A stretch of DNA of 64,000 nucleotides from an archaeon. Its GTDB lineage: Archaea; Nanobdellota; Nanobdellia; Pacearchaeales; GW2011-AR1. The stretch lies in the NCBI GenBank assembly GCA_043821585.1, contig JBDRCQ010000009.1, positions 8,189-72,188 of the forward strand, in the 5' to 3' direction. This document shows positions 1 to 64,000 of this stretch, piece after piece. Every line of letters begins with the position of its first letter. Positions within the stretch are counted from its first letter, which is position 1. The notes beneath the pieces are model-generated. The model saw only the letters and a program-made list of their open reading frames with translations. It did not search any database and was not told the DNA's origin. The position numbers were made by a program, and so were the translations under genes.

Positions 1-22
1 TTAAAAAGGGGCCGCGAGTGGA

Positions 23-289
23 ATGTTTATGCACGAAGGAGTTATAGTGTACCATTCATTATTGGAGGCAGAGATTGTCCATTGGGATGATGAGAGGCAG
101 GCAGCTAGGGCTAGAGCTAACACTGTTGGGCAGAGGGATGAAAGGGCTGAAAAAAGCATGAAATATTTTGGGGAATGCACAACTCGCATTGTTACACTTA
201 AGGGAATGCGAACTGCACTTTATCAGCAGTTTCCAGGTTTGAAGGAACATTCAACTATAACGCGGCCGATTTTTACCGCTAGTTTTTAA
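23..289 (+). CDS. hypothetical protein (may be 5'-truncated by the window edge)
   Basis: 88-aa ORF converging on the enolase 3' end; no recognisable motif. Confidence 0.4.
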   Translation: MFMHEGVIVYHSLLEAEIVHWDDERQAARARANTVGQRDERAEKSMKYFGECTTRIVTLKGMRTALYQQFPGLKEHSTITRPIFTASF

Positions 290-1415
290 CGATTTTCTCA
301 ATTTCGACTAGTCTTTTTAGCTTGGCTTCGCGCCATTTTGTCGCTACGCCTGCTTTTATGTAATCTGCTCCGAAGCCCACAGCTAGGTCTGCTAACGCAG
401 AGTCGAGAGTTTCACCAGATCGATGGGAAAGAATTGTTCTGATATTGTGCTTTTTGCAGATTTTGAAGATTTCCGCAAGTTCAATTAGAGAGCCGTTTTG
501 GTTTGGTTTGATTATCATTGCGTTCATGGCTTTTGTTTTTATGGCTTTTTTTACACGAGAGATTTGAGTCGCCGTGAGGTCGTCACCGACGACGAGATGG
601 TTTGAGTCCCTATGAATTTTACTGAAACCTTTGAAGTCTTCCTCCTGGAGAGGGTCTTCGCAGTAGAGTATATTGAAATTTCTTATGAGGGCGTTTACAT
701 ATTTTATTTGGGTTTTTTTGTCCAGAGTTCTATTCTTGTAAAGGTAATTTCCATGGCTGTGAAATGCCGATCCTGCAATGTCTGTTCCGATTCGAAGATC
801 CTTGAATTTGGAAAGTTTTTCGAAAACTTGTTCGTCGTTTAAGGAAACTTCCCATGCGCCTTCGTCTGTTTTTTTGTTTGATTTAAGAACTGATTTTAAT
901 TTGGAGTGCGCTGTTTGGAGGAGTTTGAAATTTTTCTTAGGAGAGTTTGTTTGCGGGATTAATAAAAATTCTTGGAAAACTGGATGATTTTTCTTGTGAG
1001 CGTGAAGTCCGCCTTCGACGACGTTGCCGAGGGGAATTGGAAATTTGGTTGGTTGTTTATTTAGCAGTTGGAATAGTTCAACTTTCTTTTCTTTTGCAAG
1101 GGCCTTGAGTATCGCACATTCTAATGCGAAGAGAGCGTTAGCCCCAAACCGTTTTGCATCCTTCAAGCGAGTTTTCTTTTTGATGAATGACTCAACTTTT
1201 TTCAGATCTTCGAAAGAATTAATCTGGATATTGAATCTTGTTTTGTTTAGAAATTTTATGTTCCATTCTAAGGACTTGTGAAAAGAGGGTGTTTCGTGCA
1301 CACCTTTAGATTTGCCTGACGGAGAGGAAGCTTTTACTCCGTTGATCTCCACTTCGATTGTAGGATCGCCCCTAGAATCTTTTATTTTTCTCGCACGCAC
1401 TTCCTTTAAGAACAT
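279..1415 (-). CDS. eno: enolase (phosphopyruvate hydratase), compact form
   Basis: DSRGDPTIEVE, SPSGKSKG, EDP, VVGDDL, IKPNQ, SHRSGET and IKAG motifs; conserved adjacency to rpoK. Confidence 0.95.
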   Translation of the reverse strand: MFLKEVRARKIKDSRGDPTIEVEINGVKASSPSGKSKGVHETPSFHKSLEWNIKFLNKTRFNIQINSFEDLKKVESFIKKKTRLKDAKRFGANALFALECAILKALAKEKKVELFQLLNKQPTKFPIPLGNVVEGGLHAHKKNHPVFQEFLLIPQTNSPKKNFKLLQTAHSKLKSVLKSNKKTDEGAWEVSLNDEQVFEKLSKFKDLRIGTDIAGSAFHSHGNYLYKNRTLDKKTQIKYVNALIRNFNILYCEDPLQEEDFKGFSKIHRDSNHLVVGDDLTATQISRVKKAIKTKAMNAMIIKPNQNGSLIELAEIFKICKKHNIRTILSHRSGETLDSALADLAVGFGADYIKAGVATKWREAKLKRLVEIEKIVKN

Positions 1416-1449
1416 AATTAGATGAGATGACTGAAGTTTTTAAGGATGT

Positions 1450-1827
1450 TTATTTTTCTTCTGAGTCTTCGTCCGAGTCCATTGAGTCTTCGTCCGCGTC
1501 CGCCTCGTTTACGAATCCGATTTCCTTAGCATCTTCTACTATCTCTTTTTCAACTTCCTGAGCTTTTGCGATTAATTCTTCGTCTGAAAGTTGTTCCTCT
1601 TTGATTGCTCCAAGACGGTCTCTGCTTTTCTTAGGCGAAGGTCTGTGGATTGTAATTGGAAGTACTCCCTCGTCAAGCTCGAACTCTGCAATTCTTAGTG
1701 CGTCAAACCTCATTTCCTTCATTTTCTCTTGAGAGATCTTCACCAAAAGAGGCGCATCCATTGCTATTTGAAGAGCCCTGGCACCGATAATCCTTGCAAC
1801 CTCGTATTTTGTAAATTGTCTTTCCAT
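1450..1827 (-). CDS. rpoK: DNA-directed RNA polymerase subunit Rpo6 (K) with acidic C-terminal extension
   Basis: FTKYEVARIIGARALQIAMDAP and LPITIHRP signature. Confidence 0.95.
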   Translation of the reverse strand: MERQFTKYEVARIIGARALQIAMDAPLLVKISQEKMKEMRFDALRIAEFELDEGVLPITIHRPSPKKSRDRLGAIKEEQLSDEELIAKAQEVEKEIVEDAKEIGFVNEADADEDSMDSDEDSEEK

Positions 1828-1839
1828 CTTATAAGAACT

Positions 1840-2655
1840 TTAGAGGAACTTTTTAAGCTTTTTGTTTATCTCTTCGAATTTTTTTGGGATAATTTCCATC
1901 ATTGTTTCAATGTCTGCTTGTTTTAGTGGCGTTTCTCCTTTCTTTTGACAAGAGTTTAACATGAATTGGCCGTTCCAACTTGAGATGCCAAAAGTTATCC
2001 TTGTATCGCATGCTTCTTCTTCTTCCCTAGTCGGATCCAAAATTATTGAGTCTCCTAGTTTGAAGAAGCTGAATGAGATGGGCATGATCTCTTTTGATAA
2101 AGGCAGTTTGTCTTTTGTCTTTTTGTCGTAATTGATCTTACCATCCTTATCGATTTCAGGCATAAGCGTATTGTGAAGTGCTGCGATTGCTCCGATGCTG
2201 GAAGCGTCGATTAGGGCGCCATCGTCATTTATTGGATAAACGTCAATTATGACTGTCCAAACTAGCTCTCCTTTCTTGATGCATAGTTTTTCGAAGTCAA
2301 TCATTCCAGACTCCCTTACTGCTCGGTCAACCAATCTTGGTAGCTCGATGGCATTAAACCCTGGAGGTCCTGATTCAAATCTTGGTGAGGCCATTGGGAG
2401 CAAGTCTCCAGAAACCATCAGGTTTCCCTTATCTGGTGAATCTGGGTAGGGTTCGCCTGTCTGAAGTTTAACTCCGACTACAACATCGGTCTTGCCCATT
2501 CTGACTCTTGCAGAGCCCTCTGCCTTTTTGGAAACATTGTACTCGATTTCAAGCTCCCTTGTGTCGGTTAGTCCTCTTCCGTCGAACCTTTTGCCCTCGC
2601 TAAACATTCTCTTCAGAGTTTCCTTCGTTAAGTTTGATACATCCATACTACTCAT
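1840..2655 (-). CDS. rrp42: exosome complex component Rrp42
   Basis: GKRFDGR, AEGSARVRMGKT, PYPDSPDKG, FESGPP; start taken at MSSMDVS, overlapping the rrp41 stop. Confidence 0.93.
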   Translation of the reverse strand: MSSMDVSNLTKETLKRMFSEGKRFDGRGLTDTRELEIEYNVSKKAEGSARVRMGKTDVVVGVKLQTGEPYPDSPDKGNLMVSGDLLPMASPRFESGPPGFNAIELPRLVDRAVRESGMIDFEKLCIKKGELVWTVIIDVYPINDDGALIDASSIGAIAALHNTLMPEIDKDGKINYDKKTKDKLPLSKEIMPISFSFFKLGDSIILDPTREEEEACDTRITFGISSWNGQFMLNSCQKKGETPLKQADIETMMEIIPKKFEEINKKLKKFL

Positions 2656-3376
2656 TTGATGCCTCCTCGGAAGAACCTTCAACTACTGATTTCAAAGCAT
2701 TCTTTTGAACTTCATAAATTTCCGCACAATTCTTGTTTGCCATTTCCATTACTTCTTTTACCCTTTCTGGTTGTATTTTTCCATCCATTTGCATTAAAGA
2801 GAATTCGTCGGAGTTGGTTAGTTTTGCTATTGCAAAATCTGTTGCCCCTTCGCCCTCTTTGTAATCCTCTTCTTCTTTGTTCAAATCTGAGATTATTGTA
2901 GTGTCATTTTTTCCTAAAGCAACAGAACAGATGAGGCCCTTCATGGGAATTCCTGCGTGGGCCAAGGCCATTGAGGCAGCGTTTATTCCGGCAGTTCTAG
3001 TTCCAGCGTCGGCTTGCAAGATGTATATTTGAACATCGACTACTGTGTTGGGGAATGCACTTAGGTCTACTGCTGGAAGAAGCGCCCATTGCGTAACTTT
3101 TGAAATTTCGTTAGATCTCCTGCTTGGGCCTGGTCGTTTTCGATCAGAGACTGAGAAGCTGAGCAAATCATAGTTGCATCTTAAAATCCCTGTTGAAGGA
3201 TCTTGCATGTGCTGTGGGTGTAATTGTCTTGGTCCGTAGACTGCAGCAATGGCTATTGTGTTTCCGAAAGCAAACATTGCAGAACCATCTGCGTTAGGGA
3301 TTATTCCTACTTTTGCAACCATCTTCCTCATTTCGTCATTCTTTCTTCCGTCTGATCTTTTGAATTCTTTTGCCAT
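2648..3376 (-). CDS. rrp41: exosome complex exonuclease Rrp41
   Basis: RSDGRK, ADGSA, AAVYGPR, RPGPSRRS and QADAGTRTAGINAAS RNase PH motifs. Confidence 0.95.
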   Translation of the reverse strand: MAKEFKRSDGRKNDEMRKMVAKVGIIPNADGSAMFAFGNTIAIAAVYGPRQLHPQHMQDPSTGILRCNYDLLSFSVSDRKRPGPSRRSNEISKVTQWALLPAVDLSAFPNTVVDVQIYILQADAGTRTAGINAASMALAHAGIPMKGLICSVALGKNDTTIISDLNKEEEDYKEGEGATDFAIAKLTNSDEFSLMQMDGKIQPERVKEVMEMANKNCAEIYEVQKNALKSVVEGSSEEASNE

Positions 3377-4096
3377 CTAATCTTTTTCTTGGAACCAAGC
3401 CTCCACTTTTTCTGTTAAACCGCTAACATGAACCTTGTCCGCGACAAACTCTACTGCTTTTCTCGCTTTGATTTCTGCGTCTACGGAAGGACCCTTTATC
3501 CAAATCCATCCGTTTTGTCCTACTGTGATTTGGCAACCTGTTCTTTCTTTTATCAAATTAACCATACTACCTTCTCGACCGATTACTCTTGGAACTCTGC
3601 TAGGAATTATCCTGAAAATAAAGCCCTCTTCTAATTTTCCTAGTCCCTTCCCCTTAAGCGTTAAGTCTATTCCCTTTCCTTTTACAGTCCATATTTTCGC
3701 TGAGATTACATCGCCGATTGCGAGATATTGATCCATTTCATTTCGGTTGATAAATCTTGGCGATTCTTCGATTGGCACGAACGCGGAAGATGCAGAATCG
3801 ATGTCTATGAGCCAACCAGAGTAGGTTATGTCTGTGACCCTTCCGATTATAACGTTGTTTCTTCTTGGGACAAATGCTCCAAAGATAGGGATTAGTTTGA
3901 TTACTCTGCCGGCCTCTTCCGCCAAACCGAATTTGCTCGCAACGATTTTAGAACCTTCTCTTCTTGTACCTTCGCCTGGGAGGTAATCATCTCCTTCGAC
4001 AATGGTTTCTCCAGGAACAACGATCCTCCTCTTGGTTTCAGAACTGTGGTTAGAATCATCGATGGCTTCAGGTGCCTCGTTAATAGCTTCTTCCAT
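3377..4096 (-). CDS. rrp4: exosome RNA-binding protein Rrp4 (S1 + KH)
   Basis: IVVPGE, S1 region, VPRVIGREGSM KH motif, GQNGWIWI; ATG start at 4096 preferred. Confidence 0.93.
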   Translation of the reverse strand: MEEAINEAPEAIDDSNHSSETKRRIVVPGETIVEGDDYLPGEGTRREGSKIVASKFGLAEEAGRVIKLIPIFGAFVPRRNNVIIGRVTDITYSGWLIDIDSASSAFVPIEESPRFINRNEMDQYLAIGDVISAKIWTVKGKGIDLTLKGKGLGKLEEGFIFRIIPSRVPRVIGREGSMVNLIKERTGCQITVGQNGWIWIKGPSVDAEIKARKAVEFVADKVHVSGLTEKVEAWFQEKD

Positions 4097-4173
4097 TGTA
4101 ATTGTAATAGGCAAAACAGAATAATTGTAGTATTCCGATGCGTCTTTTCAAGATTTTTTAGATTAGAGGGTTT

Positions 4174-5103
4174 TTAAAATTTGTGGTTGGCTGATAGGAG
4201 GTGGTTTAAGAGGGCCATCCTTACAAAGAGGCCATTTTGAACCTGCCGGAAGTAAGCGATTCTGGTATCTTTCTGTTCTATATCGGTTGGTAAGTCTATT
4301 TCTTCAACGTGGGGTAGGGGGTGCAAGATTCTCGCGTCTAGTCTGACAAGCGAAAGATTACCTGAATTGATCACATATTTCCCCTTGGCTTTTTCATATT
4401 CTTCGGGCAACATTCTTTCTTTTTGAATTCTCGTCATATAAGCTATATCAACAAGGGGAAGTATTTTGTTCAAATCCGTTTCTTCCTCAAAACTGACCGC
4501 ATGGTCTTTTAGATATTCCTTTATGTCTTCGCGCATTTTGAGATTTTTAGGAGATACAAAGATTATTTTGATATCATTGAATTTTCCTAAAAGATAGCAG
4601 AGAGAGCGGACAGTTCTTCCGTAGGCAAGATCTCCGATCATTGCAATTTTTAGTCCGTCCACCTTGCCACATTCCTTGTAGATTGTGTAAAGATCTAGGA
4701 GCGCTTGTGTGGGATGTTGTCCGCCGCCATCTCCAGCGTTTATTACTGGAACTGGACTGATTGCTGCTGCTCTTGCAGCCGCGCCTTCTTCGAAGTGCCT
4801 CATGACTATACAGTCAGCATAACATGCGACAGTTCTTGCCGTATCCTCGATAGACTCTCCTTTCACGGCAGAAGAGAATTCTTTTGCGTTTTCTGTTGTC
4901 AGAATCCTACCGCCCAAGCGCATCATTGCAGATTCAAAACTGAGGCGAGTTCTTGTGCTCGGTTCGTAGAAAAGAGTTGCTAATATTTTTCCTTTTAGAG
5001 GTTTTTGATCAGATTTTTGAAGCTCGTCAGCCTTATGAAAAAGCTCGAAGATCACCTCAGAGGAAAGTTGTTGAGTTTCAACAAGATGCTTTAGGTTATC
5101 CAT
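4174..5103 (-). CDS. pyrB: aspartate carbamoyltransferase catalytic subunit
   Basis: FYEPSTRTRLSFE, NAGDG..HPTQALLD, GDLAYGRTVRSL, YMTRIQKER, HPLP. Confidence 0.96.
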   Translation of the reverse strand: MDNLKHLVETQQLSSEVIFELFHKADELQKSDQKPLKGKILATLFYEPSTRTRLSFESAMMRLGGRILTTENAKEFSSAVKGESIEDTARTVACYADCIVMRHFEEGAAARAAAISPVPVINAGDGGGQHPTQALLDLYTIYKECGKVDGLKIAMIGDLAYGRTVRSLCYLLGKFNDIKIIFVSPKNLKMREDIKEYLKDHAVSFEEETDLNKILPLVDIAYMTRIQKERMLPEEYEKAKGKYVINSGNLSLVRLDARILHPLPHVEEIDLPTDIEQKDTRIAYFRQVQNGLFVRMALLNHLLSANHKF

Positions 5104-5213
5104 TAAAGTAAGGTTTTGCTTTTTATCTATTTAAGGATATTTGGTTTGTGAGAAATATTTTGTAAAGATAAAAAGAATTAAAAGGTGTAATTCGTTCTAT
5201 TGGTTTCCCTTAA

Positions 5214-5891
5214 CTATTCTTGTTGAGGCAGCTCTTCTGATTGTATTGCACCGTGAGCGACTGAGTTAATTTTGTCGAAGAAGTCCATCACCAGTCCTGC
5301 AGGGATATTTAAGACGGTTTGGAGATTTCCATTCGAGAGCCATTCTTCGCTCTCCTTGTACTCTTGAATTAGGCCGTACGCTTGTCCGGTGTATTGCGCA
5401 GGTATTGTGATTTTTATTCTCTTTGTCTCGATCCTTATGGGAAGCACTTCTTTAAGTTTAGAAACAACGTCTACCATTTGTTTTTCTGCCGGGCGCTTGT
5501 CAAAACTGTAATGTATATCCCCTATGGCCGATCTGATTCTGTCCTCAGTGTAGGGTCTGCCATGTTGATCTGTCGCGTTCTTTAAGATTAGGTTTACTAC
5601 TTGTTTCACCCTCTTTTCTCTTTCTTCATCGCGATATTCTTGTGTCTTTTGCACTTCTCCTTTTTGGATTATATGTTTTGCAACCTCGTAAACGTCAGAC
5701 GTTCCGAAGGCATCCTCTAGGTCTTCTTGTGAGGCCTTTGTGCCTTTTTTTAAATCATAGTACACCTCTGGAGACTGTAGTGCAGAGGTTATATCCCCTT
5801 CTCCATTTTTAACCTTGAGAGCCTCATCTAGGTCTACAGATATTTCGTAATGCTTTCCTTTTGCCCTTATTCTTGCTTCCACATTTGGCAT
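5214..5891 (-). CDS. ribosome maturation factor SBDS/SDO1
   Basis: ARIRAKGKHYEISVD, KASQEDLEDAFGT, IIQKGEVQ, PIRIE; normal neighbour of exosome genes. Confidence 0.9.
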   Translation of the reverse strand: MPNVEARIRAKGKHYEISVDLDEALKVKNGEGDITSALQSPEVYYDLKKGTKASQEDLEDAFGTSDVYEVAKHIIQKGEVQKTQEYRDEEREKRVKQVVNLILKNATDQHGRPYTEDRIRSAIGDIHYSFDKRPAEKQMVDVVSKLKEVLPIRIETKRIKITIPAQYTGQAYGLIQEYKESEEWLSNGNLQTVLNIPAGLVMDFFDKINSVAHGAIQSEELPQQE

Positions 5892-6016
5892 GTTTTGCTT
5901 AATAAGTGATGATTAATAAATATTGTTATTTGATTGAACCAAAAGTTGTCTTTGATTAAAGCCGTCTAGGGCTGCAGAAAGAAATGTGCGCTCGGCGCGC
6001 GGCCTTTTTTATGAAT

Positions 6017-6065
6017 CTGCTCGACTGCGCTGTGCGGTTCCTCGACTTTGTCTGCGGACCTGCTC
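6017..6065. repeat. dispersed GC-rich intergenic repeat, copy 1
   Basis: CTGCTCGACTGCGCTGTGCGGTTCCTCG (6017-6044) matches 62532-62559 at 26/28; CTGCGGACCTGCTC (6052-6065) matches 62524-62537 exactly. Confidence 0.75.
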
Positions 6066-6137
6066 ACTATGTCTCACGCATTAGTAAAACTTAAAAACGC
6101 AGGAGTTATTGTGTTTGTAGAATTCTGAGGAAGAAAA

Positions 6138-6863
6138 ATGGATATGCCATCTGAAATGCAGCATCAGGCAATGGGTTACGATAGAGCGGCGACTATGTTT
6201 TCGCCTGACGGACACTTATTGCAAGTAGAGTACGCGGAGAAGACAGTTAGGCTTGGAAGTGCGAGTATTGGGATGGTTTGTAAAGATGGCGTTGTTATCG
6301 TCGCTGATAAGAGGATAAGAGACAAATTGATTTCTCCCGAGTCCGCACATAAGATTTTTGAAATTGATCATCACGCGATGGCTTCCTTTGCAGGAATGTT
6401 GGCGGACGCTAGGATTTTGATTGACCAGGTTCAAGTTGTTGCACAGCAGAATAGGATTACCTATGGAAGCCCTGCGGAGCCAGTTACTTTGATTAGAATG
6501 ATCGCAGATAGGCAACAAGCATTTACTCAGTATGGTGGAGCGAGGCCGTTTGGTATCTCAATGATGTTAGGTGGCGTCAATAAGGGAAAGGGCCATCTGT
6601 ATACTTCAGATGTGACTGGAAATTATTTTGCGTATAAGGCGAATGCAGTTGGGGAGAATGACGAAAAGATAAAGGAGATTTTAAGGAAAGATTTTAAGGA
6701 AGAAATGAGTGTCGATGAGGGAATTAAGTTTGGGCTGAAAGTTTTCAAGGAGATTTTGGGCAAGAACTTTGATGTTGCCAGATTTGAGGTTGGTTCTATA
6801 AAACTAGCTGATGCGAAGCTGGAAAGACTTCAAGGCGAACAGTTGAAGAAGTTTGTTAAATAA
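6138..6863 (+). CDS. psmA: proteasome subunit alpha
   Basis: GYDRAATMFSPDGHLLQVEYA N-terminal signature; TQYGGARPFG. Confidence 0.96.
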   Translation: MDMPSEMQHQAMGYDRAATMFSPDGHLLQVEYAEKTVRLGSASIGMVCKDGVVIVADKRIRDKLISPESAHKIFEIDHHAMASFAGMLADARILIDQVQVVAQQNRITYGSPAEPVTLIRMIADRQQAFTQYGGARPFGISMMLGGVNKGKGHLYTSDVTGNYFAYKANAVGENDEKIKEILRKDFKEEMSVDEGIKFGLKVFKEILGKNFDVARFEVGSIKLADAKLERLQGEQLKKFVK

Positions 6864-6874
6864 TCTGACTTTGA

Positions 6875-7120
6875 TTAAAACCTTAAATCCTCGTTGACTT
6901 GTGGTTCGTCATCGCCAATTAGTTGGAATCCAATTTCCAAACGGGTTGATAAGCTAAGATGTTCATCGAAAAGGGTAAGGGGTCTGTTCTCAGATTCGTT
7001 GTTCAAGGCACGAGTATTTGCAGCGTCAATTGCCCTCAATACTGAAGGTTTACACCCAGTTTCATAATGGTTGGTTCCAGAATATTTTACTCCGCAAATT
7101 GGACAATAACCTTCGGGCAC
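6875..7120 (-). CDS. small hypothetical protein with CxxC...H...C putative zinc finger
   Basis: YCPICG...NHYETGC; fills the gap downstream of the DUF106 gene. Confidence 0.5.
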   Translation of the reverse strand: MPEGYCPICGVKYSGTNHYETGCKPSVLRAIDAANTRALNNESENRPLTLFDEHLSLSTRLEIGFQLIGDDEPQVNEDLRF

Positions 7121-7197
7121 TCTTACAGCCTTACAATTTTTATTTATTTTTCCAAACCCCCTAAGAATAAAATTAACTGCCCGTTTTAAAAACTTTT

Positions 7198-7725
7198 CTA
7201 AGCAACGTTAAAGACTTTTCTAAATATTGGTGTGAAGATAAAGCTCATTAGTATGTAGGCCCAGAACCAGCTCATAAATCCAAAGATTTTTACAGGATTT
7301 GCTGCGAAGTAGTCGTTAAACCATCTAAAGAAAAGTATTATTGGGATTGATGTGTACATTATCGGGCGAAGTGTTATATCCATCGTTCGCGGAAGGAATT
7401 CAAATTGTTTCTTGTTTAGTGCTAATACTTTCTCTGGGTCGTGCTTGTACTTTTTGATTTCTGCCTGAATGAGCTTCTGTTCCTTTTTTATTTGGCGAAG
7501 GGTTTCTTGGTCCGTTGTGTATTTTTGAATCAGGGTGATAAATAAAGATATGGCTGCAGAAAACAAAGCGATTCCGATTGTGGCGTTCCAGTTGAGGAGG
7601 ACGCCTGCGGTTGGATCAAGAACATAGTGCACGGTTTGGCTGATTATGGGCATGCGAGGCCAGAAGAAGGCTATGCCTAAGCTTACTGCCATAACAATCA
7701 TAAGATTTCTTGTTGATTTTGCCAT
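7198..7725 (-). CDS. DUF106 / EMC3-TMCO1 (Oxa1 superfamily) membrane insertase-like protein
   Basis: TM, coiled coil (TDQETLRQIKKEQK), then TM-TM with W..YIL; canonical position downstream of secY. Confidence 0.85.
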   Translation of the reverse strand: MAKSTRNLMIVMAVSLGIAFFWPRMPIISQTVHYVLDPTAGVLLNWNATIGIALFSAAISLFITLIQKYTTDQETLRQIKKEQKLIQAEIKKYKHDPEKVLALNKKQFEFLPRTMDITLRPIMYTSIPIILFFRWFNDYFAANPVKIFGFMSWFWAYILMSFIFTPIFRKVFNVA

Positions 7726-7767
7726 TTTACTCTTTTATTACTGTAGGGATGAAAGAATGTTTTTAAA

Positions 7768-9168
7768 TTATCCCATAAACTTTCTTAGGGACGGATGCAT
7801 ATCGACTGCGTGCTGTTGTGCGATGTTTTGGTATAATTGATACATTATCATAACGGCTAGCAAGATGGATGTCCCGCCGGTCATTGCCCCTACGACATTT
7901 GCAATGGAGCCGAGAAATCCTATCGCGAGTCCACCCATAATGGTTAATGGCATGATATATCTCTTTAGTATTGACTCTAAAACTCTTGGGTCCTTTCTAA
8001 ACCCTGGAATCTGAAGGCCGGAGGAAAGGATGTTCTTCGCTTGGCTTGATTCGTCCATGCCAGAGGTTTTTACCCAGAATACTGCGAAGATCGCAGCAAA
8101 TACCATGTAGAACAGTACGTGAATAAGGGTTTGCCAAACAAAGATTGATTGGAAACTTCCCCTAATTAATGCTTCTACGATGTTTGTACTACCTATCCAA
8201 AACGAGAAGCCAGAGATCGGTCGGCCGTTAGCAAATTCGCCAAGAAGGGTTGGGTGTCCAAGCCAATTCTGCAAGAGATTACCAAACAGTTGAACATTTG
8301 CTGCGAGTGCTGAGACTAAGATTACCGGGATGACGCTTGAGTAGAAGAAAGCAAGAGGCCACTTGACACTGTATCCTCTGATCCTCTCATAAGAAAGAGG
8401 AATCTCAATCTTTAATGCCTGTGCCCAGACTACTCCAAGGAATATTAGGACTGTCGCTAAGATTGCTGCGATGGCAGAGAATGCTTCTGTCGGGGCAGGG
8501 TTAATCACCGATTGAAGGATTACTAAAACATTTCCTACGCAAGGAGTGTTCGAGAAATCTGCTAAACAATTAGCTCCGGATACATCTATGAACTGGAAGA
8601 GGCCATTAAACAGGCTCCATGCGACGCCGGCTACAATAAATAGAGAAACTCCTGACCCGAAGCCCCACTTCTGCATTACCTCGTCCATGAACATTATCGC
8701 AAGACCTCCGAGAATCAATTGAAAGATCAAAATTTGTGCACCCCACGCAAGTGCAGGATCCGGCTGTAGTCCACCCATCACCACATAAACTGTAGCTTCA
8801 AAGATTATGAAGAAGACTACGCCTATCTTCTGCAATCCTTGAAAGTATCTTTTACCGTCTTCTGTTTTAGTGTCTATATTCAGAATCCCTGAACCGACGA
8901 GCAGTTGCAAAATAATCGAAGACATGACAATTGGACCGATACCCAAACTAATTATCGTGCCAAATTGGGAAGCTAGAATAGTCTGCAAGAACTCAAGATT
9001 GCCGAGAGCATTCTCTGAAATCCCATAGAGATCTATGTTGGCCATGATGAAAAATGCGGCTAGGACTATTAACGTCCATTTGAGTTTGACATTAAAACTA
9101 AGTTTTTTCTCAGTGGGCTTTCTAACCTCGGGGAGGTTGTATAGGATGTTTTTTAGGGCTAAAGCCAT
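7768..9168 (-). CDS. secY: protein translocase subunit SecY
   Basis: KLKWT, LGIGPIVMSSIILQLL, KWGFGSGVSLFI, IPGFRKDPR, GTSILLAV. Confidence 0.97.
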   Translation of the reverse strand: MALALKNILYNLPEVRKPTEKKLSFNVKLKWTLIVLAAFFIMANIDLYGISENALGNLEFLQTILASQFGTIISLGIGPIVMSSIILQLLVGSGILNIDTKTEDGKRYFQGLQKIGVVFFIIFEATVYVVMGGLQPDPALAWGAQILIFQLILGGLAIMFMDEVMQKWGFGSGVSLFIVAGVAWSLFNGLFQFIDVSGANCLADFSNTPCVGNVLVILQSVINPAPTEAFSAIAAILATVLIFLGVVWAQALKIEIPLSYERIRGYSVKWPLAFFYSSVIPVILVSALAANVQLFGNLLQNWLGHPTLLGEFANGRPISGFSFWIGSTNIVEALIRGSFQSIFVWQTLIHVLFYMVFAAIFAVFWVKTSGMDESSQAKNILSSGLQIPGFRKDPRVLESILKRYIMPLTIMGGLAIGFLGSIANVVGAMTGGTSILLAVMIMYQLYQNIAQQHAVDMHPSLRKFMG

Positions 9169-9171
9169 TGT

Positions 9172-9576
9172 TTACGCCTTTTTTACAGTTATATCTCCGC
9201 CAGCTTTTTTAACTTTGTCTATTGCGGATTTTGAAGCTGCGTCTGCCTTGATTTGTAGTTTGATCTTGACTTCTCCGACAGAAAGCACCTTATATCCCTT
9301 AAGAACAATTTCTTTTTTTGTGTCAAAGCTTTCTTGGATTTGTCTGAGGTTTATTGACTTCAATTTCTTTGTGACTTTTTTCCTAAGAGTTTTATCTTTT
9401 CCGAATGGATGATTTACCAAATCCTTCTTCTGGTCTCCCCTCTTTCCGGAACCTGCGTTACCAATGCCTCCTCTGTGCCCTGATCCCCTTGCCTTCTTCT
9501 TTGCTCCTCTGGATGCAGTATGACTTCCGCGATGTCTTGTATTCTTCTTTCTTTTCTTATTGATCGTCATCTTCAT
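9172..9576 (-). CDS. rpl15: 50S ribosomal protein uL15
   Basis: RHRGSHT, RGSGHRGGIGNAGSGKRGDQK, SKSAIDKVKKAGG. Confidence 0.93.
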   Translation of the reverse strand: MKMTINKKRKKNTRHRGSHTASRGAKKKARGSGHRGGIGNAGSGKRGDQKKDLVNHPFGKDKTLRKKVTKKLKSINLRQIQESFDTKKEIVLKGYKVLSVGEVKIKLQIKADAASKSAIDKVKKAGGDITVKKA

Positions 9577-9751
9577 CTTCCTCCTCAGGTCTCTGAGCTA
9601 AAACGTTCTCTTCTACACTCACTTCTATTTCGTCCTCTGGAACTTTTATAAAACTATCCAGCCCTTGACACTGCGGACATTCTTCTGGAGGATAAGTTCC
9701 ATACTCGATGCTCCCACATTCACATTTCCAAACAAGCCCTTTTCCAGCCAT
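9557..9751 (-). CDS. small rubredoxin-like Zn/Fe-finger protein
   Basis: WKCECG...PPEECPQC; overlaps the rpl30 stop and rpl15 start. Confidence 0.75.
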   Translation of the reverse strand: MAGKGLVWKCECGSIEYGTYPPEECPQCQGLDSFIKVPEDEIEVSVEENVLAQRPEEEDEDDDQ

Positions 9752-10167
9752 TATAGCATCTTCTCCACTAGTTCATTTATTTTCTCGTTTTCCCCAAGGA
9801 CGCCCTTACCGACGCCGGCATGCTTTTTGGATTCGATTCCCTTTCTTGGAGGATGAAGTCTGAAGAAAGGTTTTAGGCCTAACTTCTCAAGCGGTTGCTT
9901 TTCGATTTCAGACATGACTTTTTTTGCGTCTACCTTTTTGTTTTTATCGATTGGTTGAGCTCTTCTAGCTAGAAGATTTGCAAGAGTTTCTTCGCTTATT
10001 TTTCCATAAGATATATTGTTCCGGATCTTTTTTAGGAGCTTAGTGTTTTCCGTTGTTTCTTGAAGAAGAACTGCAGAATATTTCCTTCTAAGCTTGATTC
10101 TGTGAAGAGTTTCCTTGATTTCTTCTGTTAATCCTACTTGTCCTGAAATTCTTATTGCTATTATCAT
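9751..10167 (-). CDS. rpl30: 50S ribosomal protein uL30
   Basis: IAIRISG, TLHRIKLRRK, FFRLHPPRKG, INELVEKM. Confidence 0.93.
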   Translation of the reverse strand: MIIAIRISGQVGLTEEIKETLHRIKLRRKYSAVLLQETTENTKLLKKIRNNISYGKISEETLANLLARRAQPIDKNKKVDAKKVMSEIEKQPLEKLGLKPFFRLHPPRKGIESKKHAGVGKGVLGENEKINELVEKML

Positions 10168-10988
10168 TATGACCTCATCTTTGTCGTTTTTTCAAGTGCG
10201 TTTATGCAAGCTTTTGCGACATTGAAGGTTGTTTTTGTGTGACCCTGTGCTCTCGTGTATGCGTCCTTGACGCCTGCAAGACTAAGAATTTTCTTAACTT
10301 CATCTCCAGCCACTAATCCCGTGCCCTTAGGTGCAGGCCATAGTTCTATTTTGACGCTTCCGCATTTACCCTGAACCTTGAAGGGAACAGTATGGGGTTT
10401 GGTTTTGTCTTTCTCTTCCTCTGGAGATTCGAATCCTATGGAAACATTCATGATGTTCAGTTTTGCATTCCTCACTGCCTTTTCTCTTGCAGGGAGAGTT
10501 TCTGAAGCCTTGCCAAATCCTACTCCCACGTGACCGTTTCTGTCACCTGCGACTGCCATGGCCGAGAAGGATAAAACATTGCCCTCTTTCGTTTTCTTTT
10601 GAGTTTGCCTCCACGCTCTTCTCTTACCACCACCAAACTTTCCCTTTGCCTGGCCGATGAGAATTAAGTCTGTTTCTACTGCTAAAAGCTTGTCAACTAT
10701 TTCAGACTCGAGGATTTTCTTGCCTGTTTGGAGAATTTTGTCTATATCTTTTTCCTTGCCTTCCTTGACCAACTTTCCGAGCTTTGTTTTTGGAACCCAT
10801 GAAGCAATTGTATCTTGAGTTTTTTCTTCCCGGTTCAATCTGCGCATTCCTCTTTCTACTTCTTTTACTACTTCCTTGTCTTCTGACTCTTTTTCCTCGG
10901 ACTCTGTTTCCTTTTCCAGCTTTTCGATTTCTTCAGGAACTGCTTCGATGAGATCCTTTGGTTCGTTTTTTGTTTCTTTTTCTGCCAT
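10167..10988 (-). CDS. rps5: 30S ribosomal protein uS5 with acidic N-terminal extension
   Basis: WVPKTKLGKLVKEG, GDRNGHVGVG, PHTVPFKVQGKCGSV, PAPKGTGL. Confidence 0.96.
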   Translation of the reverse strand: MAEKETKNEPKDLIEAVPEEIEKLEKETESEEKESEDKEVVKEVERGMRRLNREEKTQDTIASWVPKTKLGKLVKEGKEKDIDKILQTGKKILESEIVDKLLAVETDLILIGQAKGKFGGGKRRAWRQTQKKTKEGNVLSFSAMAVAGDRNGHVGVGFGKASETLPAREKAVRNAKLNIMNVSIGFESPEEEKDKTKPHTVPFKVQGKCGSVKIELWPAPKGTGLVAGDEVKKILSLAGVKDAYTRAQGHTKTTFNVAKACINALEKTTKMRS

Positions 10989-10989
10989 G

Positions 10990-11466
10990 TTATAGTGCTC
11001 CTTTTACTTTTTCGAAGATCGTTTTAAGGCTTTCGTTTTTTTCTATCCTTTCCTTGGTAGGAAGCGCTTCTGGGTTGTGTGGAATTTTTAGGCCTGCATC
11101 TACTGCACCCTTTAATACTGCATAAATTCTGGAGCCCTTGATATTTCTTTGTAATCCGATATCCAAAATCGCTTCGCTGATTTTTACCTTGAGACTTTTT
11201 ACCAGTAGGAAGCCGGTTAGGTATGCTGCTGGCAGAGATTTTAGAGAGCCTCCTTTTTCCTTAGGCCAACCTTTTGCGAGTAAATCTTTTGAGCTGACTT
11301 TTGCGATTACCTTGTCTTGAGCTATGTCTGACTCAACTATTTGTGCTATTGCATATCTGTTTGTTATCCGGACTACTAATCTTGGCCTTTCTGATTTAAG
11401 CATGTGGAACCTTGACTTATAGTCTGTTTTGTTTTCTCTTCTTCTTCGTCTTATTGTTCTTGCCAT
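10990..11466 (-). CDS. rpl18: 50S ribosomal protein uL18
   Basis: RRRRENKTDY, RLVVRITN, PAAYLTG, AILDIGL, GAVDAGL. Confidence 0.96.
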   Translation of the reverse strand: MARTIRRRRRENKTDYKSRFHMLKSERPRLVVRITNRYAIAQIVESDIAQDKVIAKVSSKDLLAKGWPKEKGGSLKSLPAAYLTGFLLVKSLKVKISEAILDIGLQRNIKGSRIYAVLKGAVDAGLKIPHNPEALPTKERIEKNESLKTIFEKVKGAL

Positions 11467-11936
11467 TATTTCTTCTTCTGCCTCTTTTTGGTTGTTTTTT
11501 TAACGTGTTTCTTTACGCCTTTCGCCTTAAAGGTGTCTGATTGTGCGATCCGTTCCTTCATGTTCGCTAGACTCTTAAATGATTTGGCCCTGATTTCTTT
11601 TCTTATTTCAGTATATTTTTCAGGAGCTATCTGTTTTGTTTTCTTCAAATGGGCCAGATTAGATCTTAACTTTCTTGTGAGTGTGACGTATTCTTTCTTG
11701 CTTTTATTCACCTTCTTCTTTATGGATCCTGCTCTCCTCCTTGTTTTTCTCTTTTTATTGGTTTTTCTTCCGGCAACTTCTTTGATGTGAATAGCTCCAG
11801 AGTTCTTGAGATCCCTAATGTCTTGTTTTGTGATTGCTTCCTTAAGTTCGGAAAGTCTTTCTGTATTGAAGACAATTCTATTCTTTCCTACATTTAGTGC
11901 TCTTGCAACCAATTCTTTTTTTGTTTCTAGTTTCAT
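11466..11936 (-). CDS. rpl19e: 50S ribosomal protein eL19
   Basis: LNVGKNRIVF, AITKQDIRDL, RRRAGSIK; operon position. Confidence 0.93.
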   Translation of the reverse strand: MKLETKKELVARALNVGKNRIVFNTERLSELKEAITKQDIRDLKNSGAIHIKEVAGRKTNKKRKTRRRAGSIKKKVNKSKKEYVTLTRKLRSNLAHLKKTKQIAPEKYTEIRKEIRAKSFKSLANMKERIAQSDTFKAKGVKKHVKKTTKKRQKKK

Positions 11937-12286
11937 TTTTTGTCTCCTTTGACGTTGATTATTCTAATCTTCTTCTCTTCTGCAAATTTGATCAGTTCCA
12001 GCTTCCTCTTCGCTCCGACCTTTGCCAGGATGGCTACGTTTTCCTTGCTCAACATCTCTAAGTCTTTTGTGTTGTAGACTAAAATTGGAATCTTTCCCTC
12101 GATTTTTCCGGAGTCCTTCTTTGCGGTCTTGTATCCTACTGAAACGGTGGCAGGATAACCTTTCATGCCAAGCCTCATCTTGTTGTCCCTTCCAGTGGGC
12201 TTATTCCACTTTTGAAGTCTCTTTCTTTTCTTTCCCAGTTTTGAATATCTTATTGAATCTCTTCTGATGAATTTTTTCTTAGGCAT
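11933..12286 (-). CDS. rpl32e: 50S ribosomal protein eL32
   Basis: KFIRRD, KWNKPTGRDNKMR, VSVGYK, VGAKRK. Confidence 0.93.
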   Translation of the reverse strand: MPKKKFIRRDSIRYSKLGKKRKRLQKWNKPTGRDNKMRLGMKGYPATVSVGYKTAKKDSGKIEGKIPILVYNTKDLEMLSKENVAILAKVGAKRKLELIKFAEEKKIRIINVKGDKK

Positions 12287-12828
12287 TACATTTTCCTCCT
12301 TGGTTTTTCAACAAGATAAATTCCATCTTGGAATATCCTTCTGTCTCTTCCCCTTAATTTTGTCGCCTTCTCGAGGTTTGCTGCAGTTTGCCCTGCAGCG
12401 TCTCTGCTATCCGAAGAAACTGTGATTTGAGGGCCTTGAATTTTAACATCCACGCCAGGCAGGATTTTTGCGTATCTTGGAACTTTTTCTCCGAGAAAAT
12501 TGTTAATTGTTACTTTGTCGCCTTCGGATTTAATAGTCATAGGAAAATGAACATTGCATGACTCTAACTTGTAGACAAACGGTTCTTGCAGCCCTGTAAA
12601 GATGTTGTCTATGTGGGCCATTGCTGACATTATGGATTTAAAATGATTCTTGTTACCTTTCTTGCATTCCAAGATGACTTCTTTTCCTTCAACTTTTACT
12701 TCTGTTCCGGGTATTGCAATTTTTCTTTCGAGAATTTTTGAGTCCTTGGTACATTTTAAGACTCCGTCTACGTATTGGCAGGAAATCCCTTCAGGTATCT
12801 CGACTTTTTCCAAAATTTGATGTTTCAT
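12286..12828 (-). CDS. rpl6: 50S ribosomal protein uL6
   Basis: HFPMT, NNFLGEKVPR, AGQTAANLE, DRRIFQDGIY. Confidence 0.96.
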   Translation of the reverse strand: MKHQILEKVEIPEGISCQYVDGVLKCTKDSKILERKIAIPGTEVKVEGKEVILECKKGNKNHFKSIMSAMAHIDNIFTGLQEPFVYKLESCNVHFPMTIKSEGDKVTINNFLGEKVPRYAKILPGVDVKIQGPQITVSSDSRDAAGQTAANLEKATKLRGRDRRIFQDGIYLVEKPRRKM

Positions 12829-12829
12829 T

Positions 12830-13210
12830 TTAAAAGAAATAAGCGATTAAACTTCCTCCTAAGTTTTTATCTTGAGCTGTTTGGTGAGTCATTAGGCCTT
12901 GTGATGTAGAAACTATCAGGAATCCAAGATTTTTTGCTGGGAGATATCTCTTTGTATATCTTTCGAGTTCTCCAACCCTGACTGTTAGTCTAGGTTTGAT
13001 TGCGTTGCAGCAGTTAAGACTCCCTAATTTTATTTTGAGATATTTAGTCTCGGAATTGGTTTTGTAGTCTTCAACTTGGCCCTTCAGCTTGGCGATGGCT
13101 AGAACTGAAAGGAGCAACTTGGACTGTTTTTTTACGACCAACTCTTCCTTCCCCGCTCTTCGGGCGTTCATCATTTGATTTAGCGTATCTGCTACTATGT
13201 CTTGACTCAT
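12830..13210 (-). CDS. rps8: 30S ribosomal protein uS8
   Basis: AIKPR, YLPA, IVSTSQGLMTH, GGSLIAY. Confidence 0.95.
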   Translation of the reverse strand: MSQDIVADTLNQMMNARRAGKEELVVKKQSKLLLSVLAIAKLKGQVEDYKTNSETKYLKIKLGSLNCCNAIKPRLTVRVGELERYTKRYLPAKNLGFLIVSTSQGLMTHQTAQDKNLGGSLIAYFF

Positions 13211-13211
13211 T

Positions 13212-13442
13212 TTAACTGTATTTTTTGAAACCTATTTCTACTGCGATCTCTCTGAAACAGTGTCTGCAGATGTGTAGGTTGTATTGATTTAGGTGTGCTC
13301 CGAAACGACCGCAGCGCTCGCACTTTTGAGATGCAACTCCTTGCTTTCTGTCTTTTGGCTTGCAGTGTTTTAGGAATTTTTTCATTACCGCTGGCTTTCT
13401 TCTCAATTGCTTCGTTATTTTTTTCCAATCGCTTGCTGTCAT
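13212..13442 (-). CDS. rps14: 30S ribosomal protein uS14
   Basis: CERCGR...YNLHICRHCFRE...GFKKY zinc motif. Confidence 0.95.
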   Translation of the reverse strand: MTASDWKKITKQLRRKPAVMKKFLKHCKPKDRKQGVASQKCERCGRFGAHLNQYNLHICRHCFREIAVEIGFKKYS

Positions 13443-13957
13443 TTTCCGAATACCTCTGTGTTGAAGTTTTCACTCATGAATTCGATTATTTCATCTTTAT
13501 GAATATATTGTCTCTCTGGTAATTTGCCAGATTTAATCTTTTTCCTTTTTACTCTAACGCCTGCTCTAATGAATGAAGCTGTGACGTTCAGGCCGCGGAT
13601 TCCGATTTCTCTTTTGTACTCGACACCAGGAATTTCGATATACTCCTTTATCCCAAAAGAAAAACCATTTCTTGCTATTTGCTTTCTTTTCAGCTTGTTA
13701 TCGATTGACACAAGAAGTTTTTGCAAAAGCTCTTTGGCGGCTAGACCCCTTAGCGTGACTGAAGTTCCAAGTGGCATGTCTGGTTTGACATTGAAATTTG
13801 GAATTCTCCTTCTAGGGCCTGATTTTGTAATTTGTGCCTTTCTTTCGGTTAGCATCTCTAATAATTTTTTAGATTTCTCCAGGTCCGGTCCTGTGGCGCC
13901 GCAGCTAAGAACAACCTTTTCCAGCTTTACTTTTTTCATGGGATTTTGATCAGTCAT
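13439..13957 (-). CDS. rpl5: 50S ribosomal protein uL5
   Basis: NPMKKVKLEKVVL, VTLRG, FSFGIKEYIEIPG. Confidence 0.95.
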   Translation of the reverse strand: MTDQNPMKKVKLEKVVLSCGATGPDLEKSKKLLEMLTERKAQITKSGPRRRIPNFNVKPDMPLGTSVTLRGLAAKELLQKLLVSIDNKLKRKQIARNGFSFGIKEYIEIPGVEYKREIGIRGLNVTASFIRAGVRVKRKKIKSGKLPERQYIHKDEIIEFMSENFNTEVFGK

Positions 13958-14580
13958 ATTACAATTACTCCTTTTTTCTCTAGCACTGTTTCCGCATCGA
14001 TGCCTTTGATTTTAACAGAGGCTTTGTTGCCTTTGACATTTTCAATTTTGCACTTTTGTCCCAAGAATCTGCCTCTTATGATTAAGCAATCTCTCCCTTT
14101 TTCGAATTGGACATGCTTCTTCATTTTTTTGTCCAATCCTATGTAAACTGTGTCCTGTGTGTTTATTTTTTTGTCATCAGTTAGAATATTTGAACCTTCA
14201 TGGAAGTTAAGTTGTATTTTTTTGCCGCTTAGAACTTTTTTGTTAATCACTTTGCAAGGTCTTTCTTTTTGTTTCGTTTCTTCTAGCGTGAATTTTCCGG
14301 TTACGGTTAGAGTTAACAAATAAGTTTTGTCTGCCTCAAAGAGATTGAATAATTTTATGCTTTCCCTGTGGTCTTTGACTTCCTTTCCATTTATTTTCAG
14401 GTGTTTTTGGTAAATCATTGCCTTGACTTCTTTTGTGGTTCTTGCGATTTTTAGCATATCTCTGACTGCGATTACAACAGGCACAGAATTCTGAGAATCT
14501 GACAGTGCTCTTGCTACGTACTTTGTTCCTTTTCTTGCAATAGGAATTTTCTTACTTACTTGAGCTCTTGTCTGATGCAT
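13954..14580 (-). CDS. rps4e: 30S ribosomal protein eS4
   Basis: SVPVVIAVRDMLK, KINGK, KIQLNFHEGSN; position between uL24 and uL5; start reassigned to MHQTR. Confidence 0.88.
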   Translation of the reverse strand: MHQTRAQVSKKIPIARKGTKYVARALSDSQNSVPVVIAVRDMLKIARTTKEVKAMIYQKHLKINGKEVKDHRESIKLFNLFEADKTYLLTLTVTGKFTLEETKQKERPCKVINKKVLSGKKIQLNFHEGSNILTDDKKINTQDTVYIGLDKKMKKHVQFEKGRDCLIIRGRFLGQKCKIENVKGNKASVKIKGIDAETVLEKKGVIVI

Positions 14581-15070
14581 TTTTCTTTTCCTCCTGTAGT
14601 AAGGACGCCTTATCGGTTTCCTTACCAACCTTCCCCTTGCTATTCTGCTCAGGGCCGGTTTTTGACTTTGGTTCTTGTTTTGTTACTTTCTTTCCCCTTT
14701 CGAGTGCTGCGATTCTCTTCTTGTCGTCTAGACTAAGGGTTATAATTTGGACTGAGCTAGGGGAGAACCATACGTTGACTTTTGTTCCGTCTTTTTTCGT
14801 TCTTTGAATGCTCTCAAGAGCTATTCGCGATCTCTTCATTTCGATCGTTGCGACTTTTGCTTTCTTCTTTTTGAAAGACCCGCGCATGACAATCACCTCA
14901 TCTCCCTTCCTTACTGGGAGAGATCTCTTTCCATATTTCCTTCTTAGCTCTTTTGAAAGATTTGAACCCATAAAAGAATGTTTAATGTGAAGTGGAGCAT
15001 TGGCTGCAAATTTTCTTTGTTTACGAGGTTGTTTGCTGCTTAGCCAGTGCGTTGAGAATTTATTTTTCAT
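14552..15070 (-). CDS. rpl24: 50S ribosomal protein uL24
   Basis: SKQPRKQRK, APLH, LSKELR, VRKGDEVIVMRGSFK. Confidence 0.95.
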   Translation of the reverse strand: MKNKFSTHWLSSKQPRKQRKFAANAPLHIKHSFMGSNLSKELRRKYGKRSLPVRKGDEVIVMRGSFKKKKAKVATIEMKRSRIALESIQRTKKDGTKVNVWFSPSSVQIITLSLDDKKRIAALERGKKVTKQEPKSKTGPEQNSKGKVGKETDKASLLQEEKKNASDKSSSK

Positions 15071-15492
15071 AATACAAATTGAGCGATCTTAGCTATAGAT
15101 GGCCATCGCTCCTGAACCTCCCTTGCAACTGGTCCTTTAATCTGAGTTCCTTTTGGATTTCCTTTTTCGTCTTTGAGCAGAGCGACTGCGTTGTCTTCGA
15201 AGCAAACTCTTTCGCCGGTTAGTCTCCGGTAAGGCTTCTTCTGTCTGATCACAACTGCGTCAAAAACATGTCCTTTCATGTCAGGTTTTCCCTTCCTAAC
15301 TGAAACCTTGACCCAATCGCCAAGCTTTGCATATTGTTGTCTCCGCTTTGTGGATTTTCCGCCTTTGACTCCGGTGATTCTGACGATTTGTGCTCCGGAG
15401 TTATCGCTAGCTACAACCATGCTCCCCAGGTTTAAGGCCCTGGTCGCCTTTGCGCTTATTGCTTTTCCAGAGATTGTTTTTGATTTTGCCAT
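15067..15492 (-). CDS. rpl14: 50S ribosomal protein uL14
   Basis: DNSGA, AVVIRQKKPYRR, FEDNAV, PKGTQIKGPVARE. Confidence 0.96.
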   Translation of the reverse strand: MAKSKTISGKAISAKATRALNLGSMVVASDNSGAQIVRITGVKGGKSTKRRQQYAKLGDWVKVSVRKGKPDMKGHVFDAVVIRQKKPYRRLTGERVCFEDNAVALLKDEKGNPKGTQIKGPVAREVQERWPSIAKIAQFVL

Positions 15493-15869
15493 TATTTCTT
15501 ATCTCCCTTGCTGATTTCTTCGACATCTCGAACTTTTTCAACGACCATAAAGTGGATGATTTTACTTAGGGGGCGGCATTCTTGGACCTTAATTAGATCG
15601 CCAAGATTGACTTCTTCGGCAAACTGGTCCGGAAGGCGAGCGTGAACCCTTGTTCGCTTTTTCATGAACCTTTCGTACTTTGGTATTTTGATTGTCCTCT
15701 CAAACTCTATTGTTACTCTCTTAGGAAACTTTCTGATAACTTTCCCTTGGAAGATTCTTCCCCTGATTGAAACTCCTAAAGTTTTCACTAGGTCTCTGAA
15801 ATTCTTTCCGTTCTCTTTCCCTTCATTACCGGACTCTACCGGCTGTTTTTTTTGTTTCTTCTCTGCCAT
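15492..15869 (-). CDS. rps17: 30S ribosomal protein uS17
   Basis: IRGRIFQGKV, PKYERF, GD..K.QECRPLSKIIHF; start reassigned to MAEKK at 15869. Confidence 0.94.
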   Translation of the reverse strand: MAEKKQKKQPVESGNEGKENGKNFRDLVKTLGVSIRGRIFQGKVIRKFPKRVTIEFERTIKIPKYERFMKKRTRVHARLPDQFAEEVNLGDLIKVQECRPLSKIIHFMVVEKVRDVEEISKGDKK

Positions 15870-15889
15870 TTTATTTCCTTGGTTTGAGA

Positions 15890-16186
15890 TCAATCGCTGA
15901 TTGTGTCTTCTGCAAAACCTAGCTTCACAAGAGCAGGTTTTACCTTTTTCCTGTGGTCGCCTTGCAGTTCCACGATGCCACCTTTTGATGTTCCACCGCA
16001 AGCAAGTGCCTCCTTGAGGCTTTTTGCGATGGACTTGACATCCACGTGCTTGTCAAAACCCTCGACAAGTGTTATTTTTTTTCCGTATCTCCTTGTCTGG
16101 GTGTACACTTTTATGTGTTGTTCGCTCTTCGCGATCTCTTCAAACACATCGGTTTCACTTGGTAAGCCGAATTCGTTTGAATCCAT
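15890..16186 (-). CDS. sui1: translation initiation factor aIF-1 / SUI1
   Basis: RRYGKKITLVEG, LACGGT, VELQGDHR. Confidence 0.93.
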   Translation of the reverse strand: MDSNEFGLPSETDVFEEIAKSEQHIKVYTQTRRYGKKITLVEGFDKHVDVKSIAKSLKEALACGGTSKGGIVELQGDHRKKVKPALVKLGFAEDTISD

Positions 16187-16423
16187 TTATTTGCTCAATT
16201 CCCTCTTTTTCTGGGAGGGATTGAGCTTGACTTTGGTAGTTGATTTTTTCGCGTTCATAACTGTTAATATCCTTGAAATTGCCCTTTTAAGCTCTTTGGT
16301 TTTGGCATTGGTCTTGTTTGCAGTAACATTTGCTCTGACTAGTTCTAATTTTAATTCCTTCATTTTGTCCGTTAATTCTTTTTCCGACATTTTCTTGACT
16401 TCAGAGTTTTTTAGGACTGCCAT
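16187..16423 (-). CDS. rpl29: 50S ribosomal protein uL29
   Basis: ELKLEL, KELKRAISRILT; operon position. Confidence 0.9.
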   Translation of the reverse strand: MAVLKNSEVKKMSEKELTDKMKELKLELVRANVTANKTNAKTKELKRAISRILTVMNAKKSTTKVKLNPSQKKRELSK

Positions 16424-17160
16424 TATTCTGTTATCTCCTTTTCTTCTTCTACTTTTTTAGAAGTTTTCTTGGTTGTCTTTTTAGTAGTTTTCTTTTTTTC
16501 ATTGGTTTCCTTTTCTTCTTTTTTAGGTTCAAGTTCTTCTACGCTGATTCTTATCTTTTGCCTGACACTCTCGTCTATCTTGATTTGATCACTTAGGATT
16601 GCATCTGGGCGCAAGATAGCTACTTGCACTCCGACAACCCCTGCGATCGTTGTTCCTTGTGATTGTGCTCTGTCGACGATTTTTGCAGGTTCTCCGGTTT
16701 TCTTTAGATAACCGTGGGTGAATCTCCACCTTCTCGCCCTGTCGCTAGGAAGTTTTCCCGATAAGACAATCTCTGTTCCTAAAGCTCCTGACTTGATAAT
16801 TTGCTGCAAGGTCCTGTAAGCGATTACCTTGAATTTTAGAGATCCCCTTCTTTCAAGCATGACTGCAATTTCGTCCGCTACGAGTTGCGCATCAAGCATT
16901 GGCTCGGTTATTTCGACAATCTCTATGTGAGGATTATCCAGTTTGAATCTTCTCTTCAGGACTCTTGTTAGCTCGTCTATTTTTTCTCCTTTTCTTCCGA
17001 TGATTAAACCGGGGCGCGAGGTGGAGACTTTTATTTTTTCTCCAACTGGAGTGTATTCTATTATAACTGCGCTGATCCTTCCTTTTCCGAGTGAGTTCTT
17101 GATATACTCTCTGACTCTGAATTCATCTTTCTTGAAGTTTACAAATTTTTTCTCTTCCAT
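16423..17160 (-). CDS. rps3: 30S ribosomal protein uS3
   Basis: TPVGEKI, RPGLIIGRKG, SGALGTEIVLSGKL, GYLKKTG. Confidence 0.96.
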   Translation of the reverse strand: MEEKKFVNFKKDEFRVREYIKNSLGKGRISAVIIEYTPVGEKIKVSTSRPGLIIGRKGEKIDELTRVLKRRFKLDNPHIEIVEITEPMLDAQLVADEIAVMLERRGSLKFKVIAYRTLQQIIKSGALGTEIVLSGKLPSDRARRWRFTHGYLKKTGEPAKIVDRAQSQGTTIAGVVGVQVAILRPDAILSDQIKIDESVRQKIRISVEELEPKKEEKETNEKKKTTKKTTKKTSKKVEEEKEITE

Positions 17161-17805
17161 TATTTTTTATTCTCCTTTGTTTCTTTCTTCTTGACTTTTT
17201 CAGGGAATTCTTTTGCCTTGAGGATTACGTTCGTTCTCTTGGCGAGCATGCCACCACGCCTCATTGGCCTGTTTGCCCAACTTGCTGAAGCAAGGAAAAT
17301 TCTTGTTTCCTCTATTTCCATTTGATTGGTTATAACGTTTCCCTTCAACCCCTTTAGGAGGCTTATGAAATAAGTTGCTGCATTTACTGGATAGCGGCCT
17401 CTTTCAATGTTGCCTTTTCTGTGGGGTATTTCTCCCTTGAATGGGACTGCTTTCTTCAATTTGACTACTTTTTGCAAATCTGCAATTGCATCATCGATCT
17501 TTTTGTTTTTGATGAAACTACAAATGTACATTGAATGTTTCTTGGAGATTGGAAGATTTACTCCTTTTGCTATCGCTTCCTCTTTTTTTTGTTAATGTGA
17601 CTTTTTTCGATTCTTTTTTCTCGACAGGCTTGTCCTCTGCCTTTTTCTCTTCTACTTTCTCGGGAGTTTTTTCTTCTACCTTTTCTTCTAGAGTTTTTTC
17701 CTTTTTCATTTTTTCTTCTATCTCTTTTGTTTTTTCTTTGTCTACTGGAAGAGGTTTAGCTTCGATTTTTTTCTTCTCATCTGTTTTGGTCTTTTGTTCT
17801 ACCAT
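17160..17805 (-). CDS. rpl22: 50S ribosomal protein uL22 with Lys/Glu-rich N-terminal extension; apparent frameshift at an A8 run (17583-17590)
   Basis: Core EAIAKGVNLPISKKHSMYICSFIK...PHRKG...GRYP lies one base out of frame with the upstream ORF 17518-17805; removing one A joins them. Confidence 0.88.
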
Positions 17806-17811
17806 AGTTAA

Positions 17812-18225
17812 TTATTTCTTCTTAGCGCGAGAGGATTTAGTTGCTCCGAGCCCTGCACTTCCGTGGTTTACTCTGCCACGTGATGGTGCGAATTCGCCTA
17901 GTCTGTGACCTATCATTTCTACTACGATTGGAACTTCTTGGAATGATTTTCCATTATGGATTCCAATTGTTAAACCTACTAATTTCGGAACAATAATTAA
18001 ATCACGAAGGTGCGTCTTTATTCTCTTGTTTCTCTCGGCTCTCTTTTCACATCTTTTCACAAATTTTTGGATTGAGTCGAAGTTTCTCATGATTGCTCTC
18101 CTGGAACGGGATGGCAAGAATTTTGCGGACTCTCTGACATCGAGAGTTCTTAGTTCTTCTAAGGATTTGCCTCTGTAGATCTGTTCCTTCTTTCTGACTT
18201 GTTGTGGTTCTTCGTGTTTCGCCAT
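17812..18225 (-). CDS. rps19: 30S ribosomal protein uS19
   Basis: YRGKSLEEL, KTHLRD, HNGK, MIGHRLGEF, GATKSS. Confidence 0.96.
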   Translation of the reverse strand: MAKHEEPQQVRKKEQIYRGKSLEELRTLDVRESAKFLPSRSRRAIMRNFDSIQKFVKRCEKRAERNKRIKTHLRDLIIVPKLVGLTIGIHNGKSFQEVPIVVEMIGHRLGEFAPSRGRVNHGSAGLGATKSSRAKKK

Positions 18226-18226
18226 T

Positions 18227-18928
18227 TTATCCTCTGTATCCTGTCCTCTTAGGTCTTAAGTGGCCCACTTTTCTTCCTGGTGGAGCATTACGCTTTGCGA
18301 TCTTCTGTTTAGGTCGTTTGCCTCTGCCAGAGCCGAATGGGTGATCAACAGCGTTGACTTTTACAGCAGAAGTTCTTGGCCAGAGTTTGTTTCGGGCGTG
18401 CATTTTGTGATATTTTACGCCTGCCTTTACAAAGGGCTTTAGATATTTTCCATCGCCCGCGATTCTTCCGATTGTCGCTCGACAATTTTCGTGGAGGGTT
18501 ATGATTTTTTTGTTAGGCATGGTTATTGTTACTTTGTTGTTATCTAACTTTTTCGAAAGTGTTGCGAAGGATCCTGCTGTTCTGATCATTTTTCCGCCGT
18601 CGCCGGGGTTTCTTTCGATGTTGTAAACTTCAGTTCCTGGTGGAATTTTTCCAATTGAGAGCGTATTTCCTTCTTTTGCATCTTTTCCGATTAGAACTTT
18701 TTGACCCACATATGCGCCATTAAATGCTGCGTTGTAAAATGTTTTGTCTTTTGTTTGAACCTTCATTAGTGGAGCGGAATGAGCTGCAGAATGGATTATT
18801 GCAATTATTTCTGCTTCGCCTTTTACCTCTGTTGGCAGGTAAGCTATCTTTTTGTTGTACGCTTGTTTTCTAACTCTGTAAGTTAAGCTTCCTTTTCCTC
18901 TTGCCTGTTGAATTATTCTTTTTCCCAT
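18227..18928 (-). CDS. rpl2: 50S ribosomal protein uL2
   Basis: MGKRIIQQARGKG, PGDGGK, NAVDHPFGSG, PPGRKVG. Confidence 0.96.
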   Translation of the reverse strand: MGKRIIQQARGKGSLTYRVRKQAYNKKIAYLPTEVKGEAEIIAIIHSAAHSAPLMKVQTKDKTFYNAAFNGAYVGQKVLIGKDAKEGNTLSIGKIPPGTEVYNIERNPGDGGKMIRTAGSFATLSKKLDNNKVTITMPNKKIITLHENCRATIGRIAGDGKYLKPFVKAGVKYHKMHARNKLWPRTSAVKVNAVDHPFGSGRGKRPKQKIAKRNAPPGRKVGHLRPKRTGYRG

Positions 18929-19170
18929 TATATCATGCCCAGTTTGGTTGCAACGTCAATAGCTGGATTTTCCTTTTTGAGTTTCACGTATGCGAATTTC
19001 TTGTTATCTTTAACGTGTGTTCTGACTTTTTCGACTTTCACGTTGAAGATCTTTTCAACTTCCTTCTTAATTGTTTCTTTTGACTCTTTTTTCTCGAGCT
19101 GGAATAAGAGGGTGTTGTCTAGGTCTATCATTTTTACTGCTTTTTCAGAGGTGATTGGTTTTAGGATCAT
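18928..19170 (-). CDS. rpl23: 50S ribosomal protein uL23
   Basis: PITSEKA, NTLLF, FNVKVEKVRT, KFAYVKL, DVATKLG. Confidence 0.95.
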   Translation of the reverse strand: MILKPITSEKAVKMIDLDNTLLFQLEKKESKETIKKEVEKIFNVKVEKVRTHVKDNKKFAYVKLKKENPAIDVATKLGMI

Positions 19171-19949
19171 TTCTTTTCCTCCTTCTTTTCATTAGCTAGA
19201 GCGTCCAATGCTTTTTTTGTGTAGATGGCTAACCTGCCAAGTGGATAGAAGTCTGCGATTGTTATTTCGCTTGTTGTTTTTATTTCGATTCCAGAGAATT
19301 TTGCTTTTTCTTCTGGAGAGATTATTATCAATGCGCCAGCGTTTGATTTGTATTTTCTTCCTCGGGCCTTGCCTTTTCCTGATCGGACTTCCCTGTTTTT
19401 GAATGCTAATCTTGAAGCTTCGCCGAGCATTGTATTAATTGATTGTTTGAGATCTTTTGTTTTGGTTGGAAGTGCCTCGATTACGAACGGCATATTTTCG
19501 ATTTTGTCTAAGCTTGAATATCTTTTCAAGATGAATTCTTTATTTGCTGTCGCGGCTAGTGCGGAATTGAATGCTATAATGACTTCTTTTTTATTGAGTT
19601 TCTTTTCTTTGCCGACGCCTTTTGGAGGGTGTGCTCTTCTACCTTGCCTTGTTCCAGGAACGTTTGCTCCGACCCAATTGAATTGCGTTCCACGTCGCGA
19701 CATTGTCTTTCTAGGGACTCTGGATATTCCTCGACCGTAATGGCCTTTCCAATCGTGTCTTTTGTGAGAGATTGTTCCAGAGGCAGATTGTCTGAGGCCT
19801 GCTCTTTCTAGCGAGGCGTAAGGTTGAATGAATTTTTCTGCTTCGAAGTACTTCTTGACCATGTCTTCTCTGACTCTGATCGAAAATAGTTTTGGCATTT
19901 CTACCTGAGATTTTTTTTCGCCTTTTGAATTGAATAGTGTTGCTTTCAT
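19167..19949 (-). CDS. rpl4: 50S ribosomal protein uL4
   Basis: GRGISRVPR, GRRAHPPK, KKLNKKE, RSGKGKARGRKY, GRLAIYT. Confidence 0.95.
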   Translation of the reverse strand: MKATLFNSKGEKKSQVEMPKLFSIRVREDMVKKYFEAEKFIQPYASLERAGLRQSASGTISHKRHDWKGHYGRGISRVPRKTMSRRGTQFNWVGANVPGTRQGRRAHPPKGVGKEKKLNKKEVIIAFNSALAATANKEFILKRYSSLDKIENMPFVIEALPTKTKDLKQSINTMLGEASRLAFKNREVRSGKGKARGRKYKSNAGALIIISPEEKAKFSGIEIKTTSEITIADFYPLGRLAIYTKKALDALANEKKEEKK

Positions 19950-20887
19950 TGTACCAGCTCCAGAAACTCAAGTTTCTTTTTAGATTGTTTTTTTGTTGGC
20001 CTGTATGAAGGCGTGAGAAGGATTTGTCTTTTTTGTGGGCCTGGAACTGAACCCTTGAGAATTATATAAGATGTCTTGATTTTGCCGTATTGAGGGAACC
20101 CTTCTTTTGGATTTACATCGTTTTCTGAAATTTTTCCAGAGGCTATGACATTTAGATTATAGACGAGGCGGGAGAAATAACCCATTTGGCCAGCCATTGG
20201 TGTTCTGAACGTGACGCGAGCTGGATGCCAAGGAGCTATTGAACCGACCTTTCTGAGGCCTTTTTCGGACTTGTGGAATCTTAGGGTGATGCCGAACCTT
20301 TTTACAGGGCCTTGCATGCCCTTTCCTTTTGTTAGCCCTCGAACGTCTAAAAGTTTCGACTTTAAGAAATCTGCCAGGGTAATTTCTTTTCCTATAAGGT
20401 TTTTTACAAATTCGAGCTTGTTGTCTGATTGAATTGCAAGTTCAATCATATCTGGAGTTTTTTTGATGTTTGTTTGTTTAGGCAAAGAATACACTATAAC
20501 CCTTATGTCGTCGTAGCCTTCTGGAATTTTGTCAAGTTTCTTTGATTCTTTCGGAACTTTAACCTTCTTTTTTAGTTCTTTGTCGTTTGAAACATTAATT
20601 TCGGTTAGGACTTTTCCGTTTTTGTAGAATCGAACTGAGAATATTTTCATGGATGGAACTTCGAGAAGGGTTACAGGGATTGTGATTTGTTTATTTAGGG
20701 TTCTGGACTTTTCGGTTGTGTCTTTCACGACGGCGGAGGCCATTCCTGCTTTGTAAGCGATGATTCCTAAAAGGCCCTCTTCGTTAGAAGAAATAGGTTT
20801 CCAGTTTGCACTGGGTAAAACTTTAGCAGCCCGCTTTCTGGGCCAGAACTGCAAACTTGCTCTTCTCGGTCTTGATAATTTGGCCAT
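19946..20887 (-). CDS. rpl3: 50S ribosomal protein uL3
   Basis: PRRASLQFWPRKRA, YKAGM, TKGKGMQGPVKRFG, AGQMG, KGSVPGP. Confidence 0.96.
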   Translation of the reverse strand: MAKLSRPRRASLQFWPRKRAAKVLPSANWKPISSNEEGLLGIIAYKAGMASAVVKDTTEKSRTLNKQITIPVTLLEVPSMKIFSVRFYKNGKVLTEINVSNDKELKKKVKVPKESKKLDKIPEGYDDIRVIVYSLPKQTNIKKTPDMIELAIQSDNKLEFVKNLIGKEITLADFLKSKLLDVRGLTKGKGMQGPVKRFGITLRFHKSEKGLRKVGSIAPWHPARVTFRTPMAGQMGYFSRLVYNLNVIASGKISENDVNPKEGFPQYGKIKTSYIILKGSVPGPQKRQILLTPSYRPTKKQSKKKLEFLELVQ

Positions 20888-20998
20888 TTCTTACTATTAC
20901 CATTGTTTTTGGGTGCAACTCTCCCTTATTTTGTTAGAAAGATTCGGGTGAATAGTCCGGGTCTTTCTCAATTAGATCTAACTGACTGTGATATTTTG

Positions 20999-21014
20999 GG
21001 TATATAAAGTTTTT
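20999..21014 (-). promoter_or_regulatory. archaeal BRE/TATA-like promoter for the rpl3 superoperon
   Basis: Minus strand reads AAAAACTTTATATACC about 110 nt upstream of the rpl3 ATG, implying a ~90-nt leader. Confidence 0.5.
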
Positions 21015-21041
21015 GTGAGGCGATTTTGGGCGTTTATAAGA

Positions 21042-21461
21042 CTAGTCTCCTTTAATCCTAAACTCGGTAAACGTAACGTCTTCGGAGTCTAGTTGGTCGA
21101 TGAGGTCCTTGATTTGTTTTTGATGCTTAGAGAGTTTGGATGTGCCTTGTTTGACTTCGACTAAGTGTATGCCTTTGATGTCGCGTTCGTCTAGGCCTTC
21201 GAAGACAACGTAGTCGATTGGATCGCCAAGGAACTTACACTCAGAGGGCTTGAACGGGAAACCTTCGAGGAATGGGGCGAAGGTTTCGGAGACCTTGCCC
21301 TTAATGCCTGCCCTTTGTTGATCTGCTATCTCTTTTCTTAGGCGGACGAGGTTCTTTTGCCATTTTAGGTCTGCTCTTATGGCGGAGAGTTTGTAAGTTA
21401 GCCAGACAACTATGATGAAAGCTATTGCTGAGAGAACGATTGTTAGCGAAGAGATTTCCAT
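21042..21461 (-). CDS. membrane-anchored Holliday-junction-resolvase-like PD-(D/E)xK endonuclease (Endonuc_Holl family)
   Basis: N-terminal TM; GKVSETFAPFL, FLGDPIDYVVF, VEVKQG, LSKHQKQIK. Confidence 0.82.
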   Translation of the reverse strand: MEISSLTIVLSAIAFIIVVWLTYKLSAIRADLKWQKNLVRLRKEIADQQRAGIKGKVSETFAPFLEGFPFKPSECKFLGDPIDYVVFEGLDERDIKGIHLVEVKQGTSKLSKHQKQIKDLIDQLDSEDVTFTEFRIKGD

Positions 21462-21491
21462 TTTGTAGGGAGAGAAAGGAGGGTTAAATAA

Positions 21492-21785
21492 TTATCCTGG
21501 GGCTCGTTGTTGGTCTGTTGGTGCTCCATTCGGAAAAATTCTTATGCTTCTGACCCCTCGTAAATCCACTATTTCTCCACCATCTCCTTCACCATTTTCT
21601 CTAAGAACCAAAGGTTCTCCCCTGTAAAGAGATCCGAGAAGATACATTATGTCGCAGTTTGCATCTGGTTTTAATCTCACAACTGGATGCCTTCCACCCT
21701 TGTCATCTAGTTCATAAGGCCTTATGTGCTTCATGTCTACGTCCCTATGATCCCCTTCGCGATAGTTCAATCTGACTGTGGTCAT
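21492..21785 (-). CDS. hypothetical protein
   Basis: ORF from MTTVRLNY; TTTATA-like element just upstream. Confidence 0.5.
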   Translation of the reverse strand: MTTVRLNYREGDHRDVDMKHIRPYELDDKGGRHPVVRLKPDANCDIMYLLGSLYRGEPLVLRENGEGDGGEIVDLRGVRSIRIFPNGAPTDQQRAPG

Positions 21786-21891
21786 TTTGTATAAATTAAA
21801 TGTTTGTTTTTTAAGCTTTTTATTATACAAAATATACTTCTCCCAACCGCGCTTCATAAATCTTTATATAGAAACCTTCTCGGAGAAAAGT

Positions 21892-24800
21892 ATGGCTGGT
21901 TTGATTGATTACATTCAGAAAGGACTAAAGAAAGTTGCGGATGTTCAAATAAAATACCTTTGGATTGTGATATTGGTCCTTTTGGGATTCACTATTTTTA
22001 GTGCGATGGGCCTTAGCAAGATCCACCTTGAGTCTGATTTTGACAAGATGAATCCGCAGGATTTGCCTGTCATGAAGCTGTCTAATAAAATAGATACCGA
22101 GTTTCAGGAATTTGAGAGCGTTGTTATAGTTGTTGAGTTGGATGATTCGCTTGACAGCGATACAAATCCAAAGGACATTCGTGATCCGGCGATTATTGAA
22201 TTTATGACGAGATTGCAAAAAAATCTTGAGGGAGAGAGGACTATCCAAAATGTGCAGTCGGCGGGGTTGGTTTTTTCTCAGATGGATGTTCCGGAAGATT
22301 TGGAAAGTACCAAGAGAGTTTTGAGTAATGTGCCTGGAAGTGAAAAGTTTTTTGATAGGGGCTATGAACTAACTCTGGCATTTATTGAGGCAGACGTTGG
22401 GGGAGATACTGAGAAGATTCAGGCGTTGGATGAAAAAGTCAACGAGATTATTGAAGAGTCTGGAAAACCAGGCGGGGTGAAAGTTACCACAACTGGAGAT
22501 GCACCATTGGGTTCTGCGATTTTTCAGCTATTGATAAGTGACTCGTTTTTTACATTAATTTTTTCTACGATTGCAATCTTTCTGCTTATTGTTGTTCTTG
22601 AAGCTTCATTCAAAAGAGGACTTATCGTTTTGTTTCCACTGCTTTTGGGTTTGACCTGGACTGCGGGAACTCTTGGTTGGCTGGGCATTTCGATAACTAT
22701 TGCGACTGCAGGATTGAGTGCGATGTTGCTTGGATTGGGAATGGAATACTCTATATTTTTAGTTTCTCGGTATAACGAAGAAAGAAAAAAGCACGATGTG
22801 AATTACGCGGTAAGCGAAGCGGTTGTTCAGGTTGGCGGGTCCCTTGCAGCTTCTGGCTCAACAACATTGATTGGTTTTTTGGCCCTGACATTGAGCATGT
22901 TTCCTGTTTTGTCTGACTTGGGATTGAGTTTGGCAATTGGGATCGCGTTCATGCTTGCTTCCACTATTTTGGCTGCGCCAGTTATTCTTTTGGTTGAAGA
23001 CAAGATTGAAAGAGCGCTTAAGGGGGAAAAAGAGATTATCCACGAGGAGAAAGTTAGAGAAAAAAAATTCAAGAAGCTAAAGATTGAGAAAGTTTACAGA
23101 GGTTATGGAAAACTTGTTGCTAATAGACCTTGGACTGTTCTTAGTGCTGCTGTCATTATAACTGTTCTAATGTTTTATGGGATGACCTTGATTAAGAATC
23201 AGGATATTGATTTTGAGACGGTTTTGCCGGCAGATCTTGAGGAGATGGTTGCATTTAGGAAATTAAACGACGAGTTTGGAGAAAGATCTTCTGCCTTGAT
23301 TTATGTGGAGGTGTCTCCGGAATTTTTTGGTTCTGATGAGCCGCAGGACATTCGCGATCCGAGAGTTTTGGAGTACATCGACTTACTCGGGAAGAAAGCG
23401 ATGTTTGTTCAGGACGTTCAAAGCGTAGACAGCCTAGCCGAGGTTGTGAAGGATGCGAATGAAGGAATCATTCCTCGGACGATTGCGACTGAGCAGACGT
23501 TGTTTGATAGTTTTGCTGCGCAGGATTTGATAAATGAAGATTATAGTGCAACATTGATTAGGATCAGCGCAAATGAAGATGCGGTACACGAAAGGCATGA
23601 GTTTACTAATCAATTGTATAAGATAATTGACGAGACCGAAAAGCCTGCGGGAGTAAAAGTTAGAGCTTCTGGCGGACTGGTTGTTGAGAGCGAGCTAGAT
23701 GCCATTAATGGGCCGGACTCTCAAAAGACTTCTTTGGTTTCGTTGTTGGGGATTGTTGTTTTTCTTTATATTCTGACTAGGAGTTTTAAGAATACATTCT
23801 TGCCGTTAGTAACAGTTGTTCTTGGTATAATCTGGACGCTTGGGCTGGGAGGATTTTTCGGAGAGCCGTTCAACAATATCACTACGAGTGTTATTACAAT
23901 GACTATTGGGATTGGAATTGATTTCGGTTTGCAGATTATGCTTCGGTACAATTATGAGTTGAGGAAACATGATAAAAGAAAGGCGATGGAGGAGACTATG
24001 ACGAATATTATGACGCCGATGGTTATCACAGTTATTGCGGCATTGATTGGGTTTAGTGCGATGAATCTTGGGCAGTTGAAGTTGATGGGAGATCTTGGGA
24101 CAATGATGAGTTTTGGTGTGGCTGGAAGTATGTTTGCGGCAGTGACTGGCGTGGCTGCATTGTACGTGCTATTTCAGAAAGAAAAACGTGAGAAACCAAT
24201 CGGATACTATCGAGAACAACAATCCTTAAAAGTATCAAAACGGGGGAAGGTTATGAAAAAAATGGCATTTTTGTTGGGCTTCATAATTTTAGCTGCCAAT
24301 GTTGGTGCTATAACTGAAACTGTTGTTATGAAAGATTATGTTGTTGATTTTGAATATGATGAGGCAGATGTTAAGGCAGGCGAGACGTTTAGATTAACTG
24401 CCACGGTAGCTAATGAGGCGGGGGAAACTAGGAGCGATATTGAACTTTTCTTAGAATTAGACTCTCCTTTTGACAATGTGGGTGATGACTCAAAAAGTTT
24501 AGGAGTGCTTGAGGATGGCGAGGAAAAGGCTGTGAGTTTTAGAATCGAGGTTGATGAGGATGCGGGCTCAGATGATTACACAATTGACTTTGAGATTAAA
24601 GATAATGAGGACAAAGACAGCGATGAGTTTAGTGTGAGTGTCGAGTCGAATAGGGCCGAGTTGATTATAGGAAATGTTGAGAGTTTGCCTACAACTATTT
24701 CGCCTGACTTGGAAGACGTTAAGCTTACGTTGACGATTGAGAACACTGAAGACGAAGATGCTGATTTTGTGAGGGCTAAGTTGATCTTGCCGGAGGGGTT

Positions 24801-25428
24801 TACACCTTCTGGAAGTTATAGCGACAGTGCTAATCTTGGGAGGGTTGCGGCGGGGGAAAGCAAAGATGTTGATTTTTTTGTGGATACAAGTGAAAGAGTT
24901 TCATCTGGCGTACATAAAGGGATTTTAGAATTGACTTATGACGAGGGCGGAGATAGCAGGATTGTTGCTCTTGAGTTCGATTTGCCTGTTAAGGGGAGGT
25001 CACAGTTCCAGATAATCAGGTCGAATACTGGCCCTGCAACTATCAGCGAGAATGATGCTGTTGAATTACGAATCATAGTTGAAAACGTTGGAGAAGAGGA
25101 AGGCAAGGAAACTTCTGTTAGGGTTTTTGAGAATTCTGACCAGCCATTTAGTTTTGATGAGAAAACAAACTTTATTGGCGATTTGCTGCCGGGGGAATCC
25201 GGCACTGCAACATTGAAGTTCACAGTAGATTCTGGTGCTGTTGAAAAGACCTATCTTGTTCGGGTGCAGACTAGAACCGTTGATAACGGCAATGTGCTTG
25301 TTGAGGAAATGACGGTTCCTGTGAGGGTTAGCGCACCTCAGGAAACAAATTGGACGTATTATGTAATTGGTCTTGCAGTTGTTTTAGTTGTGGTTTTGAT
25401 CTTCTTTGTTTTTAGAATGACTCGCTAG
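21892..25428 (+). CDS. MMPL/RND-family exporter (two repeats) in frame with a COG1361-like S-layer/Ig-fold domain and C-terminal TM; possibly two genes (second start 24253)
   Basis: Two MMPL halves with GLGMEYSIF and GIGIDFGL motifs; internal signal-peptide-like MKKMAFLLGFIILAANVGA at 24253; LGxLxxGE Ig-like repeats; start reassigned to MAGL (TATA at ~21863). Confidence 0.85.
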   Translation: MAGLIDYIQKGLKKVADVQIKYLWIVILVLLGFTIFSAMGLSKIHLESDFDKMNPQDLPVMKLSNKIDTEFQEFESVVIVVELDDSLDSDTNPKDIRDPAIIEFMTRLQKNLEGERTIQNVQSAGLVFSQMDVPEDLESTKRVLSNVPGSEKFFDRGYELTLAFIEADVGGDTEKIQALDEKVNEIIEESGKPGGVKVTTTGDAPLGSAIFQLLISDSFFTLIFSTIAIFLLIVVLEASFKRGLIVLFPLLLGLTWTAGTLGWLGISITIATAGLSAMLLGLGMEYSIFLVSRYNEERKKHDVNYAVSEAVVQVGGSLAASGSTTLIGFLALTLSMFPVLSDLGLSLAIGIAFMLASTILAAPVILLVEDKIERALKGEKEIIHEEKVREKKFKKLKIEKVYRGYGKLVANRPWTVLSAAVIITVLMFYGMTLIKNQDIDFETVLPADLEEMVAFRKLNDEFGERSSALIYVEVSPEFFGSDEPQDIRDPRVLEYIDLLGKKAMFVQDVQSVDSLAEVVKDANEGIIPRTIATEQTLFDSFAAQDLINEDYSATLIRISANEDAVHERHEFTNQLYKIIDETEKPAGVKVRASGGLVVESELDAINGPDSQKTSLVSLLGIVVFLYILTRSFKNTFLPLVTVVLGIIWTLGLGGFFGEPFNNITTSVITMTIGIGIDFGLQIMLRYNYELRKHDKRKAMEETMTNIMTPMVITVIAALIGFSAMNLGQLKLMGDLGTMMSFGVAGSMFAAVTGVAALYVLFQKEKREKPIGYYREQQSLKVSKRGKVMKKMAFLLGFIILAANVGAITETVVMKDYVVDFEYDEADVKAGETFRLTATVANEAGETRSDIELFLELDSPFDNVGDDSKSLGVLEDGEEKAVSFRIEVDEDAGSDDYTIDFEIKDNEDKDSDEFSVSVESNRAELIIGNVESLPTTISPDLEDVKLTLTIENTEDEDADFVRAKLILPEGFTPSGSYSDSANLGRVAAGESKDVDFFVDTSERVSSGVHKGILELTYDEGGDSRIVALEFDLPVKGRSQFQIIRSNTGPATISENDAVELRIIVENVGEEEGKETSVRVFENSDQPFSFDEKTNFIGDLLPGESGTATLKFTVDSGAVEKTYLVRVQTRTVDNGNVLVEEMTVPVRVSAPQETNWTYYVIGLAVVLVVVLIFFVFRMTR

Positions 25429-25465
25429 GCATAACTAATTTAAACATTGAGACATGAAATTATAG

Positions 25466-25885
25466 ATGAACTTTCAGATGTTAGAAAAGTTAACAGAAGA
25501 TTTATCCGATCACCAATTAGATGAAGTTATAAGATTATTGAATAATAGTGATTCCTCAAAAGAAAATAGATTTGATAGGTTGCATATAATCTATCGCTTT
25601 AAGGAAAACGAAATTAATAAAGCAATAAACGAGTTGAAATCAAAGCTTTATGCCAAATTAGATGGGCTGTCAGAAAGACAGCTTCATGAATTGGCAGATG
25701 TTATGGGCATCGGTTTTGTTAATGAACCTGAAGATAAGGAAGAGGTAGTGATGGTTTTGTCTATGGAAAAGCTTAGGAGAATTGAAGAGGGTTTAAAAAA
25801 ATTAAAAAACTTAAAAAAACTAACACTTCCCAGTTATGTTTTGATATCTCAAGATTGCTACAATTGCCCAGACAACTGTGAATGA
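25466..25885 (+). CDS. hypothetical protein
   Basis: 139-aa helical ORF with internal LSDHQLDE/LSERQLHE similarity. Confidence 0.5.
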   Translation: MNFQMLEKLTEDLSDHQLDEVIRLLNNSDSSKENRFDRLHIIYRFKENEINKAINELKSKLYAKLDGLSERQLHELADVMGIGFVNEPEDKEEVVMVLSMEKLRRIEEGLKKLKNLKKLTLPSYVLISQDCYNCPDNCE

Positions 25886-26032
25886 AATCCATGCGAAGAT
25901 CACTGCGTAGCAGTCCTCGTGAGTTGTTAGGAAGGATTGGATTAAGCCGTAGACCGCGAAAGCTATGGAGACTAAGATTACGATATCAAACCTTTTTTTA
26001 GGTTTTGCCGAAGATTTTAGTTTCTTTGGCAT
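25820..26032 (-). CDS. small two-TM membrane protein
   Basis: Basic N-terminus plus two hydrophobic segments; downstream of pcn. Confidence 0.55.
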   Translation of the reverse strand: MPKKLKSSAKPKKRFDIVILVSIAFAVYGLIQSFLTTHEDCYAVIFAWISFTVVWAIVAILRYQNITGKC

Positions 26033-26062
26033 GCTATATTGAGGGAAAGGTTGTATAAATAG

Positions 26063-26794
26063 TTAATCTTCTTGCTCGACTCTTGGAGCTAGAACAAAGC
26101 TTAAGATGACGTCGCCGGTGTGGAAGTCAAGCCTCATTGGGTGATTGTCGCTGAATGAGAGGGTGGACTGGTTGGAGATTTTTGCGCCTTTGATGAACTT
26201 ACTGAGGTATTCTAGGGAAAATCTTGCTGTGGAGTTTCCGGAATGAATTTCTGCTTCGTCGCTTGAAAATTCTGCTCGTGCGGAGTTTAGGCTGTGAGCT
26301 TCTACGATAAACTTATTTGGTTCTGCCATGAAAGTGCAGGCGTCACTCACTACGGAGCAATCTTCAATGACTTCTGTTAGAGTGTCTGCGTTAATCTTTA
26401 CAACTGAGTTGAATTCCCATTCAGGCAAAGGTTTTTCTTCCATGTCTATTTCGATTAGCGCTAAAGAGAAGTCTCTTTTGACCCTGTCCCTGATTCCAAG
26501 TTTTAGAATGTTGTCTGCTTTTTCAAGAGTTAGCGAAGCGCCGGGTTTGCATCTCCTCAAAACTGCTTTTAGGTTGCTTAGGTTAACTCCAATTTCGTCT
26601 TCTTCTTTGTCGATATCGAAATCTAGGAATAAAGAAGCTGGAATTTTGAAATAAATCATTGCGACGTTCGCTGGGTCGATCGCAGTAAGAGAGAGGCCCT
26701 CTTTGTTAATTTTTATGCGAACTTCTGTGACTAACTCCGAAATGATTGTTATTATATCTGAAAATATCTTCGGACTTTGCAATGTTAATTTCAT
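26063..26794 (-). CDS. pcn: DNA polymerase sliding clamp PCNA
   Basis: AIDPANVAM, ARFSLEYL, HPMRLDF, FVLAPRVE. Confidence 0.96.
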   Translation of the reverse strand: MKLTLQSPKIFSDIITIISELVTEVRIKINKEGLSLTAIDPANVAMIYFKIPASLFLDFDIDKEEDEIGVNLSNLKAVLRRCKPGASLTLEKADNILKLGIRDRVKRDFSLALIEIDMEEKPLPEWEFNSVVKINADTLTEVIEDCSVVSDACTFMAEPNKFIVEAHSLNSARAEFSSDEAEIHSGNSTARFSLEYLSKFIKGAKISNQSTLSFSDNHPMRLDFHTGDVILSFVLAPRVEQED

Positions 26795-26905
26795 GGTTTT
26801 TTGAGTTGTGAGAGGTTAAAAAGCTTTATTGTTGTGAAAGATACTGCTCAAGGCGGTTGTTACCCTCTTCGCTCGTTGAGCGCTCGAAACCCATTTAATT
26901 GTGTT

Positions 26906-26948
26906 TCTTTGTTCGTCACTTCTCGCTGCGCTACGAGGTTGCTCGCTA
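26906..26948. repeat. diverged copy of the intergenic GC-rich repeat
   Basis: CTTTGTTC...CTCGCTGCGCTACGAGGTTGCTCGCTAG resembles CTTTGTTC...CTCGCTTGCGCTGTGCGGTTCCTCGCTAG at 62509-62563. Confidence 0.5.
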
Positions 26949-27030
26949 GGGCTTACAAAGATCACTGAAATTCGCGAAGATGTAGTGGGAGAATAACAAA
27001 CCATTTAAAATCGATAAGGCAGGAAAATGT

Positions 27031-28614
27031 ATGGATTCTGAGAAAGAGGAGATGAGTGATAAGGAAAAAAGAGTGAGGGCGGTAACTAGGATTTATTATT
27101 CTAATCCGAAGGTGCAAGAGGCGATTTTGAATTTTGCGCTGGATAGAGAGGTTGTTCCTCGGTATTTTGAGGGTTTTGGTAAAAGGCCGGATATGCTGCA
27201 GTATATCTCTGACGTTAATGGCTTGGTTAGAAAAGGTGCGACGTCATTCCATGCTTCGGAAGAGCTTTGGCAAGACCCTCTTCAGTTGAGTTCGGACTCT
27301 ACGCAAAAAGATTTGGAGAATTTGAGGAAGGGATGGGACTTGTTAATTGATATTGATTCGCCTTTTTTGGATTGTTCAAAAATTGCTGCGCAGTTGATTA
27401 TTGCCGCGCTGGAGCAGCACGGAGTTAAGAATTATGGGATAAAGTTTTCGGGAAGCAAGGGATTTCATCTGATGGTTTCTGGGAAGGCGTTTCCTAGAGA
27501 GTTTAACGGAGAGGAGGGGAGAAAGATGTTTCCTTCTTGGCCTCGTGCGATTTGCGGTTATTTAATGAGCTATATTCGTGAAGACTATAATAGGTTAGCT
27601 TCAGAAATTCTGACAGATATTGGGGCGATTCAGAGGAGGACGAAGCTTTCAAAAGAACAGCTTGAGGAAGTGATGTGTAAAATTTGTGGAAAACCTGCGC
27701 AGAAAGGTTCGATTGCGAATTTTGTTTGTCCGGTTTGTAGTATGACTGTGCAAAGGAAGAACGCGAAGATTACGAAGAGGAGGCTGAAATGTTTGAGCAA
27801 TTCTTGCGCGGGAGTCTTGGAGCAGCTGGATGGCGAGGAATTTCACTATTGTGAAAATTGTATTGACCCGGACAACGAAAACTTGCAGATGAACTCGAGC
27901 AAACATCCTGAAAATTTTGAGAAGTCTAAAGGGGTGAGTGCAGAAAAAGTGGCTTCGCCCGATTTGGTCTTGGTAGCCTCCAGACATTTGTTTAGGATGC
28001 CTTACTCGTTACATGAGAAAACTGCCTTGGCCAGTGTTGTTTTAACAAAAGAGGAATTGAAAACGTTCTCGCCCATGGATGCCGATCCGCTTAGAGTTAA
28101 AATTAAAGAGTTTATGCCGAAGAATGAAGAAGGGGAGGCGAAGAATTTATTGGCAAAGGCATTGGATTGGAGTCGCGGACGAGAGGTCATGGAGAAGGCT
28201 ATTGAAGAAAAGAGGTTTAGCAAGTTTAAGGGGAAGAAGTTTGATGATGTTGAATTGAAGGGCGTTACTGACGACATGTTCCCACAGCCTATCAAAAAAT
28301 TGTTGAAGGGGCTGGAAGAGGGGCGGAAAAGGGGGCTTTTTGTTTTGTTAACGTTTTTGCGTTCTACTGGCTTTTCTCCTGAAGAAATAAATAAGAGAGT
28401 GCGAGATTGGAACGAAAGGAACGAGCCTCCGTTGAAAGAAGGTTATGTTAGAAGCCAGATTGAATGGCATTTGAAGCAAACCAAAAAGATTCTCCCACCG
28501 AATTATAGCAATGAGGCATTTTACCGCGACATTGGGATACTTGATAAAAAACCGGAAACGAAAAATCCATTGGTTGATGTGATGCGGAAAGTTAGGAGAA
28601 GGTCTAGAGAATGA
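27031..28614 (+). CDS. priS: fused DNA primase PriS-PriL(CTD/PriX-like) with Cys-rich insertion
   Basis: AEP motifs WDLLIDID, KFSGSKGFH, RHLFRMPYSLHEKT; C-terminal GRKRGLFVL...WN...PPL...PPN...KNPL; divergent from pcn. Confidence 0.9.
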   Translation: MDSEKEEMSDKEKRVRAVTRIYYSNPKVQEAILNFALDREVVPRYFEGFGKRPDMLQYISDVNGLVRKGATSFHASEELWQDPLQLSSDSTQKDLENLRKGWDLLIDIDSPFLDCSKIAAQLIIAALEQHGVKNYGIKFSGSKGFHLMVSGKAFPREFNGEEGRKMFPSWPRAICGYLMSYIREDYNRLASEILTDIGAIQRRTKLSKEQLEEVMCKICGKPAQKGSIANFVCPVCSMTVQRKNAKITKRRLKCLSNSCAGVLEQLDGEEFHYCENCIDPDNENLQMNSSKHPENFEKSKGVSAEKVASPDLVLVASRHLFRMPYSLHEKTALASVVLTKEELKTFSPMDADPLRVKIKEFMPKNEEGEAKNLLAKALDWSRGREVMEKAIEEKRFSKFKGKKFDDVELKGVTDDMFPQPIKKLLKGLEEGRKRGLFVLLTFLRSTGFSPEEINKRVRDWNERNEPPLKEGYVRSQIEWHLKQTKKILPPNYSNEAFYRDIGILDKKPETKNPLVDVMRKVRRRSRE

Positions 28615-28658
28615 TTGGCAAGGTGAAAGTTTTTAAACATCTTCCGCTTGGGATTGGC

Positions 28659-31136
28659 ATGAGAAAAAGGGTGCTAGCCTGGTTAGTTTTTACATTGGCT
28701 ATTTTGTTCGTAGGTTTGGTTATCGCGGGTTCCGCAGATTATGTTGAAGAGATAAACGATGCGTTTAATTGCCTGGATAGCAGAGTGGATTCTACTTCGT
28801 TGTCTTTTGAGGAAGCAGTTTTCACAGCATTAGCTAACACGCCAAATCCAAAGATAAATGCTACAATTTACCAACAAAAGAGCCCTGGAGACTACTGTTG
28901 GCCTAGTTCTGGTTGCACCGTTAAAGCGACCGCTCAAGCTGCCTTGGCAAAGATGAGGATGGGCCAGGAGATTGGTAATATCACTGAGTGGCTTAAAGGA
29001 AGGAGCGGAGTGACTCAAGAGATGACTTGGTTTCTACAAGTTTCTATTAATGATAATGGGCCTGCGGGGTGCGTAGTAAATTATGATGGGGTAGATCATT
29101 CTATTAATATAGGGGAGGACATGAAAATTACTGGAAATCCGGGGAGCTGCCTTTCCGTAGTACCTTCTGGATACCGTATGCAAATTGCAAGTAACTGTTT
29201 AGAGAAGGAGTTCAATATTCAGTGCGATGTGGGTTTTAAGACAAACCTCCTCTATATGAAAAGTGGTGGGCAAACTGTTTATGTTTCATCCCAAACACAT
29301 GGTGCCAGTGCAGGGGCCTGGACACTAGAGCAGATAACTGCTAGGTGCTTTAAGACAGGATCCTCTTGTGATTATGAAGGAAGTTTGTGGGCTGCTACAG
29401 CACTTTATGCAAGTGGAGAAAGCATAACTGAGTATGCACCTTATTTGAGAGCACTGGCTTCTGATAACGAGAGGTATTTTCCTAGCGCGTTTCTTGTTGC
29501 ACTCACTCAAGGCAGAGATGAACATTATGCAAAGATAATGAGCAGTCAGAAGATAAGGCCTGAGGGGACTTATTGGGAAATGCCTTCGAGCCCTTATGGG
29601 AGATATTATGATACTGCTCTGGCAATGCTTGCGTTGGGCGGCGCAGACTCTCAAGACATTGATGCTTCTAATACTCTGGGTTATTTGTTTGAACATCAGG
29701 ACGGAACTGGTTGTTGGAATAGCGGAAATATTAGAGATACTGCGTTTGTGATTTATGGTGCTAAGTGGTTGCGAAGCAGCTATGAGGGTACTGATCCATA
29801 TTGTGGTGATGGTAGCTGTAATGGTGACGAAACTGTTTCAAGCTGTCCGGGAGATTGTGATATAAATGCTGAGTGTGGTGATGGGGTTGCAGAGGGAGAG
29901 GAAGCTTGTGATGGAAGCGATTTAAGGGATAAGAATTGTACAACAATTGCCGGAGGTTTTGTTGGAGGAAATCTTTTGTGTAGTGCTTCTAGTTGCACCT
30001 ACAATACGGGCAGTTGTATATCTGAGCAGGAGCCGCCTTTTGTTCCAGTTTGTAATGATAGCATGGTAAATGGCAGTGAAGTTTGTGATTGTGGGCTGGA
30101 CGGAGTTTGTACAACTGCTGAACTGGATGGAGAGTCTTGCGGTACGATTGAAGGTTATTATGATGGAACTCTTGGATGCATGTCTGACTGTTTACACTTT
30201 AATGTTAGTCTGTGTTCTTCGGAGGGGGGGCCAGGAGTGCCTGATGGGAGCGGTGATCCTTGTACGGAGGATAGTAATTGTACGTCCGGAGAGGTTTGTG
30301 AAGAGGGGATATGTGTGACTAATGGAACTGACGGAGATGATAACTCCTACAATCCGAATACGATTACAGATTGTGGATTGGCCCAATTATTCTGTGCGCC
30401 GACTATGTCGACCTGCCAGGAAGCAGGAGGGCAGTACTTTCCACAATCGACCCATAGTTGTAGTAATCCTTTTGAGTATTGTTGCACGGTCGAGGTTGTC
30501 CGGGCAACTTGTGGAAGCTTAGGGGGAACGTGTTGCCCGTGGGATCAACCTTGCACAGTTGATGTCGTAGAATCAAGTGAATGCGGTTGTTGTCTTGGCG
30601 CTTGCGAAGCTGATCTGGGATGTGCTTCGGACAGTGATTGCCCTTCTGGAAAGATCTGCAATAGTGTAGGAATATGTGAAACTGAGCAGAGTCTTCAGTG
30701 TAATGGCGATGAAGATTGTAGCAGCGATGAGAAATGCCAGAATGGATTCTGCGTTGATTCTGGAGAAACTCCAAAGAGCAGTTTGTGGATTTGGATAATT
30801 GTGTTTATTGTTTTGATAATTTTGGTTGTCCTTGGAATAGTTTATAGAGACAAGCTAAGGGTTTGGTGGTTCAAGGTGACTGGCAAGGCGAGATCTGCTA
30901 AGCCTCGACCTGGTGGTGGAATGCCTCCTGGCGCTGTTTTGGGTAGAAGGCCGCCGCCAAGATTTGGAGGTCCTCCGGGGATGGTAAGGCCTCAAATGGG
31001 CGGGAGACCTATGATGATGAGACCTAGACCTTCTGTTCCTCCTGCCAATAGGCCGGCCACAAATTCACAAGGCAAGAGCGATAATGATAAAGAAATGGAA
31101 GAGACATTCAAGAAACTAAAAGAAATGAGCAAATAA
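28659..31136 (+). CDS. large membrane-anchored Cys-rich surface protein with N-terminal prenyltransferase/alpha-alpha-barrel-like repeats and a Pro/Gly/Met-rich cytoplasmic tail
   Basis: Signal peptide; TAQAALA, DTALAMLAL, YLFEHQDGTGCW..RDTAF; CGDG..GEEACDG and CxxDxxC repeats; C-terminal TM. Confidence 0.8.
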   Translation: MRKRVLAWLVFTLAILFVGLVIAGSADYVEEINDAFNCLDSRVDSTSLSFEEAVFTALANTPNPKINATIYQQKSPGDYCWPSSGCTVKATAQAALAKMRMGQEIGNITEWLKGRSGVTQEMTWFLQVSINDNGPAGCVVNYDGVDHSINIGEDMKITGNPGSCLSVVPSGYRMQIASNCLEKEFNIQCDVGFKTNLLYMKSGGQTVYVSSQTHGASAGAWTLEQITARCFKTGSSCDYEGSLWAATALYASGESITEYAPYLRALASDNERYFPSAFLVALTQGRDEHYAKIMSSQKIRPEGTYWEMPSSPYGRYYDTALAMLALGGADSQDIDASNTLGYLFEHQDGTGCWNSGNIRDTAFVIYGAKWLRSSYEGTDPYCGDGSCNGDETVSSCPGDCDINAECGDGVAEGEEACDGSDLRDKNCTTIAGGFVGGNLLCSASSCTYNTGSCISEQEPPFVPVCNDSMVNGSEVCDCGLDGVCTTAELDGESCGTIEGYYDGTLGCMSDCLHFNVSLCSSEGGPGVPDGSGDPCTEDSNCTSGEVCEEGICVTNGTDGDDNSYNPNTITDCGLAQLFCAPTMSTCQEAGGQYFPQSTHSCSNPFEYCCTVEVVRATCGSLGGTCCPWDQPCTVDVVESSECGCCLGACEADLGCASDSDCPSGKICNSVGICETEQSLQCNGDEDCSSDEKCQNGFCVDSGETPKSSLWIWIIVFIVLIILVVLGIVYRDKLRVWWFKVTGKARSAKPRPGGGMPPGAVLGRRPPPRFGGPPGMVRPQMGGRPMMMRPRPSVPPANRPATNSQGKSDNDKEMEETFKKLKEMSK

Positions 31137-31137
31137 A

Positions 31138-33048
31138 ATGAAAAGATTAATTTTTTTATTCGCTATCTTTTTGCTTTTGATTCCGAGTGCTATTTCTGTT
31201 TCAACTGATCTGCGAACATCTTATTCTCCGAAAGAGACTATGATTGGAGAGATTTCTGGCGGAATTCTTGCGCCGATACAGAGAAGCCAGGTAAGAGTTG
31301 TAAAAGACGGACATCTCGATGTTGGGGTTCAGTACGATGTTAAGAGATTGGGCAGTAAGCAATTTATTTGGATTATTGCGCCAGCAAATGCTGGACAGTA
31401 TAGGTTGATTTTAGAAGATGTCGTTGCTCTTGTAGACGGCGTTCCAGAGGTGATAGACTTCACGCACGATTTTACTGTTCAAGGAAGTTTGATTCAGTAC
31501 ACTATATCTCCGGGTTTTATTTTGACAGATGATGATTTTGAAATATTGGCCACTGTTTACTCTGGATCGCAAACTGTGAGCACAGATTTTCCAGAACAGA
31601 GGGAAATAAATTTGTATACTGGAGTGAACCATATTGACTTTTCGATTGAAGAGGTTTTGGGTGTTCAACAAATAATGATAAACCTTGGAACTTATCAATT
31701 TCCTGCGAGAATCCTCGGCGCTGAATATCTTTGTGGAGATGGGCGGATAGACAGCAGAGAAGTCTGTGACGGACTAAATTTGGATGGAAACAGTTGTACT
31801 ACAATTCCCGGAAGTTTTGCCAGTGGAACCCTGAAATGTTCTAGTGGATGTCTTGCATTTGACACCAGCTTATGTAAGTTGCCAGAAGAGCCGGAGGAAC
31901 CTGAAGAAGAGCCGGAATGTGGGTCTGACAATTTGAACCTTTGTTTGAATGGGCCTAATTGCACAGGCGCTGGAGGGTATTGGTACAATGAGACCTGTAA
32001 TCGGTATGAGCCTGGAGCCGTGTGTGACTCTCAGCATGTTGGATTGTGTGGGACTTTCGGCACTTGTTTTGATGCGGGAGGGTATTGGTACAATGAGACT
32101 TGTAATGATGAACCCAAACCTATCTGTAGCTCAGAACATTTAGATTTGTGTGGGACTTTCGGCACTTGTTTTGATGCGGGAGGGTATTGGTACAATGAGA
32201 CTTGTAATGATGGAGAGGAGGTTCCGGAAGCTGTTTGCGGAGATGACATTATTGGTCCGGGGGAGGAATGCGATGGCCAAAATCTTTCTGGGTCTAACTG
32301 TTCAACCATTGGATTTGATGGAGGTAATTTAACATGTAATCCTGCTGGCAGCGGTAATGGCACTGAATGCATGTTTAATGTAAGTGAATGTTTTGTTATT
32401 CCCCCTAAAGGGCCTCCTTCTTTTGTGATTGATCCCGCATCTATCACTAGTGTGGTTTTTGTGCGCAGGGATCTGCCTGTTTATAACTTTGTTGTAAAAA
32501 ATAATGGAGAGAGTGAGCTTAATGGGCTTAGATTAGATTTTAACCCTTCAAAATTTTCGATAGAACCAAATCGGAATATTTCAATAGGTGCAAATCAAAG
32601 TAGAACTTTTAATTTGACTATAAAAGAATTCTGGAGGGGACGCCCTTTCAAGGGAGTGGTGATCGCCCAATACGAGGACATTTATGAGTATATGTTAGTG
32701 GATATCAGCTTTACTGAGGAGGAAGGAGATGCGATTACAGCGTATTCCAAGAACAGTACGTCAAGCGGTCCGTCTTATTATTGTTCTGAGCTTTCAGGTT
32801 ATTCTTGTTCTGCGGATGAAACCTGCGAGGGGGAAATTGTTTCCACGATTGATTTTAATCAATGTTGTGTTGGAAGTTGTAATGGTTCTGGGGGAGGTTC
32901 GAGTGGAAACTCTTGGATAGGGTGGTTGATTGCAGGAATAGTTATAGTTGTTGGCGCAATAATCTTTCTTAAGTTTAGGAAAACTGGCAAGAATGGTGGA
33001 AAGAATCCCTTGCAAGCGAGACTAGCGAAGCAGAAAGGATTACCTTGA
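31138..33048 (+). CDS. membrane-anchored Cys-rich surface glycoprotein with tandem repeats
   Basis: Signal peptide, CGDG/EECDG repeats, 3x AGGYWYNETCN, many N-x-S/T sequons, C-terminal TM. Confidence 0.8.
   Translation: MKRLIFLFAIFLLLIPSAISVSTDLRTSYSPKETMIGEISGGILAPIQRSQVRVVKDGHLDVGVQYDVKRLGSKQFIWIIAPANAGQYRLILEDVVALVDGVPEVIDFTHDFTVQGSLIQYTISPGFILTDDDFEILATVYSGSQTVSTDFPEQREINLYTGVNHIDFSIEEVLGVQQIMINLGTYQFPARILGAEYLCGDGRIDSREVCDGLNLDGNSCTTIPGSFASGTLKCSSGCLAFDTSLCKLPEEPEEPEEEPECGSDNLNLCLNGPNCTGAGGYWYNETCNRYEPGAVCDSQHVGLCGTFGTCFDAGGYWYNETCNDEPKPICSSEHLDLCGTFGTCFDAGGYWYNETCNDGEEVPEAVCGDDIIGPGEECDGQNLSGSNCSTIGFDGGNLTCNPAGSGNGTECMFNVSECFVIPPKGPPSFVIDPASITSVVFVRRDLPVYNFVVKNNGESELNGLRLDFNPSKFSIEPNRNISIGANQSRTFNLTIKEFWRGRPFKGVVIAQYEDIYEYMLVDISFTEEEGDAITAYSKNSTSSGPSYYCSELSGYSCSADETCEGEIVSTIDFNQCCVGSCNGSGGGSSGNSWIGWLIAGIVIVVGAIIFLKFRKTGKNGGKNPLQARLAKQKGLP
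32044..32212 (+). repeat. intragenic direct repeat: 67-nt exact duplication at 102-nt period (third, diverged copy at ~31972-32001)
   Basis: TTGTGTGGGACTTTCGGCACTTGTTTTGATGCGGGAGGGTATTGGTACAATGAGACTTGTAATGATG at 32044-32110 and 32146-32212. Confidence 0.9.
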
Positions 33049-33540
33049 TTTCTTCTGTTTCTTTTGGGATTTTTTCTTAGGTTTTTCTTTGGCCTCTGCC
33101 TTGGACGAAGATTCTTGTTTTTTGAATAGGTGAGGGGCAACCTCGTGAAGTTTACGGGCAAGCATGTCTCTTTCTGCAACCGTGTTTTTTGTTACGGCAT
33201 CATAATGATGTAACCTTTGCACTAATGCGTTGCCCATCTCGTTCAAAGTTATATTGTTAAACATGATCTTTTCAGGGTGAGTGATTTCAATATTTGCAGG
33301 CATGTACGTGAAGATCAAGGTTAAATAGTTCATAACGGAATCAAGCTCCACATCTAGTTCTACGAAAGAGGTAAATAAGTCTGATTTTTCTACAGGTTCT
33401 GGATCGTGGACATTCTTTTCCAGGATTTTGATTCCCTTCTCATTACTCATTTTTTCCAGAATGGATCCAAGTGCGTTGATTATGTTTTCCTTAGGTCTTC
33501 CCAATATTTCTAAAATCAGAGATGCATGAATCTTTTCCAT
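33040..33540 (-). CDS. conserved archaeal hypothetical protein
   Basis: ILEILGRPKE, FTSFVELDV, YMPANIEI..P, RLHHYD; resembles an uncharacterised family common in DPANN (from memory). Confidence 0.65.
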   Translation of the reverse strand: MEKIHASLILEILGRPKENIINALGSILEKMSNEKGIKILEKNVHDPEPVEKSDLFTSFVELDVELDSVMNYLTLIFTYMPANIEITHPEKIMFNNITLNEMGNALVQRLHHYDAVTKNTVAERDMLARKLHEVAPHLFKKQESSSKAEAKEKPKKKSQKKQKKSR

Positions 33541-33575
33541 TAGTGTTTAGAGAAAAAAGGGTTTTTAAAAGTTAT

Positions 33576-34250
33576 CTAGAGTTTTCTCAAGGCTAACAGA
33601 ACTATTGCTAAAACGCAAAATCCGGCAAAACTGTACAGAATAACTGTTGTTTTCGTCCCCTCTTTTGTTTTTACATTATTTGGCGGATTTAGAGGCTTTT
33701 CTTTTGCCCCATTGAGAGTTAATTTGGTTTTTGGGCAAGATATTTCCTTGACATTTTCATTGGCAACATTTGGAATTGGCTCGTTGATTTCTTTTGTGTC
33801 TTCTTCATCTTTTTCATCCATATCTTCGTCATCATCGCTTTCTTCCTCAGAATCTTCTTCGTCCTCTTTTTCTTCCCCAGTCACTTTTATGCTGTTGCAT
33901 TCTGTGTAAAACTTCTTCGTGTCTGGTTCCCTTAATCTTGCACAAATTTCTCTTTCTCCGGGAGAGCCAGTCACCCTAATTTCATATTTCTCGTGATCTG
34001 GGAAGTATTCCTTCAAATAATACCATGAATTTTTCCAGCTCTCGCTTTCTTCATCATAGATTTCTGAGATGTAATCTGAGGATTTGATATTTTCGCTATT
34101 TGACTTATGCACGAATATTTTTATGTCGAGAGGGGTTTCAGAGTCTACTGAAATCCCAACTGTAAATTCTTCATCAATTTCAACTTCGCTTGGAGAATCT
34201 AAATTTATTTCAAGGGCCGAACAGTTTGAGGTTAGAACACTAATAACCAT
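33576..34250 (-). CDS. membrane-anchored secreted hypothetical protein with acidic linker
   Basis: Ig-like N-terminal part, Asp/Glu-rich tract, C-terminal TM; start uncertain (34250 overlaps upstream stop; longest ORF starts 34355). Confidence 0.6.
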   Translation of the reverse strand: MVISVLTSNCSALEINLDSPSEVEIDEEFTVGISVDSETPLDIKIFVHKSNSENIKSSDYISEIYDEESESWKNSWYYLKEYFPDHEKYEIRVTGSPGEREICARLREPDTKKFYTECNSIKVTGEEKEDEEDSEEESDDDEDMDEKDEEDTKEINEPIPNVANENVKEISCPKTKLTLNGAKEKPLNPPNNVKTKEGTKTTVILYSFAGFCVLAIVLLALRKL

Positions 34251-34970
34251 AAGAGTTATGATGAACAAGCAGGCCCTCGCTATCAAAAATGTAGATCGTG
34301 TCTCTGTCGTTGTTCCAGATGCTGCCCTCGTTGTTCCAGAATAAATCGGTTTCATTGTCGGACCCCTTAGACGAATGTAAGTTCACCTCTGAGATGACAA
34401 TATCTGGAAACTTATAGCTTTTTCTGCTCTCGTCTGCAACAATAAAATCCATTAAGTTAATCTCTTTGCACCTGCTTTTTATTTTAACTACCTCTTCAGA
34501 CGCAAAGACTGCTGTCTCGAGGCAATCTGATAGATCTGATTTTTTCCATAGGCCTTTTTCGCTTTCTACTGCCTGTTTTTCTGCATTATCAAAAAGGGAA
34601 AGTTCTGACTCCTGAACAAGGAACTTTTTTCCAAGCCCTCCTGAATTATTTTTAGGTTTAGGTAACCCTTGTCGTATACTCTAACTAATACGCGGCCGTA
34701 CCTGTCTGTTGAAATCTCTCCTATTTCTACCTCTTGGTTATCTATCTGAGAGAGGTATTGTTTTGCTTCTTCATAGCCTTTCTCTGACTTTTCTGGAGTG
34801 TTTATGTTTGCTAACCTGAAGCTTTGACCCTCTGACTTGAAGGTGTCTCCATCGATTACTTCTGTTACGATTACTGTTTTTTTGGGCTCGTTAAATTGGA
34901 AAAAAAGGACGTTGGCAGCTATCAGGAGAGTTATAAGAATAGATAGAGTTACTGCATTTTTGCGTCTCAT
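34240..34970 (-). CDS. membrane-anchored thermonuclease (SNase) + lamin-tail-like domain; apparent frameshift near 34625-34632
   Basis: VIDGDT, RLANINTPE, DRYGRVL; the shifted frame continues KKFLVQ...AEKQA...KGLWKKS... into ORF 34240-34452 (IWNNDRDTIYIFD). Confidence 0.8.
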
Positions 34971-35440
34971 AGTTCCATCACATGTTTTTCTGTTTCGAGA
35001 AGGTTGTAGAATTTTTCTAGGTCTTTGCGTTTAAGTTCTAATGTGGAGGTGTTTATGTTGGGGTGAAAACCTGAGATTTCTGCATCCCAAACTTGTTGGT
35101 CAATGATTAGAGCCACATCTTTTGCGTAGACCATGCCAAAGATTGAAACACTCCCGGGCGTTAGGTTTAATTTTTCTTTTAACTCTTCTGGCGAGCCGAA
35201 ATTCAATTTTTTTACTTCGAGTTTTTTCCTTAATGCTTTGATATCCAAGCGTTTTTGTGCAGGCAAGGCGACAAGATAAAATTTTTTATTATTGTCCTTA
35301 AGAAAAAGACACTTGCAATGAAGTCCTGGTATCAACTGTTTTAATTTTTTTGATTCTTCTACAGTGTATACTGCTTCGTGTTTGTGTTCGACATGCCCAA
35401 TTTCGTTCTTTTCTAGGTAGCTTTTAAGGAATTGATCCAT
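34967..35440 (-). CDS. YbaK/ProX-family aminoacyl-tRNA deacylase (prolyl-tRNA editing)
   Basis: HEAVYTVEES, HCKCLFLKD, LNLTPGSVSIFG, FHPNINTST. Confidence 0.88.
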   Translation of the reverse strand: MDQFLKSYLEKNEIGHVEHKHEAVYTVEESKKLKQLIPGLHCKCLFLKDNNKKFYLVALPAQKRLDIKALRKKLEVKKLNFGSPEELKEKLNLTPGSVSIFGMVYAKDVALIIDQQVWDAEISGFHPNINTSTLELKRKDLEKFYNLLETEKHVMEL

Positions 35441-35502
35441 TCACTCTGATGACAAATAATTTATATAATCCTTTTTGTTTTTTCTTTTTAGGATGTAAAT
35501 TT

Positions 35503-35736
35503 ATGAAAATAATAGTTTATGGTACCGAGCAGTGTCCGTGGTGCAAGAGGGCGAAGGATTTCCTTAGTTCTAGAGGCATTAATTTCACTGAGAAAGATGT
35601 GGGGGCGGATCTGAAGGCTGCTGAAGAGATGGTGAAAAAGTCCGGACAGACGGGCGTTCCGGTAATTGATGCCAACGGCACGATTATGGTTGGTTTTGAT
35701 GAAGATAGACTTAAGGAAATTTTGAGGATTAAATAA
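35503..35736 (+). CDS. glutaredoxin-like protein (NrdH/YruB family)
   Basis: CPWC, SGQTGVPVI, VGFD; start reassigned to MKIIVYG. Confidence 0.9.
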   Translation: MKIIVYGTEQCPWCKRAKDFLSSRGINFTEKDVGADLKAAEEMVKKSGQTGVPVIDANGTIMVGFDEDRLKEILRIK

Positions 35737-35737
35737 G

Positions 35738-36685
35738 ATGGTTAAAAAGTATGGCTTTGTGGTTATTGGGGCAGGAGTTGCAGGTTTAGCTGCTGGGATG
35801 TATGGTGCGCGCCTTGGTATGAATGTGCTTGTTTTGGGGGCAACTCATGGCTCTGAGCTGCCAGTAGGGGGGGTGATAACTACAACGAATCTTGTTGAAA
35901 ACTACCCGGGTTTTATTTCGTTGAGTGGTCCTGAGCTTGCAGAGAAGATCGAAGAGCATGCAAGGAGCTATGAGAATGTTGAAATAAAGGAAGAGAAGGT
36001 TGAGAAGGTTGAGAAATCTGGGAAGGACTTTGTAATTAAAACAAATAAAGGGAATTACATGGGTAAGACCGTTCTTTTTGCGACTGGTACAAAATGGAGG
36101 AAGTTGCCCGCAGAGGTTAAAGGTTCTCGCGAGTTTGAGAATAAGGGAATTGCTTATTGTGCCCTTTGTGATGGGCCTCTGTACAGGAATAAGGTCGCTG
36201 CGGTGATTGGAGGTTCTGATTCTGCTGTGAAGGATGCGCTTGTTTTGGCAGAGCATGCGAAGAAAGTCTACATCATTTATAGAAAAGAGAAGGTCCGGGC
36301 TGAACCAATTAATCTGGAGAGGGTCGAAGAAAATGAAAAAATTGAAGTAATAAATAATGCGAATGTTGTCGAGGTTAAGGGCGAGAATTTTGTTAGATCG
36401 GTTGTTCTGGACAGAGAGTTTAATGGAAGCAAAGAGATTGCGCTTGATGGAGTTTTTGTTGCAATAGGCCATGAAGTTTTGTCGGGTTTGGCGAAAGAAC
36501 TTGGTGTTGAGTTGAATGAAAAAGAAGAGATTGTGATTAACCATAAGGATTCTAGTACAAACATTCCTGGAGTTTTTGCAGCAGGAGATGTTGCAGACAA
36601 GCCCTTCAAACAAGCAATAACTGGGGTCGCGGAGGGTTGTACGGCCGCACATTCTGCGCATGAGTATCTACAAGGGGCTCATTAA
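35738..36685 (+). CDS. trxB: thioredoxin-disulfide reductase
   Basis: IGAGVAG, ENYPG, YCALCDG, IGGSDSA, GVFVAIG, GVFAAGD, QAITGVAEG. Confidence 0.93.
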   Translation: MVKKYGFVVIGAGVAGLAAGMYGARLGMNVLVLGATHGSELPVGGVITTTNLVENYPGFISLSGPELAEKIEEHARSYENVEIKEEKVEKVEKSGKDFVIKTNKGNYMGKTVLFATGTKWRKLPAEVKGSREFENKGIAYCALCDGPLYRNKVAAVIGGSDSAVKDALVLAEHAKKVYIIYRKEKVRAEPINLERVEENEKIEVINNANVVEVKGENFVRSVVLDREFNGSKEIALDGVFVAIGHEVLSGLAKELGVELNEKEEIVINHKDSSTNIPGVFAAGDVADKPFKQAITGVAEGCTAAHSAHEYLQGAH

Positions 36686-36723
36686 CTCTTCAATAGGTTT
36701 TTAAATATTCGTGGCCACTTAAT

Positions 36724-37176
36724 GTGATGGATGTTCTAAAGAAGAGAGGGTTGTCTCCGGTCATAGCAACCACGTTATTGGTTTCTATTACTCTTGTTTT
36801 AGCAGTAATCATTTTCTTCTGGGCCAGAAGTTTTGTGGGGGAAACTATTGAAAAAAATGAAAGGGCTATTGAGCAGTCTTGTGAACTCGTAGACTTTTTC
36901 ATAGAGGCGAGAAGTCAGCAATTATTTATCACGAATATTGGGAGTGTACCGATTTATGCTGTTGAAATGAGAATAAAAGGTCTTGGAGAGGTGAAGGATA
37001 TAGGTAAGACTGGTGGCACGATTGGTCCTGGCCAGTCAGCGAACTTCTCATTACCGAGTGAGGCGACTGTTGGTGATACGATTATCGCGGTACCAATTTT
37101 ACTTGGGGAAACAACACAAGAGAAGGTCTCACATGTTTGCGATGCGGATTATGGAATCAGTGCTGAAGTTGAATAA
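36724..37176 (+). CDS. type IV pilin (class III signal peptide)
   Basis: KKRG|LSPVIATTLLVSITLVLAVIIFFW. Confidence 0.88.
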   Translation: MMDVLKKRGLSPVIATTLLVSITLVLAVIIFFWARSFVGETIEKNERAIEQSCELVDFFIEARSQQLFITNIGSVPIYAVEMRIKGLGEVKDIGKTGGTIGPGQSANFSLPSEATVGDTIIAVPILLGETTQEKVSHVCDADYGISAEVE

Positions 37177-37738
37177 TAAGAAGGGGTTGTCTCCAGTTGT
37201 TGCGACTATTGCAATTTTGATGATTACTGTTGTGGCTGCTGGGATCATAGCAGGGATTGTAGTCCCTTTGGTCAGAGATAGGTTGAGCGATAGTACTGAG
37301 TGCATAGGCTATGAAGATTATTTCACCTTCTACGAAGAGTTTGAGTACAATTGTTATAAGATAATTGATGATGGCGTTGAGAATTACTCTATTATTGCGC
37401 TGTCAGTTGGTGCGGATACGGTTTCAAATGAGAAGGTTGAGAGTTTGGGAGGGATGAGACTGGCCTTTTTGGGGGATGGCAGCTCTATCCCAGTGGATGT
37501 TTCTGATGACTTGGATGCAAGTCCTGAGAAGGGAAAGATTAGAATGTTAAAAACAGCAGATCTTAAGTTGGCCTTGCCAGAGAGGGGAGGTGTTAAGACT
37601 TATGTTTACAATGCTTCGGGAACTTATGATTCTGTTGAGGTTTATCCGGTTCTCAAATCTGGGAAGCAATGCGATATGACAGATAGCATCAGAATCAAAG
37701 GGCATTTTTGTCGGTCTGATTTAAACCTGACTATATAA
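37151..37738 (+). CDS. type IV pilin (class III signal peptide)
   Basis: NKKG|LSPVVATIAILMITVVAAGII; start reassigned to MESVLK. Confidence 0.85.
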   Translation: MESVLKLNNKKGLSPVVATIAILMITVVAAGIIAGIVVPLVRDRLSDSTECIGYEDYFTFYEEFEYNCYKIIDDGVENYSIIALSVGADTVSNEKVESLGGMRLAFLGDGSSIPVDVSDDLDASPEKGKIRMLKTADLKLALPERGGVKTYVYNASGTYDSVEVYPVLKSGKQCDMTDSIRIKGHFCRSDLNLTI

Positions 37739-37749
37739 TTAATGTAAAA

Positions 37750-38286
37750 ATGAGAAATAAAGCGCAAGTTTGGATAGAAACAGTTTTGTATACTCTGATG
37801 GGTTTGGCCCTGATCGGGATTATCCTTGCGATCGCGACCCCCAAGATAAATGAATCAAGAGATAGAATTTTAGTTGAACAAACAATAGAATCGCTCAATG
37901 TCTGGGACGATCGTGTTGGGGAACTAATTGATCGTGGTCAGGGGAATGTTAGGAATATTCCGGCATTTACTATGAAGAGAGGGTATTTGGTTATTAACTC
38001 TACTAGCGATGAAATAATCTTTGTTATAGATGGCTTAAGTAGCCTTTATTCTGAGGCAGGTTATGAGATTAGGGAAGGAAACATCGCCCTGACTTCTTAC
38101 CAAACTGAAAGATCTGCTTACACAGTTTTGGTTTTAAGCTATCAGAATGTTACTAATTTGACCTATGGTGGTGTTGATGAGGACAGAAAATTTACAGCTG
38201 CTTCGACGCCTTATGCGTTCTCTATAAAGAATTTGGGCGGACAAGAGGTCACACAAATAGATATCGAGGAAACATCAAGGAGATAG
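37750..38286 (+). CDS. pilin-like protein (class III signal, A|Q type)
   Basis: MRNKA|QVWIETVLYTLMGLALIGIILAIA. Confidence 0.75.
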   Translation: MRNKAQVWIETVLYTLMGLALIGIILAIATPKINESRDRILVEQTIESLNVWDDRVGELIDRGQGNVRNIPAFTMKRGYLVINSTSDEIIFVIDGLSSLYSEAGYEIREGNIALTSYQTERSAYTVLVLSYQNVTNLTYGGVDEDRKFTAASTPYAFSIKNLGGQEVTQIDIEETSRR

Positions 38287-38316
38287 TTTTAAATAAATAG
38301 TTCGTGTTTTCTTCTC

Positions 38317-39843
38317 ATGGTCGAGAAGATCAATTTGAATCCGGCAGTTCCGCCGATTCCACGGTTTCATGACAAAAGAAGTGTTGACGTAAGGTATATG
38401 TTGATTGCGCCTTACGCATCTGCGCATATTTTTTGGGATAACAAAATCAACGAGTTGGTTTACGAGCTGGAAGAGCCTCTGCTCTCCGAGGAAGAAAAAG
38501 CAGTACTTATTAGGATTGAGGAGGCGATGCTTGAGTTGATTAATGTGAATGTTGCTGTTGAGAACACTTTGGAGGCTACCACAAGTTACATAGACAAAAC
38601 CGCGAGATTGTTGATTGATGAGTTAAACATTAAGATAACTTCGGATAGTTATAGAAAACTCTTTTATTATTTGTTCCGGGATTTTATAGGATTAAATGAG
38701 ATTGATCCACTTTTGAGAGATTATTTTATAGAGGATATTGAATGCAATGGCGTGAACACTCCGATTTTTATTGTACATAGAGTTTTCAGAAATCTTAGGA
38801 CCAATATTGTGTATAGGGATTTTGAGAAAAGCGCTAGTTTCATTGAAAAGTTGGCACAGAGGACGGGGAGATATGTTTCTTATGCGCAACCTTTATTAGA
38901 TGGGACTTTGCCAGATGGATCTAGGGTCAACGCCACTTACACAAAAGATGTGTCTTCGCGCGGTCCAACCTTCACAATAAGAAAGTTCACAAAGATCCCG
39001 TGGACCCCTACGCAGTTAATCGCAATGAACACAATCTCTCCCGAGATGCTCGCCTATTTTTGGATATTAATCGAGAATAAAGCAAACCTCTTGGTTACGG
39101 GTGGGACTGCTTCTGGTAAAACTACTTTGTTGAATGCCCTTGCATTTTTCATTCCACCTGAAGCAAGAGTCGTTTCTATCGAGGATACAAGGGAGATTAA
39201 TCTCCCCAGGGAAAACTGGCTGCCATCTGTTTCTAGGACATCTATTGGAATTGGCAAGGTTGGCGAGATTGATTTATTCCAGATTCTTAAAAGCTCGTTT
39301 AGACAGAATCCTGACTACATTATAGTGGGTGAAGTTAGGGGCAAAGAAGCGTTTGTGTTGTTCCAAGGAATGGCTTCCGGACACGCGTCGATTAGTACTA
39401 TGCACGCCGACTCTGTGGATACGCTGATTAGAAGGTTGCAGACACCTCCAATTAATCTTTCTCCCACTCTTGTCAACTCATTGGATTGTGTTGTTGTCGC
39501 AACTCATGCGAGAGTTGGAAAGCAAGACACTAGAAAAGTTAGAGAGATAGTAGAAGTGGTGAATGTAGATAAAGATGGAACGGCCATTGTGAACACCCCT
39601 TTCAAATGGGATGCTTCAAAAGATATTTTTTACTCCAAGAAGCAGAGCAAGGCCTTTGAGAAAATTGCAATGAGGACGGGCACACCGATAGAGAAGCTTT
39701 ACAAAGACATGATAACAAGAGCAAGATTGCTTTATACGCTTTACAGAAAGGGGATTTTTGACTTCGACCAGGTGGGTTGGATTGTTAATGACTTCCATAA
39801 AAACCCTGTGGGCGTACTTCAGAGGTATAATATCCAAGAGTAA
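38317..39843 (+). CDS. type II/IV secretion ATPase (TadA/VirB11/FlaI family)
   Basis: Walker A GGTASGKTT, SIEDTREI, RQNPDYIIVGEVRG, GH..STMHA. Confidence 0.95.
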   Translation: MVEKINLNPAVPPIPRFHDKRSVDVRYMLIAPYASAHIFWDNKINELVYELEEPLLSEEEKAVLIRIEEAMLELINVNVAVENTLEATTSYIDKTARLLIDELNIKITSDSYRKLFYYLFRDFIGLNEIDPLLRDYFIEDIECNGVNTPIFIVHRVFRNLRTNIVYRDFEKSASFIEKLAQRTGRYVSYAQPLLDGTLPDGSRVNATYTKDVSSRGPTFTIRKFTKIPWTPTQLIAMNTISPEMLAYFWILIENKANLLVTGGTASGKTTLLNALAFFIPPEARVVSIEDTREINLPRENWLPSVSRTSIGIGKVGEIDLFQILKSSFRQNPDYIIVGEVRGKEAFVLFQGMASGHASISTMHADSVDTLIRRLQTPPINLSPTLVNSLDCVVVATHARVGKQDTRKVREIVEVVNVDKDGTAIVNTPFKWDASKDIFYSKKQSKAFEKIAMRTGTPIEKLYKDMITRARLLYTLYRKGIFDFDQVGWIVNDFHKNPVGVLQRYNIQE

Positions 39844-39880
39844 TTGAAAACTATTTAAACGTTATTCGGCTTCTTAGCTT

Positions 39881-40042
39881 ATGAAAAATGAGGATGTGAT
39901 GGTTCTAGCGCAGCTTTTGGCTGCGATGAAAGATGCTGCTGAAAAATTAGGGATTTCAGAAAGGAAGAAGGATGCAGAAGGATTGGCTTCTGCCAAAAGA
40001 GAAATTTTGACTTTTCAGCAACAGATAAAGGAAATGCTATGA
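39881..40042 (+). CDS. 53-aa hypothetical coiled-coil protein (below ORF-track cutoff)
   Basis: MKNEDVMVLAQLLAAMKDAAEKLGISERKKDAEGLASAKREILTFQQQIKEML; TATTTAAA upstream; ATGA overlap with the next gene. Confidence 0.6.
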   Translation: MKNEDVMVLAQLLAAMKDAAEKLGISERKKDAEGLASAKREILTFQQQIKEML

Positions 40043-41334
40043 TAGATGAACTAAAGAAGAACATTGATACAGAGGTTGATATTTTAAGAGAGATTGCAAG
40101 TTATATCGGGCGATACGAGTCTGCTCAAGATGATGAAAGAAAGCTCCTTGAAGGAGCAATAAATTCTCTTGTCGAAGGTATGAGAATAATCAATGATAAT
40201 ATTCCTGAGCTTTTGAGAGACATAACTGTGGCGCAGAAGCTTTCTAACAAGAAAGATAAAAAGTTGGAACTGATAAAATACAAAGGGGTTGATTCTGGCG
40301 TTGAAGTTGTCTTGCACTCAAAAGATAAATCTCGATTTATCCGAGAGTTAAACATTAGCGATAGATTTATTAAAAAGTTGAAGGTTAAGGACAGGGAAGA
40401 GAAGGATAAGTACAGTGAGTTTAAAGCATCTAGGGGATATTTGAAACTAGCGAACAAACTTTTCTTATCTTCTGCTAGAAAGGCAGTTAGGAGTGGTGCA
40501 TTCAAGGATTTGGGGATCAGTTTACGCAAGGCAAATATGGACATGCTTTTTGAGTCGTATGTCGCAATGACCTATCTCACGGTATTGCTTTCGTTTGTGC
40601 TTGCATTTTTTGTTGGGCTCTTTTTTGTCTTCTTTAGCACTGCTTTAGTCTGGCCTTTTTTTGAATTGAGGGCAGAAGGACAAATTGCAATGCTCGGCAA
40701 GCTTTTCTGGATACCCCTTGCAGTTCCGCTCCTAACATTTTTAGCACTTTACTTCTATCCAAGTACTGAGAAACAATCGATTGGAGGGCGGATAGACCAA
40801 GAGCTCCCTTTTGCAGTTATTCACATGAGCGCGATCACTGGTTCAGGCATTGCGCCGAGCGAAATATTTAGAATCATTGGACTTAGTAAGGAATATCCAT
40901 TTCTAAGAAAGGAGGTTAGAAAGGTTCTAAATCAAATTAATTTGTATGGTTATGATTTAACCACTGCACTCGGGAATGCTGCAAAAACTGCGCCGAGCGA
41001 TAAACTTGCTGAACTTTTTTCAGGTCTTGCCACAAGCATAACCTCTGGGGCTAATCTTTCCGAGTTTTTTGAGAAAAGGGCCGAGACGCTTCTCCTTTCG
41101 TATAGGTTGGAAAGAGAGAAATACACAAAACTTGTAGAGATATTCCTTGATATTTACATAAGCATAGTTATAGCTGCGCCGATGGTATTTTTGCTCTTGA
41201 TCATAATGATGGCCATTTCAGGAACAAGTGTGGGCTTCGGCCCTACTCAGATAAGCATCTTAGCAGTCTCAATAATTTCTGTCCTTAACGTAGTTTTCCT
41301 AGTGTTCCTTCAGATGAGGCAACCCGCATACTAA
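40039..41334 (+). CDS. type II secretion system F / TadB-TadC-like pilus platform protein
   Basis: LRKANM, IDQELPFAVIHMSAI, GYDLTTAL, SGANLSEFF; multiple TMs. Confidence 0.9.
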   Translation: MIDELKKNIDTEVDILREIASYIGRYESAQDDERKLLEGAINSLVEGMRIINDNIPELLRDITVAQKLSNKKDKKLELIKYKGVDSGVEVVLHSKDKSRFIRELNISDRFIKKLKVKDREEKDKYSEFKASRGYLKLANKLFLSSARKAVRSGAFKDLGISLRKANMDMLFESYVAMTYLTVLLSFVLAFFVGLFFVFFSTALVWPFFELRAEGQIAMLGKLFWIPLAVPLLTFLALYFYPSTEKQSIGGRIDQELPFAVIHMSAITGSGIAPSEIFRIIGLSKEYPFLRKEVRKVLNQINLYGYDLTTALGNAAKTAPSDKLAELFSGLATSITSGANLSEFFEKRAETLLLSYRLEREKYTKLVEIFLDIYISIVIAAPMVFLLLIIMMAISGTSVGFGPTQISILAVSIISVLNVVFLVFLQMRQPAY

Positions 41335-41335
41335 A

Positions 41336-42217
41336 ATGAAATTTAAAAAAATGCATTGGTTTGGAATTATTGCAGGAGTAGTAATAATTGCCTTGGATTT
41401 CGTTTTCTTCCACTCAAACGGGCAGATGCTTTATTTCCTCATTGGAATCTCACTAGGGGTTGTTGTCCTGCCGTTTATAACAGGAATTGTAATTGAGGGC
41501 GGTAGGTCGGACAAGATAAATGAGATGTTTTTGGAGTTCACCAGAAACCTTGCAGAAACTGTTTCTACAGGTACTCCGGTTAGCAAGGGGATCATAAACA
41601 TGAGGAAGAAAGACTTTGACGTTCTTAATCCGCACATTGAGAAGTTGGCTAACCAGATCGAATTGGGAATTCCTGTGAGCGAGGCCTTCCAAACGTTTTC
41701 AAGAGAGGTAGACAGTCAGGTCGTTAAGAGGGCGATTGCTCTGATTAAGGAAGCTGAGAAAGCTGGAGGCGACATAGACTACATTTTAGATTCTACTGCG
41801 AAGTCGATTGCAGAAGTAGAAAAGCTCAAGAAGGAGAGGAAGTCTGCAATTTATGGGTTAGTTGTTCAGGGATACATTATCTTCTTCATTTTTATTGGGA
41901 TCATCTTGGTTATGGAGTTTAAAATCATCCCATTAACTGCAGGGGTTGGTGGGTTTGGTGGTGGCAGCGCGGCGGAGGATCTTGGAGGGTTTGGGCTTTT
42001 TGGCGGAGGGGGCGGTGGTGAAACGATAGACCCTGAGGAATTCACCAAGCCTTTCCTTTATCTCCTATTAGCACAAGGGTTTTTCATAGGATTAGTAATT
42101 GGAAAGCTGACTGAGGGCAGTGTTAAGAGTGGGTTGAAACATTCGTTTATCCTGGTGATTACCGCGTTTCTTATTTCTAGCGGTTCTAAGTTGTTTGTTG
42201 GTACAGGTGCGACTTAG
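41336..42217 (+). CDS. type II secretion system F / TadC-like pilus platform protein
   Basis: FLEFTRNLAE..GTP, ELGIPVSEAF, AEKAGG, GKLTEGSVKSGLKH. Confidence 0.9.
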   Translation: MKFKKMHWFGIIAGVVIIALDFVFFHSNGQMLYFLIGISLGVVVLPFITGIVIEGGRSDKINEMFLEFTRNLAETVSTGTPVSKGIINMRKKDFDVLNPHIEKLANQIELGIPVSEAFQTFSREVDSQVVKRAIALIKEAEKAGGDIDYILDSTAKSIAEVEKLKKERKSAIYGLVVQGYIIFFIFIGIILVMEFKIIPLTAGVGGFGGGSAAEDLGGFGLFGGGGGGETIDPEEFTKPFLYLLLAQGFFIGLVIGKLTEGSVKSGLKHSFILVITAFLISSGSKLFVGTGAT

Positions 42218-42981
42218 TTTTTTGTTATGATGTAAAAGAACTCGTTTTCAGATTCAATTGTTTCGAAGGGCAATCTTTTTCTGTTCAGAAGATTTTCGAA
42301 CCAAAACCTCCTGGGGAAGTTCATCTTTTTCCCAGACAATTTTCTTGTGGAGAAACTTACGATTAGTATTTTGGACTGAATCTTGTCTAGAAGGTCTCCT
42401 GAGATCTTGTGATTTGGGTCTATAACGTCTAGAACTTTTAAGATAAGACAGACATCTGTTTTTGGGAGTTCTTGTTTTAGATTCTGAAGATCTGCAACGA
42501 AGGTTTTTCCTTTTATTTTCTTCGAGTTGAAAAAATCAGAGATTATATTAAGATCGCCTTCGTTTATGTCTGAGGCAAAGTATTCTACTTGCTTAGATGC
42601 TATTGCTATGGGATTTAATCCGCAGCCAAGATCTAAAATAGATCTTGGGTCAATCTGTTTTAGCAGCCTTTTGAATTCTGGATAAAAAGCGAGTCGTTCG
42701 GATGTTGAAGAGTGGGTTTTTAGAAGGTCCTCAAGTTCTCCTGAGGAGAGAAGAGATTTTTTATTTTTTATGCTCTTTTGGAACCTCCCCACTAAAAGCC
42801 TTAGGCCAGAACGGATTTCCTTGAGAATTATTTTTCTTTCTTTCTCTGAAGTTTTTGAGAAGTTTATATTATTCTTTTTTAGATAATTGTTTAGACAATC
42901 TGTTACAACAGAGTCTGCCAAACCCTGAAGTTCTTTTTTTGATTTTATCTTTTTTAGAAAATCGGATTTTAATTCGGCCAT
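42214..42981 (-). CDS. ArmA/Rmt/FmrO-like SAM-dependent 16S rRNA (m7G1405) methyltransferase
   Basis: HSSTSERL, ILDLGCGLNP, YFASDI, DVCLILKVL, IVSFSTRKLSGK match the family motif order. Confidence 0.78.
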   Translation of the reverse strand: MAELKSDFLKKIKSKKELQGLADSVVTDCLNNYLKKNNINFSKTSEKERKIILKEIRSGLRLLVGRFQKSIKNKKSLLSSGELEDLLKTHSSTSERLAFYPEFKRLLKQIDPRSILDLGCGLNPIAIASKQVEYFASDINEGDLNIISDFFNSKKIKGKTFVADLQNLKQELPKTDVCLILKVLDVIDPNHKISGDLLDKIQSKILIVSFSTRKLSGKKMNFPRRFWFENLLNRKRLPFETIESENEFFYIITKN

Positions 42982-43000
42982 TAGTAAAAATGTGGGAAAA

Positions 43001-43010
43001 CCTATATAAA
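43001..43010 (+). promoter_or_regulatory. TATA box with upstream BRE-like purines for the second pilin/adhesin block (leaderless mRNA)
   Basis: GGGAAAACCTATATAAAT about 22 nt upstream of the ATG at 43032. Confidence 0.55.
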
Positions 43011-43031
43011 TCTAGTTAGCGCTGTTTTGCT

Positions 43032-43751
43032 ATGGAAAAGAGAGGAATAAGCCACATAGAAGTTATTTTGGCTTTTGTGATATTTATCGCGGCTGTTGGT
43101 TTTGGTTTGTATTTTTTTAATACGGGGGATAGCGACAGGGTAGTTGATGCGACATTAACCTACGCGTTCAGAGAGATAGAGGGAAATACCACTACTTCTG
43201 TTGAAGTTTATTCTGTAGACTTGAACAAGACAAGTATCTTGCCAGGGACATCGGTTATTGCGCTAAATTTCTCCGGTGTTGAAGGCATGTCGCAAGCGGT
43301 TAATTATTCTGGAAATAGGTTGAACTCTTCGCGTGGCGGCTCTGATGGAGAGTTAGTTTTTGTCTTTTCAGAAGATTGGGCAAATGAAGAGTTTCTTTTT
43401 GTGATGTTTGGGGAGGAATTTTATGACGATTCAGTTTCTGCTGTTGAACATAATGAGACATATTATAGAATTGGTTCTTCGGAAGTTAGGAAACTTATTT
43501 CAGAGAAGAGGTTTGTTGAATTGAATGACTCTTATTACTCTAATTACGGAGAACTTAAGAAACAAGAAAATTTCAATATTCCTGATCGGGCAGATTTTGG
43601 ATTCTCGTTGGTCTTTGAAGAGGGTGATGCAATTGTGGCTGAAAGGGAAATTCCAGATGGTTTTGAAGTGTTCTCTGAAAGAAAAAGGGTTGAAGTTTTA
43701 AGAACAAATAATGAAGTTGTCTTTGCCGATCTTATTGTGAAAGTATGGTAA
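43032..43751 (+). CDS. minor pilin-like protein (class III signal)
   Basis: MEKRG|ISHIEVILAFVIFIAAVGFGLYFF with E+5. Confidence 0.75.
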   Translation: MEKRGISHIEVILAFVIFIAAVGFGLYFFNTGDSDRVVDATLTYAFREIEGNTTTSVEVYSVDLNKTSILPGTSVIALNFSGVEGMSQAVNYSGNRLNSSRGGSDGELVFVFSEDWANEEFLFVMFGEEFYDDSVSAVEHNETYYRIGSSEVRKLISEKRFVELNDSYYSNYGELKKQENFNIPDRADFGFSLVFEEGDAIVAEREIPDGFEVFSERKRVEVLRTNNEVVFADLIVKVW

Positions 43752-44170
43752 ATAAAAGAGGTTTTATGAGGGTAATTGAAGCAACTATTGCTGCGATACT
43801 TATCCTTGCGACTTTAGTTTTTTTGTCCGCACAGAGACCGGTTTATGATAATAGAGATGTTGGGTTGGTCTTGCCTAGTTTGTTGGATGAGGTTGCTAGG
43901 AATTTGACATTTAGAGAGGATGTTGCTGAAAACAAAGATGAGGAGGTAATTGAGGGTTTTGTTGAAGCCTCTTTGAAAGAGAGGCTTCAAAGCCCAGTGC
44001 TTAATTTGTCTGTCGAGATTTGTAATGTTACCGAAGTTTGTTTTCTTGAACCCTACCCCGATACGGATGAAGATATCTTTTCTTCGGAAAGAGTCATAAG
44101 TGGAAGTATAAAAAATGAGACTTTTGAGCCTAAAAAGGTTAAGGTCTTTATGTGGAGAAATAGTATTTAG
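43745..44170 (+). CDS. minor pilin-like protein (class III signal)
   Basis: MVNKRG|FMRVIEATIAAILILATLVFL. Confidence 0.72.
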   Translation: MVNKRGFMRVIEATIAAILILATLVFLSAQRPVYDNRDVGLVLPSLLDEVARNLTFREDVAENKDEEVIEGFVEASLKERLQSPVLNLSVEICNVTEVCFLEPYPDTDEDIFSSERVISGSIKNETFEPKKVKVFMWRNSI

Positions 44171-44211
44171 GACCTAATAACCTTTATAAAGTTCGTTTCT
44201 TTTAGAAAAAG

Positions 44212-45963
44212 ATGAGGAGAGGTTACGTTTATCTTTTGTTTTTTGCCTTGGCTGCGCTTGTTTTGATTGCGAAGGGGGCAATTGCGGGCGATTTTGGGGA
44301 CTGTAGTCCTGATCAAGAGCTTTTTTCTATTTCCACTAATTTTAATGCACATGGTGAGGCGCACGATCAGAATCAGTATGATATAAGACTTTGTTTTGAT
44401 GATTTTTTCAAGGATTATTATAGGCCGCCTGTCGGGGTGGGGGCTCATGATTGTGTTGACTATGTGACGTATGATAATTCTTTTATCAGACTGTCTGGAC
44501 AGACTGATGCTCACGCAGAAAGTCCTGCGTTGAGTACGCCAGGTTATGTGGACAATATATGCTATGGAAACCTTCAGTGTTTTCTTGCTGGCGTGGGAGA
44601 GGATTGTAATGAGTCTATGCCTTTAGGTAGCGCCCAGTACTCTTTGATTGTTTCTCTTAGCGGCGTGACAGATGCTCACCTAGGATTGGCAAATTATTAT
44701 GATTATGCGCTGTGTTGTAGGGCTGAGAATTATGAACCGATTTGTGACTATGATGGATTATGTGAGCCCCCTGAAACTCCGATGAATTGCCCAGATTGCG
44801 AGTCTGAGTGTGGGGATGGGTTGGTGGAGGGATTTGAAGAATGTGACCCGGGACCTCCTCTTAATTTGACAGATCATGATTGTACAAATTACGATAGCGA
44901 TAGTCCTTATGTTGGGGGAACTCTTGATTGCTATCCGAGGGGCCATCCGAATGAGTGCACATATAACATTACTTCTTGCGATCCTTCTGAGTGTAGTGAT
45001 GGGGAGGATAATGATTTGGATGAAGCCACAGATTACCCTGCCGACTTTTCATGCTCAGGTCCTGAAGATAATGACGAGTCAGAACCAAAGGCTGCTTGTC
45101 AAGATGGTGATGATAATGATTTAGATGGGAATTGCGATTTCGACGGTGCTGTAGGTATGCTTGGATGCAGCGGGTTGCCTGATAGTGGATGTACTAGTTT
45201 CCAAGACGATGATGAAACGAACTGTGGGGATGGGTTAGTTGAAACGGGGGAGCAATGTGACTGTGGCACTCCGGGCCTGGCTTGTAATTGGACAGAGGTT
45301 GCGCCTTCAGGAGTAGACAGCACGTGTGAGGATATTGATTCAGATTATTGGGGCGGTACGCTTGGATGCGATGCATCTTGTAGTTATGTTTTTGATGATT
45401 GCGAAGGCTATCCAGGTTTCTGTGAAGCAGAACAGCCTTTTTACTTTGAGGATGACTCTGGGGCATTATTGTCCCCTAGCAGCTGTGATGATTACAACAG
45501 AGTTTATGAGGGTCTTGATTCATTTAATAACACGCGGAGAAAAGAGCTTTGTGTGAATGATTGTGTTCCTGGAGCATCGGATCCTGCGAATAATGGTTAT
45601 GGTGGAGGCGCCTTAGTCGATTGGGGTTGTGCTTATGATGAAGGTACTTCTGGGAGTTATGATGGGGAATGTTATTTCTATTTTAATTCTACGACTAATC
45701 CAAACTCGCAATGCAGGGTAGATTATGACATTTTAAGTGATTGCGGGCCAGACAATCCGTTCAGGAGAGTTAATGTAACTTCTAGTACAATCCCTCCTGG
45801 GATGGGTTGGGATTGCACTGCGTGTAGTGGTGGCGAGTCGAGCTGTGAGACTGAAATAATGTGCCCTCGGGTGATTCAACTTCCATTAATCGGCGCATTT
45901 GGAATTGCGTTGGCCGTGATTGTAATCACCCTTGTTTACGTTTATCTGAAGAGAAAAAAATGA
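44212..45963 (+). CDS. membrane-anchored Cys/Asp-rich surface protein
   Basis: Signal peptide, three (N/D)AH repeats, CGDG..E.CD repeats, CxDGxDNDLD Ca-binding-like motifs, C-terminal TM plus KRKK. Confidence 0.8.
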   Translation: MRRGYVYLLFFALAALVLIAKGAIAGDFGDCSPDQELFSISTNFNAHGEAHDQNQYDIRLCFDDFFKDYYRPPVGVGAHDCVDYVTYDNSFIRLSGQTDAHAESPALSTPGYVDNICYGNLQCFLAGVGEDCNESMPLGSAQYSLIVSLSGVTDAHLGLANYYDYALCCRAENYEPICDYDGLCEPPETPMNCPDCESECGDGLVEGFEECDPGPPLNLTDHDCTNYDSDSPYVGGTLDCYPRGHPNECTYNITSCDPSECSDGEDNDLDEATDYPADFSCSGPEDNDESEPKAACQDGDDNDLDGNCDFDGAVGMLGCSGLPDSGCTSFQDDDETNCGDGLVETGEQCDCGTPGLACNWTEVAPSGVDSTCEDIDSDYWGGTLGCDASCSYVFDDCEGYPGFCEAEQPFYFEDDSGALLSPSSCDDYNRVYEGLDSFNNTRRKELCVNDCVPGASDPANNGYGGGALVDWGCAYDEGTSGSYDGECYFYFNSTTNPNSQCRVDYDILSDCGPDNPFRRVNVTSSTIPPGMGWDCTACSGGESSCETEIMCPRVIQLPLIGAFGIALAVIVITLVYVYLKRKK

Positions 45964-48770
45964 GGAAGATTGGAATCTTTTGTATTATCAGCATTTTCTT
46001 AATGATTGGGTTAGTTGGGGCGGTTGACTTTGATGTTCATAATTCCTCATTTATCTATGAAGAATACTTGGATGGCGATGTGGTGGCAGGTTTGTTGAAT
46101 ATTAGTTTTGATGGGCAGGACAATCTTGATTTTACAAGTTCCTTGGGTTATAAGAAAGTCAAACTCCTTGACGTGCTTCATGGAATGAACTTAACTTCTC
46201 CAAGAGATTACTCCTGCGAGCCATTGAATTGTGAGAGCAGATACCAGGCGTACAGTGGGAGGGAGGATAAGCCCATCAGTATTGGTGAAGAAAAGGAACT
46301 CTATGGATTTAAGATAAAAGAGAACGAGCCTGTTGAAATAACTGGGAGAAATGACCTTACTTTTACGGTAGAGGTTAATGATCCTGTCGTTGATTGTGAG
46401 AACCAGTTGTTTATTGATATGTTTAATGATGGGACGATTGATTTTTATAACAATCAGCTTCGGGGGGACGATCCTGAAGAGGTCGGGGATTGCGGGTCAT
46501 TCTTTTATCCGGGTGGCGTGAACAGGCACAGGGGTTGCTTCGATCCTGATGATTCCTCATTGGATTTGGCACCATTAGGGGACAGACTTTATTGTGAATA
46601 TATGGAAGACATTCCTCCCTCTGCAGGTTATGAGATTGGGGGAGAAATCGAAGTTCTTAAGGCTGGTGGAAACCTTGAATTTTTGTTGTATCCGGCCGAC
46701 GGGGGATGCGATCCCTTGGCAAATTGGGGATTGGATAATGTTTCACAAAACGGATGGATTTCGCATTTTATACCCTATACCTCTCTAGAAGAATTCGATG
46801 CGTTAGTTTGTGTGTATACTACCTCTGGTTCGGATTATTTTGCAATTCAAACAAATGAGAGGGATGACAGTTGCGGTTTATCATTTGAACATTGTGATCG
46901 GGTTTCAAAAGAAGACTTCAGTGTAGACTTTAATTTGCATATAATCCCAAAAGGTTATGAACCAATTGGGCAGGTTGTTTTTGATAACGCGTTGTATGAA
47001 GACTTTACTGGGAGAGACTTGGGAGATGATCTTGATGAATACCTTAACATCACTTATGGGAGAAACTGTTCTGGGGAGGATGGGTGTGTTGTGCCTTTTT
47101 CAATCTGGGGCAGTAGGGCTTGGGAAGGTCAGAGCATTCATTCGGCTAGATTAGATTATCGAAGAGCTGGCCTTTTAGATTATGAAGAGACAATTTATGA
47201 ACTTCGAGAACAGCCAGCGAAGGTTACATCAGGCTATGTTGAAATAGATGTTGGAGATTTGGGCTTTAAGGTGCCTAGTGAAAATGGAAAGCATACATTT
47301 AAGCTCTCTCTGGGAGATGATGAGGTTATTAGAGACGTAATCGATGTGGATATTGGTTTCTCTTTTAGATTGACGCCCCGGTTTGCATTTATTGGAAGAG
47401 AAACTTTGTTTAACGCGAGGACTGAGGCAGAGGTGATCTCTTCTACGTGGGATTTTGGTGATGGATCTTCTTCGATGACGGTTCAAGGCCCCAGCGCTAA
47501 GCATACTTATGACAAGGCAGGAGAGTATAATTTGAAAGTTGTCTTGGTAAAGAAGGTCGGAAGCGGGACGAAGAACTCGACACGAAGATTTAAGGTTTTA
47601 GTGGGAGATGCTAGAGAATCTGCCGAGCTTGCTTTAAAAGATTTGGAGGCAAGAATTACGGCTCTTGAGGCAGATACGGTGAAGTATCCTGCGTGGATGC
47701 AGGACAGTGTGAAGGATGCCATTGGGATTAATGCTGTGAAAACAGTTGTTCAAGGTGCAAGGGCTGATTTCGATCTTTTAGAAGAAGATTCTCCAGATAG
47801 CAAGTATATCGAGATAGTTGATAGTCTTTTGACGATTGACCTGCCTTATTCAGTTTATACCAGTTCAACTGGTGCGCTTCCAGCTTTCATAAGTTATGAG
47901 AGTGTTGACGTTTCCCATATAGAAGAGATTGCGATTAGCCAGGTCGATAACGTGGAATTGTTTAAGGCAAATATGATTGCTTGGATGGATGAGCACTATG
48001 ATGTTACAGTTAGTTTTGATACAATAACTGCTAATGGTGAGGTCCAAGATGTTGATTTACTAAAGAAGTACAAAGTTTCAATTACTGAAAAGAAAAGCCC
48101 TGGGGGGGATAAAGCCTATCTTATCATAGGCTACCCTAAGAGCACTTTTGTTTTTTCAGGGACTGGGGGCAGCACATTCACTGAAACTAGTGTGAGTGGT
48201 GGAACCTTCGTTGAATTAACTGCTAACCCTATAAACAATGTCGAGTTTATGATACTTGGAAGTGATGCTCCCACTGTAGCAGACTTGGGAATCTATGTTT
48301 CTCCCGCCCCTAGGGTATTGGGGATTAGCAGCGATGCGCCTATCAAAGAATGCTGGCACATGAATTGTGATGATGAGGGCAACTTCCTTTGGAAGAGATT
48401 CATCATCGGAATGTCTATATTGCTCGTATTGTTCTTTGTTGTTTACATCTTATTGCAAACATGGTACAGAAGGAATTATGAAAAACACCTTTTCCCTAAT
48501 CCGAATGATTTGTACAATCTACTTAACTTCATTTACAACTCGAGGAGGAATGGTCTGAGAGACTCTGGGATCAAGAAGAGCCTTGGACAGAGAAAATGGA
48601 ACGGTGAGCAGATTAATTATGCGTTTAGAAAGCTTGAAGGCAAGAGAACAGGCATGTGGGAAATACCTTTGTTTAAGTTTGCTGAAAACAGGAAAGTTAG
48701 GAAAGAACTTCAGAAGAAACAAGGCGGCAGACCATTAGACACAAGATTTATTAAACAGCCAAATTTATAG
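45960..48770 (+). CDS. large membrane-anchored PKD-domain surface protein
   Basis: Signal peptide MRKIGIF; PKD motif TWDFGDGS...HTYDKAGEYNLKV; C-terminal TM and cytoplasmic domain. Confidence 0.82.
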   Translation: MRKIGIFCIISIFLMIGLVGAVDFDVHNSSFIYEEYLDGDVVAGLLNISFDGQDNLDFTSSLGYKKVKLLDVLHGMNLTSPRDYSCEPLNCESRYQAYSGREDKPISIGEEKELYGFKIKENEPVEITGRNDLTFTVEVNDPVVDCENQLFIDMFNDGTIDFYNNQLRGDDPEEVGDCGSFFYPGGVNRHRGCFDPDDSSLDLAPLGDRLYCEYMEDIPPSAGYEIGGEIEVLKAGGNLEFLLYPADGGCDPLANWGLDNVSQNGWISHFIPYTSLEEFDALVCVYTTSGSDYFAIQTNERDDSCGLSFEHCDRVSKEDFSVDFNLHIIPKGYEPIGQVVFDNALYEDFTGRDLGDDLDEYLNITYGRNCSGEDGCVVPFSIWGSRAWEGQSIHSARLDYRRAGLLDYEETIYELREQPAKVTSGYVEIDVGDLGFKVPSENGKHTFKLSLGDDEVIRDVIDVDIGFSFRLTPRFAFIGRETLFNARTEAEVISSTWDFGDGSSSMTVQGPSAKHTYDKAGEYNLKVVLVKKVGSGTKNSTRRFKVLVGDARESAELALKDLEARITALEADTVKYPAWMQDSVKDAIGINAVKTVVQGARADFDLLEEDSPDSKYIEIVDSLLTIDLPYSVYTSSTGALPAFISYESVDVSHIEEIAISQVDNVELFKANMIAWMDEHYDVTVSFDTITANGEVQDVDLLKKYKVSITEKKSPGGDKAYLIIGYPKSTFVFSGTGGSTFTETSVSGGTFVELTANPINNVEFMILGSDAPTVADLGIYVSPAPRVLGISSDAPIKECWHMNCDDEGNFLWKRFIIGMSILLVLFFVVYILLQTWYRRNYEKHLFPNPNDLYNLLNFIYNSRRNGLRDSGIKKSLGQRKWNGEQINYAFRKLEGKRTGMWEIPLFKFAENRKVRKELQKKQGGRPLDTRFIKQPNL

Positions 48771-48775
48771 ATAAT

Positions 48776-49414
48776 ATGTTTAAAATATTGAAAAAATTTT
48801 CGGCTAGAATTTTTGGGGGGCTTTTCAAAAAGAGAGAGAGTCTTAAAATTGGTTTTTATGGGCCTCCGAATGCAGGTAAAACCTCTTTAGCCAACCGGAT
48901 TTGCAAGGACTGGACAGGAGAAGAGATTGGAACTGTTAGTGGAGTTCCTCACGAAACTAGAAACGTCCAGATCAAGGAGAAAGTTGAAATAAAATACAAG
49001 GGAAAATCTATGACTTTTAAGTTGGTGGATACTCCTGGCATAGCTACAAAGATTGATTACGAGCATTTTTTGAAGTTTGGTTTAAAGAAAAAGACTGCTA
49101 AGAAAAGGGCGAAAGAGGCTACTCAAGGGATTATAGAAGCAATTCAGTGGTTGGACGATATGAATGCTGTAATCGTTGTTTTAGACGCTTCACAGAACCC
49201 TTATTCCCAGGTAAACATTACTATAATCGGGAATTTAGTTGCTAGAAAAATACCGGTTTTGGTTGTTGCGAACAAAATGGATTTGAAAAAGGCAGATGTT
49301 AAGAAAGTTGAAAATGCATTTCCAGAGTATGACGTGGTCGGCATTTCGGCAAGAGAAGGGAAAAATATGGACGAGTTTTATGAGTCCCTTTTTAAACTTT
49401 CAAAGAAATTGTAA
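48776..49414 (+). CDS. oapA: Era-like GTP-binding protein OapA
   Basis: GPPNAGKTSLANRI, PHETR, DTPG, RAKEATQG, NKMD; followed by DUF2073 and Zn-ribbon genes. Confidence 0.88.
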   Translation: MFKILKKFSARIFGGLFKKRESLKIGFYGPPNAGKTSLANRICKDWTGEEIGTVSGVPHETRNVQIKEKVEIKYKGKSMTFKLVDTPGIATKIDYEHFLKFGLKKKTAKKRAKEATQGIIEAIQWLDDMNAVIVVLDASQNPYSQVNITIIGNLVARKIPVLVVANKMDLKKADVKKVENAFPEYDVVGISAREGKNMDEFYESLFKLSKKL

Positions 49415-49816
49415 ATGGTAGAAAAAAATAGCATAGGAAAAATGAAGGGGTTGAGCCTCCATGTTCTTCCGTTTTCGGAGGTTCAAGCGATGAGCATTTC
49501 TCAGAGGGTCAAGAAAATACTAAGCCTTGTTCTGGGTAATAAGATAGTCATATTGCACGGAAGATTAAGGCCGGAGGAAGAGGCAAGGTTAATTGAGGAT
49601 ACAATGGCAATGGTTGGTCACGTTAAGAACTTCAAGGGAATTGAACTTGCGGTTATTGAACCTAACCTGAAAAGTGAGGGTTTTGTGACTAAGCTGAAAT
49701 ATAATGTCGCTAAAAGACTTGTTGGTGATAATTCCGCCTTGACGGTTATCGGACCTGCAACTGTTGTCAAGGAGATAAAAAGGGATCCAAAAAGATTAGA
49801 AGTAATGTTGGGTTAG
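49415..49816 (+). CDS. oapB: DUF2073-family protein OapB
   Basis: L.PEEEARLIEDTM, FKGIELA, LTVIGPA; operon position. Confidence 0.82.
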   Translation: MVEKNSIGKMKGLSLHVLPFSEVQAMSISQRVKKILSLVLGNKIVILHGRLRPEEEARLIEDTMAMVGHVKNFKGIELAVIEPNLKSEGFVTKLKYNVAKRLVGDNSALTVIGPATVVKEIKRDPKRLEVMLG

Positions 49817-49885
49817 TCTCTTAACCGAATAACTATCTCTTTCTGTGAGACAAATATTTATTAATGCCAGGAAGTTTTGAATTGC

Positions 49886-50272
49886 ATGCCTTACAAATGT
49901 GTTCATTGTTCTAAACTGTTTGGAGACGCTTCTGAGCAGGTGCTGAAGGGTTGTGATAGTTGTGGTAGGAAATTTTTCTTTTATATTCGGAAAGATCAAT
50001 TGGCAAAGATTAAAGAGCAGAAAGAAGAAGAAGTTGAGTTTTTTGGGGAAGATAAGAAACAAATCGAGAAAGATGTTCGAGAGATATCTGGATTCCAAGA
50101 TGAAGACACGCCTGTTTTCTTGGACTTCGAGAGCGTTAAAGTTGTTCGACCTGGAAAATATGCCGTGGATTTAGGAAATCTTTTTGCCACAGATAAACCT
50201 AGAGTTTACAAACTTGAGGATGGCAAATACATAATAGATTTATCTATGAAACTAAGAAAAGAACAAGCTTAA
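49886..50272 (+). CDS. oapC: Zn-ribbon protein DUF2072 / OapC
   Basis: MPYKCVHC...LKGCDSCGRKFF, ESVKVVRPGKY, DGKYIIDL. Confidence 0.85.
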   Translation: MPYKCVHCSKLFGDASEQVLKGCDSCGRKFFFYIRKDQLAKIKEQKEEEVEFFGEDKKQIEKDVREISGFQDEDTPVFLDFESVKVVRPGKYAVDLGNLFATDKPRVYKLEDGKYIIDLSMKLRKEQA

Positions 50273-50296
50273 AAGTTGTAAATTCCTTCTAGATTA

Positions 50297-51553
50297 ATGA
50301 AACTAAACAAATTTGACTTTTCGGTTGGTGAGGAAGAACTCAGAGAATTTAAAAAAGAGATTAAAGAGTTTATGGAAGTCTTAAAGCAGCGGGCGGGAGC
50401 AGAGGTTTTTCTGGGGGGGAGTTTTGCTAAAGGAACTGTCGCGAAGTCTGAGGAGTATGACGCGGACATATTTGTTAGGTTTGATTGGAAATATGATAAT
50501 CTCTCGGGTAGGCTCGAAAAGATATTGAAACCTATTGCGAAAGCTGGAAAGTTTAATATGAAAAGGATGCATGGAAGCAGAGATTATTTTAAAATTTGGA
50601 AAGATAAAAAGTTGACTTTTGAAATTATCCCAGTTACTAAAATAAAAAACGTGAAAATGGCGCGGAACGTTACTGATTTGAGTTATTTCCATGTTAATTA
50701 TGTTAAAAAGCATTTGGATAAAGGTGCTGCAAAAGAGTTGGCTCTGGCAAAGAAGTTCTTTAAGGCGAATGGGATTTATGGGGCTGAATCTTATATTCAT
50801 GGGTTTTCTGGCTATGGTCTAGAATGTTTAATAATCCATTACAAAAGTTTTGTGAAAATGTTGAAGGAACTTGTGAAGGTTAAAGGAGACGAAAGGGTTG
50901 TTATAGACCTTAAGAAGTATTACAAGAAAAAGAATGATGTTTTTTTTGAGTTGAATGAGAGCAAGTTGCATAGCCCAATCATTTTGATAGATCCTACGTG
51001 GAAGGAAAGAAATGTTCTTGCTTCATTGAACAGAGAGACCTTTGAGAAGTTTCAAGAGGTGGCTAGAAGTTTCTTAAAGAAACGTTCTGAGAGCTATTTT
51101 CATAAAGCTGAATTTGATGAATCCCCTCTAAGGAAGAAAGCTAGAAGGGGAGAGTTTTTGCATTTGGTTATTGGAACTAGCAGGCAGGAGGGGGATATTG
51201 CTGGAACTAAGATGAAGAAATTTTCTGGTTTGTTGGAGAGAGTTTTTGAGAGATATTTCACTATTGTTGCTAGGGAGTTTTTCTATCCAGGTGAAGGGAA
51301 CAAATCAGATTTCTATTTGGTACTGAAATCAAAAAAAGAAGTTTTGAAGGTTGGACCTCCACTTGACAAAAAGAAAGATGTTGAGAGATTTAAGAAAGCT
51401 AATAAAAGATCCGTTAAGAAGAATGGAGCAATTTGCGCTAAAGTTAAAGTTGATTTTTTTGGGAAAGAATTTATTCGGCAGTGGGCAAAAAGTAAGGATG
51501 GGCGGCTGAAACTGGAAGGGATGAGCATCTGTCAATTGAAGGTTCTGGATTAG
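50297..51553 (+). CDS. cca: class I CCA-adding enzyme (tRNA nucleotidyltransferase)
   Basis: GGSFAKGT, DADIF, GIYGAESYIHGFSGY, IDPT..RNV. Confidence 0.9.
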   Translation: MKLNKFDFSVGEEELREFKKEIKEFMEVLKQRAGAEVFLGGSFAKGTVAKSEEYDADIFVRFDWKYDNLSGRLEKILKPIAKAGKFNMKRMHGSRDYFKIWKDKKLTFEIIPVTKIKNVKMARNVTDLSYFHVNYVKKHLDKGAAKELALAKKFFKANGIYGAESYIHGFSGYGLECLIIHYKSFVKMLKELVKVKGDERVVIDLKKYYKKKNDVFFELNESKLHSPIILIDPTWKERNVLASLNRETFEKFQEVARSFLKKRSESYFHKAEFDESPLRKKARRGEFLHLVIGTSRQEGDIAGTKMKKFSGLLERVFERYFTIVAREFFYPGEGNKSDFYLVLKSKKEVLKVGPPLDKKKDVERFKKANKRSVKKNGAICAKVKVDFFGKEFIRQWAKSKDGRLKLEGMSICQLKVLD

Positions 51554-52016
51554 GTTGGTCGTACCTTCTCCTTTGACCTGCTAAACCAAGAGTGGTTAAC
51601 GCTGCTCCTGCCGCAAGAAAGACTAAACCGTTGTTTGCGTTTGTGTTTGCCTGATCAGCAGCTATTAGTTCTGCCGGAACTCCTTGATTTGCCGTGAGTG
51701 CCCCGTACCGATCTTGCATTTCATCAAGTTTTCTCCCTGCAAATGCTTTAACTTGTGACCAGGACATCCCCTCGCCTGAAGAGTAGCGGGTTGCGGGTTT
51801 GTCTGCCATGAAGTGGGCGATTGTACTCTCTCCGAATATGGCGTGAGAAATTCCCATAGGATCTGCTTTTATGTCAATGATTTTTTGTCCGAGATGGTAT
51901 GCTTGCCTTGCTTCGTCAGATAATTCATCCCAAGTTAGTCCTGCACTATCTATTCTTCCAGCCCCGATAAGCGCTGCAATAACTCCTGCGGTTGCCATTG
52001 GCCCGTTCATATTCAT
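51471..52016 (-). CDS. hypothetical membrane-associated protein
   Basis: Hydrophobic N- and C-terminal segments; ATGA overlap with the TrmB stop. Confidence 0.5.
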   Translation of the reverse strand: MNMNGPMATAGVIAALIGAGRIDSAGLTWDELSDEARQAYHLGQKIIDIKADPMGISHAIFGESTIAHFMADKPATRYSSGEGMSWSQVKAFAGRKLDEMQDRYGALTANQGVPAELIAADQANTNANNGLVFLAAGAALTTLGLAGQRRRYDQPNPEPSIDRCSSLPVSAAHPYFLPTAE

Positions 52017-52795
52017 TTCCTCTTCTTTGAACCAGCTTCAATGATGTTAGAAAGGGATTGTACGAAAAATGGCGAGTTTAACCAAACCCCTATATCTTCG
52101 TCTGATTTCTCGGATGTGATCATGAACAAAACTTCAGACTTATCTGAAATGTACAACCTTGCCTCAGACTCATTTACTGTTGGTTTAAGATTAGTTTTAG
52201 CTGCTATCTTTTTAATTTTTTCTATGGGGCCTGCTAGAGACAAGTTCACTTTGACATTATTAGTTATCGCTTGTTCTAATGCTGGAAGTAAAACTCTTGA
52301 CTTGTCTTCAAAATCGTAAACTGATGTGGAAATCAAAATTTCCTTTTTTGCGTTTTGGACTAGTTCCCTAAGTCTTGATACTATATTTGACCTTCCTCTT
52401 AATGAGCCAGTTATTTCGTGCGTTTTTATTGGAGCAATTCCAGACTGGTGCAATTTTTCTAGTTCCTCATATTCTGTTGTGTCTTTTAGTGTGGAAAGAT
52501 TCTTTACTTTTTCCTGAGCTTCTTGGATTGTGTTCGATTTAATCTTTTCAAGAACTTCTGTTGGTTTTACTGCGATATATTTTACAGGCTTTCCGATCTT
52601 CACGATGGCGAATCCTCTCTTTTCTAAGGACTCCAAAACATCATACGTTCTAGATCTTGGAACGCTTGAGATTGTAGCGATTTCGCCTGCGGACGCAATG
52701 CCTTTTGAGAGGAGTGCGATCCATACTTTAGTTTCATAAATATTCAGGTTGAAGTATTCCTTTATTCTCTTCACTAATTCCTGCTTTATCATCAT
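52013..52795 (-). CDS. TrmB-family transcriptional regulator
   Basis: LNIYETKVW, SVPRSRTYDVLESLEKRGF, GKPVKY wHTH plus effector domain. Confidence 0.92.
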   Translation of the reverse strand: MMIKQELVKRIKEYFNLNIYETKVWIALLSKGIASAGEIATISSVPRSRTYDVLESLEKRGFAIVKIGKPVKYIAVKPTEVLEKIKSNTIQEAQEKVKNLSTLKDTTEYEELEKLHQSGIAPIKTHEITGSLRGRSNIVSRLRELVQNAKKEILISTSVYDFEDKSRVLLPALEQAITNNVKVNLSLAGPIEKIKKIAAKTNLKPTVNESEARLYISDKSEVLFMITSEKSDEDIGVWLNSPFFVQSLSNIIEAGSKKRK

Positions 52796-52897
52796 GAAGG
52801 GACAACAAACGACTCATTTATAAACCTTTTGGTTATGTTGTAACTTAGCAATGACAAACAGCAAAAGTTTAAAAGTGAGAGGGCTTGAAATAAGAGT

Positions 52898-53305
52898 ATG
52901 AGTGATCCTATGGGCTTTAGGCCCAATAATGTAGCAGAAGTGACTGGAGTAAGGGGAGAATTGCAGGAGAGGGGAGGTTGGAAGTTTCTGAGGGTAGATG
53001 GGGTTGGAGAATATGTAGAACCATTCCCTGGAGAAATAGGCAACTGGGTTCGGATGGATGGAAGTGCTAGACGATTAGGGAGATATCATGGAACGAATCA
53101 ACACGGGTATGGTGTTTTTATGCCCTCTCTTTACACAGATGACTCTCCGATTTTAGGGCTTGATGGAGAACCTCTTTTGACATATCGTTTTGTTGATCAT
53201 CGGCCTATTTATATATCTCACTCTCAAATGGGGATGGTAGGTCCGCCTTGTGATGATGTAGCAGAGGATGCAATCAGAAGGATATATGGTGAAGAAGGCC
53301 TTTAA
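52898..53305 (+). CDS. hypothetical protein
   Basis: 135-aa ORF with TTTAAAA box ~25 nt upstream. Confidence 0.55.
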   Translation: MSDPMGFRPNNVAEVTGVRGELQERGGWKFLRVDGVGEYVEPFPGEIGNWVRMDGSARRLGRYHGTNQHGYGVFMPSLYTDDSPILGLDGEPLLTYRFVDHRPIYISHSQMGMVGPPCDDVAEDAIRRIYGEEGL

Positions 53306-54220
53306 CTAGAAAATCAGCCTAGCCAAACCGAGAGCTATGAAGCAGCCAGTGGTTATGAAGGGCATCGCCGGGTAGAACTTGCCTTTTTCTGATAAATAAA
53401 ACAATAAAGCGAGTGCGATTGTTGCGCCTACTGAAACCATTAGGGCAGATATTAAACCTATTTGAATAAGGGTTATTCCTGCGAGAATTATTGGAAAGAC
53501 CACATCGCCTCCGCCAAGAATCGCAACGCCCACGTTAACTTTTTTTGGAGATTTGTTTTTGGATTTTGTTTTTGCGGATTTTGCAATAATTCTCTTTTCT
53601 TTCTTTCCTATGTATGGAACAAAAAATCCGGTGAAAACCTTTAATGTTTGTATTTGGTATTTTGCCATTTTTTGCATAAAGCCTGCGTGCCAAACGGCAT
53701 ACATGTCATAAATAGAAATCAAAATGAGTATAATGATTATTGCGACAAATGGCGAGCTAGTCCACGAAGTGAGCATCACCACAAAAATTGCAGCGATGCC
53801 AGGATAGACAAATAATTCGGTGATGTTGTGAACTATTAAATTTCTCTTGAATATTTTGTAGAAGGCTAAAGGGAGTGCGATGGCCATTGCGATTACAGAG
53901 GCGTAAGGAATTTTGAAAAGTACTGAATTGAGACTTATTCCGATTGCCAATGCCACAACTACAAAGAACCAAATCCTAAGAAATGTTTCCGCGTTGTATT
54001 TTGTCAAGATTAACATGAGAATCACAACAAAAGCAAAGGCAATGGCAAAACTAATGACGAGATCTAATGCGGATTGAGGTTCTACATCTTCCGGAGGTTC
54101 CATGCCGTAAGGCAATGTTTGATCTTGTGGGCTGTACTGATTTACTACAAATAGCCCAAGAAACTGGGTAACGAAGAACATCGCCAAAAGGAGCAAGGTA
54201 ATTGACCAAGTATGTTTCAT
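53306..54220 (-). CDS. presenilin/signal-peptide-peptidase-like intramembrane aspartyl protease (A22)
   Basis: IYDMYAV (YD), ILGGGDVVFP (GxGD), YPAMPF (PAL-like); about 9 TMs. Confidence 0.88.
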   Translation of the reverse strand: MKHTWSITLLLLAMFFVTQFLGLFVVNQYSPQDQTLPYGMEPPEDVEPQSALDLVISFAIAFAFVVILMLILTKYNAETFLRIWFFVVVALAIGISLNSVLFKIPYASVIAMAIALPLAFYKIFKRNLIVHNITELFVYPGIAAIFVVMLTSWTSSPFVAIIIILILISIYDMYAVWHAGFMQKMAKYQIQTLKVFTGFFVPYIGKKEKRIIAKSAKTKSKNKSPKKVNVGVAILGGGDVVFPIILAGITLIQIGLISALMVSVGATIALALLFYLSEKGKFYPAMPFITTGCFIALGLARLIF

Positions 54221-54254
54221 ATTTCTTTCAGTTTAAAGCGGTTTTTAATTGTTT

Positions 54255-56147
54255 TTACCTTAACCTTATGGTTTCTAGGTTTTTTGGAACTGTCGTTTCT
54301 ATTTTGTTAGACCTATAAAGAGTTGATGCTAAATCTAAAGACTTGGAGATTTCCCCGTGATTGATGATTATCTTTTTGGGGCGAGGATTCATCCTACTTA
54401 TGAATTGGAGCAACTCATTTCTACTGGAGTGTGGTGAGAGACCATACATTGTTTCCACCCGAAGGTTTACCTTTAATATATCGTTTCCGTAGTCCTTTCC
54501 AAGGTTTACTTCTTTGGCTCCTTCTTTTACTTCTTTTCCAAGAGACCCTGCTGCTTGATAACATCCGAATATGATAACGTTATTTGAGTTTTCTGCGAGA
54601 TTTCTAAAGTATTCCACGGAAGCGCCCCCGTTTAACATTCCAGAAGTTGCAATTATTATGCAAGATCCTCCCTCTATTACCTCTTTTCTTTCTGTTGCGG
54701 ATCCTACTCTCTTGAATATGTTTGATAGGAAAGGATTGTTATCTTGAAAGACTTGATTTCTCACGTTTGCTGAAAGAAAGTCTGGATAGGCCGTGTGAAT
54801 TGCGTTTACGTCCCAGATCATCCCATCAACATAGACGGGGATTTGGGGTAGTTTGCCTGTTCGGATTGCTTCTTCGACCCTTAACATTGTTTCTTGTGCG
54901 TGGCCGAGGCCTAGCTCTGGTAGAAGAACCTTTCCGCCTTTCTTTATTGTTTCCCTTATAATGTCAAGAAATCTTTCTTCTACCTCTCTAGCAGGAGGAA
55001 GGACATCATTTTTGCTCCCGTAAGTAGACTCTAATTGTAGCGTTTCCACTCTAGGATATCTGTTAGTTGCTGCATCGAGCAAACGCGATCTGGCGTACTT
55101 GGTGTCGCCAGTATAAACAAAATTGTGCAAACCGTTTCCAATGTTAAGGTGAACTTGAGAGGATCCAAGAACATGGCCTGCGTTGTAAAGGGTGATCCTA
55201 ATGTCTTGGGTTATATCTGTGACTTCTCCATAATCCAAACAAATGGAATGTCGCACCATTTCTTTAATGTCTTCTGCTTTGTATAATGGAAATTCTGCCT
55301 TTTTGTAAGCCACCCCAATGAGATCGAGTTGGAGAAGTGCTGCGATATCTCTTGTTGGAGCAGTCATGTAGCAAGGGCCTTTGTAGCCCATTTTGTAAAG
55401 GTAGGGCATTAGGCCTGAATGGTCAAGATGTGCGTGCGAGAGAACTACTGCGTCGATCGTGTTTATATCTCCAATTTCAGATACGTCCAAGTAGGGATAT
55501 TTATCCGGCCCTTCTGAAATTGCAGGGTTTATGCCGCAATCAAGTATGACTTTTGAATTTGGAGTATGTACGAGAAAGCAAGACCTGCCCACTTGTGCTC
55601 CACTCCCTAGAATGGAAAGTCGGACCCACATCTCTTTCTTTTCAGGGTTCCAGTCATTGTAAATTTTTTTTCCAACGTCGTGTAAGAATTTTCTTCTGTA
55701 TGTATTGTTGGCATAAAGGACTGAGCGGATTTTGTCTGTTATTTTTGATGTGATCGCGGGAGATCTTTGGACGATTGGCAGCCAAAACGTGGACCTCTTG
55801 ATATCGTTTAGTATGGATCCTTGTTTACCTATTACTAAGCCTGGTTTTTTTGCTTCAATTACCACGACGCTTCTTTGAACATCAAATATTATGTTAACTA
55901 TATCTGCATCTTCTTGGACGAGAGCGCGAATAGTTTTTTCTGTTTCTTATTCGCTAGCCAAGATCTTTTTATCTGCGCGAAGCTCCACCCTCTTTTTTAT
56001 TTTAGAAACTACTTCTTTTATTTTATCATCGCCTGTCTTAAAAAATTCCTTATCCTCTGTGTAGAGCACTATGTTTGCCCCTTCAAAATTCGCATCGCTA
56101 ATCTTGCTGGGTAATTCTTCTTTAATTGTCTTCAAGATGTCTGCCAT
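54255..56147 (-). CDS. fttA: beta-CASP ribonuclease aCPSF1/FttA (KH + MBL), interrupted by one in-frame TAA at 55947-55949
   Basis: FEGANIVLYT, KPGLVIGK, SHAHLDHSG, AGHVLGS, ESTYG, TSGMLNGG, NHGE; the two ORFs are in the same frame. Confidence 0.9.
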
Positions 56148-56156
56148 TTTATTGGT

Positions 56157-56819
56157 TTACTTATAGTGTGGAACTATTTCTTCAGAAATAACGTGTTTAA
56201 CGCCATCTTTGCTTATTGTGAACACATCGATCCCATTTCCAGATCCGGAATCCCTCTCTATTGCTGCCCTTATGCACTCTTTAGCCAATGGGACTGCATC
56301 TTTTACTGTGAGGCTTTTATCATATTTTGATTCTAATAGTCCCAGTATGTAGGGCATACCTGAAGAGAAATTGGCGTCAAAGTCCTCAATCTTTAGTGAT
56401 GATCCTGAAGGCTCAATCGAATAAAGTTCTGTGCTGCCGTCCTCGTTTATTCCTGCGACCAAAAGCCCTACTATGTGTGGCACCATGCTTGGTGTTCTTA
56501 TGCTTTTATAGAATGAAAGGGATATCAGGCTTGCGGCTTCTGAAACTGTTGGTCTTGCACGAGTCTTCAACTCTTTTAACCTTAATTCAGCAGAGATAAT
56601 CTTTGTTGAAAGTTGAGCATCAGAGACCCCTCCCGTCCAGGACACAACCAAATAGTCATTAAGGAGTCTAACCTTCCTTTCTATTTTGCTAGCTATAAGG
56701 TTGCCTGCAGTAGCCCTCCTATCGCCTGCCATTACGACGCCGTCCTGACAAACAATTCCAACTATGCTTGTATTAGATTTCAGCATCTTTTGAGAAATTT
56801 CGTTATTTACTGTCTCCAT
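56157..56819 (-). CDS. psmB: proteasome subunit beta
   Basis: TSIVGIVC.DGVVMAGDRRATAG, SSGMPY, ERDSGSGNG; canonical psmB-aCPSF1 adjacency. Confidence 0.93.
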   Translation of the reverse strand: METVNNEISQKMLKSNTSIVGIVCQDGVVMAGDRRATAGNLIASKIERKVRLLNDYLVVSWTGGVSDAQLSTKIISAELRLKELKTRARPTVSEAASLISLSFYKSIRTPSMVPHIVGLLVAGINEDGSTELYSIEPSGSSLKIEDFDANFSSGMPYILGLLESKYDKSLTVKDAVPLAKECIRAAIERDSGSGNGIDVFTISKDGVKHVISEEIVPHYK

Positions 56820-56927
56820 AGTTATCAGAGAATTCTTATGTATTGAGGATACAGCTTAGGTATTTAAGTTTTTTGGTTTAACTGGCGTTAACAGTAAATT
56901 TAAATTGGTGTCTTGTGAGTGCTGCAC

Positions 56928-57029
56928 ATGGCTGAAGAAAAAGAGAATAAAGAGAAGAAAGAAGGGGAAGAAGACGAAGGAAACGTTGAAGATGCAGAAG
57001 ACGAAAACGAGCCCGCACTTCTGGATTAG
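56928..57029 (+). CDS. putative 33-aa acidic peptide
   Basis: MAEEKENKEKKEGEEDEGNVEDAEDENEPALLD; AATTTAAA box ~25 nt upstream. Confidence 0.4.
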   Translation: MAEEKENKEKKEGEEDEGNVEDAEDENEPALLD

Positions 57030-59107
57030 ACATCTGATTTTTGGTTCAAGATTTCTTCGATTGAAGAGACGTCAGATTCTTTATTGATTTTTATTACATT
57101 CTCGACGAAGCTTTCTATCTTCTGTTCGTGACTTACTATGATTAATTGTTCGGCATTTAGTTCTTCCAAAATGTCTCTCACTTTGTTTATTTGAGCCTCG
57201 GAGAAGCCGTCTGTTGGTTCGTCTAGAATGATGATCCCTCTCGTTTTTATCTTGCTCATCAAAGAGTTTATTGTTTGGTTCAGGGCTAGCCGATAGGCCA
57301 GGGCTACAGCAGTCCTTTCTCCACCTGAGAGGTAACTGTAATCCATTTCCGTTTCTCCTTGCAAGATTATTGGTGTAAAGTTTTCATCTATTTGGGAATC
57401 GAGTGAACTCTCTGACACTAGCATAAGGAACCACTTGCGAAAGAGCGTTGAAAACTCCTTTCTTAGTTTTAAGAGCACGTTCCTTTCTGTTAAGTCTATG
57501 AGTTTGAGAAATTGGTTAGAAAACCAGTCAATTAGTTCATTTGTCTTGTATAACCTCTTCTTTGAGTCTTCTTTTCTTTTGATCATTTCCTGAAAGAGCA
57601 AGATTTCCTTGTGGGATAATTCGAGTTCCCTTATTAACTCGGCTAGAGAAATTTCAACGTTACGCTCTTCTAGAACTGCTTGTCTTAGTTCCCCATCTTT
57701 ATTCTTCTCCTGAAGTTCTAGTGGTGAGTATTTTAGGATTTTTCCCTTTAGATCGTCTATATGTCTTAACAGTAAATCTTGATCTCTTGTTAACGATTCC
57801 TTCTGGATGGAAATATCAATTACTTTCTTTTTTGCCCTTTCTATTTGTTCTTGTTTAACCCTTCTTATTTCCATCTTCGCCCTGGCATCTTCTAACTCCA
57901 TTATTTGTTCTCTTCTGGATGGAACTATTCCAAGAAACTGCTGTCTTTCGATTTCCAGTGCTTCTAACGAAGATTTGATCCTAGAGAGTTTTGATTCTGT
58001 TTCGTTCATTATGTTGTGTTTATGGTGTTCTGAGACGTCTTGAAGACAAGTAGGGCAAATGTCTATTTTGAAAATTCTTTCTTTTTTAGATAAGATTTCT
58101 GTTTTTTCCTGTTCCAGCATAGAGCATTTTGCTAGGATGTCTGAGTTTTTTGAGTTCAATTGCTCGAACTCTGCTCTTTTTGTATTTATTTGGCTGATTA
58201 GATCGTTGTAGGTTAATTCGCTGAAAACTTCGCCTGCCCCGATTATTAACCTCCTAAGCTCTTCCTCTCCTTTTGTAAGATTTAAGAGCAGTTCTCTTTT
58301 TGTCGAAATCAAAATCTTTGTTTTTTCTATTTCTTGTTCAAATACTCTTTTTTCCTGTAAGTTTTTTTCTATGGTTTTTAGCTCTGATTCGATTCTGTTC
58401 TTAGCCCTTGTTTTTTCTTCCAATTCTATTTTTTTTGAGGAGATTTTCCCTTCGAGAGTAGTTATTCCGGATTTTCTGGCCGCCAGTGTTTCTCTATCCC
58501 TGTCTAATTCAGATATCTCCCCTTGCAGAATTTTTGAGTTTCCCTTTAAACTGGCTAATAGGGTGGAGAGGTTATTTTTGATAATCCTGTATTTGTCTAT
58601 CCCGAAAACATGCCTCAAGATGTTCACCCTTGTTTCTGAGTCTTCTAGAATTATCTGTTTCATTTGCTCTTGGGCCGTGTGAACTGTGTATCTGTAGAGG
58701 ATGTTGTTCTTTTTTATAAACTCTGGAGGATACCCCAACAATGAAACTATTTGAGATTTTATTTCAGTTACAGAAGATTCGTTTTTTATTCCGTCGATTG
58801 TAATCGCCGCGTATTCGTTGCTTACGCCCCGGGGCGTCCTCTTAAGTTTTCTCTCGATTAGCACTTCTTTGCCCTGAACATCTAATGCCAGAGAAACCTC
58901 TCCAATGTTTTCGTTGTTTCTTAGTAACGCGTTTCCTTTTTGACCTGGCTGTAATCCGAACAAAGCATATTCCAAGGCCATTAAGATTGTGGTTTTTCCG
59001 CAGCCAACATCCCCTGAAAGTAAGAGAGATCCCTCTGGAAAGTTTATTTCCTGGTCCTGATAGGACCTAATGTTTGAGAGTTTAATCTTTTTGAATCTCA
59101 TCTTCAA
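57026..59107 (-). CDS. rad50: DNA double-strand break repair ATPase Rad50 (short form)
   Basis: NIRSY, Walker A GDVGCGKTT, Zn hook CPTC, LSGGE, ILDEPT, VSH. Confidence 0.93.
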   Translation of the reverse strand: MKMRFKKIKLSNIRSYQDQEINFPEGSLLLSGDVGCGKTTILMALEYALFGLQPGQKGNALLRNNENIGEVSLALDVQGKEVLIERKLKRTPRGVSNEYAAITIDGIKNESSVTEIKSQIVSLLGYPPEFIKKNNILYRYTVHTAQEQMKQIILEDSETRVNILRHVFGIDKYRIIKNNLSTLLASLKGNSKILQGEISELDRDRETLAARKSGITTLEGKISSKKIELEEKTRAKNRIESELKTIEKNLQEKRVFEQEIEKTKILISTKRELLLNLTKGEEELRRLIIGAGEVFSELTYNDLISQINTKRAEFEQLNSKNSDILAKCSMLEQEKTEILSKKERIFKIDICPTCLQDVSEHHKHNIMNETESKLSRIKSSLEALEIERQQFLGIVPSRREQIMELEDARAKMEIRRVKQEQIERAKKKVIDISIQKESLTRDQDLLLRHIDDLKGKILKYSPLELQEKNKDGELRQAVLEERNVEISLAELIRELELSHKEILLFQEMIKRKEDSKKRLYKTNELIDWFSNQFLKLIDLTERNVLLKLRKEFSTLFRKWFLMLVSESSLDSQIDENFTPIILQGETEMDYSYLSGGERTAVALAYRLALNQTINSLMSKIKTRGIIILDEPTDGFSEAQINKVRDILEELNAEQLIIVSHEQKIESFVENVIKINKESDVSSIEEILNQKSDV

Positions 59108-60245
59108 TTATTCTCATAGAGTCTGCTAAAAGCCTGTCTTCAAAGGCTGACTGAGTTTCGTCTTCTAGCTTTTCAACTTGGAGAAATTTAAGCATGGTGG
59201 GAATCAGGTGATTGAATTTATTTGGGTTTTTTTCCTTAAACTGATCTATTAAATCTGATTCTATATTCTCTGAATCTAAGATTTTGGATTCTGTTTCAGA
59301 CTCTGCAACGTGGAGTTTAGAGGTACTCTTGAGGAATACGATTGCTCCATTATCCTTAGCAAATCGTTCTAATTTTGGAAAGTCTATATCAGAGATCTTC
59401 CCTTTCTCTAGTATTCCGGAGACCCGCACGATCACAATTTTTCCCTTCAAATCCTCTTTCTGCAGAAGAGACCTTATCTTTTCTGTTGCGTCGAGGGAAT
59501 CTTTTGTTTCGTATTTTATAGAGATTACTTCTGCTAATTTTATCTCTTGCCTCTTAGGCGTTCCGTTGTCGTAGATGTAAAAAGTACCGTATTTGAGCTC
59601 TTCTAGCTCCGATAGGTTGTTTGGAAAGATTGGCCCAGAGTAAACCTTGCCGTTTTTGTTATAGTTTATGTGAAGATGTGCAAGCGCGGTGTAATTTGCG
59701 GCAGGAAGTTTTGTTTCGTCAACTGCTTTCATGGGGATATTGCCGATCGCGCCTTTTATCGTTGTGTGCAGCATTAAAATTTTGAATAGGCCTGGAGAAT
59801 CCTGTAATTTTATCTTTTCTATATCGTCTACTTCCAAGCCTGATTTTTTACCAGGGTAACCATAAATTGCAACGTTTTTGTAAACTGTTGGGAGAAGCAT
59901 TATTTTTTCATTTCTTTCTTCAAAGTTCGAGACGTTTTTGCAGAAACCTGCTTTTTCTAGTACATCAAGGAATGTTTTTCCAGATACAGAATAGTCGTGA
60001 CTTCCAGCGATTAGAAAGACAGGAATGTTTCTTTCCTTTAGTTTTCTGAACTCTTCGAAAGTTTGTTTTAGGGTTTCTATTGGAGGATATGCTGCGTCAA
60101 ATAAATCTCCTGCTATGAGTATAAACTCTACATTTTCTTTGACTGCTCTTTCGAGGGCAATTTGAAAACTCTTGAAATTTAATTCTTTCAGTTCGGGTTG
60201 TCGCCAGCCCCCAAGATGGCAGTCGCCGAGGTGAGCGAACTTCAT
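59082..60245 (-). CDS. mre11: DNA repair nuclease Mre11
   Basis: AHLGDCHLG, AGDLFD, AGSHD, ALAHLH, YSG phosphoesterase motifs; upstream of rad50. Confidence 0.93.
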   Translation of the reverse strand: MKFAHLGDCHLGGWRQPELKELNFKSFQIALERAVKENVEFILIAGDLFDAAYPPIETLKQTFEEFRKLKERNIPVFLIAGSHDYSVSGKTFLDVLEKAGFCKNVSNFEERNEKIMLLPTVYKNVAIYGYPGKKSGLEVDDIEKIKLQDSPGLFKILMLHTTIKGAIGNIPMKAVDETKLPAANYTALAHLHINYNKNGKVYSGPIFPNNLSELEELKYGTFYIYDNGTPKRQEIKLAEVISIKYETKDSLDATEKIRSLLQKEDLKGKIVIVRVSGILEKGKISDIDFPKLERFAKDNGAIVFLKSTSKLHVAESETESKILDSENIESDLIDQFKEKNPNKFNHLIPTMLKFLQVEKLEDETQSAFEDRLLADSMRIIEDEIQKD

Positions 60246-60414
60246 GGTGGTCTAATTGGGCCGAGTTATTTAAGGATTATTGTGGCAGCCATCCAAATAC
60301 AAAATCTTGCTATTGATTTTGCATAAAGATTTATGAGATAAATCTTTGATACTCATTTCATTTGAATAAAGAATTTGTATACAAAAGTTAAGTTAGAATT
60401 GTGGGGGGGTGATT

Positions 60415-61365
60415 TTAGGATTGGAGTTGCCACCACATTTTTTCTTCGTAAACATTGAGGGAGTCTGAGGTCCCATCGCTATAAATAGTTCTGAGCGGCT
60501 CCCATGTCGGGCCATCTAAGCAGAATAATTGGACGTATTCATCAGCAGGCACTGGTTCTGTGTCGATTAGTATTTTGAACTGTAACTTGCCGTCATTTTG
60601 GCAGCGATTTATTTCGTCTGCGAGGCTTATATTTTGGTTGCCGATCCCAACGGTCCAGTTAGTTTGGCCTCCGTCTCCTGTAAACATAGCACCTGGCTCT
60701 ATTGAGTAGTTAACATAATATGTAGCTTTTTGGTTGGGGTCTGCGGTTCCTGCAGTCGTCCATTCAGTATCATTCACATTGCCACATGGGAAACCCGCTG
60801 CATCAGCCCATCCGCCCTCGCAACTGTATTCGTCCCCATTTTCTCGTTCTACCCAGCCGATTATTGTTGATATACATTTTATTGTTTGAGTGATTACTTT
60901 GTTAGAGCAAGGAACGAGCGCTCCTTTTTTGAATATCGCTGGTTGTACCTCCACTACAAAATCTTCTGCCGTAACTCCCGAAAGGCTTCCTACGTTATTG
61001 ATTATGAATTGTGTGTGTTCTCCTGGAGCGAGGGGAGAAAAGTCAGATGGGCCCTTGAGGAATAGCTCCTTTCCAGCGTTTATCTGTGGCCTTACGCCCA
61101 CCCCTGCCTCTGCGAACCTGATGAATACGCCAGTTATGTTAAATAGCCCTTTATTAATCATTTTTACGCCGACTGACCAGTCGGCCCTATTGCATCTCGC
61201 TTCTTCTATCGATATGCTAAGATCTGCGGGGCATTCTACTCTGTCCACTGGCAACCTGGCTTTTAGGAAAGGATAAACCATTGCCGAGAGGCCGATTGCT
61301 ATAACGACTAGCAAGGCATAAGAAACCATCATACTAACGCCTCTCTTCTTTTTGTGCATATTCAT
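60415..61365 (-). CDS. large pilin-like protein with extra C-terminal domain
   Basis: KKKRG|VSMMVSYALLVVIAIGLSAMVY class III signal; Cys pairs. Confidence 0.75.
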   Translation of the reverse strand: MNMHKKKRGVSMMVSYALLVVIAIGLSAMVYPFLKARLPVDRVECPADLSISIEEARCNRADWSVGVKMINKGLFNITGVFIRFAEAGVGVRPQINAGKELFLKGPSDFSPLAPGEHTQFIINNVGSLSGVTAEDFVVEVQPAIFKKGALVPCSNKVITQTIKCISTIIGWVERENGDEYSCEGGWADAAGFPCGNVNDTEWTTAGTADPNQKATYYVNYSIEPGAMFTGDGGQTNWTVGIGNQNISLADEINRCQNDGKLQFKILIDTEPVPADEYVQLFCLDGPTWEPLRTIYSDGTSDSLNVYEEKMWWQLQS

Positions 61366-61392
61366 CTTAATGGCTGAGTTTATTTAAAGATA

Positions 61393-61947
61393 TCATTCTT
61401 CTCTTGACGTCGCGACGAATTGTTCGCCTTGTCTTTCTTTCTTTAGAATTATGAAAAACATTTCTCCTGGTTTGACGTGGAAGGTGAAGCTAATTTCCTC
61501 TTCTTGACCTTTGTCTAGAACTATGGTTACAGAGTCGTCTCCGTTTAAATCGAATGTGGAGTTGTATTTTCTAATGTCTCCTGAATAAGTCACAACTTCT
61601 GATCCGCCTAAATCTACACCAATGCTTCCCGTGTCTTCGGTGGTGTAAAAAATTGCAGTCATTTCAGTCCTGTTGCCGAAAAGGATCATAAGATCAGAAC
61701 CGATGTTTGCAGAAGCATAATAGTCCGTTAGATTTTCTACGTGTTCGTTACGTTGTTCTTCGGTTAGAGCGTTGAAGATTCCGCTGTCAATCACCGAACC
61801 TGCTTCGTAATTTATTTCTTTTGTTAAGTCATAGACTGAAGAATCTTCTGAAGGTGTTTCTATTGTTGTGTAAACTGCGGAAAGTCCGAAAACTACTCCG
61901 ATGATGACTAACGCTGCGATAAGAAAGAATTGGCCCCTTTTGTTCAT
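61393..61947 (-). CDS. pilin-like protein (G|Q class III signal)
   Basis: MNKRG|QFFLIAALVIIGVVFGL. Confidence 0.72.
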   Translation of the reverse strand: MNKRGQFFLIAALVIIGVVFGLSAVYTTIETPSEDSSVYDLTKEINYEAGSVIDSGIFNALTEEQRNEHVENLTDYYASANIGSDLMILFGNRTEMTAIFYTTEDTGSIGVDLGGSEVVTYSGDIRKYNSTFDLNGDDSVTIVLDKGQEEEISFTFHVKPGEMFFIILKKERQGEQFVATSREE

Positions 61948-62106
61948 GAACAAAAGAGGGATTGGGCATTTTTATAGGTGGCGGTCTTTTGTTTCTTGAA
62001 GGGTTTTTTCGTGATAAGCAGGTGGCGAGAATTTGGCATTTATGATTTTTGTTATCGGTGGGAGGGGTTGCAACTTTTGAAGGTCAATGAGAGTCATCTT
62101 TTTATT

Positions 62107-62451
62107 TTAAGGTCCGACTGGTTCGTGATCGACGGGGTTTTTTGGTGGAAGAGGGGTGCAGATTATGTCTCCTTCTGGGTGTCCGGCACAAGGACTGCCA
62201 GAAGCACGGTGCCACTTACAAACAAGCTCTTGGTAGGGTTCCCCAAAAGGCCACCCGCTATAGGTCATAAGATAACAACCACACTTTTGGCTCCCACCGT
62301 TACCATCGCAAACATAACAAGTTCTTATATCTTCTGTGCAAGAGGGTAGCCACCCGGAAGAAAGTTGAGGTTCATCCTCTTGAACAAGCAAGAACCATCC
62401 AATAACCGCAAGAGCTAGTACGAGAATAACGAGCACATACTCTTTTTTCAT
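62107..62451 (-). CDS. small Cys-rich membrane-anchored/secreted protein
   Basis: N-terminal TM followed by 8 Cys in about 75 aa. Confidence 0.6.
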   Translation of the reverse strand: MKKEYVLVILVLALAVIGWFLLVQEDEPQLSSGWLPSCTEDIRTCYVCDGNGGSQKCGCYLMTYSGWPFGEPYQELVCKWHRASGSPCAGHPEGDIICTPLPPKNPVDHEPVGP

Positions 62452-62508
62452 TTAAATTTAAGGCAGGGTTTTTTTTTAAAGATTTCTATAAGGCTGGCTT
62501 GGCGTTAA

Positions 62509-62563
62509 CTTTGTTCATCCGTGCTGCGGACCTGCTCGCTTGCGCTGTGCGGTTCCTCGCTAG
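62509..62563. repeat. dispersed GC-rich intergenic repeat, copy next to the SRP RNA 3' end
   Basis: Shares 14-nt and 28-nt blocks with 6017-6065. Confidence 0.75.
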
Positions 62564-62575
62564 AATTCACAAAGT

Positions 62576-62837
62576 GGCACGGACAGGGAATTAGCTCAGC
62601 ATCAAACACGAAGCGACCTTGTGTCTTCCTCAGCTCTGCGACCCTACAAGCACCATACTTCCTACTTAGGGCTGCTCCGATCAAGGCCTGACCCGGTTCG
62701 CAAGAGTACGGTCGAATAGGACAAAGCCTCAACGTTAGACGCAAGACTCCGCGCTCTCAACTTCACGCGTTCCTTTAAGTCCACCGTAAAGCCCGTTTGT
62801 GAATGGCATGGGGCTAACATGCCGACTCGTCCGCACC
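62576..62837 (-). ncRNA. ffs: signal recognition particle (SRP/7S) RNA
   Basis: Minus strand has the helix-8 motif GAACCGGGUCAGGCC-UUGAUC-GGAGCAGCCCUAAG; terminal helix 5'-GGUGCGGAC / GUCCGUGCC-3'; Alu-like 5' region GGCAUGUUAGCCCCAUGCC; TATA-like ACTTAAAAA ~25 nt upstream. Confidence 0.88.
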
Positions 62838-62928
62838 GTTAAAACGAGCTGAGAAGGGTTTTTAAGTTTACCTGTGAGGAAACCCTTGCACCTCCTGTGC
62901 TCCGCTTCGGACGTGAGGGTTTTTAAGA

Positions 62929-63312
62929 TTAACTAAATGGTTGTTCTCTGTAATGAGCATGGCGGGGGGCCGTGTTCCTCGCCCCGAGTTCTGTGAAGTT
63001 TATAGTTGACCTTCCGGCAGGGGGCATCTCGGGAGGAAGGTTGATAATCAATTCTTGTCCAGGGTTTGCTATTTCATACGCTCTTGCTAATTTTATGGCT
63101 TCAGGCAAAAAAGATTCTCTGTAAAGATGAACTACATTCCCCTGAGAACTAAAAGCGGGTGCTAGACTGCCTGGAAGTATGTAATTAATTCGTGTTCCAT
63201 TTCCGTTATGGGCTGTCGCATTTGGAAACCTCTCTGAAATCAAAAGTTTTATGGAGGTTCTTGTCTTTGGCCCTTGGGAATCTGTGCAAGGCGTTCCTAA
63301 TGGGTCCCTCAT
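62929..63312 (-). CDS. hypothetical protein
   Basis: 127-aa ORF, TAATG-coupled to the upstream small ORF. Confidence 0.5.
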   Translation of the reverse strand: MRDPLGTPCTDSQGPKTRTSIKLLISERFPNATAHNGNGTRINYILPGSLAPAFSSQGNVVHLYRESFLPEAIKLARAYEIANPGQELIINLPPEMPPAGRSTINFTELGARNTAPRHAHYREQPFS

Positions 63313-63467
63313 TATTGGGAAATCTGCTCCTTGATTTTTTTTATGTCATCTTTAACCTTAAATCTCTTTTTTGGGGTCTTGGCTTCTGCAGATAAGATAA
63401 CTAAGAGTATGATTAGTACAGCTAGTAGAATAAAACTGCTAAAAAGCAGCATGAGTTCCAACACCAT
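63312..63467 (-). CDS. 51-aa single-TM membrane protein (below ORF-track cutoff)
   Basis: MVLELMLLFSSFILLAVLIILLVILSAEAKTPKKRFKVKDDIKKIKEQISQ; TTTTAAA box upstream; TAATG overlap. Confidence 0.55.
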   Translation of the reverse strand: MVLELMLLFSSFILLAVLIILLVILSAEAKTPKKRFKVKDDIKKIKEQISQ

Positions 63468-63511
63468 TGTCAGGTTACTTAAAATTGGTTTAAAAGATTA
63501 ACTGTATAGAA

Positions 63512-64000
63512 TTACATTTGTTCTAAAACGTCTATTCCGAGGAGAGTTAGGGCATTTTGGAGTACTTGGGAGAATGATTCGACTAAAGCAAGACCGAACT
63601 GTTCATTTTCTGACCCAATTATTTTATTTTTGTGGTAGAATTCATTGAATTGTTGCGCGATCTGGTAAGAATAATTTGCTATAAGATTTGGTGCGAGGTT
63701 TTTGTAGGCCCTTTCCACTATCTCTGGGAATTTTGATAACTCAGAGATTAGATTCTTTTCTGAGTTGTTTAGAGAATTTATAGTTAGTTTCTTTTTTGTT
63801 GGTTTTGATTTTCTTAGGATGCTTTTTGCTCTTGCATAAGTATAGAGGAGATAAGGCCCAGTGTTGCCTTCGAAAGACAGAAATTTTTCTACATTAAATA
63901 TTATGCTGTTCTCCCTGTAGTTTTTTAGGTCGCCGTAAAATATCGCAGCTAATGCGATTTTTAAAGAACGCCTTTCTAGTTCCTTTGCTGAGAGTTTTGG
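63512..64000 (-). CDS. argS: arginine--tRNA ligase, C-terminal part (runs off window)
   Basis: Open frame to the edge: AAIFYGDL...FLSFEGNTGPYLLYTYARAKSIL...FNEFYH...LLGI..LEQM. Confidence 0.93.
   Translation of the reverse strand, partial: PKLSAKELERRSLKIALAAIFYGDLKNYRENSIIFNVEKFLSFEGNTGPYLLYTYARAKSILRKSKPTKKKLTINSLNNSEKNLISELSKFPEIVERAYKNLAPNLIANYSYQIAQQFNEFYHKNKIIGSENEQFGLALVESFSQVLQNALTLLGIDVLEQM

Follow-up and report, generated by a model that had tools for sequence, protein, structure and literature searches.

The SRP RNA Gene and Its Host

The window, i.e., the whole 64-kb stretch of archaeal DNA that was analyzed, contains a single RNA detectable at curated Rfam thresholds. It is a match to the large bacterial SRP RNAs (Bacteria_large_SRP, RF01854; model positions 1-256) at positions 62579-62834 on the minus strand, with 64 bits against a gathering score of 60. 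With permissive thresholds, the archaeal family (Archaea_SRP, RF01857) matches the same locus over its full model (positions 1-317) with 86.9 bits and an E-value of 4.9e-20, but the gathering score of this family, 96.5 bits, is not reached. The latter match delimits an SRP (7S) RNA gene of 262 nt at positions 62576-62837 on the minus strand. A preliminary description, made from the letters of this DNA, had placed the gene at these coordinates with a length of ~262 nt and had proposed to score it with the two models; position and length are borne out, and both models recognize the locus, the bacterial one above and the archaeal one below its cut-off. RNAs that stay below the archaeal threshold or are labelled bacterial in this manner will be missed or misnamed during genome annotation.

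The gene is native to a Pacearchaeota-type archaeon (Nanoarchaeota class in GTDB), with a genome of 1.22 Mb in 22 contigs and an estimated completeness of 86.6%. The genomes with the closest SRP54 matches (87-89% identity) are those of Candidatus Pacearchaeota or Nanoarchaeota archaeon, and the host is, therefore, an archaeon and not the bacterium that would be expected for RF01854. A direct Pfam scan of the genome identified small archaeal ribosomal proteins, Alba, L7Ae, and LSM, and the archaeal ribosomal protein genes for L19e, L32e, and S8 are located on the same contig as the SRP RNA gene. It is an ordinary housekeeping gene, but its trimmed form is unusual and clade-wide.

A Rod Without Helix 6

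When folded as a single sequence, the RNA has an Alu-like domain on its 5' side, from which a single rod extends without branching and terminates in helix 8. The minimum free energy of this fold is -102.6 kcal/mol (z -2.86), and 2 out of 200 shuffled sequences folded equally well. The structure was further evaluated in an alignment of 30 sequences, in which the window's RNA is joined by 29 SRP RNAs encoded by genomes of this order, a comparison that the preliminary description had also suggested. RNAalifold predicts 59 pairs in this alignment, 50 of which show compensatory changes. After inclusion of five loop-loop pairs in the Alu domain, giving 64 pairs, 94.3% of the cells in the 30 sequences are paired, and shifting the partners by 1-3 columns lowers this value to 39-49%. 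Changes on both sides occur in 51 of the 64 pairs, and none of 500 shuffles reached the observed values.

According to the pair counts and mapped coordinates, helix 1 is formed by the 5' strand GUGCGGAC (62829-62836) and the 3' strand GUCCGUGC (62577-62584), both on the minus strand of the DNA like all elements described below, and compensatory changes are present at all eight of its pairs among the 30 relatives. The Alu or small domain (62778-62827) is complete. Its helices 2 (62824-62827/62778-62781), 3 (62818-62823/62805-62810), and 4 (62799-62801/62782-62784) all covary, and the tertiary pairs between its loops, AGCCC (62811-62815) and GGGCU (62790-62794), are 100% paired, with one C-G pair being replaced by U-A in five sequences. 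Thus, helix 1 and the entire Alu domain of the RF01857 family are present. The long helix 5, as defined by RNAalifold and the pair counts, has its 5' strand at 62701-62746 (sections 62738-62746, 62721-62727, 62716-62720, and 62701-62712) and its 3' strand at 62617-62664 (sections 62652-62664, 62643-62647, 62633-62639, and 62617-62625). Helix 8, the predicted SRP54-binding element (62669-62694), consists of the stems GGGU/GCCC and CC/GG, the symmetric loop CAGG/AGCA, and an apical loop, UUGAUC (62679-62684), at the position where GGAA is usually found. The stems of helix 8 covary, whilst none of the 30 sequences deviates at A149, G150, G163, C164, or A165; these include the conserved symmetric-loop nucleotides that, judged from sequence, would be contacted by the M domain of SRP54.

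What is lacking in this architecture is helix 6. RF01857 devotes 40 model columns to helix 6, after the 5' strand of helix 5 and before helix 8, but the window's RNA aligns only 2 nt to them. In the covariation analysis, all 11 pairs of distal helix 5 show compensatory changes, and they are followed on the 5' side by seven alignment columns and then by helix 8, a spacing found at the helix 6 site in each of the 30 sequences. In the window's RNA, the junction CGAACC (62695-62700) separates the last pair of helix 5 from the first pair of helix 8, and these 6 nt are the whole content of a site that carries the ~40-nt helix 6 in canonical archaeal SRP RNAs. Hence, helix 5 runs straight into helix 8, and no sequence is left to build helix 6. 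The preliminary description had reached the same view of an archaeal SRP RNA without helix 6, with an unbranched rod from the Alu domain to helix 8, and is confirmed in this by the Rfam alignment, the folds, and the covariation. It had named a helix 6 with a GNAR loop within 62700-62790, or a failure to score with any SRP model, as evidence against its view; no GNAR-capped hairpin like that in RF01857 is found in 62700-62790, and the SRP models do score. Also most of the pairings that it had drawn by hand are correct, and CCUAU/GUAGG, ACCGUACU/AGUAUGGU, and GCUUUGU/GCAGAGC were recovered by RNAalifold with the support of compensatory changes.

The RNA shares with the canonical archaeal SRP RNAs of RF01857, such as those of Methanocaldococcus jannaschii and Archaeoglobus fulgidus, helix 1, the Alu helices 2-4 with their loop-loop pairs, the long helix 5, the symmetric-loop nucleotides of helix 8, and an archaeal-type SRP54 as the partner. 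It differs from them by the absence of helix 6 and of SRP19, by UUGAUC instead of GGAA in helix 8, and by a score below the gathering threshold. The large bacterial SRP RNA of RF01854, i.e., the scRNA type of Bacillus subtilis, has the same Alu domain, helix 5, and helix 8 and also lacks helix 6, and its S domain carries one protein of the SRP54/Ffh type, as may, by analogy, be the case here. The Bacillus-type architecture claimed in the preliminary description is thus supported, also by the RF01854 score above the curated cut-off. In the Bacillus-type SRP, HBsu is the bacterial partner of the Alu domain. In contrast to RF01854 RNAs, the window's RNA belongs to an archaeon with an archaeal SRP54, and its sequence is nearer to the archaeal model.

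The permuted, circularized SRP RNA found in Thermoproteus (Plagens et al., 2015; PMC4731332) likewise departs from the archaeal canon and had been overlooked in annotation. The available part of that study describes a standard SRP19 and a helix 6 with a GNAR loop, and only the order of the gene is permuted. The claim in the preliminary description that helix 6 and SRP19 were lost together in the Thermoproteales is not supported by this report, as Thermoproteus keeps both. Conversely, the gene in the window is neither permuted nor interrupted.

Distribution in the Order and the Phylum

Within the order, 36 of 41 genomes yielded an SRP RNA match, with lengths of 258-272 nt. A larger sample from the phylum consisted of 150 genomes of a single class, with 149 reaching a completeness of 90% or more. 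An SRP RNA match was found in 141 of these, and 131 genomes exceed the cut-off of RF01857. The full-model matches measure 262-278 nt, except for three of 309-320 nt, and two genomes gave fragments only. Among the best-scoring 30 of the 141 matches, the central region has no room for helix 6, and UGUCC of helix 5 precedes GUCAGG of helix 8 by ~30 nt in all 30. Thus, the form without helix 6 is clade-wide. The preliminary description was right about the absence of helix 6 in a DPANN lineage but not about its being special to this lineage, since the trait is common to the SRP RNAs recovered from the order and the phylum.

Three genomes of genus g76 were missed by the prefiltered genome search, but direct cmscan runs revealed SRP RNAs of 260-282 nt, likewise without helix 6. 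Two of these three RNAs score best as Bacteria_large_SRP. In the one of genome G109 (L240:1447-1728, minus strand), the Rfam alignment places 19 additional nucleotides at the apical loop of helix 8. Searches with RF01857 and RF00169 at E ≤ 1 detected no SRP RNA in genomes G085, from the same family and 98% complete, and G050, a single contig of 0.5 Mb that is also 98% complete. Either these RNAs were missed by the prefilter, as in g76, or they are still more divergent.

No description of an archaeal SRP RNA without helix 6 was found in the open full-text literature, i.e., outside subscription journals. The review of Zwieb and Bhuiyan (2010; PMC2905702) reports, in its available part, SRP19 genes in all archaeal subgroups then known, coexisting with helix 6, and Nanoarchaea are not mentioned in that part.

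The Search for SRP19

The preliminary description had predicted that srp19 would be absent from the genome, and the gene was indeed not found, whereas SRP54 and FtsY are present. A six-frame search of this genome with PF01922 gave no matches at E ≤ 10, and no match above the cut-off was obtained in 41 genomes of the order, 121 of the class, and 151 of the phylum. Weak matches (E 0.03-0.13) in 4 of the 41 relatives are below the cut-off and lie within larger or broken frames. Since PF01922 did not detect SRP19 in the Sulfolobus control, the search was repeated with the NCBIfam model NF001973, which detects the protein in all four archaeal control genomes. Again, this genome gave no matches at E ≤ 10, and none of the 151 phylum genomes was above the cut-off. 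Seven of these 151 genomes gave weak matches of 13-18 bits, mostly within large open reading frames (ORFs). Two of them were inspected and are not SRP19: one is the N-terminus of EF-1alpha, and the other is a stack of overlapping GC-rich ORFs. A search of genome contigs with SRP54 led to close relatives and bacteria only, and SRP19 is lacking as well in five of the archaeal genomes matched with the lowest identity.

Because the genome search relies on a first-look filter, the ORFs of the whole genome were also scanned directly. Pfam hmmscan of 561 non-overlapped ORFs of 65-160 aa (thresholds of E ≤ 0.05 for the first 141 and E ≤ 0.02 for the other 420) revealed no SRP19, whilst the same scan did recover the small proteins mentioned above, i.e., ribosomal proteins, Alba, L7Ae, and LSM. 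An ORF of 127 aa next to the SRP RNA gene (62929-63312, minus strand) was considered as a hidden srp19 and rejected, as no Pfam family matches its product and a counterpart is missing beside the SRP RNA genes of 29 relatives.

The absence of SRP19 has an equivalent in published marker lists. PF01922.12 is among the CheckM markers that are universally missing in 152 Woesearchaeota genomes (PMC8421398), and it is listed likewise for the Parvarchaeales and Jingweiarchaeales (PMC10134863). The available parts of these two papers neither name SRP19 nor mention the SRP RNA. So far as these parts go, the protein half of the trait is already in print as an unnamed missing marker, and the RNA half is a new variant. 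A practical consequence is that SRP19 is unsuitable as a completeness marker for these genomes.

It could be argued that the minimal SRP is an artefact of detection, with SRP19 and/or helix 6 being present but too divergent to be recognized, or encoded in the unassembled 13% of the genome. DPANN proteins evolve fast. As the genome is 86.6% complete, the absence of SRP19 from this genome alone is not proven, and an SRP19 of very divergent sequence could escape, given that the prefilter overlooked genuine SRP RNAs in g76 and that PF01922 failed in the Sulfolobus control. Nevertheless, we consider this explanation very unlikely, because a mere 6 nt are found at the helix 6 site, with equally little in every relative that was read, which means that the binding site for SRP19 itself is gone. 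Moreover, two HMMs, the scan of 561 ORFs, and 150 near-complete genomes concur with the two published marker lists, as far as these are available. Genuine loss of both helix 6 and SRP19 is, therefore, preferred.

SRP54, FtsY, and the Origin of the Particle

The other protein components of the system are encoded in the genome. SRP54 has all three of its domains, N, G, and M, with matches to PF02881, PF00448, and PF02978. Its receptor, FtsY, exceeds the cut-off of TIGR00064 with 293 bits. Hence, all components of the holo-particle and its receptor are found except SRP19, as judged with PF01922 and NF001973. The srp54 and ftsY genes lie on the same strand of one contig, ~1.3 kb apart (G000:C4:22232-28067).

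The resemblance to the Bacillus-type RNA raises the question of whether the RNA, or the SRP as a whole, was acquired from bacteria, in which case the RNA would be a true bacterial large SRP RNA. It passes the curated cut-off of the bacterial family but not that of the archaeal one, and two g76 genomes have RNAs that score best with the bacterial model. In addition, SRP54 scores nearly equally on the NCBIfam models ffh (375 bits) and SRP54_euk (366 bits), both scores being under the cut-offs. In direct comparison, though, SRP54 is much closer to its counterparts in M. jannaschii (354 bits) and P. furiosus (346 bits) than to bacterial Ffh proteins (201-228 bits), and SRP54 is, by this sequence comparison, archaeal by descent, which speaks against the particle having come from bacteria. 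Furthermore, the bit score of the RNA itself is higher with the archaeal model (86.9 vs. 64 bits), the archaeal cut-off is passed in most of the phylum sample, and the gene shares its contig with the archaeal L19e, L32e, and S8 genes. Acquisition from bacteria is, therefore, the most improbable of the explanations considered, and the RNA is regarded as a native archaeal SRP RNA.

A Proposed Minimal Archaeal SRP

According to textbooks and the main review, the archaeal SRP consists of RNA, SRP19, and SRP54, and helix 6 and SRP19 always occur together. We propose that the RNA in the window is a native archaeal SRP RNA, that helix 6 and SRP19 were lost, and that SRP54 acts without them, a reading including both the loss and the mechanism to which we assign a probability of roughly 85%. 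Since both helix 6 and SRP19 are gone, the particle most likely consists of RNA and an archaeal-type SRP54 only, with FtsY. The RNA retains helix 1, the complete Alu domain, the long rod of helix 5, and the SRP54-binding helix 8. The M domain of SRP54 would bind the loops of helix 8 directly, without a clamp formed by helix 6 and SRP19, in the same way as Ffh binds the bacterial SRP RNA, and FtsY would serve as the receptor. This is the simplest mechanism given the invariant symmetric-loop nucleotides and the conserved M domain. The Alu domain may still act in elongation arrest, as its intact and covarying structure suggests that contact with the elongation-factor site of the ribosome is retained.

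Experimental precedents for such a particle have been described. In the available part of the review by Zwieb and Bhuiyan (2010; PMC2905702), archaeal SRP54 is reported to bind the RNA without SRP19, and deletion of the SRP19 gene in Haloferax caused no translocation defect, showing that the protein is dispensable. The particle proposed here would be the natural counterpart of this deletion, and a very large archaeal phylum as a whole appears to use RNA and SRP54 only. It also offers a test case for how helix 8 can be loaded with an SRP54 of the archaeal/eukaryal type when the clamp by helix 6 is missing.

Whether the trait is derived is a separate matter. The particle without helix 6 and SRP19 might represent the ancestral archaeal state, kept rather than reached by loss in this DPANN clade. 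The two-component particle would then be original in Archaea and have been preserved by the Nanoarchaeota and perhaps other DPANN lineages. The uniformity of the trait through the whole phylum sample and the identical architecture of large bacterial SRP RNAs are consistent with this possibility. If it were true, helix 6 and SRP19 would be later inventions, made in the line from which the other Archaea and the eukaryotes descend, and the large SRP RNA of the Bacillus type would be close to the one in the last universal common ancestor. Such an origin is, however, unlikely. SRP54 of these organisms is of the archaeal/eukaryal type, and DPANN lineages are known for gene loss. In addition, SRP19 is present together with helix 6 in eukaryotes and in all other archaeal groups covered in the available part of the 2010 review (PMC2905702). 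Secondary loss, probably no later than the root of the phylum, is preferred.

Variation and Intron-Like Inserts in Helix 8

The apical loop of helix 8 is variable in the order. A loop of the xUGAxx type, such as UUGAUC in the window, is found in 18 of the 30 sequences, and GGAA in the other 12, whereas 29 of the 30 sequences read from the phylum have GGAA or GGGA. The window's RNA thus lacks the GNRA tetraloop, usually GGAA, that is characteristic of RF01857. In bacteria, the apical loop of helix 8 matters for docking to the receptor, and therefore the function of a non-GNRA loop may differ. In canonical archaeal RNAs, an adenosine in the helix 8 loop pairs with the loop of helix 6 under SRP19, according to the available part of PMC2905702. 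Freedom from this contact may have permitted the apical loop to change.

The three long SRP RNAs of 309-320 nt in the phylum sample belong to genus g103 of the same class. They were considered as possible keepers of helix 6, but their additional 37-46 nt are located within GGUCAGG of helix 8 and not at the helix 6 site. These intron-like inserts are found at L154:320-356 (minus strand) in genome G180, at L155:321-366 (minus strand) in G160, and at L156:354-398 (plus strand) in G216; a sister species (L157) has no insert. Each contains a 4-bp helix, CUGG/CCAG, with a 3-nt bulge on either side of it, UCA on one strand and AGA on the other, and the adjoining helix of 7-9 bp covaries among the three genomes. 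Cleavage after the second nucleotide of each bulge is predicted to restore GGUC+AGG and an RNA of 269-274 nt. The inserts have the appearance of SRP RNA introns of the bulge-helix-bulge type. Their predicted removal resembles the processing of the Thermoproteus RNA, for which the available part of PMC4731332 describes the tRNA splicing endonuclease acting at a bulge-helix-bulge site. This permuted gene was the only relative of such an intron found in the full-text literature.

Putative Transcription Signals and Neighboring Sequences

A putative promoter-like element, CTTAAAAACCC, can be read from the sequence at positions 62856-62866 (minus strand), and a TATA-like TTAAAAA is located at -28 to -22 relative to the predicted 5' end of the RNA. 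The element GGGTTTTTAAG, which reads CTTAAAAACCC on the minus strand, or a close variant of it, is present in three copies within 500 bp, i.e., at 62856-62866, ~62915-62928, and ~62463-62480. Each copy lies upstream of a feature on the minus strand, i.e., the SRP RNA gene, a 55-nt spacer with a UUCG-type hairpin, and a 114-aa ORF, respectively, and the three elements are probably promoter boxes. In runs of RNA libraries, at most 0.12 of the sampled words were found. Contigs from RNA libraries of four studies match positions 62594-62825 with 88-100% identity, mostly in the conserved core of helix 8, but as their flanks differ, they stem from relatives and are silent on the ends or the level of this RNA.

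No tRNA gene was found by ARAGORN in 61500-64000, and an Rfam search of 62838-63520 at E ≤ 1 gave nothing credible; a snoRNA-like match at 62846-62902 scores only 14.5 bits. The 127-aa ORF discussed above is situated directly upstream of the SRP RNA gene in a stretch of 45-51% G+C. It has no Rfam match either and may be an orphan gene or non-coding. Elsewhere in the window (60415-61953, minus strand), two ORFs of 316 and 186 aa, which match no Pfam family, encode N-terminal hydrophobic segments, and their products may, to judge from these segments, be secreted or pilin-like.
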